NCBI GenBank assembly: GCA_047638595.1
Contig: JBLIMJ010000003.1
Location: 11,710-75,709, forward strand
Length of the DNA: 64,000 bases
Origin: Acidimicrobiales bacterium
Lineage (GTDB): Bacteria > Patescibacteriota > Minisyncoccia > Phycocordibacterales > UBA918
Direction: 5' to 3'
Positions 1 to 64,000 of this stretch are shown one piece after another. A model generated the notes under the pieces. The model ran no database searches. It saw only the letters and a program-made list of their open reading frames with translations, and had not been told where the DNA came from. Numbering within the stretch: the first letter of the stretch is position 1; the number at the start of each line of letters is the position of its first letter. The position numbers were made by a program, and so were the translations under genes.

Positions 1-909
1 GGTGGAACTGCGACACTTGTAGGAGACCCTCCCAACATCATGATTGGGTCTGCAGCAGGGTTTTCATTTAACGACTTCTTGATACACTCCCTTCCTGTTG
101 TACTCGTGACCTGGGCCTTGACGCTTATTTTCTTCCGATTCCTTTTCCGAAAAGATCTGAAAGCAAAACCTCAGAACATTGACCAGCTTATGGCAATGAA
201 TGAAAACGAAGCCATCACTGACCCTAAGACACTAAGGAAGCTCCTGATTATCTTCGGTTTAGTTGTTGTTTTATTCTTCCTACACTCCTCACTCCACATG
301 GCGCCTGCGATGGTAGCACTGATTGGTGCATCTTTAGCACTCATCTGGATTGCTCCCCTTCATGACCCACAAAAAACTATTGAGAAGTGTGAGCTATCAG
401 TTCTTCTTTTCTTTGGTTCATTATTTGTAATTGTTGGAGGTCTAGAATTTTCAGGAGTACTTGAACGTGCAGCTGGCTTCATCACTAGTGGTGCCGACAG
501 TAACATTCTTATGACTGCATTGATCATTCTTTGGACGAGTGCAATTCTTTCAGCAATTGTAGACAACATCCCTCTTACTGTTGCCATGATTCCTATTATT
601 GCTTTCTTAGGAACACAGGGTATTCCTGTTGAAATTCTTTGGTGGGCACTTGCGTTTGGAGTTGGGTTTGGTGGAAATGGTTCACCGATTGGTTCTACTG
701 CGGGAGTGATTGTTGTTACAAAGTCTGAGAAGACAGACAACCCAATCTCATTCATTGACTGGATGAAGCAGGGTGTCCCCACAATGCTTCTTGGTTTAGT
801 TGTTGCGTCAATTGCACTAGTTCTCTTTACAGAGTTTTTCATGTCTGACGAAAACATGGGTAACACAGTAGAAGCTGCTGAAACAGCACACCCTGTGCAA
901 GCACGCTAA
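1..909 (+). CDS. ArsB/NhaD/CitMHS-superfamily anion permease, C-terminal part (5' end truncated by window)
   Basis: Frame is open from nt 1 ('GGTATLVGDPPNIMIG', the conserved GDPPN permease motif). Many TM helices. Stop at 907-909. Confidence 0.7.
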   Translation, partial: GGTATLVGDPPNIMIGSAAGFSFNDFLIHSLPVVLVTWALTLIFFRFLFRKDLKAKPQNIDQLMAMNENEAITDPKTLRKLLIIFGLVVVLFFLHSSLHMAPAMVALIGASLALIWIAPLHDPQKTIEKCELSVLLFFGSLFVIVGGLEFSGVLERAAGFITSGADSNILMTALIILWTSAILSAIVDNIPLTVAMIPIIAFLGTQGIPVEILWWALAFGVGFGGNGSPIGSTAGVIVVTKSEKTDNPISFIDWMKQGVPTMLLGLVVASIALVLFTEFFMSDENMGNTVEAAETAHPVQAR

Positions 910-1007
910 GGTGAACACCTCTTAAAAACAACTACACCTCAGGGTGTGGTTGTTTTTTTCTTCACCAGCTATTGCCAGCTTTTTTAAGTGGCGTATACTA
1001 AAACTAT

Positions 1008-1460
1008 ATGGAGTTAAAAGAAATCATCAAAAAAGCATTCATAATTTCGGAAAATGCTACCTTTGCGGAAGCACTCGATTTAATGCTGAACAACCATACC
1101 AATACACTTCTAGTGGTAAATGATGAGGGTGAGCTCTCTGGTGAAGTAAGTGTCTCAGACCTATTTGATGGTATCATCCCCCTTTCTTTCGATGCCGACC
1201 AAGCTCTAGAGCACCTCCAGAATGAAGAAGTATTTGCAAAGACTGTTCAGGAGGCGAAAGATACACCTGTGTCTGACTTCATGTCTGCTGACTACACTAC
1301 AGTACACCCCAACGATTCTATTATGGACATAGCTTCAGTTGCAATCACTCACCAACGTGCGCGTATCCCTGTTGTTGATCACGACAATCATCCTATTGGT
1401 ATCATCTCTCGACAAGGACTTAAACAAATTTTAGGAAAGTATCTCAAAAATAAAAACTAG
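1008..1460 (+). CDS. CBS-domain pair protein
   Basis: 150 aa with two CBS-like segments ('LLVVNDEGELSGEVSVSDL', 'IPVVDHDNHPIGIISRQGL'). Confidence 0.7.
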   Translation: MELKEIIKKAFIISENATFAEALDLMLNNHTNTLLVVNDEGELSGEVSVSDLFDGIIPLSFDADQALEHLQNEEVFAKTVQEAKDTPVSDFMSADYTTVHPNDSIMDIASVAITHQRARIPVVDHDNHPIGIISRQGLKQILGKYLKNKN

Positions 1461-2236
1461 AGTCTATCATCAAGGTAGATTTCGTATATTGTCCCTACAA
1501 AAAACGGAAGCGCGAAAATAAGAGCAATCTCTTCAATTGGAATAATCTGTCCATAGAGAGAGAAAGTAGCAATGTATTCATCAGTGTGTCCAAACAATTT
1601 ATGTACATTTGCTGATGATATCCAAACAGATATAGCTAAGGGGATTGCGGCCACGATAGTAAAGTCTATTACTCTATCAAAAAAAGCTATGTTTAAGCCT
1701 TTGTGCAGTGCTAAAGCTGCAAGAGATGACGCAGTAATCACACCGATTATCCAGAAATAGGAGTATGATAAGAAAATACCGCCTACAACGTATTGGTGTA
1801 TACCTATAAGTACCAATGCACCCACAGCAAACACTCCAAAAGAAGCCATACGGTCCCAAGCACTACGTGGGCTGTAGACACCGTCATCAAACAATACTTC
1901 GTAAAGGAGCCCTAAGAAAAGCACCTGTACAGTAATAGAAAGGAGCATCTCAAGTGGAATTAAGCCAAACAAACGAGCTTCCGTAATGCCGATACTGTAC
2001 CAGAGGCCGTAGATGTGAGCGATTCCTTCGAAAAGAATTGCTGTCCCGCTGCCAAGTAGTGCAACTGATATGAGTACTGAAGGTGGGGCGAGCGTGAAGT
2101 GTGAAAGTGCTAATGCAGGAATACCAAACAAAACTAATGAACTAGTTAAAAGTCCCGCATCAAATACATAAAGACCGTATGTGCCTATGACATAGTATAA
2201 AGTTGTACTAAAAAGCAAGAGTATGTTTCTATGCAT
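1457..2236 (-). CDS. Polytopic integral membrane protein, unknown function
   Basis: 259 aa, about 7-8 hydrophobic helices, no recognisable catalytic motif. Confidence 0.6.
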   Translation of the reverse strand: MHRNILLLFSTTLYYVIGTYGLYVFDAGLLTSSLVLFGIPALALSHFTLAPPSVLISVALLGSGTAILFEGIAHIYGLWYSIGITEARLFGLIPLEMLLSITVQVLFLGLLYEVLFDDGVYSPRSAWDRMASFGVFAVGALVLIGIHQYVVGGIFLSYSYFWIIGVITASSLAALALHKGLNIAFFDRVIDFTIVAAIPLAISVWISSANVHKLFGHTDEYIATFSLYGQIIPIEEIALIFALPFFVGTIYEIYLDDRL

Positions 2237-2306
2237 ATCGTCTCTATTGTACCAGATACAAAAGCACCGATGGTGAAGCCATCGGTGCTTTTGTATATAT
2301 CTTTGA

Positions 2307-3632
2307 TTAGTACGATTTCAAACGCCGAGCTTTTTCATGCTGTCGAATCTTCTCAAGCGCTTTTGCCTCAATCTGTCGAATACGTTCACGCGTTACACCA
2401 AATTCACGCCCGACCTCTTCAAGTGTGTGATAAGTGCCATCAACCAGACCGTGCCTCATTTCAAGAATGCGTCGTTCTTTCTCTGAAAGAGTGTCAAGAA
2501 TTTCTTGAATTTGATCAGTGAGAATACTGTGTGACACTTCCTGATCAGGCGAAATCATCTTATCGTCAGAAATGAAGTCTGACAATCGCGACCGGTCATC
2601 ATCATCACCGATAGGAAGTTCCAATGAAATAGTGTCCTGACTAATTTTCTCAATCTGATACACTTTCTCTACCTCAATCCCCATCTCAGTAGCAATTTCT
2701 TCTGGCACAGGGTCACGGCCAAAATCTTGTGCGAGGCGTCGTGAGACCTGTTTGTACTTTGCCATGGTTTCAACCATGTGTACGGGAATACGAATCGTAC
2801 GTGACTGATCAGCGAGCGCTCGTGTAATTGCCTGACGAATCCACCACGTAGCATACGTAGAAAACTTAAATCCTTTCAAGTGGTCAAATTTATCAACCGC
2901 TTTAAAGAGTCCTAGGTTTCCTTCCTGAATCAGGTCCAGGAGAGTAAGGTCGGGTGAACGTCCTACATACTTCTTAGCAATAGAAACAACGAGCCGGAGG
3001 TTTGCTCGTGCAAGCAGATTTCGTGCTTCTTCATCTTCATCAAGAATCCTTTGTGCAAGATCGCGCTCTTCTTGAGCAGTAAGCAATGGGTACTGACCAA
3101 TCTCACGCAGATACATTTGGATAGAATCGTAGCCACTGTCATTACGTTTGTATGAATTTTTCTGTGCAAGTATCTCTATAGAAGGATCCGTACCAAGCAT
3201 GCCTCCGCTTGAGAGCACATCGATACCAGCAACTGAGAAGTTGTCATACATCTCCTCTAGGAAAGGTACCTCTTTCTCAATTTGAGGGAAGAATTTTAAA
3301 ATTTCATCATATGTGACGTAACCACGTTCACGTCCAAGTTTCATCAACTCAGATGATTTTGCCCGTTTAATTTTTTGCGTCTTAGTAAGTTTTTTCTTTA
3401 CGGGAGCTTTTTTTGCAACAGTTTTAGCGGCAGCTTTTTCTGCTGGCGCTTTTTTTGCTACGGCTTTTACTGGCTTCTTTGTAACTTTCTTTGCTACTAG
3501 TTTTTTGGCAGTTGTTTTTTTAGCTGTTGCCGTCTTTTTGACTGGCGTTTTTGCTACTGATTTTGTTGCCTTTTTGACGACTTTTTTGGTCGTTTTTTTC
3601 GCGATTTCTTTGGTTGCTTTTTTAACAGCCAT
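2307..3632 (-). CDS. rpoD: Primary RNA polymerase sigma factor (sigma-70/RpoD) with lysine/alanine-rich histone-H1-like N-terminal extension
   Basis: Regions 1.2-4.2 recognisable ('[27 protein letters not shown]', '[24 protein letters not shown]'). About 95 N-terminal residues of KKxxAKK repeats. Directly downstream of dnaG. Confidence 0.93.
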
Positions 3633-3740
3633 AATCCGACAACTATACTCTATTTTAGTAATTAGTCCAGTGTTTTTCGCTTATTATAAAAAGGCAAACT
3701 ACAGGAGTAGTCGGATGACTCATGTAGTTATAGAGTTGCT

Positions 3741-5549
3741 TTAATCTAGCTTTTTAGGTGGCAAAATCCCAAACACTTCTGGTGTAAATAAAAGTGTGTC
3801 TTGCTTCTTTTTAAAAGCTGAAATATCTCCCAGGGTCTTCATCACTAATGTATCGTCACTTGCTGTTTCAGCCTTGTGAAGTACTTGTGTATGATCTTTC
3901 ATACCTTCTTTTCCCACCAATACCACGAGCTCATTAAGCTTATCGACTGTCTCTTCATAGACTTGTTTTATAGGCGTTGCTTCTATGTAAGACTCAAGTT
4001 TAAATGACAAACCACTTGTCTTGGTTGCATCGAGCGTTGCTTGTATTTGAGCAAGTGTCTCAGAGACTGTCTTCTCCAGCGCATGCCGAAGGTTTGACTT
4101 CTGTTCTTGAGGGAATACATCCACCAAAACGGCTAAGTACTGACGTAATTCTTTTTTTCGTTGGAACTGCATTTTAGGATCTTCTTCTGGACGAGTTGAC
4201 GATTGCGCTTGTGAACGCTCTTGGGTTTTCGGTCGATTTTGTTCCTTTTGTTTTTCTTGTTCTTGCAACTGAGCGAGGCGTTCAGTCTCAAAATGAATTG
4301 CATCCTTTGTAGTACCTAAACGTTCTGCAATTAAATTCTCAAAATGTTCCTGATCTATTCGATTTGGAATCTTCACAACGTATGGAAGGATTTCCTCCCT
4401 GGCCTTGAGTTTAAACGTTCGTTCTTCCAGCTTTTGGTTTTGCAGTACGTCAAGTAGAAACTCGATGACGTGTGTTGCCTTTCCTATGGAATGCTTAAAT
4501 TCTGTCGGATCTTTCTGTATCATGTCTGCAGGGTCTTCGCCGTCAGGCATATGAGCGACTTTCACATCCATACCTCGTGCAAGCATAACGTCTGCTGCAC
4601 GTTTGACTGCAGCAATTCCCGCTCGGTCTGAATCAAGTGCGAGAACCACCCGGTTAGAAAGGCGTTGTAGGAGCATTACATGATGTTCTGTAAGGGCTGT
4701 TCCTGACACTGCTACCGTGTTTGAGTAACCTGCCTGATGCGCCATCACCACATCAAACTGCCCTTCCACAATCAACGAGAAATCCATAGTGCGAATTCCC
4801 TGTTTTGCTTTATCATATCCATAGAGGATATCTGACTTATTAAAGAGTTCTGTTTCAGGTGAGTTAACGTATTTTGGCGCTTCGCTGTCTTTAGTAAGAA
4901 TACGTCCTGAGTATGCAACTACCTTCCCTCCAGCATCAAAAATTGGAAACATTATCCGGTCACGAAACAAATCGTACGGCTCTTTGCCTGAATCAGCTCC
5001 TTTCACCAAACCAGCCCTCAGAAGCTCGGTAGAGGTGAATTTCTGGGCTTCCAGCGCGTTTTTAAGCTCTCTCCAGCCATGGTCAGGTGGTCCTGGTGCA
5101 TATCCAATACGCCATTTTGCTATTGTTTCCGGCTTTACTCCTCGGTCCTTTAGATACACCTGTGCAGCAGTTTTCTTGGTGAGATATTCACTAAAGTACT
5201 TCGTGGCAGCCTCAAGTGAATCATACTGTCGGTCACGCTCTGTTCGCTTCTTTGGGTCTTCTCGAACCAGCTCAACTCCTGCTTTATCTGCAAGTATCTT
5301 CAAAGCACCCTTGAAATCAACCCCTTCCATCTCTTGCACGAAAGTAAAGATGTCACCCCCTTGAGAACTAGAAAAACAATAATACATCCCACGATCTGGA
5401 GACACATAAAATGATGGGGTCTTTTCGTTTGTAAATGGAGATTTTCCTTTAAAGTTTTTTCCCGCAGGATGTAGCTCAACATACGAAGACACCACATCCA
5501 CCACCGAAAGTCTTTCTTTTATCTGAGATACTGAATCACCTGAAGCCAT
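3741..5549 (-). CDS. dnaG: DNA primase DnaG
   Basis: CHC2 zinc-finger region ('SPFTNEKTPSFYVSPDRGMYYCFSSSQGGDIFTFV') and Toprim core. Start taken at the internal ATG 5549 (MASGDSVSQIKERL...). The ORF is open to 5597. Confidence 0.9.
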   Translation of the reverse strand: MASGDSVSQIKERLSVVDVVSSYVELHPAGKNFKGKSPFTNEKTPSFYVSPDRGMYYCFSSSQGGDIFTFVQEMEGVDFKGALKILADKAGVELVREDPKKRTERDRQYDSLEAATKYFSEYLTKKTAAQVYLKDRGVKPETIAKWRIGYAPGPPDHGWRELKNALEAQKFTSTELLRAGLVKGADSGKEPYDLFRDRIMFPIFDAGGKVVAYSGRILTKDSEAPKYVNSPETELFNKSDILYGYDKAKQGIRTMDFSLIVEGQFDVVMAHQAGYSNTVAVSGTALTEHHVMLLQRLSNRVVLALDSDRAGIAAVKRAADVMLARGMDVKVAHMPDGEDPADMIQKDPTEFKHSIGKATHVIEFLLDVLQNQKLEERTFKLKAREEILPYVVKIPNRIDQEHFENLIAERLGTTKDAIHFETERLAQLQEQEKQKEQNRPKTQERSQAQSSTRPEEDPKMQFQRKKELRQYLAVLVDVFPQEQKSNLRHALEKTVSETLAQIQATLDATKTSGLSFKLESYIEATPIKQVYEETVDKLNELVVLVGKEGMKDHTQVLHKAETASDDTLVMKTLGDISAFKKKQDTLLFTPEVFGILPPKKLD

Positions 5550-5665
5550 AAGTAGCACTAGTATACTCCACTTTGAACAACTCCCAAAATACGCCATAAA
5601 AATTGACTTTTGGGTATTGTCATGTATAATAGATTTTAGACAACACCCAGTAAGAAGGACAACAA

Positions 5666-5938
5666 ATGCGTAGCTCCAACATTACAATCACGACAGAAGC
5701 ATCGTCTCGCATTCCGTACGAGGAAAGCAAAACAAAAAAGCTGATTAAACAACTTTGCTCACGATTCAATCTCGGTAGCTCATCATTTGCTCGGCTCAGT
5801 GTCACTGATGATGAACTTGTGATTGTGACATCGTATGGAAGTCTGATCCCAGACAACCAACTCACCGATGCTTATCGTCACCAAGGAAACCCCAAAGGCC
5901 GTGTCACTGCTAAAAAGAGTGCATCAGGACATCGTTAA
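5666..5938 (+). CDS. Hypothetical small protein (90 aa)
   Basis: SD-like AAGAAGGA 8 nt upstream. Followed by a C9/G5 hairpin plus T-tract terminator. No recognisable domain. Confidence 0.4.
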   Translation: MRSSNITITTEASSRIPYEESKTKKLIKQLCSRFNLGSSSFARLSVTDDELVIVTSYGSLIPDNQLTDAYRHQGNPKGRVTAKKSASGHR

Positions 5939-5943
5939 ATTTA

Positions 5944-6000
5944 TCACACCCCCCCCCTTGAAAAAGAATCCTCTGGATTCGCTCGGGGGTTTCTTTTTTG
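5944..6000 (+). terminator. Hairpin with C9 homopolymer arm followed by TTTCTTTTTT
   Basis: ACACCCCCCCCC...CGGGGGTTTCTTTTTTG. C-run at 5949-5957. Confidence 0.45.
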
Positions 6001-6059
6001 TCCACTCCTCAAAAATACCGCAATTAATTGAGGTATTCCTCCACACCTACACAACCCAT

Positions 6060-6083
6060 CTCCATATCATTGATGATATGGAG
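6060..6083. promoter_or_regulatory. 24-bp palindrome CTCCATATCAT-TG-ATGATATGGAG, candidate operator upstream of the TrpR-like gene
   Basis: Perfect inverted repeat. Its arms are identical to the terminator palindrome at 6583-6614. Confidence 0.5.
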
Positions 6084-6105
6084 CATAAAACTTAGGTATG
6101 TGGTA

Positions 6106-6123
6106 TATATCATTAATGATATA
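6106..6123. promoter_or_regulatory. 18-bp palindrome TATATCATTAATGATATA, 9 nt upstream of the start codon
   Basis: Perfect palindrome sharing the ATCAT..ATGAT core with the neighbouring palindromes. Overlaps the expected RBS/-10 region. Confidence 0.5.
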
Positions 6124-6131
6124 ATTTAATT

Positions 6132-6584
6132 ATGAGCACAAATCACAAAAAACTAAACTCTCGTAAAAAAGAACTTATTCTTGAAGCATTATATGCAGGT
6201 GTCAAAAGCATGCCCCAGGATAATTCTGTGGAGTATTTTATAAATACGTTACTCACTGAAAGTGAGAAAATAACAATTGGTCGCCGTATTCTTATCGCGC
6301 AAATGATACTCGCTGGAAAAACTCAGGCAGAAATACGATACATTCTTGGAGTGAGCCCAAACACTTTCACCCGTACACGCAAGTGGCTTAATAAGCAAAT
6401 ACCACACTACGATGATGCCATAAAGAAACATGCAGTTGAACAAATGGCAAGAGCAGTAAAGCGCAACGGAACAAGAAAGAAATATATAGACCCATTGAGT
6501 TTTACTGGATTACGGAAAAAATTTCCCATGCATTTTCTACTCTTTAACGTTGCTGAAGAGTTGATTGTAAAATTATCAAAATAA
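6132..6584 (+). CDS. TrpR-like / YerC-YecD family helix-turn-helix regulator
   Basis: 150 aa. 'ESEKITIGRRILIAQMILAGKTQAEIRYILGVSPNTFTRTRKWL' matches the Trp-repressor-related YerC/YecD HTH. Confidence 0.7.
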   Translation: MSTNHKKLNSRKKELILEALYAGVKSMPQDNSVEYFINTLLTESEKITIGRRILIAQMILAGKTQAEIRYILGVSPNTFTRTRKWLNKQIPHYDDAIKKHAVEQMARAVKRNGTRKKYIDPLSFTGLRKKFPMHFLLFNVAEELIVKLSK

Positions 6585-6620
6585 CTCTCCATATCATCAA
6601 TGATATGGAGAGTTATTTTG
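6583..6620 (+). terminator. Intrinsic terminator: 13-bp stem overlapping the stop codon, followed by ATTTTGTTT
   Basis: AACTCTCCATATCAT-CA-ATGATATGGAGAGTT then T-rich tract. Same arms as the upstream palindrome at 6060. Confidence 0.6.
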
Positions 6621-6628
6621 TTTGGTTA

Positions 6629-6658
6629 TTGCTTGATATCATTGATGATATCAAGCAA
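6629..6658. promoter_or_regulatory. 30-bp palindrome TTGCTTGATATCAT-TG-ATGATATCAAGCAA
   Basis: Perfect inverted repeat sharing the ATATCAT-NN-ATGATAT core. Confidence 0.45.
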
Positions 6659-6676
6659 TAAGGGATGTAGCTATTA

Positions 6677-6717
6677 ACACAAAAGACCGGCGCGTAGTGC
6701 CGGTCTTTTGTGTTTTT
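6677..6717. terminator. Bidirectional intrinsic terminator downstream of rpoC and repeat copy A
   Basis: ACACAAAAGACCGGC-GCGTAGT-GCCGGTCTTTTGTGTTTTT. Confidence 0.7.
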
Positions 6718-6768
6718 ACTCCCCTACTCAATCTTCCTTACTCTAGGAATTTTCAGATGATTCCAGAT

Positions 6769-6846
6769 GCGAGGAGCACAAGGAAAATAATTTGAGGCGT
6801 ACTTAGTGGTACGTTGAAAATTATTTTCCGTAGTGCGACGAAGCAG
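6769..6846 (-). repeat. Conserved ~80-nt palindromic 3'UTR repeat, copy A (after rpoC stop)
   Basis: About 85% identical to the copies at 16160-16241 and 40741-40822. Core GCGAGG..GGAAAATAATTTGAGGCGTAC..GTACGTTGAAAATTATTTT..CGAAGCAG. Confidence 0.8.
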
Positions 6847-6866
6847 ATGGGATTAGCTGTGGATTT

Positions 6867-9800
6867 CTATTTTTCTAGGGATTTGGACACAGCTTGAATC
6901 ATGTCGTACTTAGGCGACCCTTTAAATCCTGACCCTGCTGGAATCAGCTTACCAATAATCACGTTCTCCATAAGTCCTGCGAGATTATCTTGGCTTCCCT
7001 TTACTGCTGAGTTAATCAAAATACGAGTTGTATTTTGGAATGAAGCAGCTGAAAGGAACGACTTTCGCGATAGTGAACTTTCAGTAATACCCATAATGAG
7101 TTTATCAGCCTTTGCTTGTTCTTTACCTTCGGCCTTCAGCTTATTGTTTGCTTCAACAAAGATCCATTCTTCGATCACTTCACCTGGAGTAAAGTGACTG
7201 TCACCAGAAGCGTTTACCTTCACTCGTGACATCATTTGTTTCACAATAAGCTCAATGTGCTTTCGAGAGATAGTCACACCTTGTAGTTCGTAAATCTTAT
7301 TTACTTCAGAAATGATGTAGTCCTGTGTCTGCTCCTTAGTACCATACTTGAACAAGTCTGGTAGATAAGCAGAACCATCAGTCAACATCTGACCTCCAAC
7401 AACATTGTCTCCCTTAGATATTTTTACCACTCGTCGCCAATTTACTTCATACTCAATGACGTCTGACTTTTTCGGAGCGTACTGTGAAGTTTTATCAACT
7501 GCAACAGTAATGAATTTCTCACGTCCTTCTGTTCGAATCTCAGTTACAAAACCTGCAGTTTTAGAAATAATTGCTGGAATCTTCGGTAGTCGTTTTTCAA
7601 ATACTTCTTCTACACGAGGAAGACCTTGTGTAAGGTCACCACCTGCTGAAGATGTACCACCTGCGTGCTTGGTGTTCATCGTAAGCTGTGTACCCGGTTC
7701 ACCAATAGCTTGTGCTGCAATAGTTCCTACTGCTTCACCCATATCCACCAATGCATTGGTTGTAAGATCTACACCGTAACACTTCTGGCATACACCGCGT
7801 AATGTTGCGCAAGTCATCGGAGAACGAACCTCAACTGATTCACACGTACTTTCTTCAACAGATATAGCATCGCGTCGAGTAAGTAAGTGCCCTTTCTTGA
7901 ATATAACGTTATCTTTAGAGTCAACAATATTTGCAGCAATAACTCGTCCCTTCAATGCTTTTGCAAATGAAATCTCAATACCAGAAGCAGAAATGCGTCC
8001 GATATTTGTACTTTCTTTTGTTTTACAGTCTGACTCTGTAATGATAGCGTCCTGTGCAACAACAAAGAGTCGTCGTGTAAGATACCCAGCTTTTGCAGTT
8101 TGAAGTGCAGTGTCGGCAAGTCCTTTTCGAGAACCGTGGGTTGTCGTGAAATACTCAATTGGACTCATGCCCTCCTTCATAGAAGAAATAACGGGGAACT
8201 CAACTGTTTCACCTCGAGTGTTTACAATCAAACCTTTCATACCAACCATCTGAGCAATCTGGCGCATTGATCCACGCGCTCCAGACTTCCAAAGATCATA
8301 TGCTGAACCGTTATGATCCATGTGGTTTGGAATAATTTCTTCCAATTCACTCTTAGTTCTGTGCCAGATCTCAATAACCATTCGTCGACGTTCTTCTCGT
8401 GAGAGAAGTCCTTCTTCGAAGTTCTCTATAATTACTCGTTCCTCTGCTCGAGATTTTTCGATAATAGCGCCCTTCTCTGGTGGTATAACCACTTCATCGA
8501 TTCCCCATGTGGTACCAGAAACGGTTGCATATTTGAAACCAAACTTCTTAATTTTGTTTACCACACTTGGTACGATTTCAGTTCCTTGATCATCAATAAG
8601 GTCAAGTACTACGGCGAAGAGATCTCGTTGAGAAACTACTTCATTAATGTATCGATGATCACTTGGAAGTACCGAGTTGAAGAGAAGTCGTCCTACGGTT
8701 GTTTCAAATATCTGTCCCTCATACTGTGCATATTTAGCAGTATCTGTTGCAAGTACTTTAACTTTTGCTCGGAAATCTACAATATCGTAATCATATGCGT
8801 TAATCGCATCATTGGGAGATGCAAACCACTTTCCTTCTCCTTTTGCTCCTTCGATTTCTTTAGTCATCCAGAATGCTCCGAGTGCCATATCCATAAGTGA
8901 CTCAGATACTACAGGCTCACCTGATCCTGGCTTAAGTACATTCTTGTTTGCAGAAACAATTTCACGAGCTTCAGTCTGTGCTTCTTCAGACAATGGTACA
9001 TGTACCGCCATCTGGTCACCATCGAAATCAGCGTTAAATGCCTTACACACCAATGGATGAATCTGAATTGCATTACCTTCAATCAGTACCGGACGGAATG
9101 CCTGAATACCCTGTCGGTGCAACGTTGGCGCACGGTTAAGTAGTACATGCTTTTCAGCGATAACACCTTCAAGAATTGCCCATACTTCAGGTACACCGTC
9201 TTCAATAAGACGTCCTGCTCCACGGATGTTGTACGCGAGTTCTTGCCGGAGTAATTCTGAGATAACAAACGGTCGGAACAATTCCAGTGCCATGTGTTTT
9301 GGGAGACCACACTGATCAAGTTCAAGTTCTGGACCAATAACAATTACTGAACGTCCAGAATAGTCCACTCGCTTACCAAGCAAGTTCTGTCGAAAGTATC
9401 CCTGCTTACTTTTTAGGTAGTCAGAAAGAGACTTCAATGGTCGGCGTTGTGCCTGACTCATTGCTGAGTATGCAGTGTTCCCGTGACGAATAGAGTTGTC
9501 GATAAGGGCATCAACAGCTTCCTGCATGATTCGCTTCTCGTTACGTAAGATCACGTCTGGCGCCATGATGTCGATAAGCTTCTTCAAACGATTGTTTCGA
9601 TTGATGACGCGTCGATAAAGGTCGTTGAGGTCACTCGATGCGTGTCGTCCACCTTCAAGTGCAACCATTGGACGTAGTGCAGGTGGAATCACAGGAATTC
9701 TCTGGAGAAACATCCATTCAGGACGTACGTTAGCATGAATCAACCCTCGGATGAGGTTCAATCGTTTGTCGAGCTTTGTACGCTCAGCTACTCCTGCAGT

Positions 9801-10538
9801 TTCTCGCTCTGTTTCAAGACGTTCACACAGTACCTTCAGGTCAATATTTTTGAAAAGTTCAAAGATAGATTCTGCCCCAATACGTGCTTCAAAGAGTGTT
9901 GAATACTTTACTGAGAACTTATGGAAGTTTGTTTCATCAAGTACTGCACCTTGTTTAACTGATTCAATTTCTTTCTTCGTTTCAGTCATTCGATCTTTAA
10001 GAGCTGTCCGAGCATCTTCGTTTTGTAGTTCAGCGAGTTTCGTTTTATATTCAGTATCAAGTTCTTTCAAAAGTCGTGTACGTTCATCTTCTGCTACTTT
10101 TGTAATGATGTACCCTGCGAAGTAGATAACTTTTTCTACTGACGCAGCAGTTAAACCAAGAATCAATGCGATACGACTTGGTACTCCACGTAAGAACCAG
10201 ATATGTGACACCGGTACACAAAGTTCAATGTGTCCCATTCGTTCACGTCGTACGATTGCTCGTGTAACTTCTACTCCACATTTTTCACATTCAATACCCT
10301 TGTATCGAATACCACGATACTTCTTACAGGAACATTCAAAGTCCTCAACTGGGCCGAAAATTCGCTCATCGAACAAACCATATTTTTCAGGACGTTGTGT
10401 TCGGTAGTTGATAGTCTCTGGCTTTGTAACCTCACCATGTGACCAATCAAGAATACGTTCAGGTGAAGCAAGCTTGAGGCTGACTTCGCTGAATGGAGTC
10501 GGTGCTCCTCGTTTTTGTTTATTTGGATTCATAGACAA
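6867..10538 (-). CDS. rpoC: DNA-directed RNA polymerase subunit beta'
   Basis: 1223 aa. Zinc-binding N-terminus ('[20 protein letters not shown]') and '[12 protein letters not shown]' catalytic motif. Confidence 0.97.
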
Positions 10539-10556
10539 ATATATTATTGAGGACTA

Positions 10557-13500
10557 TTAAACGTTGTCTTCTGACTGCGCTGGTAACTCTCGCTTCAGGT
10601 CAACATCAAGGGCAAGTCCTCGGAGTTGATTTACCAGAACGTTGAATGCTGCTGGCGTGTACGGGTGACCAATTGATTCTCCTCGAACAATCGAGTCAAA
10701 TGCTGCACTTCGTCCTACGATATCGTCTGACTTAATAGTGAGCATTTCACGAAGTGTGTACGCAGCTCCGTACCCAAGAAGTGCCCATACTTCCATTTCT
10801 CCAAATCGCTGTCCACCAATCTGAGCCTTACCTCCTAATGGCTGTTGGGTAATCAGTGAGTATGGACCTATTGAACGCATATGAATCTTGTCTTCCACCA
10901 TGTGATGAAGTTTCAAGATATACATATAACCAAGTGCTGTTCTTTGTTCAAATTTTTCACCAGTACGTCCATCTCGTAATTGTAGTTTTCCGTCTCTTGG
11001 GATACCAGCTTCTTCTAATTCATCTTTGATTTCATCTTCCGTTGCAGATGCAAACGGAGGTACAATAGCCTGATATCCAAGTGAGTGAGCAGCCATACCG
11101 AGGTGTAGCTCAAGGATCTGACCAAGGTTCATACGTGATGGCACACCAAGTGGTGTCAAAAGAATATCAACTGGACGTCCATCTTCTGTATAAGGCATAT
11201 CTTCTTCTGGAAGAATTCTTGAGATAACACCCTTGTTACCATGACGTCCTGCAAGCTTGTCACCTACAGATATATTTCGTACCTGTGCAACAGTGACAAG
11301 AATCTTCTTGATAACACCACTTTCTAGATTGTCTCCATTTTCACGAGAGAAAATCTTTACGCCAATTACTCGTCCTCTCTTTCCAGCCTGAAGTCGTAGT
11401 GAAGTATCTTTTACATCTTTAGCCTTTTCACCAAAGATAGATCGGAGTAATCGTTCTTCAGGAGTTAGTTGTGCTTCACCCTTTGGTGTTACCTTACCAA
11501 CAAGAATATCTCCAGGACGTACCTCTGCACCTACACGGATAATTCCGTTTTCGTCGAGGTTCCGAAGTTTCATTTCTGACACATTTGGGATATCTGGAGT
11601 TGTTACTTCAGGTCCAAGCTTTGTGTCTCGTACAGACACATCGAGTTCATCCAGGTGAATAGAAGCAAACTTACTTTTCTTCACAAGGCGTTCTGAAATA
11701 ATAATCGCATCCTCATAGTTCGCACCAGACCATGACATAAATGCTACCAGAGCATTTTGCCCTACCGCCATTTGACCATGATCAGTTGAGGTAGTGTCTG
11801 CAAGCAAGTCGCCTCGCAATAATTTATCTCCAACAGTTACCGCAGGTCGATGATAAAATGCTGAGAAATCGTTGGTTCGCTGGATAGTGGTCAATTCGTA
11901 TTCATCTTTCTTTCCGTCTTTTTTCTGAACTACGATGTGTGTTGCATCACATTCAATAACTTCACCAGCTTCACGGGCTACAAGAACACGTCCTGTATCT
12001 CGTGCAGCCAGTCCTTCAATACCAGTTCCTACAATCGGCGCCTCTGGGATAACACAAGGAGTCGCCTGCTTTTGCATGTTTGAACCCATCAATGTTCGGT
12101 TGGCGTCATCATGATTCAAAAATGGAATCATTGAGGTAGCCACAGAGAATGCCTGGTTGGTTGCAATATCCATGTAGTCAACATCTTTCCTTGCTACCAA
12201 TCGAGGCTCACCCTTACGACGTACTTCTACGTGATCAGGTGTAATTCTGCCCTTGCTATCTACTTCTACTGCAGCATGCGCAATAGTGAATGCTTCTTCC
12301 TCATGTGCGTTAAGATATATAATTTCGCCGGTTAAAATACCTTTCTCTACTTTTACGTATGGTGTTTCTATAATACCGAATCGGTTTACTCGAGCATACA
12401 TTGCAAGACGAAGAATCAAACCAATGTTCGGCCCTTCCGGAGTATGGATTGGGCAGAGTCGTCCGTAGTGTGATGTATGAACGTCACGCACTTCAAAACC
12501 AGCACGTTCTCGTGTCAATCCACCAGGACCAAGCGCTGAAAGTGTACGTAGCCCTTCAAGCTCTCCAAGCACGTTTTGCTGTGGCATGAACTGTGAAAGC
12601 TGGTTTGTGGTAAAGAATTCTTTAATCGCAGCCTGTAGTGGTCGTGGATTAAGAATCTGCATTGGGAGTGAGGTTTCTGCTTCAATAGTCGACATCCGGT
12701 CTTGAATGTTTCGCTTCATACGAGTCATACCAACTCGTACTCGCTGGATAGCCATTTCACCGAAGTATCGTACACGTCGAAATCCGAGGTGGTCGATATC
12801 GTCTGGCATAGCTCCAGGTGTATGGTTGAGTACCATAATGTTCCCAAGAATCAATCGGAAATCCTCAAGTGAGGTTGTTCGTTCATCGGTTGCCTTTTTA
12901 TCAACAGGCCGATCAAAACGACTATTGAAATGATGCCGTCCGATTTCTGAAAGATCGTACCGTTCAGGAGAAAAGATGGAGTTTACAAACTCCTTTGCGT
13001 TATCTACGGTCGCAAGATCACCATCTCGCAGACGTTTATAGACTTCAACATATGAATCATCAGTCGTTTTTGCTGGATCTTTTTCAAGTGTTGCTTTGAT
13101 GTACTCCTCACCTCGCTCTACATCGCTAAAGAGCTTAATCATATCTTCATCTTTCTCAACGCCTAATACGCGGAGAAGTGAAGTGATAGGCACTTTCTTC
13201 TTTCGATCAATTTTAATGTAAATGATTCCATCCGCCTCAGACTCAATTTCAATCCATGCACCACGTGCAGGAATTATTTTTGCTCCAAAGTATGTTTTAC
13301 CCTTAATGTCTTGGGACGTGAAGAAGATACCGTAACTTCGTGCAAGTTGTGGCACCACTACTCGCTCAACACCATTAATGATGAATGTTCCATGATCAGT
13401 CATCACAGGAATATCCGCCAAGAAAATTTCCTGATCCTTTGCGGAATCAAAAGTTTTGTTCTTTAAGACTACTGTTGCACGCAATGGTGCATCATACGTA

Positions 13501-13775
13501 ATCTTGTTTGCTTTAGCGTGCGCTGGAGTACATTTAGGATTACCCAGTTCGTACTTCTTAAACTGCATCTCAAACTTCTTCTCAGAGTAGTCTGTGATTG
13601 GAGAAAATTCCTTAAAGATTCCCTTGAGCCCTTCCTCAACAAACCACTTATACGAATCTCGTTGTGGCTGAATCAAATCAGGCAACTCTACCAAAGGATC
13701 TTTGGCAAGCTTGAATCGCTTCTGTGGCATTGCACCTACTGAAACATAGTCATCTGCTTTTGGATTTGTATACAT
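10557..13775 (-). CDS. rpoB: DNA-directed RNA polymerase subunit beta
   Basis: 1072 aa with conserved beta-subunit blocks. Immediately upstream of rpoC. Confidence 0.97.
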   Translation of the reverse strand: MYTNPKADDYVSVGAMPQKRFKLAKDPLVELPDLIQPQRDSYKWFVEEGLKGIFKEFSPITDYSEKKFEMQFKKYELGNPKCTPAHAKANKITYDAPLRATVVLKNKTFDSAKDQEIFLADIPVMTDHGTFIINGVERVVVPQLARSYGIFFTSQDIKGKTYFGAKIIPARGAWIEIESEADGIIYIKIDRKKKVPITSLLRVLGVEKDEDMIKLFSDVERGEEYIKATLEKDPAKTTDDSYVEVYKRLRDGDLATVDNAKEFVNSIFSPERYDLSEIGRHHFNSRFDRPVDKKATDERTTSLEDFRLILGNIMVLNHTPGAMPDDIDHLGFRRVRYFGEMAIQRVRVGMTRMKRNIQDRMSTIEAETSLPMQILNPRPLQAAIKEFFTTNQLSQFMPQQNVLGELEGLRTLSALGPGGLTRERAGFEVRDVHTSHYGRLCPIHTPEGPNIGLILRLAMYARVNRFGIIETPYVKVEKGILTGEIIYLNAHEEEAFTIAHAAVEVDSKGRITPDHVEVRRKGEPRLVARKDVDYMDIATNQAFSVATSMIPFLNHDDANRTLMGSNMQKQATPCVIPEAPIVGTGIEGLAARDTGRVLVAREAGEVIECDATHIVVQKKDGKKDEYELTTIQRTNDFSAFYHRPAVTVGDKLLRGDLLADTTSTDHGQMAVGQNALVAFMSWSGANYEDAIIISERLVKKSKFASIHLDELDVSVRDTKLGPEVTTPDIPNVSEMKLRNLDENGIIRVGAEVRPGDILVGKVTPKGEAQLTPEERLLRSIFGEKAKDVKDTSLRLQAGKRGRVIGVKIFSRENGDNLESGVIKKILVTVAQVRNISVGDKLAGRHGNKGVISRILPEEDMPYTEDGRPVDILLTPLGVPSRMNLGQILELHLGMAAHSLGYQAIVPPFASATEDEIKDELEEAGIPRDGKLQLRDGRTGEKFEQRTALGYMYILKLHHMVEDKIHMRSIGPYSLITQQPLGGKAQIGGQRFGEMEVWALLGYGAAYTLREMLTIKSDDIVGRSAAFDSIVRGESIGHPYTPAAFNVLVNQLRGLALDVDLKRELPAQSEDNV

Positions 13776-14083
13776 ATGTATATAAACGAAATTATGTGAA
13801 AAACAAATCTATAGGCACGAAAATTGAACGCTCAAAAGCGCTTATTGTCAGCCGTATTTATTTTTGCACGATTACTAATTGCATCACTTGAAAAGTGTTT
13901 TTTGTGTAAAAATCCTCCCAGATTTTTACAACCTCCTACAGAACCTACATCCCAACTCAATATCCGGCAACCGTGACTCACTCGAATAGAAAAAAGCGTT
14001 AGTGGCGGTGATTATACAGGAAATATAACATATTGCAACCAAGCTTTTTGAACATACCAGATAATATATATCCATATAACAAA

Positions 14084-14112
14084 TTACAGGGGACACCGGG
14101 TGTCCCCTGTAA
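14084..14112 (-). terminator. Intrinsic terminator after trmD
   Basis: TTACAGGGGACACC-GGGTGTCCCCTGTAA hairpin followed by a T-rich tract on the minus strand. Confidence 0.55.
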
Positions 14113-14125
14113 TGAATGTCTATGG

Positions 14126-14815
14126 TTACTTCTCCTTTTTTGCACGCCAGGCGTCTATCATTTTATGATCACCACCTAACAAAACCTCTGGAACTTTGTA
14201 TTTCTTTTTTTTGTATTCTAAAACATCGGGTCGGGTATAGGCTTCGCCGTTAGTATCTCGCTCATCTTCTAGTGATTCAAATGTACCAAGCACACCCGGG
14301 ACCTGTCGGGAGACTGCGTCAATGATACTTAGTGCTGGGAGTTCACCTCCAGTAAGGATGTAATCTCCCATGCTCACCTCTTGAGCTTTCAGTGCTTTAT
14401 TTACTCGGTAATCAATACCTTCATACCGTCCAGAGATAAGAACGACATGGTCGTATTTCTTCGCGAGGTCTTTCGCCATCTTCTGGTCGAACACTTTTCC
14501 TCGGGGAGACATAATCAACGTCTTCACTTTCTTTTCCTTCAAAGCCTTCGTCTTCCTCCCCACTGCTTTGCCCCATGCCTTAAGCACAGGTTCAGCAGCC
14601 ATGACCATACCTGGACCTCCTCCATATGGTTTATTGTCAACCTTCCTATTTTTGTCCTTCGTAAAGTCACGTGGATCATAATACTCAACAGAAATCTTCT
14701 TACCACGAACCTTTGCCCCCTTCCCCTTATCTGTTTTCTGAGCACGCCCCAAAATACTTGCGTCAGTATATGCGCGACAAACCTCTGGAAACAATGTGAT
14801 TACGTGGAAATTCAT
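14126..14815 (-). CDS. trmD: tRNA (guanine37-N1)-methyltransferase TrmD
   Basis: 'MNFHVITLFPEV...ILGRA' N-terminus and SPOUT fold signature. Carries a lysine-rich insertion. Confidence 0.9.
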   Translation of the reverse strand: MNFHVITLFPEVCRAYTDASILGRAQKTDKGKGAKVRGKKISVEYYDPRDFTKDKNRKVDNKPYGGGPGMVMAAEPVLKAWGKAVGRKTKALKEKKVKTLIMSPRGKVFDQKMAKDLAKKYDHVVLISGRYEGIDYRVNKALKAQEVSMGDYILTGGELPALSIIDAVSRQVPGVLGTFESLEDERDTNGEAYTRPDVLEYKKKKYKVPEVLLGGDHKMIDAWRAKKEK

Positions 14816-14817
14816 AG

Positions 14818-15282
14818 TTATAATTTATCTTTGTACTTTTCAATAAAAAATGGGAACTGCGAATGCATTGGTTCTGGAAATTCATCAATGGTACACCATC
14901 GTAAATCAAGACACTTGTCTGGTTCAGTGATTCTCACTTGTTCAGGGTTGATTTGCACCAAATGATCAAATTGTATCCAGTGTGTCTTCTTGCCCTCATG
15001 CTCTCGAAATACCTCTCGTGTACCAATAAACTCAATATGTAAAACATCTGCTCCACATTCTTCTTTTACTTCTTTACGTATTGTTTCATCAATAGAATCA
15101 CCAAACTCAATTCCCCCACTTCCAATAGGATCCCATCGATTGTGTTCATCCCGGCATTTATCGCTACGCAAACCGAGCAAGTACCGACCTTGACCATCAT
15201 GACATAGCGTCACTGCTGCATTACCTATGTAATCTAACCCCTTTATCATCCAGACATCGTAGCATGAAAGTAAACTGTTCAA
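14818..15282 (-). CDS. NUDIX hydrolase
   Basis: Nudix box 'GGIEFGDSIDETIRKEVKEECG'. Confidence 0.85.
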   Translation of the reverse strand: MNSLLSCYDVWMIKGLDYIGNAAVTLCHDGQGRYLLGLRSDKCRDEHNRWDPIGSGGIEFGDSIDETIRKEVKEECGADVLHIEFIGTREVFREHEGKKTHWIQFDHLVQINPEQVRITEPDKCLDLRWCTIDEFPEPMHSQFPFFIEKYKDKL

Positions 15283-15295
15283 TACTCAAGACCTA

Positions 15296-15424
15296 AACTA
15301 TAGCGGTTAACCGCTATAGTTCCTCAGTCAGTGGGAATCTCTTATCATACGATTAATCGTATGATAAGAGATTAAAGTGGCGGAACTAGTTCAACATCTC
15401 TATAGTACGGTTAACCGTATACGA
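15296..15424. promoter_or_regulatory. Cluster of three palindromes (26-bp perfect, 38-bp perfect, ~16-bp) between the nudix gene and the upstream gene
   Basis: P1 AACTATAGCGGTTAACCGCTATAGTT (15296-15321). P2 AATCTCTTATCATACGATTAATCGTATGATAAGAGATT (15336-15373). P3 TACGGTTAACCGTA (15406-15419). Confidence 0.6.
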
Positions 15425-15462
15425 ATTAAAAAATGGCCGAAGGTATTTTTATACAGTTCTTT

Positions 15463-16017
15463 TTAGTTGCAAGATGCTAAAGGTGGTTCGTCCTTAATTT
15501 TGCCAGCAAAGCCAGCAGAATCGACACAATACAGCGAACCATCAGTTAGTTTCGCAAATACACGATAAGTTTCAGTATCGTCTACACAATCCATCACTAG
15601 TGGATCCGTTTCAAGGCATACACCCACATATGAGTTATTGTTGTCATCATAGTGCATTTCAGCTGTTGCTCTGAGGATAGATACCTCAGACTTCGTAGCA
15701 GCGTCTTGTCCTTTGTCTCTGGCGCTATTAAGTGAACTGCTTACTATTGTTGCTAGAGCTAAAGGTATAACTATTATCAATCCTACAATCACTCCAATAA
15801 CAATAAGTACAATCTTTAAAACTGAAGGACCTTCCTTTTGTATCACTACTGGTTGTGACACAGCATTTACAGGAGGCACCCCAGAATCTACAGAAGTAAA
15901 TATCTGAACTATGAGTTCCTCCCCGTAGCCATTACTCCGCAAGGCTTCCTTGATTGCATCAGGTGTTATACCTTTCGCCAGCTCCCCTTTTACGTACTCA
16001 AATTGTTCTGGTGTCAT
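15463..16017 (-). CDS. Membrane protein with N-terminal cytoplasmic domain, one TM helix and a pilin-like C-terminal domain
   Basis: 184 aa. 'VLKIVLIVIGVIVGLIIVIPLALA' TM followed by 'SSSLNSARDKGQDAATKSEV...' and a C-terminal Cys pair. No G/FTLIE prepilin cleavage motif. Confidence 0.6.
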   Translation of the reverse strand: MTPEQFEYVKGELAKGITPDAIKEALRSNGYGEELIVQIFTSVDSGVPPVNAVSQPVVIQKEGPSVLKIVLIVIGVIVGLIIVIPLALATIVSSSLNSARDKGQDAATKSEVSILRATAEMHYDDNNNSYVGVCLETDPLVMDCVDDTETYRVFAKLTDGSLYCVDSAGFAGKIKDEPPLASCN

Positions 16018-16087
16018 ATGTATTTAGTCTACCAGTAAATAAGTACTAAACATCTGTTTATTAACAAAAAAGTGTTCTAGATAAAAC

Positions 16088-16115
16088 AAAAACGGCCGAA
16101 GGCCGTTTTTGTTTT
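16088..16115. terminator. Bidirectional intrinsic terminator
   Basis: AAAAACGGCC-GAA-GGCCGTTTTTGTTTT. Confidence 0.7.
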
Positions 16116-16159
16116 AGTCACTCCTCTTCATCATTTGAAGAATAGAAATGAGATGAAAT

Positions 16160-16241
16160 ACGAGGCGCGTGAGGAAAATAATGTGAGACGTACATTGAGT
16201 ACGTTGAACATTATTTTACCGAACTGCAACGAAGTAGTTCG
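16160..16241 (-). repeat. Conserved ~80-nt palindromic 3'UTR repeat, copy B (after khpA stop)
   Basis: Aligns with copies A and C. Flanked by the short inverted repeat TTTGAAGA / TCTTCAAA. Confidence 0.8.
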
Positions 16242-16246
16242 CTCGT

Positions 16247-16624
16247 TTATATCTTCAAATCGTCGATGGCGTCGTCTAGGGACTTAGGCTCCGGCGCTAT
16301 CTCCTCCCCTACACTCATGGCTTCTCCTGTATCACTTCCGCCACCCTCTTCGGTAGCATCTGCTGTTACCACACGCCCACCTTCTGGTTCGTTAATCTTT
16401 AAATTAACTCGTGCGTCATTCTTCATTCCTACCACTCGAAGTAGTGTTCGGATAGCCTTTGCGGTATTACCTGAACGTCCAATAATCTTACCCATGTCGT
16501 CAGCATGTACATCAAGTGTAAGAAGCACACCCATCTCATCTACTGTTCGATTAACTTTTACGCTGTCTGGGTTATCTACCAATGAAGTAACTACAATCTC
16601 TAGAAATTTCTGATCATCTTGCAT
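16247..16624 (-). CDS. khpA: KH-domain RNA-binding protein (KhpA/YlqC family) with acidic C-terminal extension
   Basis: 'GKIIGRSGNTAKAIRTLL' KH GxxG motif. Sits in the conserved position between rpsP and trmD. Confidence 0.8.
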   Translation of the reverse strand: MQDDQKFLEIVVTSLVDNPDSVKVNRTVDEMGVLLTLDVHADDMGKIIGRSGNTAKAIRTLLRVVGMKNDARVNLKINEPEGGRVVTADATEEGGGSDTGEAMSVGEEIAPEPKSLDDAIDDLKI

Positions 16625-16703
16625 ATGCGTTTAGAACTAAGTCTGATAAGCGTACACTTTTAGTGTTGCTATCATCAATAGTACGAAAGGTTTGACCAGA
16701 CGT

Positions 16704-16743
16704 CAACAGGCACATATGTACATTCGTACATATGTGCCTGTTG
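16704..16743 (-). other. 18-bp perfect stem-loop between rpsP and khpA
   Basis: CAACAGGCACATATGTAC-ATTC-GTACATATGTGCCTGTTG. No U-tract follows on the minus strand. Confidence 0.5.
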
Positions 16744-16756
16744 ATTCCAATTCAGC

Positions 16757-17296
16757 TTACGCTTTATCTTCCTCTGTTTTTGCTTCTTCTGCTGGAATTT
16801 CTGATTTTACTTCAGCTTTAGGTTCCTCTGGAGTTTCCTCAGCAGGAGTTTCAGATTCTTCAGGAGTTTCCACAGCTTCAAGAACTGATTCTTCTTCTTT
16901 AGTTTCTTCAGCTGGAGTTTCTTCTGCTACTTCTTCTACAGGAGCTTCAGCCTCTGCTTTTGCTGCTTCTTCAGCAGCTTCCTCTTCTTCCTTCTTTTTT
17001 GCAAGGGCTTCTTCGTCTACAATAGGTGATTTCCGCGGAAGAGGGTTAATAGTCTTCGCATCAATCACTTTTTGTTTAACGAGAATGTTGTGCACGGTAT
17101 CTGAAGGCTGCACACCCTTTGAAAGCCAATCTGTAGCCGCCTCCGCATCAAGCTGAATGTGGCTCATCTTTGGATTGTAAGATCCAATGATTGCTACATG
17201 CTTGTTACTCTTGGGACCAGTTCGCTTATCAGTCACCACAATACGATAACTAGGATCGTTTTTGCGGCCGACTCGTTGTAATCTCATCATTAACAT
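16757..17296 (-). CDS. rpsP: 30S ribosomal protein S16 with long E/A/K-rich C-terminal tail
   Basis: 'MLMMRLQRVGRKNDPSYRIVVTDKRTGPKSNKHVAIIGSYNP' is a canonical S16 N-terminus. Start at ATG 17296. The upstream extension in the ORF track is probably spurious. Confidence 0.9.
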   Translation of the reverse strand: MLMMRLQRVGRKNDPSYRIVVTDKRTGPKSNKHVAIIGSYNPKMSHIQLDAEAATDWLSKGVQPSDTVHNILVKQKVIDAKTINPLPRKSPIVDEEALAKKKEEEEAAEEAAKAEAEAPVEEVAEETPAEETKEEESVLEAVETPEESETPAEETPEEPKAEVKSEIPAEEAKTEEDKA

Positions 17297-17439
17297 ATAA
17301 ATATAAAATTTATACAAATTTCGCTCGTTCGGACATGGATAAATAAATTTACCCGCGTCACTCACTTGCTCATTTGTAACGGTCGCAACAATACTACATA
17401 TACATGTCTTTGGCAACATATATAAGCCTCTATAAAAAC

Positions 17440-17610
17440 AACAGCCCAAACTGAGGGCTGTAAACGGCATTGTATTCCACCTGAAGGTACTCAATCCAGA
17501 CGGATTAGGTAATGCTCTATAACATAAACGTTTCAGTCAAGGTACGCGGTTGCTGCCGCGCCGTAACCTACTTTATTCAAGAAATATTACTATTACCTAA
17601 TCCGCCCCAA
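17440..17610 (-). ncRNA. Candidate small RNA: 13-bp inverted repeat enclosing a GC-rich core, ending in a hairpin plus U-tract
   Basis: Arms CGGATTAGGTAAT (17511-17523) and ATTACCTAATCCG (17592-17604). Hairpin CAGCCC-AAACTGA-GGGCTG (17442-17461) followed by TTGTTTTTAT on the minus strand. No plausible CDS. Confidence 0.35.
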
Positions 17611-17845
17611 CAGGGAGAACATCTAACACCACAGGAAGAGAAGATGTTAAATGGCAATCTTCGTAATCAAAACAATGAACTTCTTTACCGCATCTGCTAT
17701 ACGGTGAATCGTCACCGCTTCAAACACGAAAAGTATTTTTAGTGTATACCTTTTAGACTAAATTTCATACTCCTCAGTGCATAATTAAAATAGAAAGATA
17801 GTATTGTCAAATCTCTCTCTTCACGGTACACTGCGCACCATATAT

Positions 17846-19816
17846 ATGACTGAAAATAACGAGAACAAAACATACCAGGGAGCGATTGCGGTGCGTGGTA
17901 GAGGTATCGGGTTTTTTATCCGTCCTGACCAAAAAGAAGACGATGAAGATATTCTTATTACTACTGAAAATCTCTCTTTTGCACTTGATACGGATATTGT
18001 AAAAATTGAAGTCTTTCCTAAAGAAGGAGGTAAACGACAAGAAGGTAAAGTACTTGAAGTACTTGAGCCTGCACATAAAGAATTCATCGGGACAGTCAAA
18101 CCTGCTGGAGCTGGTAAACCAGAACGATACCTACAGCCTGATAACCACCGTGTGCATATCCGACCTATTCTACCTGAAGCTACTGACCTCGATGACGGTA
18201 TGAAGGTAGTAGTTGAAATCGCATCTTGGGAATCTCCTCACACTGCACCTATAGGAAAAATTACTGAAACCCTTGGCAAGGCTGGTGACCATGAAACAGA
18301 AATGCAGGCGATTATTCGTTCTGGTGGTTTTTCTGAAAGTTTTTCTGAAGAAGTTTCAAAAGCTGGGCAAGACTTGTACGAACGTAAAGATGAGATATTT
18401 GCCACTGCAATTGCTGACACTAAAGGAGAAAATCCAACACGGCGAGACATGCGTGAGACAGTTACCATGACCATTGACCCTGCAGACTCAAAAGACTTTG
18501 ATGATGCCCTTTCTTTCAAAGCACTCGATAACGGTAATTACGAAATTGGTATCCATATTGCTGATGTCTCGCACTATGTACAAGAAGGTGACGTTATTGA
18601 TGTTGAAGCACATGAACGTGGAACTTCTATCTATCTCGTAGACAGAGTAATCCCAATGCTTCCTGAAGTACTTTCAAATGATCTCTGTTCCCTTCGCCCG
18701 AACGAAGACCGACTTGCCTTTTCAGCAGTATTTGAGATCAACCCAAATGCTGAAATGATTGGAGAATGGTACGGCCAAACTATCATCCATTCAAACCGCC
18801 GTTTCAGCTATCAAGATGCTCAGGAGGTACTTGATACACAGTCTGGCGACAATCTTGAAGCATTAAACACCCTTATGGCTGTCGGACGACTCTTGAGAAC
18901 ACAACGATACAAAGATGGCGCAATTGCTTTTGAACAACCTGAAGTTAAATTCATACTTGATGAAGATGGGAAACCTATCGATGTCGTTGCAAAAGAGCGT
19001 ATTGAAACAATGCTCATGATTGAGGATTTTATGCTCTTAGCTAACCAAGGAGTGTCTAAGTATGTCGACAAACTTTGTAAAGATTCAGATAAACCCACAA
19101 CCTTCATTTACCGTATCCATGACTCTCCAGATCCTGACCGTATCAATGACCTTGCCATCTTTATTCATGCTCTTGGGTATGAATTTAAAGCAGATCAGGG
19201 AGAGGTTGATGCAAAGGATATAAATAAACTTTTGAAAGACATTGAAGGAAAACCAGAAGAGGATCTCTTGAAGGTGGCGACTATTCGTTCAATGGCAAAA
19301 GCAATCTATTCAACTAAAAACATCGGACACTTTGGCCTTGCGTTTGGGCACTACTCACACTTTACTTCCCCAATCCGTCGGTACCCTGACCTCATGGCAC
19401 ACCGCATGCTACGTAAACACCTCGACGGTACTATGATTGGACCAAAAGAGATGACTAAACATGAAAAGACTGCTACCCATGCTTCAGAACGAGAAATGTT
19501 TGCAGTACGTGCCGAACGAAACTCAGTCAAATTCAAGCAAGTTGAATACATGGCTGATAAAGTTGGGGAAGAATTCGACGGAATCATTACAGGAGTTACT
19601 GACTGGGGTATTTATGTACAAGAGAAAAACTCAATGTCAGAAGGAATGGTTCGTCTTGGAAGCATCAAGGGTGATTACTTTAAGAACGAAGCATCCAAGT
19701 ATCGTATCAAAGGTGAACGGACCGGTACCACCTATTCACTTGGACAGGAGGTTCGAATCAAACTCACTCGCGCAGATATAGAGGAGAGACAGTTAGATTT
19801 TTCTCTAATTGTGTAG
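17846..19816 (+). CDS. rnr: Ribonuclease R (RNB-family 3'-5' exoribonuclease)
   Basis: RNB motif 'HFGLAFGHYSHFTSPIRRYPDLMAHRML' and C-terminal S1 domain. Start taken at ATG 17846 (MTENNENK...). Confidence 0.9.
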   Translation: MTENNENKTYQGAIAVRGRGIGFFIRPDQKEDDEDILITTENLSFALDTDIVKIEVFPKEGGKRQEGKVLEVLEPAHKEFIGTVKPAGAGKPERYLQPDNHRVHIRPILPEATDLDDGMKVVVEIASWESPHTAPIGKITETLGKAGDHETEMQAIIRSGGFSESFSEEVSKAGQDLYERKDEIFATAIADTKGENPTRRDMRETVTMTIDPADSKDFDDALSFKALDNGNYEIGIHIADVSHYVQEGDVIDVEAHERGTSIYLVDRVIPMLPEVLSNDLCSLRPNEDRLAFSAVFEINPNAEMIGEWYGQTIIHSNRRFSYQDAQEVLDTQSGDNLEALNTLMAVGRLLRTQRYKDGAIAFEQPEVKFILDEDGKPIDVVAKERIETMLMIEDFMLLANQGVSKYVDKLCKDSDKPTTFIYRIHDSPDPDRINDLAIFIHALGYEFKADQGEVDAKDINKLLKDIEGKPEEDLLKVATIRSMAKAIYSTKNIGHFGLAFGHYSHFTSPIRRYPDLMAHRMLRKHLDGTMIGPKEMTKHEKTATHASEREMFAVRAERNSVKFKQVEYMADKVGEEFDGIITGVTDWGIYVQEKNSMSEGMVRLGSIKGDYFKNEASKYRIKGERTGTTYSLGQEVRIKLTRADIEERQLDFSLIV

Positions 19817-19827
19817 ATTTATACAAC

Positions 19828-19866
19828 AAAAGACACGACACTCTTCGAGTGTCGTGTCTTTTGTTT
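19828..19866 (+). terminator. Intrinsic terminator after rnr
   Basis: AAAGACACGACACTC-TTCG-AGTGTCGTGTCTTTTGTTT. Confidence 0.8.
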
Positions 19867-19927
19867 CCACTTCATTTTGTAAGATTGTTCTAGATGGAGC
19901 GTCATAACTAGTAACAAACGAATTATT

Positions 19928-20101
19928 ATGAAAGAACAAAGCTACAGATTTGCCAATAGAAACATCGAAACTGCCTATATCAAAAAGGTTGGTGGTATTT
20001 CTGATTGCATGAGTGCACTTGGTCACTTTCTTAAACTTCGATCTAGCCGTGGCCATGGTTCCCGTAAATCTGCATATAGTTACTATATACGCAATATTTA
20101 A
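19928..20101 (+). CDS. Hypothetical small basic protein (57 aa)
   Basis: ATG-initiated ORF 'MKEQSYRFANRNIETAYIKKVGG...'. Followed by a hairpin CCGGCTGTATCAAAGCCGG plus TTTTATT at 20126-20155. The antisense 83-aa ORF 19805-20056 is the alternative. Confidence 0.3.
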   Translation: MKEQSYRFANRNIETAYIKKVGGISDCMSALGHFLKLRSSRGHGSRKSAYSYYIRNI

Positions 20102-20201
20102 CTAAGAACTATATAGAACTATCTCCCCGGCTGTATCAAAGCCGGTTTTATTAACTTTGAACAGACGATGTAGTTCTTTACCATAACCAACGAGGTACAT
20201 T

Positions 20202-21383
20202 ATGACTATGCGAAAACAGATCTATCTATTGATGGCAATACGCGTCATACGCATGTTTCTCATCACGATGCCAATCATTGTTATTTATTGGCAATCACAT
20301 GGATTACGTATGCAAGACATCTTTGTGTTGCAGGTTGTATTTTCAATCGCTATAGTACTCTTCGAAATTCCTTCGGGGTACTTTGCTGATAAATACGGCA
20401 GAAAAACATCTATGTTACTTGGCAGTATTTTGGGTGTGACTGGGTTCTTTATATACTGGGCAATGCCGAGTTATCTGGGGTTTATACTTGCTGAAATCAT
20501 ACTTGCACTATCGAGTGGTTTTCTCTCTGGATCACGAGACGCACTTTTGTTTGAAACACTCAAGCAAAATGGAGAAGAATCTCATTATGCAAAATATCAA
20601 GGAAGGATATTTGCTACAGGTAATGTATCTGAAGCTGTTGCGGCGATATGTGCAGGTATTATTGCAAGCATGAACAGTATCGAGACCGTGTTATTGATTC
20701 AATGGATTGTGATGCTTATAGCTATACCGCTCACACTTATGCTCAGAGAAATACCAAACGGTGCTGAGATGAAAACTCCAACGCTTTTGAAAATTCTTCA
20801 CGGAAACTTCAAAGAGAATAAAAGACTTCGATTCCTTAACTTCTATACAGGAGGTATTAGTGCCGCAACACTCACTATGGTGTGGTTTGCACAACCATAC
20901 TGGAAAGAGCTCGAGATAAACATTCTTTATTTTGGTTATCTGTGGGCAGGATTAAATCTTCTAGTGGCTCTCGGGGCAGTTGTAGCTCATAGGCTTGAGA
21001 AACGTTTGTCCTTCCGTACTCTGTTTGTCGGAATGGCAATACTTCCCTTCTTACTCTACATGTTTGTAGGGTACACAAACGTGACTATCTTTGCAGTTAT
21101 TGCAATCGCAAGTTTCTGGCTTCTAAGAGGAGTGGCGCAGCCAATCATTCAAGATTATGTGCAACGTGAATGTAAAGACGGTGAACGTGCAACAGTACTC
21201 TCAATTAACGCACTAGTCTCACGACTCACCTTTTCTATCTTTTCACCTTTCTTAGGATGGGTTGCGGACGTATGGTCATTCCAAGTTGCATTCGCAACTT
21301 CGGGTGTAATCTTCGGAATCATTTCCCTCACGAGTTTTATACTTCTGTATAAAGAAATGGGAAAAAATGTAGAAATGACCTGA
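20202..21383 (+). CDS. Major facilitator superfamily transporter
   Basis: 393 aa, 12 predicted TM segments, MFS-like 'GYFADKYGRK' loop. Confidence 0.8.
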   Translation: MTMRKQIYLLMAIRVIRMFLITMPIIVIYWQSHGLRMQDIFVLQVVFSIAIVLFEIPSGYFADKYGRKTSMLLGSILGVTGFFIYWAMPSYLGFILAEIILALSSGFLSGSRDALLFETLKQNGEESHYAKYQGRIFATGNVSEAVAAICAGIIASMNSIETVLLIQWIVMLIAIPLTLMLREIPNGAEMKTPTLLKILHGNFKENKRLRFLNFYTGGISAATLTMVWFAQPYWKELEINILYFGYLWAGLNLLVALGAVVAHRLEKRLSFRTLFVGMAILPFLLYMFVGYTNVTIFAVIAIASFWLLRGVAQPIIQDYVQRECKDGERATVLSINALVSRLTFSIFSPFLGWVADVWSFQVAFATSGVIFGIISLTSFILLYKEMGKNVEMT

Positions 21384-21403
21384 AGGGGTAACCCTTCAGG
21401 TCA
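21376..21403 (+). terminator. Hairpin at the MFS gene stop
   Basis: TGACCTGAAGGG-GTAA-CCCTTCAGGTCA. Weak T-tract. Confidence 0.45.
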
Positions 21404-21753
21404 TTAATTACATCTGGCCAACTGCCATGGTTTCTTAAATTTATGCAGCCAGGGGGTACAGCATGCAAGTACGTAAAGTACTCATTCGTGCGGTTTCCTC
21501 TGGTGATGCCGAGAGAAATTCGCCCTTAATCAATTACCTAAACCTTATGAGAAAGGTTCTATTCAAAAATACCAGACAGAAGTAGATACACTGTCTGAAG
21601 ATAGAAACTCGATTGTTGTCACTATCAGCACAATGTTTGAGGTAAGACGGATACGAGAAATACTCGCAACATCTCAAACAGAAACAGTGGAAGTATCTTG
21701 TCCAAATGAGGTCACCTTCAAGGCGACACATTGCAACAAGCAGCAGAATGAAC

Positions 21754-21810
21754 AAGCCGGTTTGGAAAATAGTTTTAAGAAACTATTTTCCAAACCGGCT
21801 TTATTTATCC
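21754..21810 (+). terminator. 22-bp perfect-stem hairpin plus TTATTTAT
   Basis: AAGCCGGTTTGGAAAATAGTTT-TAAG-AAACTATTTTCCAAACCGGCTT. Terminates an otherwise unannotated region. Confidence 0.5.
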
Positions 21811-21909
21811 ATTGATATAATCGTTCATTCGCCGACCCTGGGTATGTACTTATTTTAATATTGTGTCATTATACACGTATCAAATCCTAACTGAGAAAGG
21901 AGTAGGAAG

Positions 21910-22206
21910 ATGTTTGATGTTCACCATGACCCCCCTTGTGCTGCTGGTAGACATGTATGCATTCATGGCGAAGAATTTCAACTCATGGAATTTCTTGAGC
22001 ACATACGAGAAATTGCGAATGACTTTATCCTAGATGAAAATTGGAATAAAAATGCAGATGGAATTATTCTTGTGTTGTGTCTGCAAGTTTTTCCAGGGGA
22101 CCCAGAAGTTTTGTTTAATGTTCTAGAAGAAGAACGAAAGAATTTCTGGCCAACACTGACAATACAGAACGAGGGAGAAGAACTATGTCAAAGGAAACAA
22201 ACCTAG
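21910..22206 (+). CDS. Hypothetical Cys/His-containing small protein (98 aa)
   Basis: Strong SD AAAGGAG 8 nt upstream. Terminator hairpin immediately downstream. 'HHDPPCAAGRHVCIHGEE'. Confidence 0.55.
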   Translation: MFDVHHDPPCAAGRHVCIHGEEFQLMEFLEHIREIANDFILDENWNKNADGIILVLCLQVFPGDPEVLFNVLEEERKNFWPTLTIQNEGEELCQRKQT

Positions 22207-22209
22207 ACA

Positions 22210-22255
22210 TAAAAAGAGTCTGCAATACATTTCAAAATGTGCAGACTCTTTTTTA
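22210..22255. terminator. Bidirectional terminator between the small gene and smc
   Basis: AAAAAGAGTCTGCA...TGCAGACTCTTTTTTATT. Confidence 0.7.
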
Positions 22256-24532
22256 TTACTTAGCTACAGCAACTGCTTCATCAAACTTCACTGAAAGGAG
22301 TTTTGAGACACCGTCACCTCCCATAGTTACACCGTAAAGGATACCGGCGCGACTCATAGTTTCCCGGTTATGGGTAATGAGAATTAACTGTGACTTCTCA
22401 GCTAATGCTTGAATCATGTCACCATAGCGCCTTGAGTTTGCTTCATCTAGGGCTGCATCAGTCTCGTCAAGAATAATAAACAAAGGAGGGTTCACCTGAC
22501 TCATCGCGAAAATAAGTGCAATAGATGTCAGTGCACGTTCACCACCGCTGAGCATATCAAGTCCCTTCACACGTTTGTTTGGAAGTTTTACATCAAGTTC
22601 TATTCCCTCTTGTGCTTCTTCGTCTTCCATCTCTTCATCAATCTCTATTTCCTCACCAAATTCATTGATGTCTTTGGTTTTTCGTTTCACCTTAGGTTTG
22701 ATACGCAACAGCTTCGCTTCTCCCCCTCCGAACATCAGTGCGAAGAATCGGGTAAATTCTGTTCCAATCTTATCTAAGCCTGCAACAAACTGTTCATTGA
22801 GTTGAGCAGTCAAATCCGTAATCAGCTCCTCAAGTTTTACTACAGAAGTTTCAAGGTCATCAATTTCATGTACCAGAAACTCATCACGTTCTTTCACTTC
22901 TTTATATTCCTTTTCAATATCCTCATTAGCACCACCAAGTTCTTCAAGGCGTATTTTCATTTTTTCGAGTTCCCGTCTACGTTCTCGTTGCAACTGACGA
23001 TCTTCTTCTGCAATGACTTTATTGGTCACCGTCTTCCCTTCAGCAACAATTTCAAAGCGAAAGTACTGCGCTGCACCACTACCTATAAGAGAAACTGCTT
23101 CTTGCAACTCTCGCTTGAACTCCATACGATCCCGTTCAAGCACTGACAACTCACCTTCGATCTGAGAAAGCTCATTCTCCGCTTCACGTTGTTCACCCAC
23201 AATGCGGAATACTTCTCGTTCAGCTTCACGGCTTTCATGACTCTCAGCCTCAATAGACTGCCTCAATGATTCATACTGTGCACTTACCACTTCTTCTTTC
23301 TGTGCGATATCGACGATGTCTTTTTCATTCTCTTGCAGCTCTTTTACAATATCCTTAAGCTCTTTTTCTTCCACTTCAGTATTTATCGTAACAACTCCTG
23401 CTGCTGACTGTACGAATTTACGGAATGTATGTACCACGTCTGAAAGCGCGCGTTGCAACATGTTCACGTCGTCACTTTTTACAGCTTTGTCTACCGACGT
23501 TTCAATAGCTTGTAATATTTTCTTCACCTCACCAATTGGTATAGGTGCTTCTGATTCTGAGGTACTTTTTTCTTGAGCTTGTCGAATACGACGCTCTAGA
23601 AAACTTACCTGTCCTTCAAGTTGTCCACTTTTCCTTAATAAGGTTTGACGTTCAGAGCGTATAGTAGACATCTGTTCCTCCAATGAAACAAGCTCTCCAC
23701 TCTTTTCATCATTCTCACTTGAAGCCAGTACCTTCTTTGATTCAATAAGCTGCTCTTTTAGTTCACCTATCTTTTGAGAAGGGCTTTCACGCTGTAACTT
23801 TAGTCTGTCTGTATGGTGCGCAATATATGTATCTTCGCGTTTTAGATACTCACTGTATATGGTCGTGAGATCTTCACGAAGTTTTATGGACCGTTCAATC
23901 TTCTTTACTTGACGCTCTAAGAATTTCAAATGTGGTGCTACTTCGCGACGCAACTGTTGTACCCGTTCTATGTTCTCACGAGTTTTTTTGAGCTTCTTTT
24001 CTGATTCATTTTTTTTGTATTGAAATACCTTTAAGCCCAAAGCATCCTCAATCATTTCACGTCGCTCTTTTGCGCTTGCAGACAGAATCCTGTCAGCCTC
24101 TCCTTGCGAAATGATATGATGACCAGAAGGACCAATGTTTGCCGCAGCAAGTAATTCCTGAACATCCTTGAGGCGAACTTTTGAGCCATTTATCTGATAC
24201 TCATTTTGTCCATCTCGATGAACCGTGCGTTCGAGAACAATTTCATCAAAATCAACGGGGAATACTCGTTTACTATTATCGAGTATTATTGACACTGAGG
24301 CACGATTTCCCCGAGAAATACTGTCTGAGCCGTTAAAGATAAGGTCTTCTCCCTTTTTTCCACGCATGGACTTTATCGACTGCTCACCAAGTACAAACCG
24401 GAACGATTCAGCGACGTTTGATTTACCAGACCCGTTAGGTCCTACAATAGAAGTAATCGGTGCACTAAACTCAAGCTCGCCTTTTTTAGCAAATGATTTA
24501 AATCCAGAAATTGTGAGATGTTTGAGGTACAT
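22256..24532 (-). CDS. smc: SMC-family chromosome-condensation ATPase, unusually short (~758 aa) with a minimal hinge
   Basis: N-terminal 'MYLKHLTISGFKSFAKKGELEFSAPITSIVGPNGSGKSNV' and C-terminal 'LSGGERALTSIALIFAM...ILDETDAALD'. Long coiled coil. Only ~30 non-coiled residues in the middle. Confidence 0.8.
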   Translation of the reverse strand: MYLKHLTISGFKSFAKKGELEFSAPITSIVGPNGSGKSNVAESFRFVLGEQSIKSMRGKKGEDLIFNGSDSISRGNRASVSIILDNSKRVFPVDFDEIVLERTVHRDGQNEYQINGSKVRLKDVQELLAAANIGPSGHHIISQGEADRILSASAKERREMIEDALGLKVFQYKKNESEKKLKKTRENIERVQQLRREVAPHLKFLERQVKKIERSIKLREDLTTIYSEYLKREDTYIAHHTDRLKLQRESPSQKIGELKEQLIESKKVLASSENDEKSGELVSLEEQMSTIRSERQTLLRKSGQLEGQVSFLERRIRQAQEKSTSESEAPIPIGEVKKILQAIETSVDKAVKSDDVNMLQRALSDVVHTFRKFVQSAAGVVTINTEVEEKELKDIVKELQENEKDIVDIAQKEEVVSAQYESLRQSIEAESHESREAEREVFRIVGEQREAENELSQIEGELSVLERDRMEFKRELQEAVSLIGSGAAQYFRFEIVAEGKTVTNKVIAEEDRQLQRERRRELEKMKIRLEELGGANEDIEKEYKEVKERDEFLVHEIDDLETSVVKLEELITDLTAQLNEQFVAGLDKIGTEFTRFFALMFGGGEAKLLRIKPKVKRKTKDINEFGEEIEIDEEMEDEEAQEGIELDVKLPNKRVKGLDMLSGGERALTSIALIFAMSQVNPPLFIILDETDAALDEANSRRYGDMIQALAEKSQLILITHNRETMSRAGILYGVTMGGDGVSKLLSVKFDEAVAVAK

Positions 24533-24540
24533 AGTCTGTG

Positions 24541-25071
24541 CTACCTTGTGAAAAAACAAATATCATCTCCTTCAGCTTGTGGGTTGGGATTAGAAGTCCA
24601 TAAATAATTTGTTTGGTTAGAAGGGAGGTATGTTTGTAATACTTCATCAGGACCAACACTGCATAAAATTGTGTAATACACTTCCGCAGAGACTCTGTAA
24701 TTATTATCATATGCATATGGATTTCCCCACACGTCTTCGTAAATAGGGCTCGGGGTAATCAAAGGAGTCATAGAGTCAGCAACCGTTCGCCAGCTATTTA
24801 TCGTTCCTGCACTTGTTGCTCCATAACCACATGCACTGCAGTTATCTACCATAGCGTCTATAGTGCTCGGAGGGTATCCACCTGTTTGCTCTCTATATAA
24901 CTTAAAGTGTAGTTCAAACAATTCAACAGCTGCTGTTTCTGCCTTAACTTTTGCATTCTCGCGCGCTTGGATGGTGGACACAAGTACTACGGAGGTAAGT
25001 AAGCCTATAATAGCTATTGTTACAAGAAGTTCTATTATAGTAAAACCTTGTACTGGGGATGTCTTTTTCAT
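24541..25071 (-). CDS. Type IV pilin / pseudopilin (prepilin N-terminal methylation motif)
   Basis: 'GFTIIELLVTIAIIGLL' class-III signal. Start taken at ATG 25071. C-terminal Cys pair. Confidence 0.85.
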   Translation of the reverse strand: MKKTSPVQGFTIIELLVTIAIIGLLTSVVLVSTIQARENAKVKAETAAVELFELHFKLYREQTGGYPPSTIDAMVDNCSACGYGATSAGTINSWRTVADSMTPLITPSPIYEDVWGNPYAYDNNYRVSAEVYYTILCSVGPDEVLQTYLPSNQTNYLWTSNPNPQAEGDDICFFTR

Positions 25072-25086
25072 ATACGATATTTTACC

Positions 25087-25131
25087 ATGCACAAAGGGAG
25101 GAAAAGCAAAGCTTTTCCTCCCTTTGTGCAT
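25087..25131 (-). promoter_or_regulatory. 19-bp perfect hairpin containing the SD-like AAGGGAGGAAAAG, 16 nt upstream of the pilin start
   Basis: ATGCACAAAGGGAGGAAAAG-CAAAG-CTTTTCCTCCCTTTGTGCAT. Confidence 0.5.
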
Positions 25132-25243
25132 ACGTTCTTTCTCACCCTTCTTACGTTTATAAATCAATGAGTAATCAGATGCTTATACATGAGTATTTTT
25201 TAAATACAGTAGAAACAAACTTGTGTACACAATCTTTAGCCAC

Positions 25244-25948
25244 TTACCAGTTTTTTGCTTCAAGGGCATTCTCAGCAGCAGCTTGTTCTGCTTCTTGTTT
25301 TGCACGTCCGGTACCTTCTGCAATTTTTCCTTCTCCTAAAAATACACCAACAGTAAATACCCTATCGTGGTCTGGTCCCACTTGTGCAAGAGTTTCGTAT
25401 GTTGGTGTTGTATTTTTATTTTCCTGAGCCAATTCCTGAAAACGACTTTTAGCATCTTGCCACAGCCGTTTCTCAACAATTTTTTCTGTTTTTGGGAACA
25501 AGTGGTCAGCAATAAATTTCTGCGATGCATCATATCCTTGGTCTATATACAGTGCACCAATAAGCGCTTCAAACGCATTAGCGAGAATATACTGTCGCGC
25601 GCGACCTGTATCTTTTGCTTCTCCTTTGGACATCAGTAAGAAATCATTGATACCCAACTTACCTGATGCGTCCGCAAGCGACACCGTATTCACTAATGCA
25701 GCACGAACGGCAGTAAGTTCTCCTTCAGGTTTTTCTGGGTACTTCTTAAAGAGGAAATCGGTCACCACCAACTCAAGCACCGCATCACCAAGAAATTCTA
25801 AGCGTTCGTTATGGTCTTGCTTTGCGTCACGGTTTTCGTTTAAAAACGATCTGTGCGTCACCGCAGTAAGGAGGTTTATTTTTTCATTAAAGGTGAAGCC
25901 TAATAATGTTTCAATTTTGGATACGTCTATATTTTGTTCATCTGCCAT
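25244..25948 (-). CDS. rnc: Ribonuclease III
   Basis: 'ERLEFLGDAVLELVVTDFLF' RNase III signature plus C-terminal dsRBD. Confidence 0.93.
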   Translation of the reverse strand: MADEQNIDVSKIETLLGFTFNEKINLLTAVTHRSFLNENRDAKQDHNERLEFLGDAVLELVVTDFLFKKYPEKPEGELTAVRAALVNTVSLADASGKLGINDFLLMSKGEAKDTGRARQYILANAFEALIGALYIDQGYDASQKFIADHLFPKTEKIVEKRLWQDAKSRFQELAQENKNTTPTYETLAQVGPDHDRVFTVGVFLGEGKIAEGTGRAKQEAEQAAAENALEAKNW

Positions 25949-26096
25949 AGTTACCTATAGTTATGTCTGCTAATGAGTGACACGCGAAATACATTACAAC
26001 AAACCTTTTTAGGTTTTCTATAATCTATCAACGAGTCTGTTTTACTATACACGAAGTGTGCATTTTTGCGAGACTCCATCAACTCCTCTACTTCAT

Positions 26097-26221
26097 TAGT
26101 GTCGAAGAAATAGAGTGCATTTCAAGGCATGCAAGGGATTTTACTTGAGTGGGGCGCACAGCCCAGCGAAAGTAAAATTGCCGCAGCATAACGCTGAAAG
26201 GCGCCTATTTCTTCGACACTA
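26097..26221 (-). promoter_or_regulatory. Structured RNA element in the rnc leader / intercistronic region: 17-bp perfect closing stem around a ~90-nt multi-hairpin insert
   Basis: Arms TAGTGTCGAAGAAATAG (26097-26113) and CTATTTCTTCGACACTA (26205-26221). Internal sub-hairpins GATTTTACTT/AAGTAAAATT, GGGC-GCACA-GCCC and CAGC-ATAAC-GCTG. The 3' arm begins at the upstream gene's stop codon. Confidence 0.55.
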
Positions 26222-27098
26222 ACATTGTGATGGCTTTGGTCACGATAGGTAGTATATCCTCATAGAAATTCAATTCAAGAATATCTGCCACTTTAAACCA
26301 TTGTGCATCATCAAGTCCTCCTTTGTTCTCAAGCTTCAGTTCTGAGTGTGGTGCGCTTGCAAGAAAGTAAGTAACTTGTTTTCGAACCTTGCCGAGCTCA
26401 GGATGAGATGCAACATATTCGTTGTGACCAAGTTCCGCCTCAATAGTAATATCAGCATCAATTTCTTCTTTTAGCTCACGGACAGCACCCGCTTCCACCG
26501 TTTCTCCTTCCTCAATCTTACCTTTTGATAACGTCCAATGACCAAAAATATCATGTACGAGTGCTAGATACATCACCTCATCATCCATCGCATATACCAC
26601 AGCTCCTGCCAGACGCTGGATAGGCATTTCGTCAAAAGGCACAGCTTTCTTTCGCTTTCCTTGTTCCTCTTTTCCCGGTTCACCAATTTCTTTATATACT
26701 GCACCAAGTACCCCATTTACAAATCGACTACTGTTCTCACCTCCAAACTGTTTCGCAAGCTCAATAGCTTCATTGATAGCAACTTTCGCGGGTACTTCTT
26801 TTCGGTCCGCAAACAAAAGCTCATAAAGTCCTAAGCGTAGGATGTTTCTATCTACTGGTGAAATACGATCAATAGGCCACTCGGGAGCAGCTTTTTCAAT
26901 AACCTGATCTAGTTCTGATTGCTTACCAAGAACCCCATCGAGAAGTTTCTCAATGAAAGGATTGTCGGTTTTATTTGGAGCGAATTCTTCTACATTACGT
27001 TCCAGCACCTCGAGAGTTCCTTTTTTATCTATATCGTTTAAATCCCACTCAAAGAGTGTCTGGAGAACGATTGACCGTGATAAATGTCGATTTGCCAT
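26205..27098 (-). CDS. nusB: NusB (transcription antitermination) fused to a C-terminal NUDIX hydrolase domain
   Basis: N-terminal ~145 aa is NusB-like ('MANRHLSRSIVLQTLFEWDLN...', 'RNILRLGLYELLF'). C-terminal ~150 aa carries the Nudix box 'GKIEEGETVEAGAVRELKEEIDADI'. Confidence 0.75.
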   Translation of the reverse strand: MANRHLSRSIVLQTLFEWDLNDIDKKGTLEVLERNVEEFAPNKTDNPFIEKLLDGVLGKQSELDQVIEKAAPEWPIDRISPVDRNILRLGLYELLFADRKEVPAKVAINEAIELAKQFGGENSSRFVNGVLGAVYKEIGEPGKEEQGKRKKAVPFDEMPIQRLAGAVVYAMDDEVMYLALVHDIFGHWTLSKGKIEEGETVEAGAVRELKEEIDADITIEAELGHNEYVASHPELGKVRKQVTYFLASAPHSELKLENKGGLDDAQWFKVADILELNFYEDILPIVTKAITMLVSKK

Positions 27099-27150
27099 GA
27101 AATATAATGTACTAACTTCTACTGCCCAAAGTATACCATTATGTTTTGAG

Positions 27151-27178
27151 CAAAAATCCGGCGTATGCCGGATTTTTG
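27151..27178. terminator. Bidirectional terminator
   Basis: CAAAAATCCGGC-GTAT-GCCGGATTTTTG. Confidence 0.7.
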
Positions 27179-27196
27179 TGGATTATTCTGATTCGT

Positions 27197-27502
27197 TTAT
27201 TTTTCTTCTTTGGTTTCTACGGTTGGAGCTGCTGAAACAGCTTCTGCTTCAGAAGGTGCAATTGATTCAGCTTGTGAGCTGATTACATCCTTTTTAGCCT
27301 GCATACGAGCATCTCGTTTTGCTTTCTGGCCCGCTAAATCCATTACCTGTCGTCCTTTGTAAAAACCACATTGTAAACACATGTGATGTGGTCGGTGTTC
27401 AGCTCCACAATTCTTACACACAGACAAGGTCGGTGCAGTAAGCGCGTGGTGTGAACGGCGGTTCTTTGTATGAGCCCGCGTATGTCGCATTCGAATTACC
27501 AT
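27197..27502 (-). CDS. rpmF: 50S ribosomal protein L32 with extended C-terminal tail
   Basis: '[39 protein letters not shown]' is the L32 zinc-ribbon core. Confidence 0.85.
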
Positions 27503-27554
27503 AAGATTTGTTACTTAGTGGGCAGAACTATAGCAAATATAGAGAAATATGCAA

Positions 27555-27585
27555 TAGAAAAGGCGGGTCAAGGTGACCCGCCTTC
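27555..27585 (-). terminator. Intrinsic terminator
   Basis: GGCGGGTCA-AGG-TGACCCGCC followed by TTTTCTATT on the minus strand. Confidence 0.6.
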
Positions 27586-27629
27586 AAAGCTCACATCAAC
27601 GGCTGAGCTTTGTTAGTGCAACGTAGCGA

Positions 27630-27842
27630 TTACATCGATTTGAATTCTTTACATGTTTGCCGTACAGCTGTGAGGCCTGGTCTAATACAACACTTAATAT
27701 GTGTCGGTCCGTATTCAGAACCATTATCAAACCTATGTGGTCGTGTGCTTCTGTATTTTTTACAGCTGATGCAGCAAGGCTGCTTCTTTTGAATCAAATT
27801 CGTGTCACTGACTACTTCTTCTTTTTTTTCTTCTAGTCTCAT
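27630..27842 (-). CDS. Hypothetical Cys-rich small protein (70 aa), upstream of rpmF where YceD/DUF177 usually sits
   Basis: 'CCISCKK...CC' cysteine pairs. Terminator downstream. Confidence 0.4.
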   Translation of the reverse strand: MRLEEKKEEVVSDTNLIQKKQPCCISCKKYRSTRPHRFDNGSEYGPTHIKCCIRPGLTAVRQTCKEFKSM

Positions 27843-27908
27843 CCCAACCCCGTTTCAGTATAAATTTGCAAGGAAGTGTTGGTGAAATCTATCAGAATGT
27901 TTTTTATA

Positions 27909-28538
27909 CTACAACAGAATTATATTTTTGCAATAGCTTTTTCGGTGTTCTGAGGATAATCCGTTCTGAGCAATCGATTCTCTATGAGCTTTCGTTCCAT
28001 AGCCTTTATGAGTAGCAAACATATACGGTGCGAATTTTGGTTGTGCAGAAATGCGTACCATATACCGATCACGTGTCACCTTTGCCATAATTGATGCAAG
28101 CCCAATTACCTTTTCCTTCGAATCACCTTTAATGATTGTTTCTTGGTGGGTAAATTCTTTAGGAGCTTTTAATCCTCCGTCTAACTTAACGGTATAGGCA
28201 TCATACTCAATACCGCAATTAACAGGGTCGCTAACGACGCTGTTAATTGCGGAATACATTGCCTTGGTTACCGAAGCTACAATTCGTATCTCATCTATCT
28301 CTATGGCGGATACCATTTCAACTGCGTAGGTTAATTTTCCTTCACTTTTCAATTGTGTTGCAATCTCAAAGATTACTTCCCGTTTCTTCTCAGTGAGCTT
28401 CTTACTATCATTTACACCTGGTATCTGCTCCCAGTCAAAATCAAAAGGGACCATTGCCACCCCAACAGACACTGGGCCTGCCAGAGGGCCACGACCTGCT
28501 TCGTCTATCCCTATGGTGTATTTAGAATTCATTGACAT
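27909..28538 (-). CDS. rnhB: Ribonuclease HII
   Basis: 'IGIDEAGRGPLAGPV' N-terminal catalytic motif. Confidence 0.92.
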   Translation of the reverse strand: MSMNSKYTIGIDEAGRGPLAGPVSVGVAMVPFDFDWEQIPGVNDSKKLTEKKREVIFEIATQLKSEGKLTYAVEMVSAIEIDEIRIVASVTKAMYSAINSVVSDPVNCGIEYDAYTVKLDGGLKAPKEFTHQETIIKGDSKEKVIGLASIMAKVTRDRYMVRISAQPKFAPYMFATHKGYGTKAHRESIAQNGLSSEHRKSYCKNIILL

Positions 28539-28598
28539 AGTGTAACAAATCTATCCACATGTAAGACAAAACAATTCTTTTGGTATACTTACACAACT

Positions 28599-31500
28599 AT
28601 GTCAGAACCTCAGGAAACACCTATGAAAAAAGCGGAATTTGTGCACTTGCACACACACTCAATGTATTCGCTTCTCAATGCAGTCCCGACACCTAAAGAA
28701 CTCGTAAAAGCTGCTCAGGAAGACGGGCAACATGCAATGGCTATTACTGACGCAGGTGCCTTATACGGTGCTATAGACTTCTATATTCAGTGTCAAAAAG
28801 CGGGCATAAAACCCATTATAGGCATTGATGCTTTTTTGGCGCCACGTACACGGTTTGATAAAGAAATGATGGACCGTCCTCGTGCTCGACTAGTGCTCTT
28901 GGCTAAAAATAACATTGGGTACAAGAACCTCATTAAGATGGTCACTATCTCAAACACTGAAGGTTTCTACTACCGAGCACGTATGGACCATGAGCTTCTG
29001 AAAGAAAACAGTGAGGGACTGATTTGTATTATTCCTTCATTTGCAGGAGAGACCGTGCAGCATCTGAAAAATAACGACCTTGAAAAAGCTGAGGCTTCTC
29101 TTGCATGGTACAAAGAAATCTACGGGGAAAATCTCTATCATGAAATCACACACCATCATGAAATTCTTGATCATTCTGAACTGCAGGAAAAAATAAAGAC
29201 CCTCGCGCAAAAAGGCGACGTTCCCTTGGTGGCTGCACAAGACGTCTACTACATGCACAAAGATGATTCAGTGATACGAGCATTGATGATGAAAATCCAA
29301 AGTGGCGGTGTCATTGATCCTGACGAAGCGCGGAGTGAAGATTTTTCTTTCAAGACGCAAGAAGAAATGAAGGAGGCTTTTAAAGACACTCCAGAAGCAA
29401 TCGAAAATACTGTTAAAATTGCTGAACAATGCAATGTAGAAATTGTACTCGGACAGGAAGCCTGGAAATTTCCTGACTACAAAATAAAAAGTGGCAAAAA
29501 CTCAGACGATGAACTTCATGAAATGGCCTATGATGGAGTAACGTGGCGTGGCCACGACATCGAAGATCCTGTCATTAAAAAACGAATCGACTACGAACTG
29601 GAAGTTATTAAGACAAAGGGCTATTCAACATACTTTCTTGCAGTAGGTGACTTACTTCGTGAAGCACGTGAACGAGGAATCTACACTACTATTCGTGGTT
29701 CTGTTGCGGGCTCGTACGCAACGTACGTACTTGGAATTACAAACGTGGACCCATTAGAGTACAAACTCCCCTTCGAACGATTCTTAAACCCTGAACGACC
29801 ATCTGCCCCTGATATTGATATGGACTTCGCCGACAATCGGCGTGACGAGATTATTGAATACGCAAAAGAAAAGTACGGTGCTGATAAAGTTGCACAAATT
29901 GGAACGTTTGGAACGATGATGGCACGTGCGGCAGTAAAGGACGTTGCACGTGCACTAGGACATCCATACTCCACAGGTGATCGTATCTCAAAGCTTATTC
30001 CTATGGGAAGTCAGGGATTCGCCATGACTATTGACAAGGCCATGGAGATAGAACCTGATCTTGCAAAACTATACAAGCAAGACAGCGAATCAAGGCAGGT
30101 AATCGATCTGGCAAAACGCATAGAAGGACGTGTACGACATATGGGTGTACACGCTGCGGGTGTAGTAATTGCACCGGAGCCATTAAACAACTTTGTGCCT
30201 ATTCAGGTTGACTCAAAAACGGGTAAACATGTCACGCAATACGAAATGCACTCTGTAGGTGAAGATGGTGTAGGACTTTTGAAGTTTGACTTCCTTGGTA
30301 TTAAAAACCTTGCTATTCTTGCTGATGCAGTAAAGCGGGTGAAGAAAATACACGACGCTGATGTTGATATTGAAAATATACCTGTTGATGATCAGAAGAC
30401 TTTCAACATGCTTGCCAAAGGTGAAACCGTAGGACTGTTTCAACTCAATGGTACGGGCATGACCTCGTTCCTAAAGCAACTCCAGCCAAGTACTATCCAC
30501 GATATAAATGCGATGGTAGCGTTGTATCGTCCTGGTCCGATGGAATCTATTCCTGACTACATCGAACGAAAGCATAACGCATCGCTTATCACCTACCTTG
30601 ATCCTCGTCTGGAAAAAATTCTTGATCGATCTTACGGAGTAATCACCTATCAAGATGACGTGATGATGATTTCAATTGCACTTGCAGGGTATTCTTGGTT
30701 AGATGCTGACAAGCTGCGTAAAGCTATGGGGAAGAAAATTCCTGAGGTAATGGAAGCTGAAAAAGCCAAGCTTATGGATGGCTTCCGTGACTACGGAAAG
30801 CTTAATCCTTCCGTTTCAGACAAGCTTTGGGCACTGATTGAGCCTTTTGCCGCATATGGATTTAACAAGGCTCACGCGGCATCCTACGGCCGTGTAGCGT
30901 ACCAAACAGCCTATATGAAGGCTAACTATCCTCCTGAATACATGGCCGCCGTGCTTACTGCAGACTCAGGTGATACTGAAAAAATTTCTGAGATTATTCA
31001 CGAGTGTGAGCGGATGGGTTTGGAAGTACTCCCCCCTGACATTAACGAGAGTTTCGCACCGTTTTCAGTGGTGCCGGCTAAGGGTGGTGCCTCTGCCAAG
31101 ATTCGCTTTGGTCTGACAACCATTAAAAACTTTGGGGAAGGTATTGCCAAGGCAATTATCGAAGAGCGAAAAGAGAATGGTGATTTCCAATCACTTACTG
31201 ACCTCCTGACTCGTGTGCACGACAAAAATCTCAATAAGAAATCAATCGAGGCATTGATTATGACGGGGGCACTAGATCGATTTGAAGAGCGTGGAAAAAT
31301 GCAGGCGAATGTAGGAAACCTTCTTGCATTTAACAAAGAACAAGTAGCTGGTATAGCTGCAAGTCAAGACTCACTTTTTGGCGGTTTGGATACTGCTATT
31401 AATGAACTGACACTCCATGACACAGAACCTGCTGGTAAAGAACAGAAGTTACTTTGGGAAAAAGAATTACTCGGTGTATATGTCTCAGGGCACCCATTGG

Positions 31501-31850
31501 ATCAGTTCAAAGATGAACTGGCGAAACGTGGAGACCTCAGCAACATCAAAGCTGATGGTCGTAATGGTATTCCAGTGGTGACCGCTGGTATGATTGAGTC
31601 GGTAAAAGAACTACTTACCAAAAAAGGTGACCATATGGCTTTTGTAAAGCTTGGGAATCTTACCGACAGTATCGAAATGGTGACCTTCCCTGAGGTCTAC
31701 AACACCTACAAAGAACTTCTTGTTCCTGGCACTTGTGTAGCGATTAAAGGTAAACTCAGTATTCGTAACGATGAGCCCAGTGTCTTAGTCGACAAGATAA
31801 AAGGTCTCGCTCCAAAAGAAGAAAATTCTGAAACACCCGTTATCAGTTGA
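28599..31850 (+). CDS. dnaE: DNA polymerase III alpha subunit
   Basis: 1083 aa. PHP domain 'FVHLHTHSMYSLLNAV' and palm/fingers blocks. Confidence 0.95.
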   Translation: MSEPQETPMKKAEFVHLHTHSMYSLLNAVPTPKELVKAAQEDGQHAMAITDAGALYGAIDFYIQCQKAGIKPIIGIDAFLAPRTRFDKEMMDRPRARLVLLAKNNIGYKNLIKMVTISNTEGFYYRARMDHELLKENSEGLICIIPSFAGETVQHLKNNDLEKAEASLAWYKEIYGENLYHEITHHHEILDHSELQEKIKTLAQKGDVPLVAAQDVYYMHKDDSVIRALMMKIQSGGVIDPDEARSEDFSFKTQEEMKEAFKDTPEAIENTVKIAEQCNVEIVLGQEAWKFPDYKIKSGKNSDDELHEMAYDGVTWRGHDIEDPVIKKRIDYELEVIKTKGYSTYFLAVGDLLREARERGIYTTIRGSVAGSYATYVLGITNVDPLEYKLPFERFLNPERPSAPDIDMDFADNRRDEIIEYAKEKYGADKVAQIGTFGTMMARAAVKDVARALGHPYSTGDRISKLIPMGSQGFAMTIDKAMEIEPDLAKLYKQDSESRQVIDLAKRIEGRVRHMGVHAAGVVIAPEPLNNFVPIQVDSKTGKHVTQYEMHSVGEDGVGLLKFDFLGIKNLAILADAVKRVKKIHDADVDIENIPVDDQKTFNMLAKGETVGLFQLNGTGMTSFLKQLQPSTIHDINAMVALYRPGPMESIPDYIERKHNASLITYLDPRLEKILDRSYGVITYQDDVMMISIALAGYSWLDADKLRKAMGKKIPEVMEAEKAKLMDGFRDYGKLNPSVSDKLWALIEPFAAYGFNKAHAASYGRVAYQTAYMKANYPPEYMAAVLTADSGDTEKISEIIHECERMGLEVLPPDINESFAPFSVVPAKGGASAKIRFGLTTIKNFGEGIAKAIIEERKENGDFQSLTDLLTRVHDKNLNKKSIEALIMTGALDRFEERGKMQANVGNLLAFNKEQVAGIAASQDSLFGGLDTAINELTLHDTEPAGKEQKLLWEKELLGVYVSGHPLDQFKDELAKRGDLSNIKADGRNGIPVVTAGMIESVKELLTKKGDHMAFVKLGNLTDSIEMVTFPEVYNTYKELLVPGTCVAIKGKLSIRNDEPSVLVDKIKGLAPKEENSETPVIS

Positions 31851-31906
31851 TACAAATCAAATAACAAGACAATACTGTATATTGGAACAACAAAGGAGAT
31901 GTCCAT

Positions 31907-32203
31907 ATGAGACTAGAAGTAACGCACGACTTCAGTTCAAGAGTAATGAGCGTAGCACGGTACCTTGTCTTGGACCCTGATCGACACGCAGGAGAGAGAC
32001 TGACTCAATCTCTTGACCAACTTGAGAAGCTTCGTTCGCATATGGAAGCTATGGCAGATAAGGTACCCGGTGAGAACTTTATAAAAACAAGCATGGACCA
32101 ACAAGGATTACAATTCTGTGTGAAATTCGGTACTTCAAAAGGTGGCAAACGATTTGATTTCAGAAGTTTTTGCGGCTGGGTTGAATTATGTGACATGGAA
32201 TGA
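31907..32203 (+). CDS. Hypothetical protein (98 aa)
   Basis: AAAGGAG SD 8 nt upstream. Followed by a terminator at 32219-32258. Confidence 0.4.
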   Translation: MRLEVTHDFSSRVMSVARYLVLDPDRHAGERLTQSLDQLEKLRSHMEAMADKVPGENFIKTSMDQQGLQFCVKFGTSKGGKRFDFRSFCGWVELCDME

Positions 32204-32218
32204 ACAAACTGTAAATTA

Positions 32219-32258
32219 CCGCGCCCTATCTTTTAAGGGTGCGGTTTTTATCTGTTTG
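32219..32258 (+). terminator. Intrinsic terminator (9-bp stem with one G-U pair, plus TTTTTATCTGTTTG)
   Basis: CCGCGCCCT-ATCTTTTA-AGGGTGCGG then T-tract. Confidence 0.6.
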
Positions 32259-32285
32259 ACAACCCGCCCATCAAAACGCTACTAT
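32256..32285 (+). promoter_or_regulatory. Candidate sigma-70 promoter for the thrS leader
   Basis: TTGACA - 18 nt - TACTAT. Confidence 0.45.
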
Positions 32286-32289
32286 AGGA

Positions 32290-32555
32290 ACCAATCAGAG
32301 ATTGCAATGTCCACCAAACACTGTCGTAATTACGAACGTAATTACGAACGTAATTACGTCCAATCTGATACAAAAAGAGTTGTATAGAATACTATACAGA
32401 ATGCCCGGTGGAACCGCGGATGAGGTCTAGCCTCAATCGTCCGAGCGAACACATGAACTTTCGTGTAGTCGCTTGGGCGATTTCTTATACATTCACCATT
32501 AATTACATTTCCAGTAAGGGGTACTACCCCCATACTGGAGTTAAACACTTATTTT
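32290..32555 (+). promoter_or_regulatory. T-box-like leader upstream of thrS (T-box sequence plus terminator/antiterminator)
   Basis: GGTGGAACCGCGG (32407-32419) matches the T-box consensus GGGUGGNACCGCG. A 13-bp-stem terminator (32436-32481) plus TTCTTAT follows. 'CCACCAAAC' is a possible ACC (Thr) specifier. Stem I was not resolved by eye. Confidence 0.5.
32325..32358 (+). repeat. Tandem repeat (CGTAATTACGAA) x2.8 inside the thrS leader
   Basis: Each unit contains the palindrome CGTAATTACG. Confidence 0.8.
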
Positions 32556-34316
32556 ATGAGTTCGGACAATCAACAACTAGCTAATAAACGACATACATTG
32601 GCCCACCTGCTTGCGGCTGCGGTTTTACAGGAATATCCACATGCAATCCTTACCCTTGGGCCGGCTATTGATAATGGTTTCTATTACGATATCGACTTCT
32701 CGGCAGGTAACGCTCCTGGTGATGATAACTTGAAGAGTATCCAGAAGACGATGAAGAAGACATTAAATACTTGGAAAGAATTTTCACACAAGGAAGTTTC
32801 TGCAGATGAAGCTCGCGCAGCTTTTGAAGGTAACCAATTCAAGCTTGAGCTTATAGATGAGATTGAAGCAAAAGGTGAAGCAATTACCCTCTATACTATT
32901 GGCGAAGGTAAGGCTGAATTCACTGACCTCTGTCGTGGTGGGCATACTGAAAATCCCTCAGAGGAAATTGCCGCTGACGCGTTTAAGCTCGACAAAATTG
33001 CTGGTGCGTACTGGCGTGGTGATGAAAAGAATCCAATGCTTACACGTATCTACGGACTAGCGTTCGACACCAAGGAAGAACTCATGGCGTACGAACAGCA
33101 ACGTACTGAGGCTATAAAGCGTGACCACAGGAAGTATGCAAAGGAACATGACTTGTTGGTTTTCTCTGACCTTGTTGGTTCTGGGATGCCTATGTGGACA
33201 CCAAAAGGAAATATCCTTCGCAATGCAGTTATAGACTATTCACGTGAGCTGAACAAAAAACTTGAATTTGGCGAAGTACATACTCCAAATCTCAACAAAG
33301 CTGAACTGTTCAAATGTTCAGGACACTACGATCAATATAAAGACGACATGATGCAAGTGAAGTCACAGTACGTAAAAGACGAGATGTTTCTAAAACCAAT
33401 GAACTGTCCACAGCATACCCAGATTTATGACAGTCAACCACGTAGCTATAAAGATTTACCGATTCGCTATGCTGATTTTGCTAACCTCTACAGAGATGAA
33501 CGTCCAGGGGAGCTTTCTGGCTTAACTCGACTACGCGCCTTTGCACAGGACGATGGGCATGTTTTCTGTCGAGAAGCGCAAGTAAAGGAAGAGCTCGTTA
33601 AGATATTAGATGTTGTAAAAGAAGCTCTAGAACGATACGGTGTTAGCAACTGGATTCGACTATCACTTCACGACCCTGAAAATCGAGAAAAGTACCTTGG
33701 TGATGATGACTTATGGGAGCGTTCTGAACAAGAACTCCGAGATGTGATATCTGAAGCTGGTATTGATTACAAAGAAGTTGCAGGTGAAGCTGCTTTTTAT
33801 GGACCAAAGCTAGATATTATTGCAGTCGACGCACTGGGTCGAGAATGGCAGATTTCAACCATTCAGGTTGACCGCGTCCAACCTGAACGATTCGATTTGA
33901 CCTGTATCAATGAACTGGGAGAGAAAGAGCGTGTAGTAATGATTCATCGCGCTTTAATTGGATCACCAGACCGATTCATCGGAATCTTGATTGAACATTA
34001 TGCAGGAAACTTCCCTCTCTGGCTGTCACCTGTGCAGCTTGCCATCATTCCCGTAGCTGACGTCCATAATGAATACGCAAAAAGTGTCTATGACACATTG
34101 AAACAAGCAGGGTTCCGTGTGGAACTAGATGATGAAAATGAGTCCATGGGAAAGAAAATCCGTAATGCAAAAAAGAATAAACTTCCCTACTTCATTGTTA
34201 TTGGAGACCAAGAAGTTGAAGGAAAAACGGTCACCCTTGAGTCTCGTGATACTGAAAGTAATGAGACGCTTTCGATAGAAAACTTACTTTCAAAACTTAC
34301 CGAAGAATCTAAATAA
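32556..34316 (+). CDS. thrS: Threonyl-tRNA synthetase (lacks N-terminal TGS domain)
   Basis: Editing-domain HxxxH ('HTLAHLLAA'), class II catalytic core and anticodon-binding domain. 586 aa. Confidence 0.92.
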   Translation: MSSDNQQLANKRHTLAHLLAAAVLQEYPHAILTLGPAIDNGFYYDIDFSAGNAPGDDNLKSIQKTMKKTLNTWKEFSHKEVSADEARAAFEGNQFKLELIDEIEAKGEAITLYTIGEGKAEFTDLCRGGHTENPSEEIAADAFKLDKIAGAYWRGDEKNPMLTRIYGLAFDTKEELMAYEQQRTEAIKRDHRKYAKEHDLLVFSDLVGSGMPMWTPKGNILRNAVIDYSRELNKKLEFGEVHTPNLNKAELFKCSGHYDQYKDDMMQVKSQYVKDEMFLKPMNCPQHTQIYDSQPRSYKDLPIRYADFANLYRDERPGELSGLTRLRAFAQDDGHVFCREAQVKEELVKILDVVKEALERYGVSNWIRLSLHDPENREKYLGDDDLWERSEQELRDVISEAGIDYKEVAGEAAFYGPKLDIIAVDALGREWQISTIQVDRVQPERFDLTCINELGEKERVVMIHRALIGSPDRFIGILIEHYAGNFPLWLSPVQLAIIPVADVHNEYAKSVYDTLKQAGFRVELDDENESMGKKIRNAKKNKLPYFIVIGDQEVEGKTVTLESRDTESNETLSIENLLSKLTEESK

Positions 34317-34470
34317 CGATAAACCCATAATAATACTAGTCACTTGACGTACTTTGCGTACAGTGGCTATTATTTTGCATAAAATTATTTTCTTTGGTAT
34401 TGTCTGAATAGATGCATCATTATCAGCACTCATGCTCCAAAAAGCTGCAACGAACAGAAAGGGATTATCG

Positions 34471-34719
34471 ATGGCAGAAATAAGCGATCCAATTAAAATT
34501 AATGGGGTACCGCGCAGTGTGATAAACAAAGCAAAGAAACTAGCAAAAAACAACATCTGCAAAATACCTTGTGAGCACATCTCTGGAGTTTCTATTGGGG
34601 ATGACATCATGATTATCGTTCTGAACGGTGATGAGGATATCCCAGGACACTCTCTGCGAGGTGTGGTTCAAAAGATTACGTGGTGGAACGTAATAATCGA
34701 ACTAGCTCGCAACACTTAA
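34471..34719 (+). CDS. Hypothetical small protein (82 aa)
   Basis: Internal ATG 34471 with AAAGGGA SD-like sequence. Followed by two terminator hairpins. The ORF track starts at 34432. Confidence 0.35.
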   Translation: MAEISDPIKINGVPRSVINKAKKLAKNNICKIPCEHISGVSIGDDIMIIVLNGDEDIPGHSLRGVVQKITWWNVIIELARNT

Positions 34720-34743
34720 CCAACCCACAGCAGCGTCTGCTCT

Positions 34744-34821
34744 GTGGGCCTGTTTGTGCATGAAACACGAAAAAACTCACCCTAGGGTGAGTTTTTTCGT
34801 GTCATCAATTTTATGAGAAGA
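34744..34821. terminator. Two adjacent terminator hairpins (convergent)
   Basis: CCCACAGCAGCGTCTGCTCTGTGGG and CACGAAAAAACTCACCC-TA-GGGTGAGTTTTTTCGTG. Confidence 0.7.
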
Positions 34822-34826
34822 CTCTT

Positions 34827-37010
34827 TTATGAAACAGCTTTCACTGCTTTCATAATTGCCATTTTGACAGCTGATGCTTCATCAGTATATGTACCGTCAA
34901 GTGCACCAGTGAGTGCCATAATAGCTTCTTCAAGTTGTTCACTTGAGATAGATAATACCGCAGTAGTAAGCATGTTTGATACCAGCACCTCTTCTCCTTT
35001 ACGAGATCGGTACACTGCATCAAGGTCAGCTGCCGCGTCAGCAAGTGCAATCATTGGGCGATGAGCAATCAATTGATATGCTGCAACGATATTCCCTGTA
35101 GTAATTGCTTCTGCAAGAGAACCTGCTGTTACTACTTCCGTTTGGGTTTCAACTTCTTGTTCTGCAGCATCATCAGTGACAAGTGATTCCATGCGTGCAA
35201 GATTTAATACCATCCAACCACCTTCACTTGGGAATAGTGTCTTTGCTTGCGCTAATACTGCATCAAGTTTTTCATTTCGTGTTTCTCCAGCTTCCGTTGC
35301 ATTCATGAAGAATCGCATCGCATCACTTGAAAGAAGTGCCTTTTGTGCATGTGCACGATTTTCTAATTCTGACATTTCAATTGACTCATCAGTTTCATCA
35401 CCAATTGTTTCTTCGGCTGCTGCATATTCTACTACAGGAGTTGTAATGGGAAAATCTACAGGTACTGCTTCTGCTACTGCAGAATGTACGTAGTTTTCTG
35501 CTTCTGACTGCATAGAATCATCAGATGCTTCTATACCCATATCTGTAAATGTTGTATGTTCGTGCGCACCTGCTAATGATATTCCTCCAATTGAATCTCG
35601 ACGAACAACTAATACATATGATACAAACAATCCCCAAATAGTTAGTATTGTGTAGAAAATGAGGGTCAGTGCAGGGCCAGCTTCAAAACCAGTATATGGT
35701 ACTTGTGTAAGTGAGATACCTGCAACAAGTGGATCATGTGTACGTGCTTCAAGGACCGTCACCTGATTTTCAACGTCAACTTCTACTTCACATTCTTTTT
35801 CCCTAGTACCTCGCTTTGAAAGTAAAGTGTATTTTGTATCTTTGGTAGGCTTTAATTTCATTGAACCGTCAAATTCAGAACTTTTTTTAGTATCAACTAA
35901 TACATTTCCATGGTTATCAGTAAGCTTTACTTCTTTTGCTCGTGAAGTGTCCCATGTAAGAGTAATAGTTTCTCCTTTTTTGATTTTACTATCAGAGATA
36001 TCAAGATCACAGCGTGGCGTTGAGGATCCTCCACCACCTCCTCCTCCGGTTGCTACATCGATAGATAGAGGGCATTCAATTGAGTCACTTCCTGAATATG
36101 CAGTGAGTATGTAAGTAGCATCAGCTCCAACACGCACTGTCTCAGTATCAGAAAGATTAGTAGAAGCAACTCCATTAATTGAAATAGAATCAATGTCTGT
36201 AGTAGTCCATGTTAGGGTAACGTCTCCACCACCTGTTGGAAGTGCATAATCGCTAGAAGCGAACGTTACGTTGTTAGCACAGGTGAATATTTCTGGATTT
36301 GCAACGGTAATAGTGAGTGGACAAGTCACATCAGCAAAGCCTACTTTGGATGCGGTAAGAATATAAGTAATTGTGTTCGCTACATTCACACTTGTAGAAC
36401 CATCTTCTGCAACCGTACCAACACTGTTGTTGATTGAGACACTGTCAGCATCTGTTGTTGTCCAAGTCAGAGTTGCTGCCCCTCCTCCAGCCGGCAAGGA
36501 GGTAGGTGAAGCTGTAAATGAATCACAACTAGGGGCAGAAGATATTTCCACAACATCAATTGGAGCTGAACAAGTTACAGAACCAACAGTGTTGGTTACT
36601 GTTAAGGTGTAGGTAATGTCAGCAGTTACAGTAACTGCTGCTGAACCATTAACAGCCACAGATCCAACTCCATTGTCGATTGATGTTGTATCTGCATTTG
36701 TAGTGGTCCACGATAGAGTTGACGCCCCACCACCAACAGGTAGTGACGACGGTGATGCTGTAAATGCGCTACAGGTAGGTAACGGGTCGGGTGTGGGATC
36801 AGGAGTTGGATCAGGAGTTGGATCAGGGTCTCCACAACCACCACAGCCACCATCATCTCCACCTCCACCGTCACCATCACCACCGCCAAATGCGGAAACA
36901 ACAGACATGTCGAGTGCAAAGTTATTCGAAAATAGCACTGGCGTTGCAAATGCAAGGACAGCAAAAACAGTAGCAATAAGCAGTCCTGTAGTAATATTTT
37001 TTGTAAACAT
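34827..37010 (-). CDS. Large surface protein: signal peptide, G/D-rich and (DPTP)n linker, four tandem Ig-like repeats, TM helix, C-terminal cytoplasmic domain
   Basis: Start taken at ATG 37010 ('MFTKNITTGLLIATVFAVLAFATPVLFS'). Four ~90-aa repeats each begin with Cys ('C.AFTASPSSLP.GGGA.TL.WTTT.AD..SI'). 'VPYTGFEAGPALTLIFYTILTIWGLFVSYVLVVRRD' looks like a sorting signal, but ~270 aa follow it. Confidence 0.75.
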   Translation of the reverse strand: MFTKNITTGLLIATVFAVLAFATPVLFSNNFALDMSVVSAFGGGDGDGGGGDDGGCGGCGDPDPTPDPTPDPTPDPLPTCSAFTASPSSLPVGGGASTLSWTTTNADTTSIDNGVGSVAVNGSAAVTVTADITYTLTVTNTVGSVTCSAPIDVVEISSAPSCDSFTASPTSLPAGGGAATLTWTTTDADSVSINNSVGTVAEDGSTSVNVANTITYILTASKVGFADVTCPLTITVANPEIFTCANNVTFASSDYALPTGGGDVTLTWTTTDIDSISINGVASTNLSDTETVRVGADATYILTAYSGSDSIECPLSIDVATGGGGGGGSSTPRCDLDISDSKIKKGETITLTWDTSRAKEVKLTDNHGNVLVDTKKSSEFDGSMKLKPTKDTKYTLLSKRGTREKECEVEVDVENQVTVLEARTHDPLVAGISLTQVPYTGFEAGPALTLIFYTILTIWGLFVSYVLVVRRDSIGGISLAGAHEHTTFTDMGIEASDDSMQSEAENYVHSAVAEAVPVDFPITTPVVEYAAAEETIGDETDESIEMSELENRAHAQKALLSSDAMRFFMNATEAGETRNEKLDAVLAQAKTLFPSEGGWMVLNLARMESLVTDDAAEQEVETQTEVVTAGSLAEAITTGNIVAAYQLIAHRPMIALADAAADLDAVYRSRKGEEVLVSNMLTTAVLSISSEQLEEAIMALTGALDGTYTDEASAVKMAIMKAVKAVS

Positions 37011-37110
37011 AAATAAGTATTTAATATAATTTAACCTCTGTATACTCTTACCTACACCAGTACGCAAGAATATTAGAAGTGGGAAGGCAAACTTGTTGCC
37101 TTCCCATGTT

Positions 37111-37659
37111 TCAGAGAGAGATTGGACATGCATCATAGCGACTATCGCAACGGCAACGGTACGGGGTACCTTGCACAACGATAAGTAGCCAATTATTGCA
37201 GCCATAAGGTCGTTCGATTTGGTAGAATGCACGATCAGCCTGGAAGTTAAACTGCCAGATGTCAGTACGTTTCTGATCTGCACGCCAATTCGAGGAAAAT
37301 GGTCGAACGTTAGTTGCAACCCAAGGTTTTGAATTGGGATTTGCTCCACCTGAAACCATCGCGTTATAGATCGTGCTTGAACGAACTTCACCAGTTGTGT
37401 GAGGAGTATTGTACACCCCAGGCGACCGCTGGATCGTACGGCGGATCTTACGGCGATATTTTTGTGGAATTCCCATCAGCTCAAGAGCCACGGAAATATC
37501 CTGGTTACCAAATGGATCAACGCCGATACGATGCCAATGAAAGGCATTTCCGACAATCTTCCCATTTGTATGAACTGCAGATGCTGCAAAACTCGGACGG
37601 GCAGCCAACATGACCAACCCTCCAAAAATCGCTGTCCTGCGAGTGATTGTGCAAGTCAT
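37111..37659 (-). CDS. Secreted protein with twin-arginine-like signal peptide (183 aa)
   Basis: Start at ATG 37659 with AGGAAAGGAAAG upstream. 'MTCTITRRTAIFGGLVMLAARPSFAASA'. Cys-rich C-terminus. Confidence 0.6.
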   Translation of the reverse strand: MTCTITRRTAIFGGLVMLAARPSFAASAVHTNGKIVGNAFHWHRIGVDPFGNQDISVALELMGIPQKYRRKIRRTIQRSPGVYNTPHTTGEVRSSTIYNAMVSGGANPNSKPWVATNVRPFSSNWRADQKRTDIWQFNFQADRAFYQIERPYGCNNWLLIVVQGTPYRCRCDSRYDACPISL

Positions 37660-37675
37660 GATGACTTTCCTTTCC

Positions 37676-38254
37676 TTATTTTGGAAGCAAGCGGAGCGGA
37701 AAACCGAAGCCTTCGCGCCAGTCCCGCCCATTCACAAAACTGTTAAAGCTTTCTGGTGAACAGCGACGCTCTTCACCAGTCGGCAAATTCGTAACGATCT
37801 TTCCAACGACCATAGTATAGTCGTTAATTTCGACACAAAGGTTAACTGCATCGCGTGCCGCATTACGCGGAACTGTGATACGAACCATGCCACTTTGAGC
37901 GACACCGGACGATGTCCAGATACGTCCCTCACGTTTCCAGACAGTTCCGTCAGGCATACGCACGTTGTTAGTGCCAGACCATTCACTTCCTTCGGTGAAT
38001 ACCATTCGGTATTCATAATCGAAACCAGTGATAGTTTGACCGTCACGCTCAAGTCGATTGATGTTTTTGAACATCCAGATAATCTGATCAGTACGAGACC
38101 GACCGTTAGTACGCTGGATGATCTTTGGATCAGATGCGTCTACCGCAATGTGACCAATTTCCATGATCTGCCGTCCAAAGTCCTGTGCCATTACTGGCAA
38201 CGAACCAGCAAACAACAGACCGAAAATAAGGATAGTTTTAAAGATGCTGTTCAT
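37676..38254 (-). CDS. Sec-secreted hypothetical protein (193 aa)
   Basis: Start at ATG 38254 with AAGGAG 6 nt upstream. Signal peptide 'MNSIFKTILIFGLLFAGSLPVMAQ'. Confidence 0.65.
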   Translation of the reverse strand: MNSIFKTILIFGLLFAGSLPVMAQDFGRQIMEIGHIAVDASDPKIIQRTNGRSRTDQIIWMFKNINRLERDGQTITGFDYEYRMVFTEGSEWSGTNNVRMPDGTVWKREGRIWTSSGVAQSGMVRITVPRNAARDAVNLCVEINDYTMVVGKIVTNLPTGEERRCSPESFNSFVNGRDWREGFGFPLRLLPK

Positions 38255-38503
38255 AGCCATCTCCTTTTCTGAAGTCCGATAATTCGGACAGGTTTCAAAG
38301 TACGCTCCACCGAAGCGCTTACTAATACATCTGTAGATGCACAAGTAAACGTTCCGCGAGCTTGGTGCAAGGAAATCGTTCGATTTGCATCGAAATTTCT
38401 TAACACTAAGCTCACTACTTTAACCTGGGTCTAAACCTAGGGAAAATAAATGAATCTGGAGAGAACGTGTGGGTTACGAAACTCAATGAACTTTAACACC
38501 TGT

Positions 38504-38532
38504 AGTATAGCAAATATATTGACATTTGTCAA
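38504..38532 (-). promoter_or_regulatory. Sigma-70-type promoter (TTGACA-17-TATACT) overlapping the palindrome TTGACAAATGTCAA
   Basis: On the minus strand: -35 at 38532-38527, -10 at 38509-38504. Implies a ~240-nt leader for the secreted-protein operon. Confidence 0.5.
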
Positions 38533-38593
38533 TAGCATGGTGTTATACTCTAATACTACCTAAATTCACAAAACACCCTTATCTATAAGGGTA

Positions 38594-39265
38594 TTATATT
38601 GAATATGAGCCAATAAGTACTGATTCGACCATAAATCGGTCATCTTTAGTACCAAAACTGTTGCAAGTGGCCAATGTGAGCTTCGCTTCCCCAGGTGTTT
38701 CAGGGACAAAAACCTCCGTAGCCTTTGCTTTATATACCTTTTTTACCTGATAGACATACTCCATACCATCAGACTGGAGACGGATTTTATCTCCCCATTT
38801 CAGGTCTTGGATACCATTAAATGCTTGAAAATTCTTGTTAAATACATTCGGTAGATAACTCGAATGACCTAAAATAAAGATATTTCCATCAGCTTGAAAG
38901 TCAGCTGAATCGGGGTGTCGAACTGCTCCTGTAAGTAGAGATGCATCAAGATCTGCAATTGTGTGTGATTCTGGGTTGTTTACTTTCACTTCCTTATTAA
39001 GGGTGTCAAAAATAATCTTTAACGGTAATGGAGAGTCTACCTTTGGCACTACTACTAGTTGAGCTACTTCTTCCTGTGTCACAACTTCTTCGACCACAAC
39101 AGATTCCTCAGCTACATCTCGTTCTTTAATAGGTTCAGGGATGAAATCTACGATAAATAAAATTGAGTATGAGAGTAGAATTACAGCAAAAAATACTGTC
39201 AGGAAAGCAACTTTCCGTGCGTACAGTCGTCGATACAGCTCGTTAAGTGATGTTGCTAGTTTCAT
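38594..39265 (-). CDS. Sortase-family transpeptidase
   Basis: N-terminal TM. 'FILGHSS' (His), 'LTLATC' (TLxTC catalytic Cys) and downstream Arg. Start at ATG 39265. Confidence 0.8.
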   Translation of the reverse strand: MKLATSLNELYRRLYARKVAFLTVFFAVILLSYSILFIVDFIPEPIKERDVAEESVVVEEVVTQEEVAQLVVVPKVDSPLPLKIIFDTLNKEVKVNNPESHTIADLDASLLTGAVRHPDSADFQADGNIFILGHSSYLPNVFNKNFQAFNGIQDLKWGDKIRLQSDGMEYVYQVKKVYKAKATEVFVPETPGEAKLTLATCNSFGTKDDRFMVESVLIGSYSI

Positions 39266-39509
39266 ACGTATATATATGATTAAATAAGATTGGACAGAAT
39301 AATACACCATTATCTATATTTGTCAAGGCTATGTATTGACAATTTAATTTAACTGTGATATTGTTTGTCTGTACTGTCCCCCTCTTAAAGGATAAAAGTT
39401 CTCTCAGATATACTGCTCTTCCCTCTCTTTCTTTGTTATAGAGAGTGTTTTGCTGATAGTATGTATGAATTCGACTTTGGGTACACTTTAACTATTTTAT
39501 ACATATTTT

Positions 39510-40553
39510 ATGAACCAGGTTACACAAGAACAAAAAGACTCTGTAACAAAAACATTTGCTATTGTTGGCTTTATTGCTGCAATTCTTTTTGCAGTATGGC
39601 TTGCTGTACAAATTGTAAGTGTTATTCCTTCAGCATTTAGTTCACTTGCATCAATTGCAGATGGTGTCTACAACTACAATGAAGATCAATCACTTATTGT
39701 TGCTACACAAAACAGTATTATAAATACTGGTGAATCATTTACACTCTCATGGACAGAAATGAATCGTTCCGGAGCGTATGCATTTTCATACGCATGCGCC
39801 GAAGGTGTTTCAATTGAAATTCGCGACGCTCAAAACAATATTGGAGCATTAGACTGCAACACACCATTGTCTCTTGGTATTGTGACTTCACTTGATTTAG
39901 TGGTTGCGTCAGAAAAGCAACGATTTACTGATGTTACCTATACCGTGACTTACACACCTAGCGTAAAGTCAGCAAAAGAAATTGCTACAAGCGCAAAGGT
40001 GACTATTGTGAATATACACATTCCAACTGGTGCAGTTCTTGTAGAAGAAGCAACTACTATAGAACCTGAAGAAGGAAACGTAGTTATAAACGAAATTACT
40101 CCAAAGCCACCTACTACAAACCCTGGCACTGGGTTAGTGGCTGGTACACCAACTACTATCGAAGAAATCATTTACGCAATTCCTACTTCTGATCCAAACG
40201 GAAAAATTGATATGCAAGTGACTTTCCTTGGTATTGGAAAACTTTCTGGAAAAACTTTTGTTCGTACTGCTACCCTCGACAAAGACGAAAACGGAGCATT
40301 CCAATTTGAAGTAAAAAATGTTGGTACAAAAACTGCAGACTCATGGAGTTATGAAGCGAATCTGCCATCAGGTATTGAATACAATGCTGGATCACAGAAG
40401 GCGCTTAAGCCTAATGAGAAAGCGATTATCACCATTGGTTTTGAGGGACTGACTCAAGTCGGTACTGAAAAAATTGGTGCTACAGTTACAGCTAAAAATG
40501 ACGTGAACAAAAGGAATAACAGCTTTACCTGGTCTGTTAAAGTAGTTGAGTAA
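39510..40553 (+). CDS. Membrane-anchored extracellular protein (347 aa), unknown function
   Basis: N-terminal TM 'FAIVGFIAAILFAVWLAVQIVSVIP'. Thr/Val-rich beta-type ectodomain. Confidence 0.7.
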   Translation: MNQVTQEQKDSVTKTFAIVGFIAAILFAVWLAVQIVSVIPSAFSSLASIADGVYNYNEDQSLIVATQNSIINTGESFTLSWTEMNRSGAYAFSYACAEGVSIEIRDAQNNIGALDCNTPLSLGIVTSLDLVVASEKQRFTDVTYTVTYTPSVKSAKEIATSAKVTIVNIHIPTGAVLVEEATTIEPEEGNVVINEITPKPPTTNPGTGLVAGTPTTIEEIIYAIPTSDPNGKIDMQVTFLGIGKLSGKTFVRTATLDKDENGAFQFEVKNVGTKTADSWSYEANLPSGIEYNAGSQKALKPNEKAIITIGFEGLTQVGTEKIGATVTAKNDVNKRNNSFTWSVKVVE

Positions 40554-40584
40554 TACCAATACTCCAGATTCTCTAGAATCCAAC

Positions 40585-40620
40585 AAAAACAGGCACGTCC
40601 CTAGGGACGTGCCTGTTTTT
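40585..40620. terminator. Bidirectional intrinsic terminator
   Basis: AAAAACAGGCACGTCCC-TA-GGGACGTGCCTGTTTTT. Confidence 0.8.
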
Positions 40621-40660
40621 ATGTTTCCTATTTTAGAATTATCTATCTCTATCTAAAACT

Positions 40661-40705
40661 TGAGTTTGGAATGGAATGCGAGACATGTGAAGAAAATTCT
40701 TGCTA
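40661..40705 (-). repeat. Partial (5'-part) copy of the 3'UTR repeat
   Basis: TGGAATGGAATGCGAGACATGTGAAGAAAATTCTTGC resembles GGAATGAAATGCGAGGCGCAGGAGTAAAATAATTTG. Confidence 0.5.
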
Positions 40706-40716
40706 GATGTCGATTT

Positions 40717-42909
<2,193 letters not shown>

Positions 42910-43205
42910 TTAGTAATATAAATCAATAATAAGCTCTGTTCAGCGATTTGCCCAAGGGCAGAACAAATCGGGAACTAAATTCAATATAGGCTTTTTTAAA
43001 GCCTTATTTCATTCAATTATAACATATTTTACCTCTTTTTAGTGGTTGATAATTCACGTTTTCATGGACCTAATTTGGGAGAAAGTGGTAAATTATCAGA
43101 ATCAAAAATTAAGTTATACACAGATACCCCTTGACCCTTGCTTTTATTCGGGTGTATGGTGTAAATAAGGTCATTCATTATCTCAAATCATGAAAGGAGC
43201 TCGAT

Positions 43206-43415
43206 ATGACTGAGAAAACCGCAGAAAAATACCCTTGGTTGCAGCCAGACTTTGACGAAAAGGCTGAAGCTGCAAAAGCAAGGGAATGTGCTAATACAAA
43301 ACGTGTACCTGTGCTTTCATGGCTTGGGATTCCGACACTTCATGATTCTGGTTGGGCAGAATATCTCATTTTTGCTAAAAAGCACTATAACCCACCAAAT
43401 CGTATGGCACAGTAA
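43206..43415 (+). CDS. Hypothetical small protein (69 aa)
   Basis: GAAAGGAG SD 7 nt upstream of the ATG. Confidence 0.5.
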   Translation: MTEKTAEKYPWLQPDFDEKAEAAKARECANTKRVPVLSWLGIPTLHDSGWAEYLIFAKKHYNPPNRMAQ

Positions 43416-43569
43416 CCACACTAATGTAACTGACGTAGTGGGTTTTCATCCTCAGAAAGCCCACTCGTCACCATTACAACGTAGAGCATTGTAATAGAAT
43501 GAAATACCTTCTCGAATGAGAGGTTTTATTTTATATTATTTCTTAAATGTTGTTTAGCGAGTCTGCTGA

Positions 43570-45504
43570 TTATCGAGTTTCCCAATCTTGTTCTGTAGCC
43601 GCTTTGTACACTTTATCCATTTCAGTATTCACTTCATCATCAGTGAGTGTTCGATCCATTGCTTGAAATACCAAACGAAATGCAAGTGACGTCCTTCCCT
43701 CTTTACTAAATTCATCAACATGTGTCGTACGTATTCGCAAGTCCCCTGCTGATTCATTGAGCACCTTTTCCACATCTTCCTTCGAAGTTCCTTCTGGAAC
43801 CCACATTGCAATATCACGAGTCATAGCTGGATACAGAGAAAAAGGTTTATACGCAATCTCTTCTGCAACAGAAACAGTTTCGTACGCAGCTGGCGCAGGA
43901 AGAGATTCAAATACTTCAGTGAAGTTACATTCAAACACCCCCTTCTCAATACTACGGTTAACCGTAGTATTGAGCTTTGATTCGATTACTCCCAACACTT
44001 CTTCAAGTACTGCCTCATCTTTTGGGTTGTAGCCACTTGCTTTGGTTCGTACGCCAAGTGCCAGAGATACATGTTCTGCAATGCCACCTTCTGTTTTATG
44101 AAAAACTGTTCCAATTTCAAATACACGAATATCTTCGATGCCGAGCAAGTCGGTAAATCCTGCATTTTTATCTAGAACGTCCACAATCCCCTTTGCCAGG
44201 TTGGAGCGCATGTATTCTTTATCACTTGCAAGCGCATTTTGTAGTCGTATTTTATCTTTCTTCCTAAAGGATGAGATGATGACCTCAGAGAAACCTAACC
44301 CGACCAAAACATCACGAACTTGTTCGCTGTAGGAGTGTCGTGCATTAAGCTCCGTAAGGGCCACCGTCTCTGGCACAACTGACTCAATCTTATCTAGGCC
44401 GTATACTCGTCCAATTTCTTCAGTAAAGTCCTCCTCGATTGATAGGTCAGTTCGCTCCCATGGACCAACACATTCAAAGTGGTCCCCCGCTTTTTCTACA
44501 GTAGCTCCCATACGCGTAAGGATTGATTCCATCTCATCCTCTGACAGAGACAGTCCCAGTAACGCATTTACCTTTTCAGGTCGTACGCTCACTTTTGTAT
44601 TTTCTTTTTTCTCTAGATAGACATCAAGCACTCCCTGTCCTGCTCCTCCAGCAATATCGGCAATCAGTGCAGTAACTTCTTGTTGTGCGCAGAGTGGCAA
44701 CTCTCGTGAACATTCATTTTCAAAACGTTTTGAAGCGTCAATGACAATACCAAGTCGCCGTGCTGTCTTACGTGTAAGCGTAGCGTCAAAGTGTGCACAC
44801 TCGATAATTATCTTCGTAGTATTTTCATCCACTCCTGCAAATCGTCCGCCCTTTACTCCTGCTAGACCAATTGGAGTGTTTGACGATTTATCAATAATCA
44901 AAAGTTCGGTACCTTTCAGAACTACATCACGGTCTTCATCCTTCCCGCCTTCAGCAATCAAACTCACTACCTCTCCTTCCTTTGCATACCGTACAGCAAA
45001 TTGCCACTTTCCATCTACTTGTGGGAATTTATCAGCATCATACGCATGGATTGGTTGCCCAATGGCATACATGACGTAGTTGGTTGCATCAACAATATTA
45101 TTGATTGGTCGCTGACCGAGGGCCTGCAGTCGGTCCTGTAGCCACCGTGGTGAATCTTTCACCTCAATGCCCGTCATCAATGACGCAGTAAATCGTGGAC
45201 ACGCTTTTTCATCTTCTATATCAACCGTAATAACGTCAGTCTCTTGTGGAGTAATTTCTTTCTGAAGTGGATCGTTTACTAAAGGTACTCCTGTAATAGT
45301 TGCGATTTCACGCGCAATGCCTCGATGGCACAAGCAGTCTGACGAACGGTTTGGCAACACATCCACATCAATCACTTCGTGCCCTGCGACTGTTTCAATT
45401 CCTTCGATCTCAAAAGAATGGAATGTCAAAAGCTTCTCAATCTCTTGCGCAGAAGGAATGGAGTCACCAATATAATCTTTAAGCCAATTGTGTACTACTA
45501 ACAT
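43570..45504 (-). CDS. pheT: Phenylalanyl-tRNA synthetase beta subunit (short form)
   Basis: B3/B4, B5 and class-II-like core blocks. Immediately downstream of pheS. Confidence 0.9.
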   Translation of the reverse strand: MLVVHNWLKDYIGDSIPSAQEIEKLLTFHSFEIEGIETVAGHEVIDVDVLPNRSSDCLCHRGIAREIATITGVPLVNDPLQKEITPQETDVITVDIEDEKACPRFTASLMTGIEVKDSPRWLQDRLQALGQRPINNIVDATNYVMYAIGQPIHAYDADKFPQVDGKWQFAVRYAKEGEVVSLIAEGGKDEDRDVVLKGTELLIIDKSSNTPIGLAGVKGGRFAGVDENTTKIIIECAHFDATLTRKTARRLGIVIDASKRFENECSRELPLCAQQEVTALIADIAGGAGQGVLDVYLEKKENTKVSVRPEKVNALLGLSLSEDEMESILTRMGATVEKAGDHFECVGPWERTDLSIEEDFTEEIGRVYGLDKIESVVPETVALTELNARHSYSEQVRDVLVGLGFSEVIISSFRKKDKIRLQNALASDKEYMRSNLAKGIVDVLDKNAGFTDLLGIEDIRVFEIGTVFHKTEGGIAEHVSLALGVRTKASGYNPKDEAVLEEVLGVIESKLNTTVNRSIEKGVFECNFTEVFESLPAPAAYETVSVAEEIAYKPFSLYPAMTRDIAMWVPEGTSKEDVEKVLNESAGDLRIRTTHVDEFSKEGRTSLAFRLVFQAMDRTLTDDEVNTEMDKVYKAATEQDWETR

Positions 45505-45515
45505 AAAATATCTGA

Positions 45516-46232
45516 CTAAAACTGATTAATGAAACGAAGGTCTCCAGTGTACAAGTCACGCACATCATTGATTCCATACTTCATAACTGCCAAGCGATCA
45601 ATTCCCATGCCGAACGCAAATCCTGAATACACTTCTGGGTCAACTCCTGCATCTTTCAGAACATTTGGATGCACCATTCCTGCTCCCATAACTTCAATCC
45701 ATTTATTGGCAAGCTTGCTATCGCTACCTTTAAGCATCATATCGATTTCTACACCCGGCTCCACAAACGGGAAAAAACTTGGTCGAAAACGAATCTCTGT
45801 TTTACCTCCAAAAAACTTAGAGAAGAAATACTCAATAGTCCCCTTCAAGTGTCCCATGTGTACTCCCTTATCTACATACAACCCTTCAAGCTGGTGAAAT
45901 TGCGCTTCATGCGTTGCATCGGTCGCTTCATTACGGAATACTTTCCCAGGAACAATAACTCGAACAGGCGGTTCATGTGACTCCATAAACCGTGTTTGCA
46001 CAGGTGAGGTATGAGTTCGTAACACTGTAGGCTCCGTGACATCCTCATTACGAAACCAGAATGTATCTTGCATATCTCGAGCAGGGTGATCTTTGGGTAC
46101 ATTAAGTTTATCGAAGTTATAGACCTCAGTCTCAGCCTCTGGGCCTTCAGCAAACACAAAGCCAATCTCAGAAAAAATACTGTTAATCTCAGATATCATT
46201 TGTGTTAATGGGTGTTGATGTCCTTTTTGCAT
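45516..46232 (-). CDS. pheS: Phenylalanyl-tRNA synthetase alpha subunit (short, no N-terminal coiled coil)
   Basis: 'HPARDMQDTFW' and 'FPFVEPG' class II motifs. Confidence 0.92.
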   Translation of the reverse strand: MQKGHQHPLTQMISEINSIFSEIGFVFAEGPEAETEVYNFDKLNVPKDHPARDMQDTFWFRNEDVTEPTVLRTHTSPVQTRFMESHEPPVRVIVPGKVFRNEATDATHEAQFHQLEGLYVDKGVHMGHLKGTIEYFFSKFFGGKTEIRFRPSFFPFVEPGVEIDMMLKGSDSKLANKWIEVMGAGMVHPNVLKDAGVDPEVYSGFAFGMGIDRLAVMKYGINDVRDLYTGDLRFINQF

Positions 46233-46274
46233 AGGTTCTTATAGTATCAAAAGTTTAATAATCGTGCAGGACTA

Positions 46275-47429
46275 CTATTGCTGAAGTTCAGTAAAGACTT
46301 CTACATAGTACTCATCATCTTTAATTAAGATTCGGCCTCCATCAAGTACTACCTGCAAATAATCTCCTGGGTAGAGTAATTGTACGTTTTGCCAAGAATG
46401 GTCATCTATTTCTACAACATACACTCCATCTTGTAATTGCATAAGTATGTGATCTCTACTCCCTGGAAGGAAATCGAACCACTGTACACTCTGCCACAAT
46501 CGGTCAATACGAATCTCTGTGCGACATATACGATCAGTTACATACAATGCATTGGAAAACTCACTGGTTGTTCCATATTCATTCAAAAGAGCATCGTAGA
46601 CATGTTGTCCATATAACGAAATAGTGCTTGAGGCCTCTTCATGATTTACACAGAAGTAATACGGGATATCATTATCTTTACCAGTCCACTGGGCATACAC
46701 ATCACCTTCCTTTTCAGATAATTGGACATCGCGCCACAATTTTGTTGTTGTTGCAGATATCGTTGAAGTTGTGGTTGGTGTCACGGGACCAAAGGTAAAA
46801 CGGTTTTCTTCTATCAATTCTTGTTGGCGTTTGAGTAATAACTTTTCTTCTGAGGATGATGCAAAAAGTGTTTCAATATATACAAACTCAGGATTCAGTT
46901 CGTACGTTGTGGTAGCGGTTGTTGTTGCCTGAAAAATAATATTGGTTGTAGAGGCAAATATAAACTTCGTGGTTGTTGCTTCATCAAATAAAACAGTACT
47001 TCCCTCAAGAGTTTCATACTCAGTTACCAAACGTATTTGTGGGACAGTGGGCATATTAAAACTTTGTACTTCAGTCACAAAATGAGAGAAGACAGGGAGC
47101 TCTTTTATCCATGTTTGAAGACCAGCACTTTGTGTATGTACTTGGTGGATGTCTGCCTCTAGGTTTTGTATATATGCGGCGTTCTGGAAAATACGCATAT
47201 CTTCCACTGGTTCATCATCAATATACATTTCAATATCCTGAATCTCAGAGGTTACATACACACCACCGACACTTTTAATGTTGCTCACCTCTCCAGCAAA
47301 ATCAAAACGGTACCCTACAGCATAAAAAACAAGTAGCGGTACGGTCACACAAAAAACAAGTATCGAACATATAAATATGATTCGTCTTTGGAGGTGTGGA
47401 AGAGGTTTTACTTCAGGTGTTGGTGTCAT
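46275..47429 (-). CDS. Membrane-anchored hypothetical protein (384 aa), cotranscribed with the GT2 synthase
   Basis: N-terminal TM 'IIFICSILVFCVTVPLLVFYAVGY' then a large extracytoplasmic domain. 10-nt gap to the upstream gene. Confidence 0.65.
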   Translation of the reverse strand: MTPTPEVKPLPHLQRRIIFICSILVFCVTVPLLVFYAVGYRFDFAGEVSNIKSVGGVYVTSEIQDIEMYIDDEPVEDMRIFQNAAYIQNLEADIHQVHTQSAGLQTWIKELPVFSHFVTEVQSFNMPTVPQIRLVTEYETLEGSTVLFDEATTTKFIFASTTNIIFQATTTATTTYELNPEFVYIETLFASSSEEKLLLKRQQELIEENRFTFGPVTPTTTSTISATTTKLWRDVQLSEKEGDVYAQWTGKDNDIPYYFCVNHEEASSTISLYGQHVYDALLNEYGTTSEFSNALYVTDRICRTEIRIDRLWQSVQWFDFLPGSRDHILMQLQDGVYVVEIDDHSWQNVQLLYPGDYLQVVLDGGRILIKDDEYYVEVFTELQQ

Positions 47430-47438
47430 AATTATAAA

Positions 47439-48992
47439 TTATATGCGGGTCTTTGGTGTTACCCAAAAGCCCATATACCTTCCAAGCATTAGTCGGGTCT
47501 GAGAGTGTAGACCAGGAATCGCACTGAACACAATCATCGTTATCGGCACAAGAATCCACTGCAGCGCAAGAACAACATACTTCAGCCGGCTTTTTTCTTT
47601 AGGTCGTGGCGGAAGCATTGTAAGTGAAATAACTGATGAAATAACTAACCCAAACATTGCAAACATAAGAAGGTCGCGGACCATAATAGGAAGATTGTAT
47701 GACAATACGGTTTGGTGAAATTCTGGAGTTCCGAGGAAGATAGGTGCCCACCCGAGAATAAAGAGCATGATTGGATTAGTTACCAATGACCAATAACCTT
47801 CAGCTTGTTGTAGGCCAATAGTTATTCGACGACGTAATGGTATTTTTTTATTTTTAGTGAAGTGATACACAATGTAACAAAAATTCTCTACACCATATGT
47901 CCATCGTTGGTGCTGTCTATAAATGTTTTTAATAGTTTGCCAAAGAGTTGAGGCTGCATTGGCATCCATAGAAACTGGGTACGACAGAGGTACCGCACGA
48001 TAATCTCCGTCATTGGCCATAAGAAGATTCCAGAAAATACGCGAGTCTTCGTTAACCATATTGCTCTGCCAATATCCCACTTCGTACAGTGCCTGAAAAC
48101 TCACTGAGTGTGACGAGAAGGTCGCCATTCGCTCTGGACGTTCCTGCTGTATCATTTCCCAGAATGTACTGCTCATAGCAACCACACGAGCTACCGCTGG
48201 TGCTTCCCAAATGTTGTTATTGAAAATAGGTATTGGCTGGAAAGATGTCTTCAAGGGATGCTCCACAGTCATGAAGTGCCAAACTAAACAATTGAAATAA
48301 TCTGGATAGAGTACAGTGTCGATATCAAAAATCGAGACTAGTGTGTGGTTGTATCGAATACCGTGTGGGTCAAGAATTTTTACCCGAGCTTGTTCTGCTG
48401 CATACGTCGCGTTGGAACCTTTACCAGCCATTTCACCAGGAACATCTTTAGGGTGTGTAGTCACAAGGAATGAACCGAAGGTATCACCCCACTTATCCTT
48501 CATCGACTGAGCTACCTTTTGAGCAGATTCCCCTGCTCGTTCTTCCGCAGCAAGAACGATAATGATACTTTTTTTGTCATAACGGGTATCAGCAAGAGAC
48601 TGTATGGTTGCGTTAACAATATCTTCTGGCTCCTCAAAAAAAGGAAGAACGACCATTTGATACAGGTGACCAAATTCAAAACGTTCTATCATCTGAACCC
48701 AATCTAATGAAAGATGATGTCGAAGACGTTTCCAGTTGTAGCGTAAGTGGTATGAGAGAAATGCAGTTTTTAACACCCAGTAGATAGCAAAGCCAATAAT
48801 GAAGTATGCCGCAATGAACGGTGCATAGTTGGACATCCATAACACACCTAAGAGAGTTGTCCACGCAGCTGCGCCAGGAAGAATTTCTAGAAAACGATAA
48901 AAACGCCTGTCTTTCCCAGAAAGCTCAGGTGCGCGTCCCACTTTAAAGTCCGTACGTTGTGCATACGGTAGTAAATGCGATGATTCCTCCAT
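47439..48992 (-). CDS. Processive family-2 glycosyltransferase (cellulose/chitin-synthase-like, QxxRW motif), integral membrane
   Basis: 'QHQRWTYG' QxxRW motif, D/DxD region ('SIFDIDTVLYPDYF') and multiple TM helices at both ends. Confidence 0.75.
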   Translation of the reverse strand: MEESSHLLPYAQRTDFKVGRAPELSGKDRRFYRFLEILPGAAAWTTLLGVLWMSNYAPFIAAYFIIGFAIYWVLKTAFLSYHLRYNWKRLRHHLSLDWVQMIERFEFGHLYQMVVLPFFEEPEDIVNATIQSLADTRYDKKSIIIVLAAEERAGESAQKVAQSMKDKWGDTFGSFLVTTHPKDVPGEMAGKGSNATYAAEQARVKILDPHGIRYNHTLVSIFDIDTVLYPDYFNCLVWHFMTVEHPLKTSFQPIPIFNNNIWEAPAVARVVAMSSTFWEMIQQERPERMATFSSHSVSFQALYEVGYWQSNMVNEDSRIFWNLLMANDGDYRAVPLSYPVSMDANAASTLWQTIKNIYRQHQRWTYGVENFCYIVYHFTKNKKIPLRRRITIGLQQAEGYWSLVTNPIMLFILGWAPIFLGTPEFHQTVLSYNLPIMVRDLLMFAMFGLVISSVISLTMLPPRPKEKSRLKYVVLALQWILVPITMIVFSAIPGLHSQTRLMLGRYMGFWVTPKTRI

Positions 48993-49074
48993 ATTCGTAA
49001 TCGTGAGTATATACTTATTTTAGCTTAAAATAAAGCTTTTAAGGCGTTATTTGTGTGTTTTAAATTATCGAGTG

Positions 49075-49390
49075 TGGAATGAAAACTCCCCGATGCAAGC
49101 ATTCCCCTCATTCACTGCGCTATCGCTACGTTCATTCGGCGGGGTATCTTTCTGTGCTTCGCCCTATGTATATATGAAAACCAAGGTTTTCAAACTTTCC
49201 TTTGGTTCATCCCCGCAGCAAGCTGACGGGGTATTCTTTTTAAATAATGAGCGTCACGAATCACTAACTATATTTCTGCGCTTCGCTTGAAATCTAGCAA
49301 GTGTTCTCGACCCCGCCTCACTTGTTCGTCGCAAGCTCCTCACAGCGCTCCGGCTTGGCTCCAGGCACGTACCTGACGCAGGTCAGGTAC
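49075..49390. ncRNA. GC-rich structured region of unknown class next to tRNA-Thr
   Basis: No credible ORF. Many local hairpins (CCCCG-CAGCAAGCUGA-CGGGG, GTACCTGAC-GCAG-GTCAGGTAC). 'ACAGCGCUCCGGCUUGG' loosely resembles the RNase P CR-IV/P4 strand. Bounded by a bidirectional terminator. Confidence 0.3.
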
Positions 49391-49391
49391 T

Positions 49392-49417
49392 AAAAAAGTC
49401 CCTTGCGGGACTTTTTT
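49392..49417. terminator. Bidirectional terminator immediately 3' of tRNA-Thr
   Basis: AAAAAAGTCCC-TTGC-GGGACTTTTTT. Confidence 0.75.
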
Positions 49418-49420
49418 GCC

Positions 49421-49496
49421 TGGAGCCACCTGTCAGATTCGAACTGACGACCTACTCATTACAAGTGAGTTGCTCTACCAACTGAGCTAAGGTGGC
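49421..49496 (-). tRNA. tRNA-Thr (anticodon UGU), CCA encoded
   Basis: GCCACCU-UA-GCUC-AGUUGGUA-GAGC-A-ACUCA-CUUGUAA-UGAGU-AGGUC-GUCAG-UUCGAAU-CUGAC-AGGUGGC-U-CCA. Full cloverleaf, 76 nt. Confidence 0.9.
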
Positions 49497-49532
49497 GTAT
49501 TGAATTGTACTATTGGTCTAACTTTAATTTCA

Positions 49533-49606
49533 CGGCAACTCACTTGTGACAAGTGATTCGGAAGTGTCCCACACTTCCTCATCTCTACCAACTGAGCTAA
49601 GGTGGC
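49533..49606 (-). other. Degenerate partial duplicate of the tRNA-Thr 5' half (acceptor 5' strand, D-arm, anticodon-arm-like), lacking T-arm
   Basis: GCCACCTTAGCTCAGTTGGTAGAG is identical to tRNA positions 1-24. It is followed by a GGAAGTG..CACTTCC hairpin and an anticodon-arm-like AATCACTTGT..TGAGT with extra nucleotides. No T-arm or 3' acceptor. Confidence 0.6.
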
Positions 49607-49691
49607 TCTCAGGGTTTAAGCTGAGAAAATTATTTATTTGTCTTCTTCTGCAAAGTGGGACTATTATTGCAAGTTTTGAAAAATTTGCAAC

Positions 49692-50111
49692 CTATGCCTC
49701 GTGTGATCTCATTTTTTCTTTTTGAACATCAGTAAGTGCAACCTCTTCTTTATGCTCGGTCATAGCGTCCAGATGTGTTCTCTTCTTTGCACTACGGATA
49801 TCTTTGGACACTTGTTTGTTGCGTCGTAACAAGTTTTCAACCCATTTCTCAGCACGGTTAATAAGTGATAGGAATTTTTGTAACACACTATGTGCAAGAT
49901 AATGAAGCATCAGGCGTAAAAACCCTCTACCAACATAAGTATCCATCTTTGATAGCGCACCGGATAATTTTACGATGCTTTTATTAAACAAACTTCTCGT
50001 ATGCGCGAGAACTAGTAAATGACTCCCTCGTGCATCTTCAATACGGAAAATCGCTGAGATGACCACCAGAATCATTGCACTGGACGCAAAACATATTAAT
50101 GCGATAGTCAT
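49692..50111 (-). CDS. Hypothetical membrane-anchored protein (139 aa), 4 nt downstream of tsf
   Basis: N-terminal TM 'IALICFASSAMILVVISAIF', then a basic coiled region. Confidence 0.5.
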   Translation of the reverse strand: MTIALICFASSAMILVVISAIFRIEDARGSHLLVLAHTRSLFNKSIVKLSGALSKMDTYVGRGFLRLMLHYLAHSVLQKFLSLINRAEKWVENLLRRNKQVSKDIRSAKKRTHLDAMTEHKEEVALTDVQKEKMRSHEA

Positions 50112-50115
50112 GTAC

Positions 50116-50706
50116 CTATTTTACGGAAACTCTTGAAACTTGTGCAATCGCAACGTTCTCCCCAAACTTCTGAACTGCCCCTGTTACCATTTCTGCAATT
50201 GTGGTATCGGGATTTTTAACGAAAGATTGTTCCAGTAAAATTTGATCCTTAAAGTAGCTATTAAGCTTCCCTTCCATGATTTTTTCCTGCATTTCTTCTG
50301 GCTTGTCTTTTACATCTTCTGCAAAAACTTCCTTAGCTTTTTCAATGATTGTGTCGTCTAATTCATCCTTAGAGATATACTTTGGGTCCATTGCTGTAAC
50401 ATGCATTGCAATATCATTTGCAAGCGTAATAAATTCTTCATTTTTAGAAACAAAGTCTGTCTCGCATGAAAGGAGTACCAATGAAGCTACTTCATTGGTG
50501 TTATGGATATATGAACCTACTACACCAGCGCCAAGTACCCGGTCTGATTTCTTATCAGCAGCTTCGCTTCGCTTTTTCTTCAAGATGATAAGTGCTTTAT
50601 CCATATCACCTTCTGCTTCTTCAAGAGATTTTTTACACTGCATAACTGAGATTCCAGTTTTCTCTCGCAGTTCTTTAATTTGTGTTGATGTAATTTCCAT
50701 ACTCAA
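50116..50706 (-). CDS. tsf: Elongation factor Ts (short form)
   Basis: 'ITSTQIKELREKTGISVMQCKKSLEEAEGDMDKALIILKKK' UBA-like N-terminus plus dimerisation core. Confidence 0.9.
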   Translation of the reverse strand: MSMEITSTQIKELREKTGISVMQCKKSLEEAEGDMDKALIILKKKRSEAADKKSDRVLGAGVVGSYIHNTNEVASLVLLSCETDFVSKNEEFITLANDIAMHVTAMDPKYISKDELDDTIIEKAKEVFAEDVKDKPEEMQEKIMEGKLNSYFKDQILLEQSFVKNPDTTIAEMVTGAVQKFGENVAIAQVSRVSVK

Positions 50707-50752
50707 TGTACTTAACTAAGTGAATTAATAGATATATCTGCGTCTGTAGATA

Positions 50753-51538
50753 CTATCGACGGTCAAATGTTCGTCGTGGCCGTGGTCGAGCTCCTTCGCT
50801 TCGCTGTGGCCGAGTTGATCGAACTGGTGCTGGCACGTATTTTGTTCGTCCTTCAGCGTATGCAGCAGTTATTTCTGTCAATGCGAGTTCCACACTTGAA
50901 GTGAGCGCATCATTTACTAAAATCGGTAATTGAACTTTTTTTGCATCACAGTCAGAACTCATGATTGCCACAACAGGAATGTTGAGATCATTCGCTTCTT
51001 GTACTGCGATAAAATCGTGACGTGGGTCAACAACCACCATCAACGCAGGAGTACGATCCATGCTCTTTACACCACCGAAATTAAATTCCAACTTATCAAC
51101 CTCCCTTCCGATAACTACTCGTTCCTTTTTAATGTATTTACGTTCGAGTTCTCCTGACTCACGTTCAGCAGTGAGTGTCTTGAGACGTTCAATTCGCTTT
51201 TTGATTTCTGAGTTGTTTGTAAGGAGTCCTCCAATCCAACGGTTTGTTACAAATGGCATTTCTACCTTTTGTGATGCCTCATTTACTAATTTTGAAACTT
51301 CATCTTTAGTCCCCACAAAGAGTACCGTTTTCCCGTTTTCACCTGCTTCAGCAAGTACTTTCTTAACTGAGTCTATTTGTGTTGCAGTCTGTTCAAGGTC
51401 AAAAATATCAGTTCCATTTTTTGAACCAAAAATAAATGGTACTACTGAAGGGTGACGTCGGCTTTTGCTAAAACCAAAATGAGCACCTGCTTTAAAGAGG
51501 CGTTCAATCAGGTTTGTTTCGTTGTTTTCTGTTGACAT
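50753..51538 (-). CDS. rpsB: 30S ribosomal protein S2
   Basis: 'LFKAGAHFGFSKSRRHP' S2 signature. Start at ATG 51538. Confidence 0.9.
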   Translation of the reverse strand: MSTENNETNLIERLFKAGAHFGFSKSRRHPSVVPFIFGSKNGTDIFDLEQTATQIDSVKKVLAEAGENGKTVLFVGTKDEVSKLVNEASQKVEMPFVTNRWIGGLLTNNSEIKKRIERLKTLTAERESGELERKYIKKERVVIGREVDKLEFNFGGVKSMDRTPALMVVVDPRHDFIAVQEANDLNIPVVAIMSSDCDAKKVQLPILVNDALTSSVELALTEITAAYAEGRTKYVPAPVRSTRPQRSEGARPRPRRTFDRR

Positions 51539-51869
51539 ATATTTAGATAATTCCAGCACCTCCTTTGTTAATTAATAAACTGTATTCTGTGACATCGAGG
51601 TGGCACCCATAAATGACGCCGCACGAGCACAGTACCCCAGTAATAAAGGAGTGCTGAGTATATAAAAGTAGGAACCTTTATATAAAAAAGCGCTTTTGCG
51701 CAACGGCGAAATAGTACCACAGGGTATAGAGAGGTGCAATAGTGAATGAAAAAGGAGTGTAACGACTATTTTGAACTTAGGTCCCGATTCGTTCTGCCCT
51801 TGGGCGAATCGCTGGACTTAAAAAACAAAAATTTTGCTTACTCTAGCAAAGTAGCTGAGTAGAGATAAA

Positions 51870-52838
51870 CTACAGTTCTGATTCAGCCTTGTGCATCGCA
51901 TCAATAATCGGTTGGAGTTCTCCACCTAGTGTTGCTTCGATGGTGTGCCACGACTCCTTGATGCGGTGATCTGTAATTCTGTTTTGTGGAAAATTGTATG
52001 TGCGAATTTTCTCTGACCGGTCTCCTGTTCCGATTTGATTACTCCGCACCTCGGAATGCTTTCGTGCTTCTTCTTCTTCATGGCGCGCCTCCAGCTTTGC
52101 AATAAGCATCGCCATAGCTTTTTCACGGTTTTTTAGCTGTGAACGGTCGGACTCACATCGTACATCCAATCCTGTTGGTCGATGGACTACACGTACTGCT
52201 GTTTCTACCTTGTTCACGTTCTGACCTCCTGCTCCACCAGAACGAGAAAACTCCATATCAATATCACCCGGGTCGATTATGATCTTTGGTTTCTTTCGCA
52301 TTGGGAGCACTGCTACTGATGCAGTGGAAGTGTGAATTCTTCCTTGTTTCTCAGTACTAGGAATCCTCTGTACACGATGCACACCAGTTTCAAACTTGAA
52401 TGCGTCGTATACTGCTGAAGAAAGAATCTCAAATGCTGCCTCCTTATATCCTCCCATAGTTGCTACTGATTTATGCTCTGCGGTTGTTTGCCATCCTTTG
52501 TTCTGAGCGTATGTGAGATACATAGCAGCAAGCTCTTCAGCAAAAAGAGCGGCCTCATCGCCTCCTGCTCCTGCACGCACTTCAAGCATAACGCCATATG
52601 GCTTTGCTTCCTCCTCTTTAGTAGATTCAATAATCTTATCCATCTCATCAAACTGGTTCTGAAGCTGTACTTCTAGTGTTTCAATTTCCTCTTTAGCCAA
52701 TTCAGCCATCTCTGGATCAGAGTCCGCAAGTTCACGAGCATCTACGAGTTTCTGTAATTCAGCATTATAAACAGACAATAAGTACTGTGTCTTGTGGTTG
52801 TTTTTAAATTCTTCTAGTTTATCTTGATCGTGTTCCAT
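51870..52838 (-). CDS. prfA: Peptide chain release factor 1
   Basis: GGQ motif ('SGGAGGQNVNKVETAVRVVH') and a PxT-type tripeptide ('RVQRIPSTEKQGRIHTS'), not SPF. Confidence 0.85.
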   Translation of the reverse strand: MEHDQDKLEEFKNNHKTQYLLSVYNAELQKLVDARELADSDPEMAELAKEEIETLEVQLQNQFDEMDKIIESTKEEEAKPYGVMLEVRAGAGGDEAALFAEELAAMYLTYAQNKGWQTTAEHKSVATMGGYKEAAFEILSSAVYDAFKFETGVHRVQRIPSTEKQGRIHTSTASVAVLPMRKKPKIIIDPGDIDMEFSRSGGAGGQNVNKVETAVRVVHRPTGLDVRCESDRSQLKNREKAMAMLIAKLEARHEEEEARKHSEVRSNQIGTGDRSEKIRTYNFPQNRITDHRIKESWHTIEATLGGELQPIIDAMHKAESEL

Positions 52839-52946
52839 AATAATATGAATTCCATAGTACGCTAAGTTTTCTTTTTTACCAACAAAAAAGACTCACTGGT
52901 ATACATCGATACCTCATGAGTCTTTTTTGATAGTAAAGATAGATAG

Positions 52947-53201
52947 TTATTTCTTTTTCTTCAAAGCTCGATTTTTGAATCGCTCTACTCTACCTGCAGT
53001 ATCCATAACTTTTTCTTGTCCCGTATAGAATGGGTGTGTATCACTTGACACATCAACGCGTACTAACGGATATTCGTTACCGTCTTCCCATTTATCCGTA
53101 TCGTTTGATGCAACTGTAGAACCTACAAGAAAACGAGCATTACTTGAGTTATCGTGGAAGATTACCATTCGGTAGTTTTCTGGGTGAATATCTTTTTTCA
53201 T
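52947..53201 (-). CDS. rpmE: 50S ribosomal protein L31 (type B, Cys-less)
   Basis: '[17 protein letters not shown]...HPFYTGQ'. Confidence 0.88.
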
Positions 53202-53351
53202 AAAATGTTTTTGTGGCCACGGCTTAGTACGCGACCTTTGTAATGCGGCATACTATACCAGAAACCATACAATAAGCAATGTCTCGTGAACAATACCCCC
53301 GTCCACTGTCTCTCTTGCAAGAAACTGTAGATATTCTGTCTTATCGTTAAA

Positions 53352-54716
53352 CTATTGAGACAGCAACACCCTGATGTCGCCGTCGAGTCGCGCTTTGCGT
53401 TTCATAACTCCATTTCCATAAAAGGCATTTTCTGGATTATTAGCACCACCCCATCCAGCGTAATAACGCAGAGCAGCAGTTCTATCGCTGTTATAGTTTC
53501 CATTGGCACCATTATCTCGCAATAGTAATCCAGTTGCTAAAAAGGCATCCTGATTACTAAACGGATTACCTGCAGAGGATTTACCCAGTAGCGTTCTAAT
53601 CGCATCTTGCGATCGTATATATGTATACCGTCCAGCCGCATCTTTTTTAAATCCTCCATAAATTGCCCACGTGCTTGGAATAAATTGAGATGGCCCCATC
53701 GCACCACCCCACCCTATGCGACTTCCATCACTTCGACGCAGTGGGCATGAAACCTGCTGTGTTGCCGGGTCAAATCCGATTTCTTCAGCTATCGCTAAAA
53801 AGGGTGGTTTATCCCTGTCTGGATGCATAATGTCTTTTCCTAAAGAAAGATCCCCCATAGTACAACCGCCGATATTACTTCCATATGAGGACTCCTGCTC
53901 AAGAATTGCAAGAATTAACGCTGCTGGAGTACCAGTCATATCTTCTGACATCTGTGCATACGCAACTGCATCAGGAAATGGTATAGCGGCACCTCCACCA
54001 AGCAACTTAAAGAGTTGTGACTTAAGCTGTGCAGCTGATTTTTGCTGTGATATGAGCAATTCTTGGTATGCTTGCTCTTCCCCTTTTGTTACTACCAAGA
54101 TTCTTTCTTTCGCTGCTTCTTGTACTTCAATATTTTTCTTCTCAATCTCTTGTGTAATTTTCATCTGTGCCTCATTCAACTGCTTACCCTCCAGCGAGTT
54201 CTTCTGTGTTTGTGTATCTAACTTTATCTCCTTAAGTGCACTTAATGAATTATTGAGAGATCTCTTAACTGTACGGAAACTCTCCACTTCAGCAAAGAAT
54301 TCTGAAAAATTCGCATTACTCAACATAACCTCAACTAAAGAGAAATCATCCACAGCCTGCGTCTTTCTGATAAGTTCTGCCAATGAATTACGCTGTTTCT
54401 CAAGTCGTTCATTGAGAATGATAATAACCTCTTCTTTTTCATCAATCTGATTCGATAACTGCTCAATCACAACAGTACGTGCTCTGATGCCTAGCTGTGC
54501 TTCAGTTATTTCCGCATCAATAATATTAAGGTCACGTTCCAATGACTGCCGTTCCGACTTCTTATTATCAACTAACACTCGTTGATGGAGGATCTGTCGT
54601 TCCACTTGCTGAAGTTGAGCCTCTAAGCGCGCACGACGTTCAGTGTCAGTTTCAGCAAAAGCAACGTATGGGAGAACCATACTCATACAAACGAAAAATG
54701 CTGCAAATCTCTGCAT
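53352..54716 (-). CDS. Secreted coiled-coil protein with C-terminal family-3 (MltB/SLT_2-like) lytic transglycosylase domain
   Basis: Signal peptide, then ~250 aa of heptad-rich sequence. 'ILEQESSYG' (catalytic Glu context) and 'GAMGPSQFIPSTW', which resembles the MltB-family motif GAxGxxQFMPSTW. Confidence 0.7.
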   Translation of the reverse strand: MQRFAAFFVCMSMVLPYVAFAETDTERRARLEAQLQQVERQILHQRVLVDNKKSERQSLERDLNIIDAEITEAQLGIRARTVVIEQLSNQIDEKEEVIIILNERLEKQRNSLAELIRKTQAVDDFSLVEVMLSNANFSEFFAEVESFRTVKRSLNNSLSALKEIKLDTQTQKNSLEGKQLNEAQMKITQEIEKKNIEVQEAAKERILVVTKGEEQAYQELLISQQKSAAQLKSQLFKLLGGGAAIPFPDAVAYAQMSEDMTGTPAALILAILEQESSYGSNIGGCTMGDLSLGKDIMHPDRDKPPFLAIAEEIGFDPATQQVSCPLRRSDGSRIGWGGAMGPSQFIPSTWAIYGGFKKDAAGRYTYIRSQDAIRTLLGKSSAGNPFSNQDAFLATGLLLRDNGANGNYNSDRTAALRYYAGWGGANNPENAFYGNGVMKRKARLDGDIRVLLSQ

Positions 54717-54805
54717 AGTGGGGTAAGTATATCACTCATGTGCACCTTGCTGCAAAAAAGCACCTATCGTATAGACAGATGCTTTTTTATACAAGGTGTA
54801 AAGCT

Positions 54806-55438
54806 TTATTCAGATACTTCCGCTTCACCTCCTGCCTTCCCTTTCTCTTCCACTTCCACAGCATCCATATCAACTGCTTCCACTTCTTCAGATTCTTCTT
54901 CACGAGCAGCTGAAACTGAAGCGACAACAGCATCAGGTTCTGCGCTTAACGTAATGTCGTCAGCAATTTTTAAGTCTTTTACTAAGATTTGTGACTGCTC
55001 ATCAACAAGTACCGTGATGTCTACATCAATATGTGATGGGAGTACCCCTGGACGGCAGGTAACCTCTAATTCATGCAATACTTTTGTGACAGTTGCTCCA
55101 GTTTTTTCAATTGGTGCCTCTCCGACAAATTCCAGCGTTACATTGGTAGTAAGTTCTTTACCTCGTTCAATAGCGTAAAAATCTACATGTTCAACACCTC
55201 CCTTTTCTGCATTGAAAGCTACGTCATGAACTAATACTTCAATCTCTTCATCTAAGCCAACGAGACTAATAATCGTTGACTCCCCAGCTTCATGTAATGT
55301 CTTTTCAAACACGATTTTACTTACCGTGATTGAAATTGGTTCTTGCTTTGGTCCATATACAATTGCAGGAATATTTCCCTCAGAACGTAACGTTTCTACA
55401 TTCCCTTCTCGTTTTGTAACTTCTAGTTTTGTTGTCAT
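54806..55438 (-). CDS. rplY: 50S ribosomal protein L25 / general stress protein Ctc with acidic C-terminal tail
   Basis: 'LEVTKREGNVETLRSEGNIPAIVYGPKQEPISI'. Start at ATG 55438. Confidence 0.85.
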   Translation of the reverse strand: MTTKLEVTKREGNVETLRSEGNIPAIVYGPKQEPISITVSKIVFEKTLHEAGESTIISLVGLDEEIEVLVHDVAFNAEKGGVEHVDFYAIERGKELTTNVTLEFVGEAPIEKTGATVTKVLHELEVTCRPGVLPSHIDVDITVLVDEQSQILVKDLKIADDITLSAEPDAVVASVSAAREEESEEVEAVDMDAVEVEEKGKAGGEAEVSE

Positions 55439-55549
55439 ATGGGCAATACCATAACATACTCCCAAAAAAGCTCAATCCCATATGATGCACCTGTATTGCT
55501 TGTACTCACACATTAAATAATGTGAACCTGGTGCGGTACGTTATACTAT

Positions 55550-56560
55550 ATGTATATGTCAGAACAATATGATTTTGTCGCCATCGGCGACATGGTAGTT
55601 GACGCCTTCATTAAGTTGTCAGGAGAATACGCGACGGTATCAAAGAACCTTGATACGGGCCGCAAAACACTTGAGATGAGTTTTGGAAACAAACTGCCTT
55701 ATGAAGATGTAACAGTAGTTAATGCTGTTGGAAATTCACCCAATGCATCGGTAGGAGCGCATCGTCTTGGTTTAAAAACTGCATTAATTTCAAATGTGGG
55801 CCATGACCGTAACGGTACTGACTGCTTAGAGAAGCTACGTGCCGAAGGAGTGCACACTGAATACGTAAAAGTGCATGAAGGTAAAAAAACCAATTACCAC
55901 TATGTACTACGCTATGGACCAGAGCGAACCATCCTTATTAACCATGAGCAGTACCCATATGTACTTCCTGATTTTGAGGTACCCCCTCGCTTTATTTATT
56001 TTTCATCAATTGGTGAACATGGTATCGACTATCACTTTGAAATCGCAAAATACGTAACTGAACACCCCGAAACAAAACTGGTATTTCAGCCGGGCACGTT
56101 CCAAATAAAACTTGGTGCCGAGAAACTTAAGGCACTTTACGAAGTAACTGACATATTCTTCTGCAATAAAGAAGAAGCTCAAACTATTCTTAATACACAA
56201 GAACAAGATGTACCAACACTCATTCGTGCGTTTAAAGAACTCGGACCAAAAATGCCCGTAATCACTGATGGCCCTGAAGGAGCATACGTAGTCGACGAGG
56301 ACGACCAAGCATGGCATATGCCTATGTATCCAGACCCTGCCCCTCCAGAAGATCGAACTGGTGCAGGTGATTCATTTTCATCAACATTCACCACTGCTAT
56401 AGCACTTGGGATGACTCCTGCAGAAGCTTTGGCATGGGGACCCGTTAATTCAATGAACGTCGTGCAATACATCGGTGCACAAGAAGGACTTCTGACACGA
56501 GAACAGTTATTAAAGTTCCTCGATGAAGCACCTGAAGTTTACAAATCTAGAAAGATATAA
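55550..56560 (+). CDS. PfkB-family carbohydrate kinase
   Basis: 'DFVAIGDMVVD' N-terminal motif and 'GAGDSFSSTFTTAIALG' ATP-binding motif. Confidence 0.85.
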   Translation: MYMSEQYDFVAIGDMVVDAFIKLSGEYATVSKNLDTGRKTLEMSFGNKLPYEDVTVVNAVGNSPNASVGAHRLGLKTALISNVGHDRNGTDCLEKLRAEGVHTEYVKVHEGKKTNYHYVLRYGPERTILINHEQYPYVLPDFEVPPRFIYFSSIGEHGIDYHFEIAKYVTEHPETKLVFQPGTFQIKLGAEKLKALYEVTDIFFCNKEEAQTILNTQEQDVPTLIRAFKELGPKMPVITDGPEGAYVVDEDDQAWHMPMYPDPAPPEDRTGAGDSFSSTFTTAIALGMTPAEALAWGPVNSMNVVQYIGAQEGLLTREQLLKFLDEAPEVYKSRKI

Positions 56561-56575
56561 AAATGGTGTAGTCAG

Positions 56576-56610
56576 AAAAATAGCCGGGAGCATCGCTCCC
56601 GGCTATTTTT
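56576..56610. terminator. Bidirectional intrinsic terminator
   Basis: AAAAATAGCCGGGAGC-ATC-GCTCCCGGCTATTTTTAT. Confidence 0.8.
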
Positions 56611-56613
56611 ATA

Positions 56614-57090
56614 TTATCTGACCACACGTAGACTACACTTCTCAATTGCATCCAGCCCATTGCATATAACATTAGTATATTGAGCAGTACCGCGACTAAT
56701 CGAACAATAGTTAGTACCTCCTTTATCCCTCTCAGTATTTACTAAAATTGCCATTGAAAGGAGGTTATTGGAACTGCAGTATCGATACCCTTGATCCCCA
56801 GTGTACAACGGGTCAACAGGGGCCTGACTCAAGTATACACTTAGAGGACCTGAAATATTTGATATCGGAACTGGGATGCCCTCGGTCTCAAGATCATCGG
56901 GGTAACTTCCATTATCACTAAAAAGAAGTTCAGATGCTTTCATAAACTCCCACGCTTGGGAGTACCTTTTTGCGTCGCGACTTTTTATTCGAACCTCATC
57001 AAGAGCCGCCAGTATCACAGTCGACAAAATACCAATAATTGCAATAACTATCAGCAATTCAACCAAGGTGAATCCACGTTGGTTTTTCAT
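56614..57090 (-). CDS. Type IV pilin / pseudopilin
   Basis: 'MKNQRGFTLVELLIVIAIIGILSTVILAAL' prepilin class-III signal. C-terminal Cys pair. Confidence 0.88.
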   Translation of the reverse strand: MKNQRGFTLVELLIVIAIIGILSTVILAALDEVRIKSRDAKRYSQAWEFMKASELLFSDNGSYPDDLETEGIPVPISNISGPLSVYLSQAPVDPLYTGDQGYRYCSSNNLLSMAILVNTERDKGGTNYCSISRGTAQYTNVICNGLDAIEKCSLRVVR

Positions 57091-57092
57091 AG

Positions 57093-58079
57093 TTAAGCAA
57101 GAACCTTATTAACTTTCTCAATAATCGATAATGTGTCCATTCCATAGTGGGCAATGAGCTCATCTGGCTCTCCAGACTGACCAAATGAATCATGTACTCC
57201 CAAGCGGACTATTCGTTTGGGATTGGTTTCACTTATGTACTCAGCCACTGCTGACCCTAAACCTCCTGCAACCTGATGCTCTTCAACAGTAACCAATACG
57301 TCATGTTCGTTTGCAAAGGTATCCAATGCTTTAGTGTCCAATGGTTTAATAGTCGTCATACTCAATACCGATGCACCCACTCCTTGTTCATTAAGTTTTT
57401 TGGCTGCCTCAAGTGCATTGTGTACCAACGTACCGGTTACAATGATACCTACAGTTTTTTCGTGTGTTGCTTCTTTCTCAAGAAATACTTCAGCCTTTCC
57501 AATCTCAAAAGGAGAATCTTCGGTTGTGACCACTGGTGTTTTTTCTCGTGCAAGTCGTATATATACTGGTCCCGTATGTATCGCTGCAGCGAGTATTGCC
57601 TTCTTCGCTTCAATGGCATCACAAGGCGCCAAGACAACCATACCTGGAATCACACGCATGATGGCGATATCTTCAATCGCTTGATGTGTCGCTCCGTCTG
57701 GGCCTACAGACACACCTGCGTGCGCACCAATAATCTTTACATTCGATTCGTTATACGCAATAGTCGTACGAATTTGTTCCCAGCTACGTCCCGGAGAAAA
57801 CATCGCATACGATGCGATAAAAGGAATCTTTCCTACTGCGGCCATACCCGAAGCCACTGATGCCATGTTTTGCTCTGCAACACCTACTTGAACAAATCGT
57901 TCAGGGAATGCATCCGCAAATACGCTGGTACGAGTTGAACCTGTTAAGTCACACGCTAACGCGACAACGTTGGGATTTTTCTCTCCAGCTTCTTTCAAGC
58001 CATCCCCATATCCATTACGATTTGGTACCTGTTGAACATCAGGGGTACATATTCTTTTATCTAAGTGTTTTGCAAACAT
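57093..58079 (-). CDS. tkt: Transketolase, C-terminal (pyrimidine-binding) subunit
   Basis: Split-transketolase C-terminal half ('FVQVGVAEQNMASVASGMA', 'GATHQAIEDIAIMR'). Confidence 0.9.
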   Translation of the reverse strand: MFAKHLDKRICTPDVQQVPNRNGYGDGLKEAGEKNPNVVALACDLTGSTRTSVFADAFPERFVQVGVAEQNMASVASGMAAVGKIPFIASYAMFSPGRSWEQIRTTIAYNESNVKIIGAHAGVSVGPDGATHQAIEDIAIMRVIPGMVVLAPCDAIEAKKAILAAAIHTGPVYIRLAREKTPVVTTEDSPFEIGKAEVFLEKEATHEKTVGIIVTGTLVHNALEAAKKLNEQGVGASVLSMTTIKPLDTKALDTFANEHDVLVTVEEHQVAGGLGSAVAEYISETNPKRIVRLGVHDSFGQSGEPDELIAHYGMDTLSIIEKVNKVLA

Positions 58080-58084
58080 AATAA

Positions 58085-58978
58085 TTATGAATCTGATGGA
58101 TTAATCATACCTCCCAAGGTACGTAGCTTCTCAAGCGCTATCTCAGCTTGCTCACCTTTAGGTACGCGGTCTTCAGGACCTTTACCTGGAGGATTACCGT
58201 GCCAACGGAAATCACGCTCAAATACATCTACTCCTTTGGATGAAATAGTGTGTGCAATAATCACTGAAGGCTGAGAGTAGATGCTCTGTGCTTTCCCTAT
58301 TGCGTCGTTGACCATGCGAATATTATGTCCGTCTACTTCTTGAACATCAAAGTTAAATGCTTCAAACTTCCCTCGTAGTGACTCAAGTGGCATGACATCA
58401 CGTGTATAGCCATCTATTTGGATACCGTTACGATCTACGATAACTACCAAGTTGTGAAGTTGTTCTTTACCTGCAAGCATAGCAGCTTCCCAGATCTGTC
58501 CTTCGTTGAGTTCCCCATCGCCAGTTATACAATATATAAATTTAGACGTGTATGGGTTATCCATTCGTTCTGCAATAGCCATGCCGACCGCCTGTGACAG
58601 TCCACTACCAAGTGGTCCAGAGCTTGTTTCAATACCTGGTAAGACCGTGCGGTGAGGATGTCCTTGGAGACGTGATCCAAACTTACGGAGTGTCATAAGC
58701 TCTTCCACGGGAAAATATCCAGAATGAGCCATAGCTGCATACAACACCGGACAAATATGCCCCGCTGAAAGCACTAATCTATCCCGCTCTTCCCAATCGG
58801 GATTCTTTGGATCATGCTTGAGTACACTAAAGTACAACAACGAAAAAATGTCAGCCATATCAAGTGGCCCTGCAGTGTGTCCTGACCCGGCTGCAACAAG
58901 CATCTCAATGATACTCTGACGAATTTCGTTGGCTTTTACTTCTAAATCCCTTACTTCAGTATTTGAAAGATAATACAT
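58085..58978 (-). CDS. tkt: Transketolase, N-terminal (TPP-binding) subunit
   Basis: 'GSGHTAGPLDMADIF', 'LSAGHICPVLYA' and the TPP-binding 'GDGELNEG'. Confidence 0.9.
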   Translation of the reverse strand: MYYLSNTEVRDLEVKANEIRQSIIEMLVAAGSGHTAGPLDMADIFSLLYFSVLKHDPKNPDWEERDRLVLSAGHICPVLYAAMAHSGYFPVEELMTLRKFGSRLQGHPHRTVLPGIETSSGPLGSGLSQAVGMAIAERMDNPYTSKFIYCITGDGELNEGQIWEAAMLAGKEQLHNLVVIVDRNGIQIDGYTRDVMPLESLRGKFEAFNFDVQEVDGHNIRMVNDAIGKAQSIYSQPSVIIAHTISSKGVDVFERDFRWHGNPPGKGPEDRVPKGEQAEIALEKLRTLGGMINPSDS

Positions 58979-59001
58979 GTACTAATAGTATAACGCGTGA
59001 A

Positions 59002-59685
59002 CTAGGTAACCAAAGAGAGTAACTGTTTATAGGAATCAGCTGGATTTTCAGTTTTTGCTATAGCAGAACCTGGTGCAAATCTCGTAACCCCTGCAGCATA
59101 TAACTGTGGCATCGTATTGGCATTTACACTTCCATCAACAGCAATTTCAAGTTCCGGAAACTGGGCACGTAACTCTCGTGCACGCGCGAGTGTCCGTACA
59201 TCAAAAGGCTGACCCTGTTGCCCCACTTCTTTAATACCCATAAGTTGTACATACTCAATCTCATCAATGTATTGCAACACTACATCCAATGGAGTGTCGT
59301 TGGTCAGTGCAAAACCCAATCTATATCCATGCTTTTTTGCATGACTAATAATTTCAGCATACGCTTGCGTACTACCAACATGAATAGCTACCCGTTTCAC
59401 CCCAAGCGTTACAAAGATATCAAGATACTGTTCAGGATTGCAAACCATACAATCCATTTCCAAAGAAAAAGAATCTGTAAACTGAGACAGTTGAGACAAA
59501 GCTGTTACTGGATCTTCTTCCGTGAAAGGCCAAGAAACTAACGGTACAAATTTTCCATCAACAATGTCAACTTGAATCTCACGAGCCACCCCTTCAAGAG
59601 CTTTGCATAAGGATTCAATTTCACTAAAAGATACAGCAGGTAATGATGGGACTACGGTAATAGGCAACATGCTATTTTGTGACAT
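59002..59685 (-). CDS. rpe: Ribulose-phosphate 3-epimerase
   Basis: 'VDIVDGKFVP' and TIM-barrel metal-binding pattern. Confidence 0.8.
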   Translation of the reverse strand: MSQNSMLPITVVPSLPAVSFSEIESLCKALEGVAREIQVDIVDGKFVPLVSWPFTEEDPVTALSQLSQFTDSFSLEMDCMVCNPEQYLDIFVTLGVKRVAIHVGSTQAYAEIISHAKKHGYRLGFALTNDTPLDVVLQYIDEIEYVQLMGIKEVGQQGQPFDVRTLARARELRAQFPELEIAVDGSVNANTMPQLYAAGVTRFAPGSAIAKTENPADSYKQLLSLVT

Positions 59686-60130
59686 GTTCTATTTTCTTAA
59701 TACGGCGTACGTGTCGATTGTCTCCAGAAAAAGTTCCCTCAAGCCACTGTGTTACCGCTTCTTTTGCTTCAGTTTCAGTAAGAAACCGTGCCCCTAAAGA
59801 AAGGATGTTCGCGTCGTTGTGTTCGCGTGAGAGTGTAAGAATTTCATCACTCCCTCCGTAATAGGCCGTTGCTCGCACATGAGGAAAACGATTTGCAACC
59901 ATTGCCTCACCTTGACCTGACCCACCTAAAATAATCGCCCGAGATGTGGGAGTCTTTGAAACACTCTTAGCAGCGATGCTAATAAAATCTGGGTAATCAT
60001 CTTGAGTATCAAAGGCCATAGGCCCACAGTCAACTACATCATAGTGCAGCTCATCTCGTACAAACGCCAGCAGAACATTTTTGAGTTCAAAACCAGCGTG
60101 ATCAGTTGCAAAATAAACAGTTGGTTTCAT
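59672..60130 (-). CDS. rpiB: Ribose-5-phosphate isomerase B (RpiB/LacAB family)
   Basis: 'VYFATDHAGFELKNVL' N-terminus. 152 aa. Confidence 0.85.
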   Translation of the reverse strand: MKPTVYFATDHAGFELKNVLLAFVRDELHYDVVDCGPMAFDTQDDYPDFISIAAKSVSKTPTSRAIILGGSGQGEAMVANRFPHVRATAYYGGSDEILTLSREHNDANILSLGARFLTETEAKEAVTQWLEGTFSGDNRHVRRIKKIEHVTK

Positions 60131-60133
60131 ATT

Positions 60134-61171
60134 TTATGTTCCCGCTTTTGTATTAAAGAATCGTGCAACTGCAGCTATGTGCTCAACAAGGGTATGTGTG
60201 TAACTTGTCTCGTTGTCATACCAAGCAAGTACCTTTATGAGGTTACCGTCTACCACTCGTGTCATAGCTAAGTCTGCAATAGATGCAAATTGAGCTCCTA
60301 CTATATCTGAAGAAACCAACGGCTCATCGGTTGTAGCAAAAAGAGTGCTCCATTTAGGCTGCGTTGCGGCAGTTCGAAGCAGTTCATTCACCTCCTCAAC
60401 AGTAGTGTCTCTTGATGAAATAAAAGTAATGTCCACAAGTGACCCGACGGGTACTGGTACACGAACCGAGATACCGTCAAACTTCCCTGAGAGATCAGTA
60501 TGTGCCAAGGTTGTTGCGACAGCTGCTCCCGTAGAGGTAGGGATGATATTTTGTGCTGCAGCACGCCCTTTCCGAAAATCTTTTGAAGGCCCATCAACCA
60601 GTGACTGAGTGGATGTGTACGCATGAATGGTGTTTAAAATAGCCTTCTCAATACCTACGGATTCTTTTAAGATAGCGACCAACGGTGAAGTAGCGTTGGT
60701 AGTACAAGATGCATTTGAACTTATATCGCATGAAGACAATACCTCATCATTGACCCCCATAAGTACAGTTGCACCAACCACTCCTGCCGCTTCTGGGTCA
60801 TCTTTGACTGGCCCAGAAACAACCACACGTTTCGCTCCAGCCTCCAGGTGCATTTTTGATTTTTCGTAACTGGAAAAAAAACCTGTTGCTTCGACAACAA
60901 TATCAATATCTAACTTTTTCCATGGAAGCATTTTTGGATCCCGTTCTTGTATAAACGAAATTTCTTTACCGTCCACCACAAGCATCCCCTCTTTGGTTTT
61001 CACTTCGTACTGCCCTCGCCCATATGCAGTATCATACTTTAGAAGATATGCGAGGTTTTCAATATCACCCAAGTCATTAATGGCAACTATTTCAAAATCT
61101 GGATGATTCAGTGCCATCTTAAAAAACGTGCGGCCAATTCTCCCAAAACCATTGATTGCTACCTTTGTCAT
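60134..61171 (-). CDS. gap: Glyceraldehyde-3-phosphate dehydrogenase (type I)
   Basis: 'KVAINGFGRIGR' Rossmann motif and 'SNASCTTNA' catalytic Cys. Confidence 0.93.
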   Translation of the reverse strand: MTKVAINGFGRIGRTFFKMALNHPDFEIVAINDLGDIENLAYLLKYDTAYGRGQYEVKTKEGMLVVDGKEISFIQERDPKMLPWKKLDIDIVVEATGFFSSYEKSKMHLEAGAKRVVVSGPVKDDPEAAGVVGATVLMGVNDEVLSSCDISSNASCTTNATSPLVAILKESVGIEKAILNTIHAYTSTQSLVDGPSKDFRKGRAAAQNIIPTSTGAAVATTLAHTDLSGKFDGISVRVPVPVGSLVDITFISSRDTTVEEVNELLRTAATQPKWSTLFATTDEPLVSSDIVGAQFASIADLAMTRVVDGNLIKVLAWYDNETSYTHTLVEHIAAVARFFNTKAGT

Positions 61172-61243
61172 ATAATGAACTTAATTACTACTTTTATCTT
61201 ATAACTATACGTGATTACCCAAACGTATACACTAAACTTATCC

Positions 61244-62839
61244 TCACTGTGCCGCTGTTTGTTTCCGAATATAGATAAAGTAAATCGTCAAAAGAGTCAG
61301 GAGGAGGAACATAAGAAACGCGAGACTTATCGTACGTGACACGACATTCATGTTACTTATTATTGTATTATCGGTTACTTGTTCCAGACCAAACGTCTGC
61401 TCTGAAAAGATGGTGCCGACTACGTCCGTAAGGAGGTCAGTGGAGAAGTCATACACTGATACATGCACGGAGTACATACCTGTTTCTTTTAATGGTGCGA
61501 ACGTTGCTTCGTACTTTGTCTTTTTACGGTCTACGCGCAAGATATATGAGGACTCCTTCCCTTCTTTATCAGTAAGTGTCACTACGATTGTCTTCAAATG
61601 TTCAGGTAATACTTCGTATGGTATGTATACAGTCACCGGCAAGTGGCTGGCAACTGTGAGAAGCCCTGCTGTCCAAAGGATCTCTTGTTCATTTTGAATA
61701 AAGTATAAATCATTAAAGTCAAAATCAATCATTATGGGATCAGGGATTATTTCTTCTGTAGTAGTTGAAACTTCTGGAGTTGTAGTTGACTGAGTCGTTT
61801 CTGACCCGCCTCCAATATCTTCAGTACCTCCATCAGTAGGCACAGTCTTTTGTACCTTTATAACCGCGCCTGAAGAAATATTACCCATCTCATCATATGA
61901 AAATATTGAATAGTATTGTGCAGAATCACTCGCAAGCGCATCAGTATCTAAAAACGATTCTCCTTTCCCTTCATACATGATGTACCCATCTACTTGATCT
62001 GATGGATAAAAAGAGCTACTGCGCACGATACGTACTTTATCAAAGTCAGCTTCAGGAGGATTTACCCAAGATAGTGTGACTGATTGATCACTTGCCTCAA
62101 ATCGTAGATTATCTACATTCAAAGGTGCGGTCACATCGGACAATACTTCAGTGGTAAAGGTATCTTTAGAGAGTACATACCCCCGACCATTATTGTCGTA
62201 AGCTATGAGCTCATATGCATATTGTGTACCTGTTTCCAAGCCAGTAATAAATGTCCGATGTGTTTTCTTAAAAACATCATTCTGCACAGAACCAAGGTCA
62301 TAAGTGTCACCTTTACCCCAATGTAACGAATACCTTGTATATGTATTTGTCTCCCAATCTATCTGTACCTGTGTTTGATCAATAATGATAGAAAAATCAA
62401 TAAGGCGTGTCAGTAACGAACCTCCTGACGAAGAACTTACTTCAGGAGCTGGTGTCAAAGTTGTTGCAGACGAGGTTGCAGACGAGGTGGAGATGTTCAA
62501 AGCAGCATCATACGCCTGTACATGATAAGTGTAACTAGTACTTTGTGTTAAGCCTGTATCAGAATATGAAGTCAGCGATGTTGTAGCAATTTGTACGGTA
62601 TCTCGAAAAAGTCTGTATCCAACAACCAGCACATCGTCAGTCGATGCATTCCAAGTTATGTCTATCTGTGAAGTTGCAATAGCTGTTGCAACAACGGACG
62701 TTGGTATTGAAGGAGGTGCTAAATCAGTATTATATACATACACGCCTATGGTAATGTCGTCAGATGCAGCAAAAACACTTGTAGTCATCATAAATAAGAC
62801 CAAAAGAATTCCGAGTATGTGTCGGCAAACTATACTCAT
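61244..62839 (-). CDS. Surface protein: signal peptide, two fibronectin-type-III-like domains, C-terminal TM anchor
   Basis: FN3-like 'W.AS.DDV.VVGYRLFRD...YSDTGL...SYTYHVQAYDAALNIS' and a second copy. C-terminal 'LAFLMFLLLTLLTIYFIYIRKQ'. Confidence 0.7.
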   Translation of the reverse strand: MSIVCRHILGILLVLFMMTTSVFAASDDITIGVYVYNTDLAPPSIPTSVVATAIATSQIDITWNASTDDVLVVGYRLFRDTVQIATTSLTSYSDTGLTQSTSYTYHVQAYDAALNISTSSATSSATTLTPAPEVSSSSGGSLLTRLIDFSIIIDQTQVQIDWETNTYTRYSLHWGKGDTYDLGSVQNDVFKKTHRTFITGLETGTQYAYELIAYDNNGRGYVLSKDTFTTEVLSDVTAPLNVDNLRFEASDQSVTLSWVNPPEADFDKVRIVRSSSFYPSDQVDGYIMYEGKGESFLDTDALASDSAQYYSIFSYDEMGNISSGAVIKVQKTVPTDGGTEDIGGGSETTQSTTTPEVSTTTEEIIPDPIMIDFDFNDLYFIQNEQEILWTAGLLTVASHLPVTVYIPYEVLPEHLKTIVVTLTDKEGKESSYILRVDRKKTKYEATFAPLKETGMYSVHVSVYDFSTDLLTDVVGTIFSEQTFGLEQVTDNTIISNMNVVSRTISLAFLMFLLLTLLTIYFIYIRKQTAAQ

Positions 62840-63600
62840 AGCGAAAGTGCAGTTAATGTCGTAGTTGCTGTATAGACTCCTGTAGCTTGCACGACAGAGC
62901 TTCCCACGCCCACTCTGAACCGTACAGACGTTTCAGTACCAGTAGGATGGTTTGACCCCGTAGCAGAAGCGATAGCTACTGCAGTGGTAGAAAGCCCATC
63001 CCAGCATGCTGATGCAGCATTTGAAGACCCACTATTACAGGTTACACCACTGTTCAGGAAACGTTGCACTACATCTGCTCCCTCTGGTGTATACCCGAAG
63101 TGTGCATCACCAGAACCTGTAGTAAACGTATAGTCAGGGACTCCTGCAGGAGTATAGTCAGCTATTGTTTCAGCACCATTTTGCATGGCAGGGTTCCCTT
63201 CAGCTTCTATGGTCAATTGGTATCCTGAAATACTGTCTGTAGTGACCGTTACCGTTGTAGATCCATTGGAAGTCCCCCCAGTGACACCACCAATTGATGG
63301 CGACAGTGTCAGACTCGATGACGCTGAACTTACGGCTATATACACCTCTTGCATTTGCTGATACCCCGCACGCAATGAATAACTAGTACTATCGGACTGC
63401 CCTGTAGCAATTTCGCCTGCAGAAGACTCCAAGGAGTAATTGGTTGACGAAGATAATCCTCCCCCTACGTTTACACTGTCACTTTGGATTTGGTAGTTAG
63501 AACTAGTCATCACTTGTGCCCCCGCAATATGCACCGAAAAAAGTAAGACAGGGGTAAAAAGTACCGATGCAATTAATGGTGTAAAGGAACGAATACTCAT
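62836..63600 (-). CDS. Secreted Ser/Thr/Gly-rich beta-type protein (254 aa), paralogous to the next gene
   Basis: Signal peptide 'LIASVLFTPVLLFSVHIAGAQ'. Shares a C-terminal block with the next gene ('FRVGVGSSVVQATGVYTATTTLTAL' versus 'FRVDVPAGPVPAVPTGTYTATATLTAV'). ATGA overlap with the downstream gene. Confidence 0.65.
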   Translation of the reverse strand: MSIRSFTPLIASVLFTPVLLFSVHIAGAQVMTSSNYQIQSDSVNVGGGLSSSTNYSLESSAGEIATGQSDSTSYSLRAGYQQMQEVYIAVSSASSSLTLSPSIGGVTGGTSNGSTTVTVTTDSISGYQLTIEAEGNPAMQNGAETIADYTPAGVPDYTFTTGSGDAHFGYTPEGADVVQRFLNSGVTCNSGSSNAASACWDGLSTTAVAIASATGSNHPTGTETSVRFRVGVGSSVVQATGVYTATTTLTALSL

Positions 63601-63678
63601 GACAACAGGTGATATTTATTTACGTCTTAGCTCAAATCGAGTGATGAAGAATCGGGTAACAAGGAACTTGAGTCTGAG

Positions 63679-64000
63679 TTATTGTGTAACCGCAGTCAAT
63701 GTTGCTGTTGCTGTGTATGTACCGGTTGGCACCGCTGGAACAGGTCCAGCTGGTACGTCTACACGGAACTGCACAGTTGTCGTCGCGCCTGAAGCAAGTG
63801 TTGCATCACCACGATCTACAATCTGTTGTGCAGCAGTACTGCTTGGTGCAAGCCAACATTCGCTTACGGTATCATCTGTACCTACTCCACATAAAGCACT
63901 ACCATCATCAAGAAATGTGAGATGTATGTCATCATCAGCTTCCGTTACTGGAGCATAGACCGAGTAGCCAAACATTGCGTATGTTTCTTCTTCATCAAAA
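63679..64000 (-). CDS. Paralogous secreted beta-type protein, C-terminal part (N-terminus likely beyond window end)
   Basis: Conserved C-terminal block '...TGTYTATATLTAVTQ'. The ORF is open to the window edge as far as can be judged. Confidence 0.5.
   Translation of the reverse strand, partial: FDEEETYAMFGYSVYAPVTEADDDIHLTFLDDGSALCGVGTDDTVSECWLAPSSTAAQQIVDRGDATLASGATTTVQFRVDVPAGPVPAVPTGTYTATATLTAVTQ

Follow-up and report, generated by a model that had tools for sequence, protein, structure and literature searches.

The locus at positions 32219-32555 of the analysed window (the whole stretch of 64,000 nucleotides, 64 kb) raises the question of whether the gene for threonyl-tRNA synthetase, thrS, is controlled in this CPR genome by a tRNA-sensing leader of the T-box type. 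T-boxes are known mainly from Firmicutes, Actinobacteria and a few other phyla; few regulatory RNAs are, to our knowledge, known in the reduced genomes of the CPR, and in the literature searched, no paper mentions T-boxes in connection with CPR or Patescibacteria. A sequence-only reading of this stretch had proposed T-box control of thrS. The comparisons described here support the part of this proposal that concerns a T-box-type leader ending in a terminator, but not the identification with a standard T-box: the leader is very likely a threonine-specific, transcription-attenuating T-box riboswitch with a reduced architecture that recurs ahead of thrS across many lineages of the CPR/Patescibacteria. 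The feature is considered real because the same arrangement was found, with strong covariation, upstream of thrS in 73 other loci, which together with the leader analysed here make up a family set of 74 leaders gathered from CPR genomes and metagenomes.

The limits of the leader unit and the identity of the downstream gene can be defined as follows (all features are on the + strand unless indicated otherwise). The open reading frame at 32556-34316 encodes a protein of 586 aa that contains the class II aminoacyl-tRNA synthetase core, the HGTP anticodon-binding domain and the tRNA_SAD domain; its best relatives are ThrS proteins of Paceibacterota MAGs, so that the assignment as thrS is backed by both the domain matches and the relatives. 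On the upstream side, a terminator-like hairpin with a T-run (32218-32245; a 10-bp stem with 7 G-C pairs, then TTTTATCTGT) belongs to the preceding 98-aa open reading frame (31907-32203) and marks the upstream boundary of the unit. It is followed by a promoter-like site, TTGACA-18-TACTAT (32256-32285; 10 of 12 positions match). The proposed separate leader transcript is compatible with the positions of these two elements, both identified as consensus matches only, and transcription would start at about 32291-32293, directly at the first helix of the leader, P1.

The 3' half of the leader, with Stem III, GGUGGAACCGCG and an antiterminator that overlaps a terminator, is a canonical T-box discriminator. 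The earlier assignment of GGTGGAACCGCGG (32407-32419) as the T-box antiterminator sequence is confirmed, and the exact 12-mer GGTGGNACCGCG has a single occurrence in the 64-kb window; when up to two mismatches are allowed, 7 matches are observed where 5.2 would be expected, which leaves the exact match as the informative one. The segment CCCGGUGGAACCGCG at 32405-32419 corresponds to the conserved T-box sequence that defines the class (AGGGUGGNACCGCG), and this sequence is invariant in the 74 members. Another candidate T-box, GGTGGAACTGCG at positions 1-12 of the window, lies inside a membrane-protein open reading frame and was dismissed as a chance match. Folding of the isolated segment 32403-32446 yields, as the minimum-energy structure (-14.7 kcal/mol), the T-box antiterminator, an assignment that is also based on covariation and on the alignment to the Rfam T-box model RF00230. 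It consists of helix A1 (GCCCGG, 32403-32408, paired with CCGAGC, 32441-32446, with one C.A mismatch in this genome), a 7-nt bulge UGGAACC (32409-32415), helix A2 (GCG, 32416-32418, paired with CGU, 32438-32440) and an apical hairpin (32422-32434). Upstream of the antiterminator, an A-rich linker, ACAAAAAGAG (32370-32379), ends in an AAAGNG-type box of the kind that precedes Stem III in T-boxes, and is followed by Stem III itself (32380-32399, TTGTATAG / CTATACAG, 8 bp with the loop AATA). The RF00230 model aligns Stem III, the AAAGNG-type box (to its consensus aaAGuG), GGUGGAACCGCG and the 3' strand of the antiterminator, CGUCC. In the family alignment, AAG.G is conserved, and Stem III is found in most relatives, the exception being one subgroup (L022, L024, L105, L127, L129, L133, L159, L160, L170 and L192).

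The intrinsic terminator (32435-32489) is formed by two arms, ATCGTCCGAGCGA (32436-32448) and TCGCTTGGGCGAT (32469-32481), that pair as had been proposed, over 13 bp with two G-U pairs and with an inner 6-bp hairpin, and are followed by TTTCTTAT, an interrupted U-tract; a simple terminator scan makes no call for the 32435-32489 hairpin. Because the 5' arm (32436-32448) reuses the 3' strand of the antiterminator, the two structures are mutually exclusive, and the terminator, with a predicted energy of -28.8 kcal/mol against the value given above for the antiterminator, is the more stable competitor. The distance between the end of the terminator and the ATG of thrS at 32556 is 74 nt, in line with the original estimate of about 70 nt. 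Among the relatives, folds inspected by eye place a terminator hairpin and a T-run, starting at a CGYCC motif, in essentially all of the 71 evaluable loci; an automatic filter passed 41 of the 71 and mis-scored the others by extending them into a second hairpin, with L089 a weak case.

The 5' half, by contrast with the 3' half, is not a canonical Stem I, and a multi-helix junction occupies its place. A search of 471 nt with RF00230 gives 23.9 bits (E = 0.0022) against a gathering threshold of 93, and in the resulting alignment the 93 model positions of Stem I collapse to 9 nt; the CPR relatives score about 24-45 bits against the same threshold. At gathering thresholds, Rfam finds the tRNA alone in the whole window and has no hit in 20 member loci; several matches obtained under permissive settings (SNORA69, L10 leader and others) are sub-threshold and were treated as chance. 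Inspection of the leader reveals no K-turn, no S-turn internal specifier loop and no AG bulge/distal loop, and neither Stem II nor an F-box was found. The sequence-only reading had held that, should a significant covariance-model match and a Stem I/specifier structure both be missing, the T-box match would be a coincidence. Taken literally, this rule, applied to a sub-threshold score and a deleted Stem I, would discard the finding.

One could still consider an ordinary Rfam-type T-box with a diverged but complete Stem I, in which the tandem repeats noted in this leader have been inserted into one of the two stems, I or II, given that RF00230 is the best cis-regulatory match and places the repeats where Stem II would be. 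This reading is very unlikely. Stem I is deleted in the alignment not only here but in every CPR relative tested; of the 74 members, only 1 has the F-box motif CCGUUA and only 16 have the AG-bulge motif AGVGA, at no conserved position, and the variable P3/P4 arms show no conserved sequence (the comparison covered sequence motifs only). Furthermore, the codon is carried by a terminal loop that precedes the variable arms, and not by the 3' strand of an internal loop, and the whole 5' domain is enclosed by a covarying helix, P1, that is absent from canonical T-boxes.

The junction that replaces Stem I is closed by P1, in which ATCAGA (32294-32299) pairs with TCTGAT (32364-32369), and the four inner pairs of this helix covary over 73 sequences (e.g., AU:34, CG:16, UA:12, UG:9). 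Within it, the conserved strand J1/2, GAUUG (32300-32304), leads into the specifier hairpin P2 (32305-32323), a 6-bp stem (CAATGT/ACACTG, with one A.C mismatch in this genome) capped by a 7-nt loop, CCACCAA (32311-32317). The loop contains the threonine codon ACC (32313-32315) followed by the purine A (32316), i.e., a specifier for the amino acid that matches the regulated gene; ACC within CCACCAAAC had been suggested as a possible specifier, and it turns out to be the sole invariant threonine codon of the family, present in the P2 loop of all 74 members, including three in which this loop is 9 nt long (L044, L054 and L055). P2 is followed by a slot for variable arms, P3/P4 (32325-32358), and by the joint J4/1 (32360-32363), which reads CCAA in this genome and mostly CUAA elsewhere in the family (an automatic parse returns CTAA in 67 of 74 and CCAA in 3, the remainder being mostly parse errors). 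When the 5' domain of this genome is folded alone, P1, P2 and a hairpin made of the repeats are obtained. The UUG of J1/2 could lengthen P1 by pairing with AA and a pyrimidine of the 3' joint, leaving GA bulged, a region in which there is no variation. Readings of GAUUG/CUAA as a K-turn or T-loop, or as joints pairing with tRNA-Thr, gave no convincing match by eye. As for other candidate codons, ACA at 32370-32372, considered as a specifier for tRNA-Thr(UGU), falls within the linker, which is not conserved, and the relatives do not preserve this ACA.

The family survey shows how general this arrangement is. In 67 of the 74 members, the gene immediately downstream encodes ThrS; among the remaining seven, six contigs are too short and one (L164, with 956 nt downstream) yields no match. 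Metagenomes were scanned with a pattern that leaves the triplet free, GATTG-N6-YY-NNN-AR-N{63,93}-GGTGGNACCGCG. This pattern fixes GATTG, the Y-Y of the loop and the A-R after the codon, so that the conservation of these elements rests on about 13 genome loci in which they were unconstrained; in the 13 genome loci found without requiring the motif, J1/2 reads GATTG in 11, GATCG in L034 and AGTTG in L055. The scan returned at least 120 stretches, at least 67 of them with ACC. Among the matches listed, all 65 that show the P2 hairpin in full (offsets fixed, 5 or 6 of the 6 pairs formed) carry ACC, apart from L140 (CGC) and L182 (GTA), each with 5 of 6 pairs, a chance-level result, and not recovered by the family model. 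The same architecture with other codons was thus not identified: among the matches listed, those with a triplet other than ACC lack the hairpin, save for the same two chance-level cases. Two of the non-ACC matches were inspected, L128 (CGG) and L134 (ATC), and proved to be canonical T-boxes with a long Stem I, whereas two ACC matches that lack the hairpin, L102 and L184, are coding sequence.

The proposed helices are strongly supported by covariation. In a gapless core alignment of 73 sequences, 90.0% of the cells are paired versus 66.0% in shuffles, and the covariation score is 0.709 versus 0.235 for shuffled alignments and 0.145 or less when the partners are slid. In P2, 97.9% of the cells are paired and all 6 pairs covary; A1 (94.3% paired) covaries as well, as does P1, and RNAalifold recovers P2 and A1 unaided. 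A covariance model built for the family has exactly one match in the window, with 80.4 bits, and recovers members outside its seed (e.g., L055, L047, L026 and L016); neither the window nor any CPR contig examined contains a second match. The distribution of the leader is patchy: it is present at 14 of 42 CPR-labelled thrS loci and absent from the three closest genome relatives, L001-L003.

The most conspicuous peculiarity of the leader in this genome is the repeat. Tandem Repeats Finder reports a period of 12 nt at 32325-32358, with 2.8 copies of CGTAATTACGAA and 100% matches, exactly as originally described, and each unit contains the 10-nt palindrome CGTAATTACG. The copies fold into a long hairpin and a mini-hairpin in several near-equivalent registers. 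In relatives, the corresponding slot is 16-45 nt long and accommodates one hairpin at 34 loci and two hairpins at 38, with unrelated sequences; the 12-nt tandem palindromes are this genome's version of the variable P3/P4 arms. The repeat, flagged in the sequence-only reading as a feature foreign to standard T-boxes, is therefore real but is not a separate oddity, because it fills the P3/P4 slot. It exemplifies how the variable arms of the junction may be remade by simple slippage duplication while the core is left undisturbed. The P3 of L019 (UUACGUAAGCUACGUAA) resembles the repeat by coincidence, being an ordinary 7-bp hairpin.

That the repeat is functional by itself, either as the DNA operator of a dimeric regulator or as part of a threonine/isoleucine-rich leader peptide, seems scarcely credible. 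Three perfect 10-nt palindromes at a 12-nt spacing are what an operator might look like, and two of the three frames are open, one of them with three ACG threonine codons. However, the repeat is present in no relative, including the closest ones (L081, L083, L091 and L099), and its position is the slot that holds one or two hairpins of arbitrary sequence in every member. A dispersed operator is not apparent either, the exact palindrome being found in the leader only, nowhere else in the window and at one unrelated place among 200 loci. Attenuation by a leader peptide with a (V-I-T-N)x3 frame was likewise rejected, since the frame is not conserved and the open reading frame starts with TTG and has no credible ribosome-binding site. 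Frame 2 of the repeat does read (V-I-T-N)x3, within a mechanical open reading frame at 32302-32430.

The sequence of the antiterminator bulge can be compared with that of the cognate tRNA. A tRNA-Thr(UGU) gene is located at 49421-49496 on the - strand, with the discriminator U73 and an encoded CCA (3' end ...GGUGGC-U-CCA). The UGGA of the bulge is complementary to the U73-CCA end of tRNA-Thr(UGU), both in the window and in L192, as the check on the discriminator base that was suggested at the outset anticipated, the comparison being restricted to the UGU isoacceptor; the variable base of UGGN is A in 73 of the 74 members. This isoacceptor would mismatch ACC at the wobble position and is not the best reader of that codon. 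The 64-kb window contains no tRNA-Thr(GGU) gene, and ARAGORN identifies two tRNA-Thr genes over the loci examined, both UGU and none GGU.

The combination of these elements leads us to infer that tRNA is bound, that its aminoacylation is sensed and that its elbow is not contacted. The 7-nt loop of P2, with the pattern Y-U/C-ACC-A-A, would present the threonine codon in the way an anticodon loop presents its anticodon. Uncharged tRNA-Thr would pair with the ACC of the loop through its GGU anticodon and with the UGGA bulge through its free U73-C-C-A end; the bound tRNA would stabilise the weak antiterminator against the stronger terminator, allowing RNA polymerase to enter thrS. Charged tRNA would be unable to stabilise the antiterminator, and transcription would stop at 32481-32489.

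The same hairpin admits a different interpretation, namely, that the leader no longer senses tRNA and is a T-box relic, either constitutive or controlled by a protein, in the manner of the autoregulation of thrS by ThrRS in E. coli. In E. coli, the mRNA for ThrRS contains mimics of the anticodon arm to which ThrRS itself binds; P2 is as large as such an arm, and the leader lacks the canonical elements for tRNA docking. Nevertheless, this possibility appears unlikely. The loop displays the sense codon ACC rather than a threonine anticodon (GGU, UGU or CGU) and so does not mimic tRNA-Thr. Moreover, ACC is invariant while its stem changes freely, and the 12-nt T-box sequence with UGGA is invariant while the ThrS proteins are only 40-74% identical, which argues for continued selection on the contact with the 3' end of the tRNA.

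Another conceivable partner of the loop is the T-box of the leader itself: CCACC (32311-32315) is complementary to GGUGG (32407-32411), and such docking might serve for self-regulation or as an anti-antiterminator released by tRNA. The pairing amounts to 5 bp here and to 5 bp with one G.U for the consensus loop CUACC, and the first two positions of the loop are always pyrimidines, which can pair with G-G. Yet the complementarity of ACC to GGU follows automatically from two invariant motifs, the two pyrimidines are also expected of an anticodon-like loop, and the members with 9-nt loops (L044, L054 and L055) lose the extended pairing, so that this reading is extremely improbable.

The T-box interpretation with codon presentation by P2 has several implications. 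It would add the reduced CPR genomes to the range of tRNA-sensing riboswitches and would provide a natural minimal T-box, in which the aminoacylation-sensing discriminator is kept and tRNA decoding is left to a 19-nt hairpin alone. With neither a long Stem I nor a Stem II, the minimal needs of co-transcriptional tRNA capture become directly testable. It also points to a gap in annotation. TBDB builds on RF00230, and both miss the CPR leaders, whereas the family covariance model detects them; dozens of uncultured relatives have the same reduced design and are missed by the standard annotation models. Going further, the family might constitute a threonine-only transcriptional class, in which Stem I is replaced by an anticodon-arm-like hairpin (6 bp, Y-U-ACC-A-A) set in a GAUUG/CUAA three- or four-way junction and decoding proceeds by loop-loop pairing, with no elbow platform or Stem II; we regard the odds of such a class as even. 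If it exists, it would contradict the view that fast tRNA capture by transcriptional T-boxes depends on a long Stem I.

The nearest known systems are the ultrashort-Stem-I (US) T-boxes, which are translational, limited to ileS and actinobacterial. In these ileS T-boxes, e.g., that of Mycobacterium, Stem I is a short helix that bears the specifier in its terminal loop and has no double T-loop for binding the elbow (bioRxiv 10.1101/2023.02.28.530422; PMC7583486). The CPR leaders share with them the terminal-loop specifier, in this case ACC in the 7-nt loop of the 6-bp P2, and the lack of an elbow platform. However, US T-boxes act on translation via a Shine-Dalgarno sequestrator/antisequestrator, whereas the CPR leaders have a terminator and a T-run, 74 nt before the start codon in the leader analysed here; US T-boxes regulate ileS with tRNA-Ile, whereas the CPR class is associated with thrS and ACC; and US T-boxes depend on the Stem II S-turn and the IIA/B pseudoknot, sequence motifs of which are not seen in the CPR class. 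In addition, the CPR leaders come from a different phylum and possess the extra enclosing P1 junction.

T-boxes of the glyQS type, which are transcriptional and have a single-stranded linker from the decoding domain to Stem III and the antiterminator, with no Stem II or IIA/B, are also among the closest known systems. They share with the CPR class the transcriptional regulation and the linker that leads straight to Stem III and the antiterminator, but keep the long Stem I with the elbow platform that the CPR leaders lack.

According to published work (PMC7583486), transcriptional T-boxes generally depend on the S-turn of Stem II as well as on a long Stem I whose double T-loop binds the tRNA elbow, and reviews state that variants with a truncated Stem I compensate with Stem II. 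Compared with canonical T-boxes (RF00230, e.g., those of Bacillus thrS/tyrS), the CPR leaders retain GGUGGNACCGCG in the 7-nt antiterminator bulge, the competing terminator and antiterminator, Stem III with the AAAGNG box and the control of an aminoacyl-tRNA synthetase gene, but not the long Stem I with its K-turn, S-turn and AG bulge/distal loop elbow platform; the codon is displayed by a hairpin with a 7-nt terminal loop, towards the 5' end of a domain that is closed by P1 and carries the GAUUG and CUAA joints. A UGGN matched to the discriminator base and an ACC specifier followed by A are common to canonical T-boxes, among them L053, and the CPR leaders. L053 is a thrS leader from Chloroflexi with a full canonical Stem I and Stem II (79 bits); compared with it, the CPR form looks like an ordinary thrS T-box that has been reduced.

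The thrS gene (32556-34316, +), which encodes a threonyl-tRNA synthetase with class II core, HGTP anticodon-binding and tRNA_SAD domains, lies downstream of dnaE and is preceded by a leader that most likely represents a minimal class of transcriptional T-boxes specific to thrS in the CPR. The CPR context is right, given that the nearest genome relatives of this ThrS come from Paceibacterota/Patescibacteria MAGs (62-63% identity). A sequence-only reading had proposed a T-box-type thrS leader with 12-nt tandem repeats, and the features it listed are real, down to their positions, as is thrS as the downstream gene. These features, all on the forward strand, are the T-box sequence GGTGGAACCGCGG (32407-32419) and the terminator arms (32436-32448 and 32469-32481, then TTTCTTAT), both read from the sequence; a consensus match to a promoter, TTGACA-18-TACTAT (32256-32285); the terminator of the preceding ORF (32218-32245), found in a promoter/terminator scan; and a perfect tandem repeat with 2.8 copies of a 12-nt unit (32325-32358), identified by a tandem-repeat search.

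An Rfam search of the window at the gathering threshold finds no T-box, and in a permissive search of 32150-32620 RF00230 reaches only 23.9 bits (E = 0.0022) against a threshold of 93, which, read literally, speaks against a T-box. The alignment is good over the AAAGNG box, Stem III, GGUGGAACCGCG and the 3' strand CGUCC, and the 93 model positions of Stem I are collapsed to 9 nt. The earlier interpretation is partly supported: functionally, and over its 3' half, the leader appears to be a T-box, though of a non-standard kind. Other CPR leaders score 28-45 bits with RF00230, also with Stem I deleted, and 20 family-member loci yield no Rfam matches at gathering thresholds; the thrS leader of a Chloroflexi locus, L053, has complete canonical Stems I and II and scores 79 bits.

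Among 80 ThrS loci fetched from genomes for comparison, about a dozen CPR loci carry TGGAACCGCG 100-130 nt 5' of thrS. In these loci, a short variable stretch is followed by GATTG and a 6-bp hairpin (P2) with the loop YUACCAA, then by one or two unrelated hairpins (P3/P4), CTAA, and the complement of the first stretch, with which it forms helix P1. A metagenome pattern scan with GATTG and the T-box fixed and the loop triplet left free returned at least 120 stretches. Among the matches listed, the triplet is ACC in 67, and 65 ACC stretches have the full P2 geometry (5-6 of 6 pairs) and were accepted as family members; L102 and L184, with ACC but no hairpin, are coding sequence and were discarded. 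Non-ACC triplets in the same matches come with 0-4 of 6 stem pairs, apart from two at 5/6 (L140 and L182) that the family covariance model, R1, does not recover; two non-ACC stretches that were inspected proved to be ordinary long-Stem-I T-boxes. The UGGA bulge is present in 64 of the 65 full-P2 stretches among these matches, the sole exception being L174 (about 369-514, -), where UGGG (GGTGGGACCGCG) would, judging from the sequence, pair with C73, or with U73 by a G.U wobble.

Counting the window and excluding the false positives L102 and L184, the family comprises at least 74 members, and thrS directly follows the leader in 67 of the 74; for six of the other seven the contig ends too early, and L164 has no ThrS match in 956 nt downstream. 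The set is diverse, since ThrS identity to the window protein ranges from 40% to 74%. In L093, L104, L114, L131 and L159 the match to the window's ThrS begins only near its residue 185-190, directly after the leader, and these enzymes appear to lack the N-terminal (tRNA_SAD/editing) region. Terminator and thrS are 20-75 nt apart in most members; L081, L088, L151 and L195 have 100-170 nt of extra hairpin-rich sequence there, which may represent inserted elements. In the window, this interval contains a strong hairpin (32509-32540, CCAGUAAGGGG...CCCCCAUACUGG; the surrounding 84 nt fold at -20.3 kcal/mol, z = -3.3) that overlaps the only GGAG (32537-32540), 15 nt upstream of the thrS ATG; an analogous hairpin, GGGG/CCCC, occupies the same position in L083 and L091. 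On the other side, thrS adjoins an 854-aa ORF (34827-37391, -) without a match in a Pfam search and with short internal tandem repeats (36796-36881, units GGATCAGGAGTT and ACCACCACCGCC).

R1 has a single match in the window (80.4 bits) and matches 14 of the 42 CPR-labelled thrS loci among the 80 genome loci. The matches come from Parcubacteria/Paceibacteria, Nomurabacteria, Falkowbacteria, Buchananbacteria and Minisyncoccia, with weaker ones in Kerfeldbacteria, Saccharimonadia and Moranbacteria; L050, L055 and L016, whose taxon labels are uninformative or doubtful, match as well. L001-L003, the nearest relatives among the genome loci, do not have the leader. L047 and L026 each have an additional ORF (2481-2969, 162 aa, and 2104-2697, 197 aa, respectively) between the Thr T-box leader and thrS, so that the leader would control a two-gene unit. 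The thrS leader of the Moranbacteria-labelled L074 (about 2802-2917) keeps the ACC-loop hairpin and T-box (as UGGAACCGUCC), lacks P1, GAUUG, P3/P4 and CUAA, and looks like an even more reduced form. Neither Rfam nor R1 detects a T-box-like leader at pheT (phenylalanyl-tRNA synthetase beta chain; 43570-45504, -), consistent with a thrS-specific element.

The proposed helices were evaluated by counting pairs in A2, a gapless alignment of fixed-length core segments from 73 sequences. Standard pairs fill 90.0% of cells versus 66.0% in shuffles, and the covariation score, 0.709, falls to 0.235 for shuffled sequences and to no more than 0.145 when partners are slid. P2 reaches 97.9% pairing, with changes on both sides in 6/6 pairs; the four inner pairs of P1 covary (e.g., AU:34, CG:16, UA:12, UG:9), as does the antiterminator helix A1, which is 94.3% paired. 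The anchors for the 3' strands of P1 and the antiterminator were picked partly by pairing, which slightly biases those two helices; P2 has fixed offsets and is free of this bias. RNAalifold applied to the full MAFFT alignment (likewise designated A1) recovers P2 and the antiterminator helix unguided. By eye, a strong hairpin starting at CGYCC, the antiterminator 3' strand, and followed by a T-run is present in essentially all 71 evaluable members (weak in L089); an automatic filter passed only 41 of the 71 because the other folds ran into a second hairpin. In the window, isolated 32403-32446 folds as a T-box antiterminator with a UGGAACC bulge (-14.7 kcal/mol, compared with -28.8 kcal/mol for the terminator), and the 5' domain (32293-32372), folded alone, forms P1, P2 and the repeat hairpin. 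The lower antiterminator helix (CCCGG vs CCGAG) has a C.A mismatch, 32405/32444, shared with L083, L091, L099 and L034, in place of the U-A pair of most members. Pairing of this A in the terminator is normal, and the mismatch would weaken the antiterminator specifically.

The leader combines a Thr codon in a conserved loop, a UGGA bulge matching the discriminator, a strong terminator that competes with a weaker antiterminator, and exclusive association with thrS, which together amount to a T-box; we consider a T-box mechanism quite probable. The window contains a single tRNA gene, tRNA-Thr(UGU) (49421-49496, -), with the U73 discriminator and an encoded CCA, as in the L192 counterpart, and its U73-C-C-A is complementary to the UGGA bulge, which bears out the T-box proposal on this point. 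The best reader of an ACC specifier would be a GGU isoacceptor, and none was found in the sequences examined, the window included. Uncharged tRNA-Thr would bridge the ACC codon and the UGGA bulge and so stabilise the antiterminator. Because the specifier loop, Y-U-ACC-A-A, presumably matches an anticodon loop in size and flanks (a pyrimidine and U before the triplet, purines after it), the anticodon might be met by loop-loop contact, as between complementary anticodons. A motif search detects no F-box, S-turn or AG-bulge, so that the elbow platform and the Stem II domain seem to be absent; the GAUUG and CUAA joints are invariant (GATTG being fixed by the metagenome pattern). Five bases of the specifier loop, CCACC (32311-32315; CUACC in the family consensus), are complementary to GGUGG (32407-32411) in the T-box sequence of the same RNA; this may be chance, both motifs being invariant, or may reflect an intramolecular contact. 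The codon with its conserved A, ACCA, also resembles the tRNA NCCA end.

The tandem repeat occupies exactly the slot bounded by P2 and the 3' junction strand. Across the family, this slot measures 16-45 nt, lacks conserved sequence and folds into a single hairpin in 34 loci and into two in 38. The palindromic units allow the three copies to pair in several registers, as a 9-10 bp hairpin plus a mini-hairpin, and so to conform to the P3/P4 architecture. The closest relatives (L081, L083, L091 and L099) have ordinary hairpins here, and the window holds no further copy of the palindrome; an operator role was rejected, and the repeat most plausibly arose in this lineage by slippage duplication, in an arm that tolerates change. 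An ORF across it (32302-32430, TTG start, 42 aa) reads (V-I-T-N)x3 with three ACG Thr codons; this frame shows neither conservation nor a ribosome-binding site and was therefore judged a coincidence, and a leader-peptide role was rejected.

A full-text search of non-subscription literature for T-boxes together with CPR, Patescibacteria or Parcubacteria found nothing, and the class has rather likely gone undescribed so far. The models behind TBDB (PMC7778990) are RF00230 and a class II model that was searched in Actinobacteria, and neither would detect the CPR leaders. Intermediate and ultrashort Stem I variants are known among translational T-boxes (PMC7583486); in the ultrashort class, all members of which regulate ileS, the specifier resides in the terminal loop (bioRxiv 10.1101/2023.02.28.530422). 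The CPR class shares this specifier position but, unlike the ultrashort ileS class, is transcriptional and thrS-specific, dispenses with Stem II and the IIA/B motifs, and is enclosed by P1.

What the first reader, a model, noticed from the sequence alone, without database searches (positions are those of the whole stretch)
34827..39265. Sortase plus a promoter-driven operon of two small secreted proteins (one Tat-like, one Sec) and a giant four-Ig-repeat surface protein with an internal sorting-signal-like segment
A TTGACA-17-TATACT promoter (38504-38532, overlapping the palindrome TTGACAAATGTCAA) with a ~240-nt leader precedes three cotranscribed minus-strand genes. The first (38254-37676) is Sec-secreted. 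The second (37659-37111) has a twin-arginine-like signal. The third (37010-34827) is an ~730-aa protein with a DPTP linker, four Cys-initiated Ig-like repeats, then 'VPYTG'-hydrophobic-'RRD' and a ~270-aa tail. VPYTG + hydrophobic + RRD resembles an LPXTG-type sorting signal, but it is internal. A sortase (38594-39265) lies immediately upstream, and another membrane-anchored ectodomain protein runs divergently (39510-40553). In a reduced, possibly episymbiotic genome this locus is a prime candidate for a host-attachment or surface-display system. The internal sorting signal could mean sortase-mediated cleavage releases or covalently anchors the Ig-repeat ectodomain.
Basis: partly seen in the sequence, partly recalled or inferred. 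Interest (0 to 1): 0.6.

Follow-up and report, generated by a model that had tools for sequence, protein, structure and literature searches.

The report
Conserved CPR sortase with tailed substrate
In this tiny-genome (Paceibacteria) bacterium a sortase sits beside a surface protein whose sortase-type anchoring signal (VPYTG, membrane helix, Arg-Arg) lies mid-protein, ahead of a conserved 190-residue intracellular domain; about 200 related loci share this uncharacterised gene pair, so it may show how these bacteria build and control their cell surface.

Summary
The sequence features are real at the stated coordinates. These are a sortase with invariant His/Cys/Arg, two small secreted-type proteins, and a 727-aa protein with four Ig-like domains followed by VPYTG, a TM helix, RR and a 256-aa tail.

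The operon reading needs revision. The core unit is divergent membrane protein <-> sortase -> VPYTG protein. It is conserved between gyrB and thrS in about 70 of 80 Paceibacteria genomes, and the sortase is upstream in 50 of 51 metagenome loci that have enough flank.

The two small genes are near-orphans with different codon usage. They form a lineage-specific cassette with its own promoter and a conserved structured leader RNA. The big gene has its own conserved 5' hairpin.

The VPYTG region is nearly invariant (P, T and G in 73 of 73). AlphaFold places it in an extended stalk next to the membrane.

In several relatives the gene is interrupted at a poly-A run. There the 0-frame product ends in a canonical C-terminal sorting signal (...VPYTG-TM-KKKVS*), and the tail is read in the -1 frame.

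Best reading (about 0.55): sortase cleaves at T|G and anchors the Ig ectodomain, leaving a membrane-tethered cytoplasmic domain of unknown fold.

The main caveat is a clade that keeps the sortase and the tail protein but has no VPYTG.

The parts
39510..40553 (+). Divergent 347-aa membrane-anchored protein (N-terminal TM, beta-rich ectodomain); a conserved partner of the locus
   Evidence: ORF. Orthologue found divergent from the sortase in 64 of 80 genome loci. No Pfam hit; only a weak DUF11-type repeat hit in NCBIfam (E=8e-4, below cutoff).
39299..39326 (-). Promoter-like site upstream of the sortase (TTGACA-16-TATTAT)
   Evidence: Matches 11 of 12 positions. It lies downstream of the alternative 238-aa start, so it favours the 39265 start.
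38594..39265 (-). Sortase, 223 aa: N-terminal TM anchor plus catalytic domain (His134, Cys201 in TLATC, Arg210)
   Evidence: PF04203 at E=1.2e-16. Aligned to 2kw8. Triad invariant in 69 orthologues, with clade motifs VRHPDSA, LGHSSYLP, NFQAFNGIQ and LTLATCNSFG. No NCBIfam sortase class model reaches its cutoff.
38575..38592 (-). Hairpin immediately after the sortase stop codon (terminator-like)
   Evidence: ACCCTTATCTATAAGGGT, listed. On the minus strand it is followed by TGTTTTGTG.
38504..38532 (-). Promoter-like site TTGACA-17-TATACT for the small-gene cassette; overlaps the inverted repeat TTGACA-AA-TGTCAA (38519-38532)
   Evidence: The -35/-10 are conserved in L084-L086. The TTGACA-NN-TGTCAA repeat recurs in L003, L030, L041 and L084.
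38293..38413 (-). Conserved structured leader RNA core. P1 hairpin AGCUUAGUG..GGAAA..UUUCUU..ACCAAGCU, then a variable hairpin P2, then GGAGCGU.CUUUGAAA. It lies within the ~245-nt 5' leader (38255-38497).
   Evidence: Leader fold z = -4.5. No Rfam match at E<=1. nhmmer and covariance model R1 find it only in the sortase-to-big gap of at least 14 other species, upstream of unrelated small ORFs. 90% of P1 cells pair canonically, and 6 pairs show 3 or more pair types.
37676..38254 (-). smallA, 192 aa, Sec-type signal peptide; a near-orphan
   Evidence: No Pfam, NCBIfam, PHROG or PADLOC hit. Only 2 relatives in 1.84 billion representatives. The 67%-identical relative sits in the same sortase-to-big gap. 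GC3 is 0.46.
37111..37659 (-). smallB, 182 aa, twin-arginine-type signal peptide, Cys-rich C-terminus (CNN...CRCD..DAC)
   Evidence: Three hits in 5.8 billion, one of them its own 100%-identical cluster representative. Family members in L062, L067, L076 and L083 all lie in the same gap. RR conserved in 7 of 7 members. GC3 is 0.42.
37081..37105 (-). Perfect 10-bp hairpin GGGAAGGCAA-CAAGT-TTGCCTTCCC between smallB and the big gene
   Evidence: Read. It has no U-tract, so the terminator scan does not list it.
37041..37074 (-). Conserved hairpin element upstream of the big gene: 9-10 bp stem, loop GUAC(N0-4)GGUGUAG, with a Shine-Dalgarno-like sequence in the 3' arm
   Evidence: Found upstream of the big gene in 41 loci, including loci without small genes. 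One stem position covaries U-A (16) / C-G (24), and there are many G.U pairs. No Rfam match.
34827..37010 (-). Big protein, 727 aa: signal/anchor, Gly/Asp/Cys-rich segment with CGGC, DPTP linker, 4 Ig-like domains, stalk with VPYTG, TM, RR, disordered linker, conserved helical tail
35766..36779 (-). Four tandem Ig-like beta-sandwich domains (aa ~78-415), each bounded by Cys
   Evidence: AlphaFold pLDDT 87.7, four 7-strand sandwiches. Foldseek matches PTP-delta, contactin, titin and S-layer proteins at E~1e-9. Sequence homologues carry Pfam Ig_ADGRF3, I-set and K319L-like PKD. No direct Pfam hit on the repeats themselves.
35598..35732 (-). Sorting-signal-like module: conserved stalk PLVAGISLTQ, VPYTG (35688-35702), FEAGP, TM helix (35604-35672), RR (35598-35603)
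   Evidence: Logo over 73 orthologues: P, T and G 73/73, Y 72/73, V 70/73, basic pair after the TM. VPYTG lies in a pLDDT<50 extended segment between Ig4 and the TM helix.
34830..35393 (-). Conserved ~190-aa cytoplasmic tail domain (ELENRAHAQK..LLSSDAMR..EDGW..GSLAEAI..RPM.ALADAAADLD..LDGTYTDEASAVKMAIMKAVK)
   Evidence: 147 homologues, all CPR where named, none with a Pfam domain. AlphaFold pLDDT >90, mostly helical. No PDB match by sequence profile and none at E<=0.001 by Foldseek.
34765..34802 (.). Palindromic hairpin just downstream of the big gene stop codon (bidirectional terminator-like)
   Evidence: 17-bp stem flanked by A/T runs.

Best explanation
The locus is a Paceibacteria-wide, vertically inherited cell-surface module. 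It comprises a membrane-anchored sortase, a type-I membrane protein encoded just downstream, and a divergently transcribed 347-aa membrane protein.

Proposed mechanism:
1. The big protein is exported through its N-terminal signal (inferred).
2. Its four Ig-like domains and an extended stalk lie outside the cell (modelled).
3. The VPYTG-TM-RR segment stops transfer, exactly like a Gram-positive cell-wall sorting signal (shown by sequence and comparison).
4. The neighbouring sortase cleaves between Thr440 and Gly441 and transfers the Ig ectodomain to the wall or another acceptor (inferred, untested).
5. This leaves behind Gly441-TM-linker-tail, a membrane-tethered, strongly conserved ~190-aa helical cytoplasmic domain of unknown fold.

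Because the TM helix and tail are better conserved than the ectodomain, the remnant (or the uncleaved precursor) probably has its own job. The most likely job is holding or organising the sortase/substrate complex, or reporting its state to the cytoplasm (speculative).

The two small genes are not part of this core. They are a lineage-specific cassette of orphan secreted proteins inserted at a recurrent hotspot between the sortase and its substrate. The cassette is driven by its own promoter and a conserved structured leader RNA.
For: - Sortase: domain above the Pfam cutoff, His/Cys/Arg aligned to solved sortases, and the triad invariant in 69 orthologues.
- Motif: the consensus is QQPLVAGISL[TS]Q-VPYTG-FEAGP-TM-[RK][RK]. 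P, T and G are present in 73 of 73 sequences. These are the three positions of LPXTG that this motif retains.
- Accessibility: AlphaFold puts VPYTG in an extended, low-confidence stalk between the last Ig domain and a confident TM helix, so it should be reachable by a membrane-anchored enzyme.
- Linkage in genomes: a sortase is upstream on the same strand in 69 of 80 genome loci. The gap is under 350 nt in about 40 of them, down to 11 nt or overlapping.
- Linkage in metagenomes: a sortase is upstream in 50 of 51 loci with at least 4.5 kb of upstream sequence.
- Linkage outlasts changed flanks: it persists in L005, where the upstream synteny differs.
- Canonical short products: in L069, L071, L108, L124, L155 and L204 the 0-frame ORF ends ...VPYTGFEAGP-TM-KKK[VR]S*. 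That is a canonical C-terminal sorting signal.
- Variable tail: the VPYTG-TM part and the sortase stay while the tail varies. The tail is split off in the -1 frame, truncated, or replaced by a divergent sequence. One group has a 0-frame product with only a ~35-aa cytoplasmic end.
- Other candidates: no other xPxTG-TM-basic candidate occurs in the 64-kb window. In 1.18 Mb of related loci the only other one is a VPETG paralogue next to the big gene in L063.
- Small genes are an insert: near-orphans, deviant GC3, absent from most loci, and preceded by their own conserved leader.
Against: - No experiment and no proteomic evidence of cleavage.
- The signal is not C-terminal in this genome, and no LPXTG-anchor HMM matches it.
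- Position 1 is Val, not Leu.
- The TM helix has invariant T, F, Y, L, W and Y residues. That is unlike the generic hydrophobic stretch of ordinary sorting signals and fits a stable membrane protein.
- A clade (L074, L075, L077) keeps an intact sortase 11-15 nt upstream of (or overlapping) a TM+tail protein. That protein has no ectodomain and no VPYTG, so the linkage does not depend on the motif.
- gyrB and thrS are equally syntenic, so part of the adjacency reflects low genome rearrangement.
- Whole genomes could not be scanned for other substrates.
Confidence: 0.55

Rival explanations
1. VPYTG is not cleaved. The big protein is a stable single-pass receptor or adhesin. Its conserved stalk, TM helix and cytoplasmic domain work together, for example by coupling what the Ig ectodomain binds to a cytoplasmic partner. 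The neighbouring sortase serves other substrates encoded elsewhere, and the adjacency is inherited gene order.
For: The TM helix and tail are more conserved than the ectodomain, and the TM has invariant polar and aromatic residues. The flanking housekeeping genes gyrB and thrS are just as syntenic. The sortase is retained next to VPYTG-less tail proteins in L074, L075 and L077. No LPXTG-anchor HMM hit.
Against: P, T and G are invariant at the positions a sortase reads, with the exact spacing to a TM segment and a basic pair. 0-frame products in six lineages end as canonical sorting signals. The tail is dispensable, divergent or separately encoded in many lineages while VPYTG-TM and the sortase stay. 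The sortase gene overlaps or nearly abuts the big gene in some loci.
Confidence: 0.25
2. The TM+tail module is primarily a sortase partner, such as a scaffold, regulator or retention factor, rather than a substrate remnant. In most lineages a substrate ectodomain with its sorting signal has become fused to its N-terminus. Sortase action then separates the two.
For: The sortase-tail pair exists without any ectodomain or motif in L074, L075 and L077, and with almost no ectodomain in P0014. The tail is encoded as a separate reading frame or ORF in about 13-18 other lineages. Both the sortase N-terminal TM region and the substrate TM have invariant residues.
Against: There is no direct evidence of interaction. 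The tail has no recognisable fold relatives. Some lineages seem to lack the canonical tail and still keep the sortase. This rival overlaps with the best explanation rather than excluding it.
Confidence: 0.15
3. One reading: one promoter drives a three-gene operon. The two small secreted proteins and the Ig protein form a single host-attachment system processed by the sortase.
For: All four genes are on the same strand with short gaps. There is a good promoter-like site upstream of smallA. Small secreted proteins recur at this position in about 25 loci.
Against: The small proteins belong to several unrelated families and are absent from about 40 of 69 loci. They have deviant GC3. A 10-bp hairpin and a separately conserved 5' hairpin element precede the big gene, and the latter is also present in loci with no small genes. 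The small proteins carry no sorting signal.
Confidence: 0.05

Closest known systems
LPXTG cell-wall sorting signals and housekeeping sortases of Gram-positive bacteria (e.g. S. aureus SrtA / protein A); from established knowledge
   Same: It has a membrane-anchored Cys transpeptidase with a His/Cys/Arg triad and TLxTC. The substrate has an N-terminal export signal and an xPxTG pentapeptide. About 5 residues later comes a ~23-residue hydrophobic segment followed by basic residues.
   Different: The pentapeptide is VPYTG and is invariant, including the 'X' position. The hydrophobic segment is sequence-conserved. In this genome the basic residues are followed by 256 more residues, including a conserved folded domain. 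No LPXTG-anchor HMM matches. The sortase fits none of the NCBIfam class A-F/GN models.
Dedicated sortase / single adjacent target systems (e.g. SrtB-IsdC; the proteobacterial 'marine' class GN sortase TIGR03784 with its neighbouring target); recalled from knowledge of TIGRFAMs descriptions
   Same: One sortase gene is kept next to one target gene with a variant, highly conserved motif across many species.
   Different: It occurs in a different phylum (CPR). The sortase scores only 18 bits against TIGR03784, whose cutoff is 158. The target has a cytoplasmic domain after the signal. Exclusivity (one target per genome) could not be tested.
C-terminal sorting-signal remnant ('C-pep') sensing in Streptococcus gordonii (Hall et al. 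2019, Sci Signal; recalled, not read here)
   Same: The membrane-embedded piece left after sortase cleavage may have a function of its own.
   Different: There the remnant is a ~30-residue peptide sensed by a two-component system. Here it would be a ~287-residue protein with a conserved folded cytoplasmic domain.
dnaX tau/gamma -1 frameshifting at A AAA AAG, and poly(A)-tract transcriptional slippage in reduced genomes (Tamas et al. 2008 PNAS; recalled, not read here)
   Same: In relatives (not in this window) an A7-A9 run containing A AAA AAG separates a short 0-frame product from a long -1-frame product. The -1 frame is under purifying selection directly after the run.
   Different: It is not present in the window's own gene. 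No stimulatory structure was examined. Ribosomal shifting, RNA-polymerase slippage and phase variation cannot be told apart from DNA alone.

Membership tests
Sortase family (Pfam PF04203) | Profile match above the curated cutoff | tested here: met
   61 bits against a cutoff of 26.6, E=1.2e-16.
Sortase family (Pfam PF04203) | Catalytic His, Cys (TLxTC) and Arg | tested here: met
   H134, C201 (TLATC) and R210 align to the equivalent positions of 2kw8. All are invariant in 69 orthologues.
Sortase family (Pfam PF04203) | Transpeptidase activity on an xPxTG substrate | not testable with these tools
   Needs a biochemical assay.
Sortase classes A-F and GN (NCBIfam class models) | Class model score above the curated cutoff | tested here: not met
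   Best scores are 26-31 bits (sortase_fam, SrtD, and classes E, D, C) against cutoffs of 39-165. Class GN scores 18 against 158. This is an unclassified CPR clade.
LPXTG-type cell-wall sorting signal | Pentapeptide LPXTG | tested here: inconclusive
   The motif is VPYTG. P, T and G are invariant (73/73). Leu is replaced by Val (70/73), Thr (2) or Leu (1).
LPXTG-type cell-wall sorting signal | Hydrophobic segment followed by positively charged residues | tested here: met
   Residues 447-469 are hydrophobic, followed by RR. [RK][RK] is present in most orthologues. AlphaFold models the segment as a TM helix with pLDDT >90.
LPXTG-type cell-wall sorting signal | Signal located at the extreme C-terminus | tested here: not met
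   256 residues follow RR in the window protein. The feature is met only by the 0-frame products of relatives L069, L071, L108, L124, L155 and L204.
LPXTG-type cell-wall sorting signal | Match to an LPXTG-anchor profile (Pfam Gram_pos_anchor / TIGR01167) | tested here: not met
   No such hit at E<=0.1 in Pfam or NCBIfam.
LPXTG-type cell-wall sorting signal | N-terminal signal peptide | tested here: inconclusive
   A hydrophobic N-terminus (aa 6-27) is present. No signal-peptide predictor was available, so cleaved and uncleaved forms cannot be told apart.
Dedicated sortase-target pair | Conserved adjacency of sortase and target | tested here: met
   69 of 80 genome loci. 50 of 51 metagenome loci with enough flank.
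Dedicated sortase-target pair | Single target per genome | not testable with these tools
   Only 64 kb of this genome and ~17-kb loci of relatives were readable. No other candidate was found in them except a VPETG paralogue in L063.
Ig-like / bacterial Ig repeats | Beta-sandwich fold in tandem | tested here: met
   AlphaFold model with four 7-strand sandwiches, pLDDT 87.7. Foldseek matches tandem-Ig proteins at E~1e-9.
Ig-like / bacterial Ig repeats | Direct Pfam Ig/Big/PKD profile match | tested here: not met
   No hit even at E<=10 on the single repeats. Homologues do hit Ig_ADGRF3, I-set and K319L-like PKD.
Tat (twin-arginine) signal peptide, for smallB | RR motif, hydrophobic stretch, AxA-type site | tested here: met
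   The window has TRRTAIFGG...SFA|A. Relatives have RRHFLS, RRSFCA, RRVFML and DRRSMI.
Tat (twin-arginine) signal peptide, for smallB | TatA/TatC encoded in the genome | not tested
   The rest of the genome was not available, and the window was not screened for tat genes.
Known RNA families (Rfam 15), for the smallA leader and the big-gene hairpin | Covariance-model match | tested here: not met
   No hit at gathering score in the window. None at E<=1 in 36900-39600 except a chance miRNA match.
dnaX-type programmed -1 frameshift (relatives only) | Slippery A AAA AAG, with the downstream ORF in the -1 frame under selection | tested here: met
   Seen in L069 and L071: an A9 run, 18 synonymous against 12 nonsynonymous changes in the -1 frame, versus 1/29 and 2/30 in the other frames. 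Not present in the window gene.

The most novel reading that the evidence does not exclude
Sortase cleavage at an internal sorting signal is a deliberate way to split one precursor into two working proteins. One is a wall-anchored Ig adhesin. The other is a membrane-tethered cytoplasmic domain that organises or reports surface assembly. Several Paceibacteria lineages achieve the same split by programmed -1 recoding at a poly-A run placed exactly between the sorting signal and the tail. The locus also carries two undescribed conserved RNA elements: a leader in front of interchangeable secreted-protein cassettes, and a Shine-Dalgarno-containing hairpin in front of the substrate gene.
Probability: 0.3. 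Interest if true: 0.8.

Novelty: new variant of a known kind. Interest (0 to 1): 0.68.

Why it matters
Sortases are enriched in CPR bacteria (Meheust et al. 2019, PMC6744442). Their substrates and the make-up of the CPR cell surface are essentially unknown, and no paper in the searched library mentions this motif.

This locus offers a concrete, conserved enzyme-substrate pair. It comes with a defined peptide (QVPYTGFE) that can be tested in vitro.

If cleavage occurs, it would be a sortase substrate whose 'tail' is a conserved folded cytoplasmic domain. That would link surface display to the cell interior in organisms that live attached to other cells.

The poly-A recoding sites in relatives would add a case of two-isoform expression in reduced genomes. 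The two conserved RNA elements would add new cis-regulatory candidates. The variable small-protein cassettes are candidates for lineage-specific host-interaction factors.

Tried and rejected
- Family searches: Pfam, NCBIfam, PADLOC and PHROGs on all five proteins gave nothing for smallA, smallB, the tail or the 347-aa protein.
- PHROG hit: the big protein matches phrog_2155, a virion structural protein (E=1.5e-22). The match covers the Ig repeats only. I read it as shared Ig-like domains, not a prophage, because the locus lies between gyrB and thrS in conserved synteny.
- Microcin B17 / PARP hits: these weak hits are low-complexity Gly/Cys/Pro-Asp matches.
- Tail domain: the profile against PDB sequences gave no hit at E<=10. 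Foldseek against PDB gave nothing at E<=0.001. The best matches were C-terminal helical parts of AAA+ clamp-loader subunits (8val_B, E=0.059, TM 0.29). One family member weakly hits the RFC small subunit in NCBIfam (E=0.01). I treat this as unproven.
- Literature: 'VPYTG' returned only unrelated papers. Papers on sortases in CPR mention only their prevalence.
- Automatic alignment of the leader RNA: RNAalifold on a MAFFT alignment gave a poor consensus. I replaced it with a hand-defined P1 stem and a covariance model.
- Integron attC site: I considered this for the palindromic leader. I found no attC-like R'/R'' core sequences on reading it; this was inspection only, not a formal search.
- Sequencing error as the cause of the split genes: unlikely. 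The same A9 / -1 arrangement recurs in independent assemblies, and the -1 frame is under selection.

Full report
**What is in the sequence**

The minus strand between 39326 and 34765 holds the following, in order.
- A promoter-like site at 39326-39299, matching 11 of 12 positions.
- A 223-aa sortase at 38594-39265.
- A short hairpin right after its stop codon (38575-38592).
- A second promoter-like site, TTGACA-17-TATACT, at 38532-38504. It overlaps the inverted repeat TTGACA-AA-TGTCAA.
- A leader of about 245 nt.
- smallA (37676-38254, 192 aa) and smallB (37111-37659, 182 aa).
- A perfect 10-bp hairpin (37081-37105).
- A second, conserved hairpin element (37041-37074).
- The 727-aa 'big' gene (34827-37010), followed by a palindromic hairpin (34765-34802).

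A 347-aa membrane protein is transcribed divergently at 39510-40553. ThrRS and GyrB flank the region.

**Source organism**

The contig is deposited as an 'Acidimicrobiales' MAG. However, nearly all named relatives of the core genes are Patescibacteria: Paceibacteria, Kaiserbacteria and Nomurabacteria. The few that are not carry odd MAG labels of the same kind. The label is almost certainly a binning or taxonomy error, and the 'reduced, possibly episymbiotic genome' guess was right.

**The sortase**

- It matches Pfam Sortase well above the cutoff.
- It aligns with B. anthracis SrtA (2kw8) so that its GH, TLATC and R match the equivalent positions of that structure.
- His134, Cys201 and Arg210 are invariant in 69 orthologues. 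These also share the clade-specific motifs VRHPDSA, LGHSSYLP, NFQAFNGIQ and LTLATCNSFG.
- No NCBIfam class model (A-F, GN) reaches its cutoff, so it belongs to an unclassified CPR clade.

**The big protein**

- The N-terminus is hydrophobic. It is followed by a Gly/Asp/Cys-rich stretch with CGGC and a DPTP linker.
- AlphaFold models residues 61-471 with mean pLDDT 87.7. The model shows four seven-strand beta sandwiches. A low-confidence extended segment (aa 422-443) contains VPYTG (437-441). A confident TM helix follows.
- Foldseek matches tandem-Ig proteins at E about 1e-9.
- The repeats have no direct Pfam hit. Their sequence homologues carry Ig_ADGRF3, I-set and PKD-type domains.
- After the TM helix (447-469) come RR, a disordered acidic linker and a ~190-aa domain (aa ~540-727). 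That domain is modelled at pLDDT >90 as mostly helical.
- The tail has no Pfam or NCBIfam family. It has no PDB relative by sequence profile and no significant Foldseek match.

**Comparative picture: genome loci**

The C-terminal module has 147 detectable homologues, none with a Pfam domain. A scan of GTDB species representatives returned 80 loci. In these the gene order is GyrB, the 347-aa protein (divergent), sortase, big protein, ThrRS.
- The sortase is present in 69 of the 80 loci.
- The 347-aa protein is present in 64.
- ThrRS is present in 69.
- GyrB is present in 58.

Most misses are contig ends.

In about 40 of the 69 loci that hold both genes, the sortase is directly adjacent to the big gene, with gaps from under 350 nt down to overlap.

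**Comparative picture: metagenome loci**

A metagenome scan for the DNA encoding VPYTGFEAGP gave 120 more loci. A sortase lies upstream in 50 of the 51 loci that have at least 4.5 kb of upstream sequence.

**Conservation of the signal region**

The consensus over 73 orthologues is QQPLVAGISL[TS]Q-VPYTG-FEAGP-xLTxxFYxLLxxWALxxAYxxVx-[RK][RK]. P, T and G occur in 73 of 73 sequences, Y in 72 and V in 70.

**The tail is a separable module**

- In L069 and L071 the ORF ends ...VPYTGFEAGP-TM-KKKVS*, which is a textbook C-terminal sorting signal. The tail continues in the -1 frame after an A9 run: GTC ATA AAA AAA AAG GTT TCT TAG.
- Between these two genomes, 28 of the 41 differences in the 120 nt after the run fall on third positions of the -1 frame. 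Synonymous to nonsynonymous counts are 18/12 in that frame, against 1/29 and 2/30 in the other two frames. No start codon intervenes. The long product therefore needs a -1 shift.
- The same holds at other A7-A9 runs. L064, L066, L067 and L116 break at EKKTM..*; there the -1 frame reads KKNDDEVDQSIEMTELENRAH, homologous to the window's DETDESIEMSELENRAH.
- Further examples are L076, L079, L108, L124, L155, L191 and L204, and probably L099, L115, L153 and L171.
- Of 17 A/T runs of 9 nt or longer in 1.18 Mb of loci, 8 lie in this short stretch of the big gene.
- Other lineages have a divergent tail or a truncated one.
- The window's own gene is uninterrupted.

**A counter-example**

In L074, L075 and L077 the orthologue is only 323-353 aa. 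It has an extra N-terminal TM segment, no ectodomain and no VPYTG. An intact sortase still sits 11-15 nt upstream of it or overlaps it. P0014 has almost no ectodomain but keeps VPYTG. So the sortase-tail link does not strictly need the motif. Part of the adjacency may also be plain inherited synteny, since gyrB and thrS are equally fixed.

**The small genes**

- smallA has two relatives among 1.84 billion representative proteins. smallB has three hits among 5.8 billion, one being its own cluster.
- Neither has any family match.
- Their GC3 (0.46 and 0.42) differs from the sortase (0.30), the big gene (0.22) and the 347-aa gene (0.25).
- Their few relatives lie at the same place, between the sortase and the big gene.
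- About 25 other loci carry one to three different small signal-peptide or lipoprotein genes at this spot. They belong to several unrelated families.
- smallB's twin-arginine motif is conserved in all seven family members. Whether a Tat system exists in this genome was not tested.

These genes are therefore a variable cassette at an insertion hotspot, not part of the conserved core.

**Two conserved non-coding elements**

(a) The smallA leader.
- It folds at -75 kcal/mol, z = -4.5, and has no Rfam match.
- Its core (38293-38413) is conserved in L084-L087 with compensatory changes.
- nhmmer and a covariance model of hairpin P1 find it in at least 14 other species. It is always on the coding strand, in the sortase-to-big gap and upstream of the first small ORF. 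The small ORF can be of any family.
- The only hits elsewhere were reverse-strand echoes of the same sites and one E=6 match.
- 90% of P1 cells form standard pairs, and six pairs show three or more pair types. This alignment was fitted to the model, so it leans towards the structure.

(b) The hairpin upstream of the big gene.
- It has a 9-10 bp stem and the loop GUAC(N0-4)GGUGUAG.
- It precedes the big gene in 41 loci, including loci with no small genes.
- One stem position covaries U-A (16) / C-G (24). Frequent G.U pairs point to an RNA-level, strand-specific structure. The 3' arm usually contains a Shine-Dalgarno-like AGGAG.

The big gene thus has its own conserved control element. This argues against a simple three-gene operon.

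**Interpretation**

The best-supported model treats VPYTG-TM-RR as a genuine sortase signal used by the adjacent sortase. Cleavage would anchor the Ig ectodomain outside. It would leave the conserved TM-tail protein in the membrane.

What is shown:
- enzyme integrity;
- motif invariance at the sortase-read positions;
- the modelled topology;
- the tight gene linkage;
- natural variants whose product ends as a canonical signal.

What is inferred:
- the cleavage itself;
- the acceptor;
- any role of the tail.

The conserved TM residues and the VPYTG-less clade keep two rivals alive. One is a stable uncleaved receptor. The other is a TM-tail protein that is primarily a sortase partner.

I put the cleavage model at about 0.55. 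Nothing like this pairing is described in Pfam, NCBIfam, Rfam or the searched literature. I therefore rate it a new variant of a known kind, and of above-average interest.

Noticed in passing
window 38293-38413 (-), within the leader 38255-38497: An undescribed structured RNA motif: hairpin P1 AGCUUAGUG..GGAAA..UUUCUU..ACCAAGCU, a variable hairpin, then GGAGCGU.CUUUGAAA. It precedes the first small secreted-protein gene in the sortase-to-big gap of at least 14 other species, even though the downstream proteins are unrelated. No Rfam match.
   Followed up: partly
window 37041-37074 (-): A conserved hairpin with loop GUAC(N)GGUGUAG and a Shine-Dalgarno-like 3' arm. It sits 30-60 nt upstream of the big gene in 41 loci. 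One stem pair covaries (U-A/C-G) and there are many G.U pairs. It is a possible translational control element or protein-binding site.
   Followed up: partly
L069:8189, L071:8189, L064:1355, L066:1454, L067:4122, L076:8250, L079 ~8195, L108, L116, L124, L155, L191, L204 (and probably L099, L115, L153, L171): In these relatives the big gene is interrupted at an A7-A9 run (A AAA AAG type) lying between the sorting signal and the tail domain. The tail is always in the -1 frame and under purifying selection. This suggests programmed frameshifting, transcriptional slippage or phase variation giving short and long isoforms. L041 and L054 have in-frame A9 runs at the same place.
   Followed up: partly
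L076 ~8250-8306, L191 ~446-510, L099 ~10698-10750: The short 0-frame ending after the poly-A run, KK[VL]xxLxxKY[ST]G..W*, is similar across distant lineages. The short isoform may therefore itself be a selected product (a dual-coding stretch).
   Followed up: no
L074:7911-8882, L075:7986-8972, L077:7836-8897: A clade whose orthologue has two TM segments plus the tail, but no ectodomain and no VPYTG. An intact sortase is still encoded 11-15 nt upstream or overlapping it.
   Followed up: partly
window 38519-38532; also L003:4472, L030:20, L041:5089, L084:1283: The inverted repeat TTGACA-NN-TGTCAA recurs around the promoters of this locus in several species. It is a possible operator for an unknown regulator. 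TTGACAAAT also occurs in the sortase promoter (about 39318-39326).
   Followed up: no
whole window: The MAG is labelled 'Acidimicrobiales bacterium' (MFT75070xx). However, its GC is 42% and nearly all named close homologues of the core genes are Patescibacteria/Paceibacteria. This is a probable taxonomic mislabel.
   Followed up: partly
window ~36830-36890 (aa 41-60 of the big protein): A Gly/Asp-rich stretch with a CGGC (CxxC-type) motif lies just after the signal sequence. It is conserved in orthologues (L067 GCGGCGG, L014 GCGGCGG, L061 CTNCGG, L079 GCCGGG). Its function is unknown.
   Followed up: no
window 34827-40553: The sortase, the big gene and the 347-aa gene have unusually low GC3 (0.22-0.30) compared with the flanking ThrRS and GyrB genes (0.36-0.37). 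The two small genes are higher (0.42-0.46).
   Followed up: no
window 34830-35393 (tail domain): There are weak, unproven echoes of AAA+ clamp-loader/RFC C-terminal helical domains. Foldseek gives 8val_B at E=0.059, and one family member hits the RFC small subunit in NCBIfam at E=0.01. The linker before the domain carries a conserved NLP[TV]G motif in most orthologues; the window has DFPIT instead.
   Followed up: no
L063:9038-10825: A paralogue lies next to the big gene. It has Ig-type repeats, VPETG plus a TM segment, and a different, shorter tail with a second TM segment. It is the only other sortase-signal-like protein seen in 1.18 Mb of related loci.
   Followed up: no
sortase-to-big gaps of L003, L005, L008, L017, L020, L030, L041, L060, L063, L068, L069, L071, L079, L082: Two further recurrent families of small Cys-containing secreted proteins or lipoproteins (8 and 7 members) occupy the same insertion hotspot in other species.
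   Followed up: no
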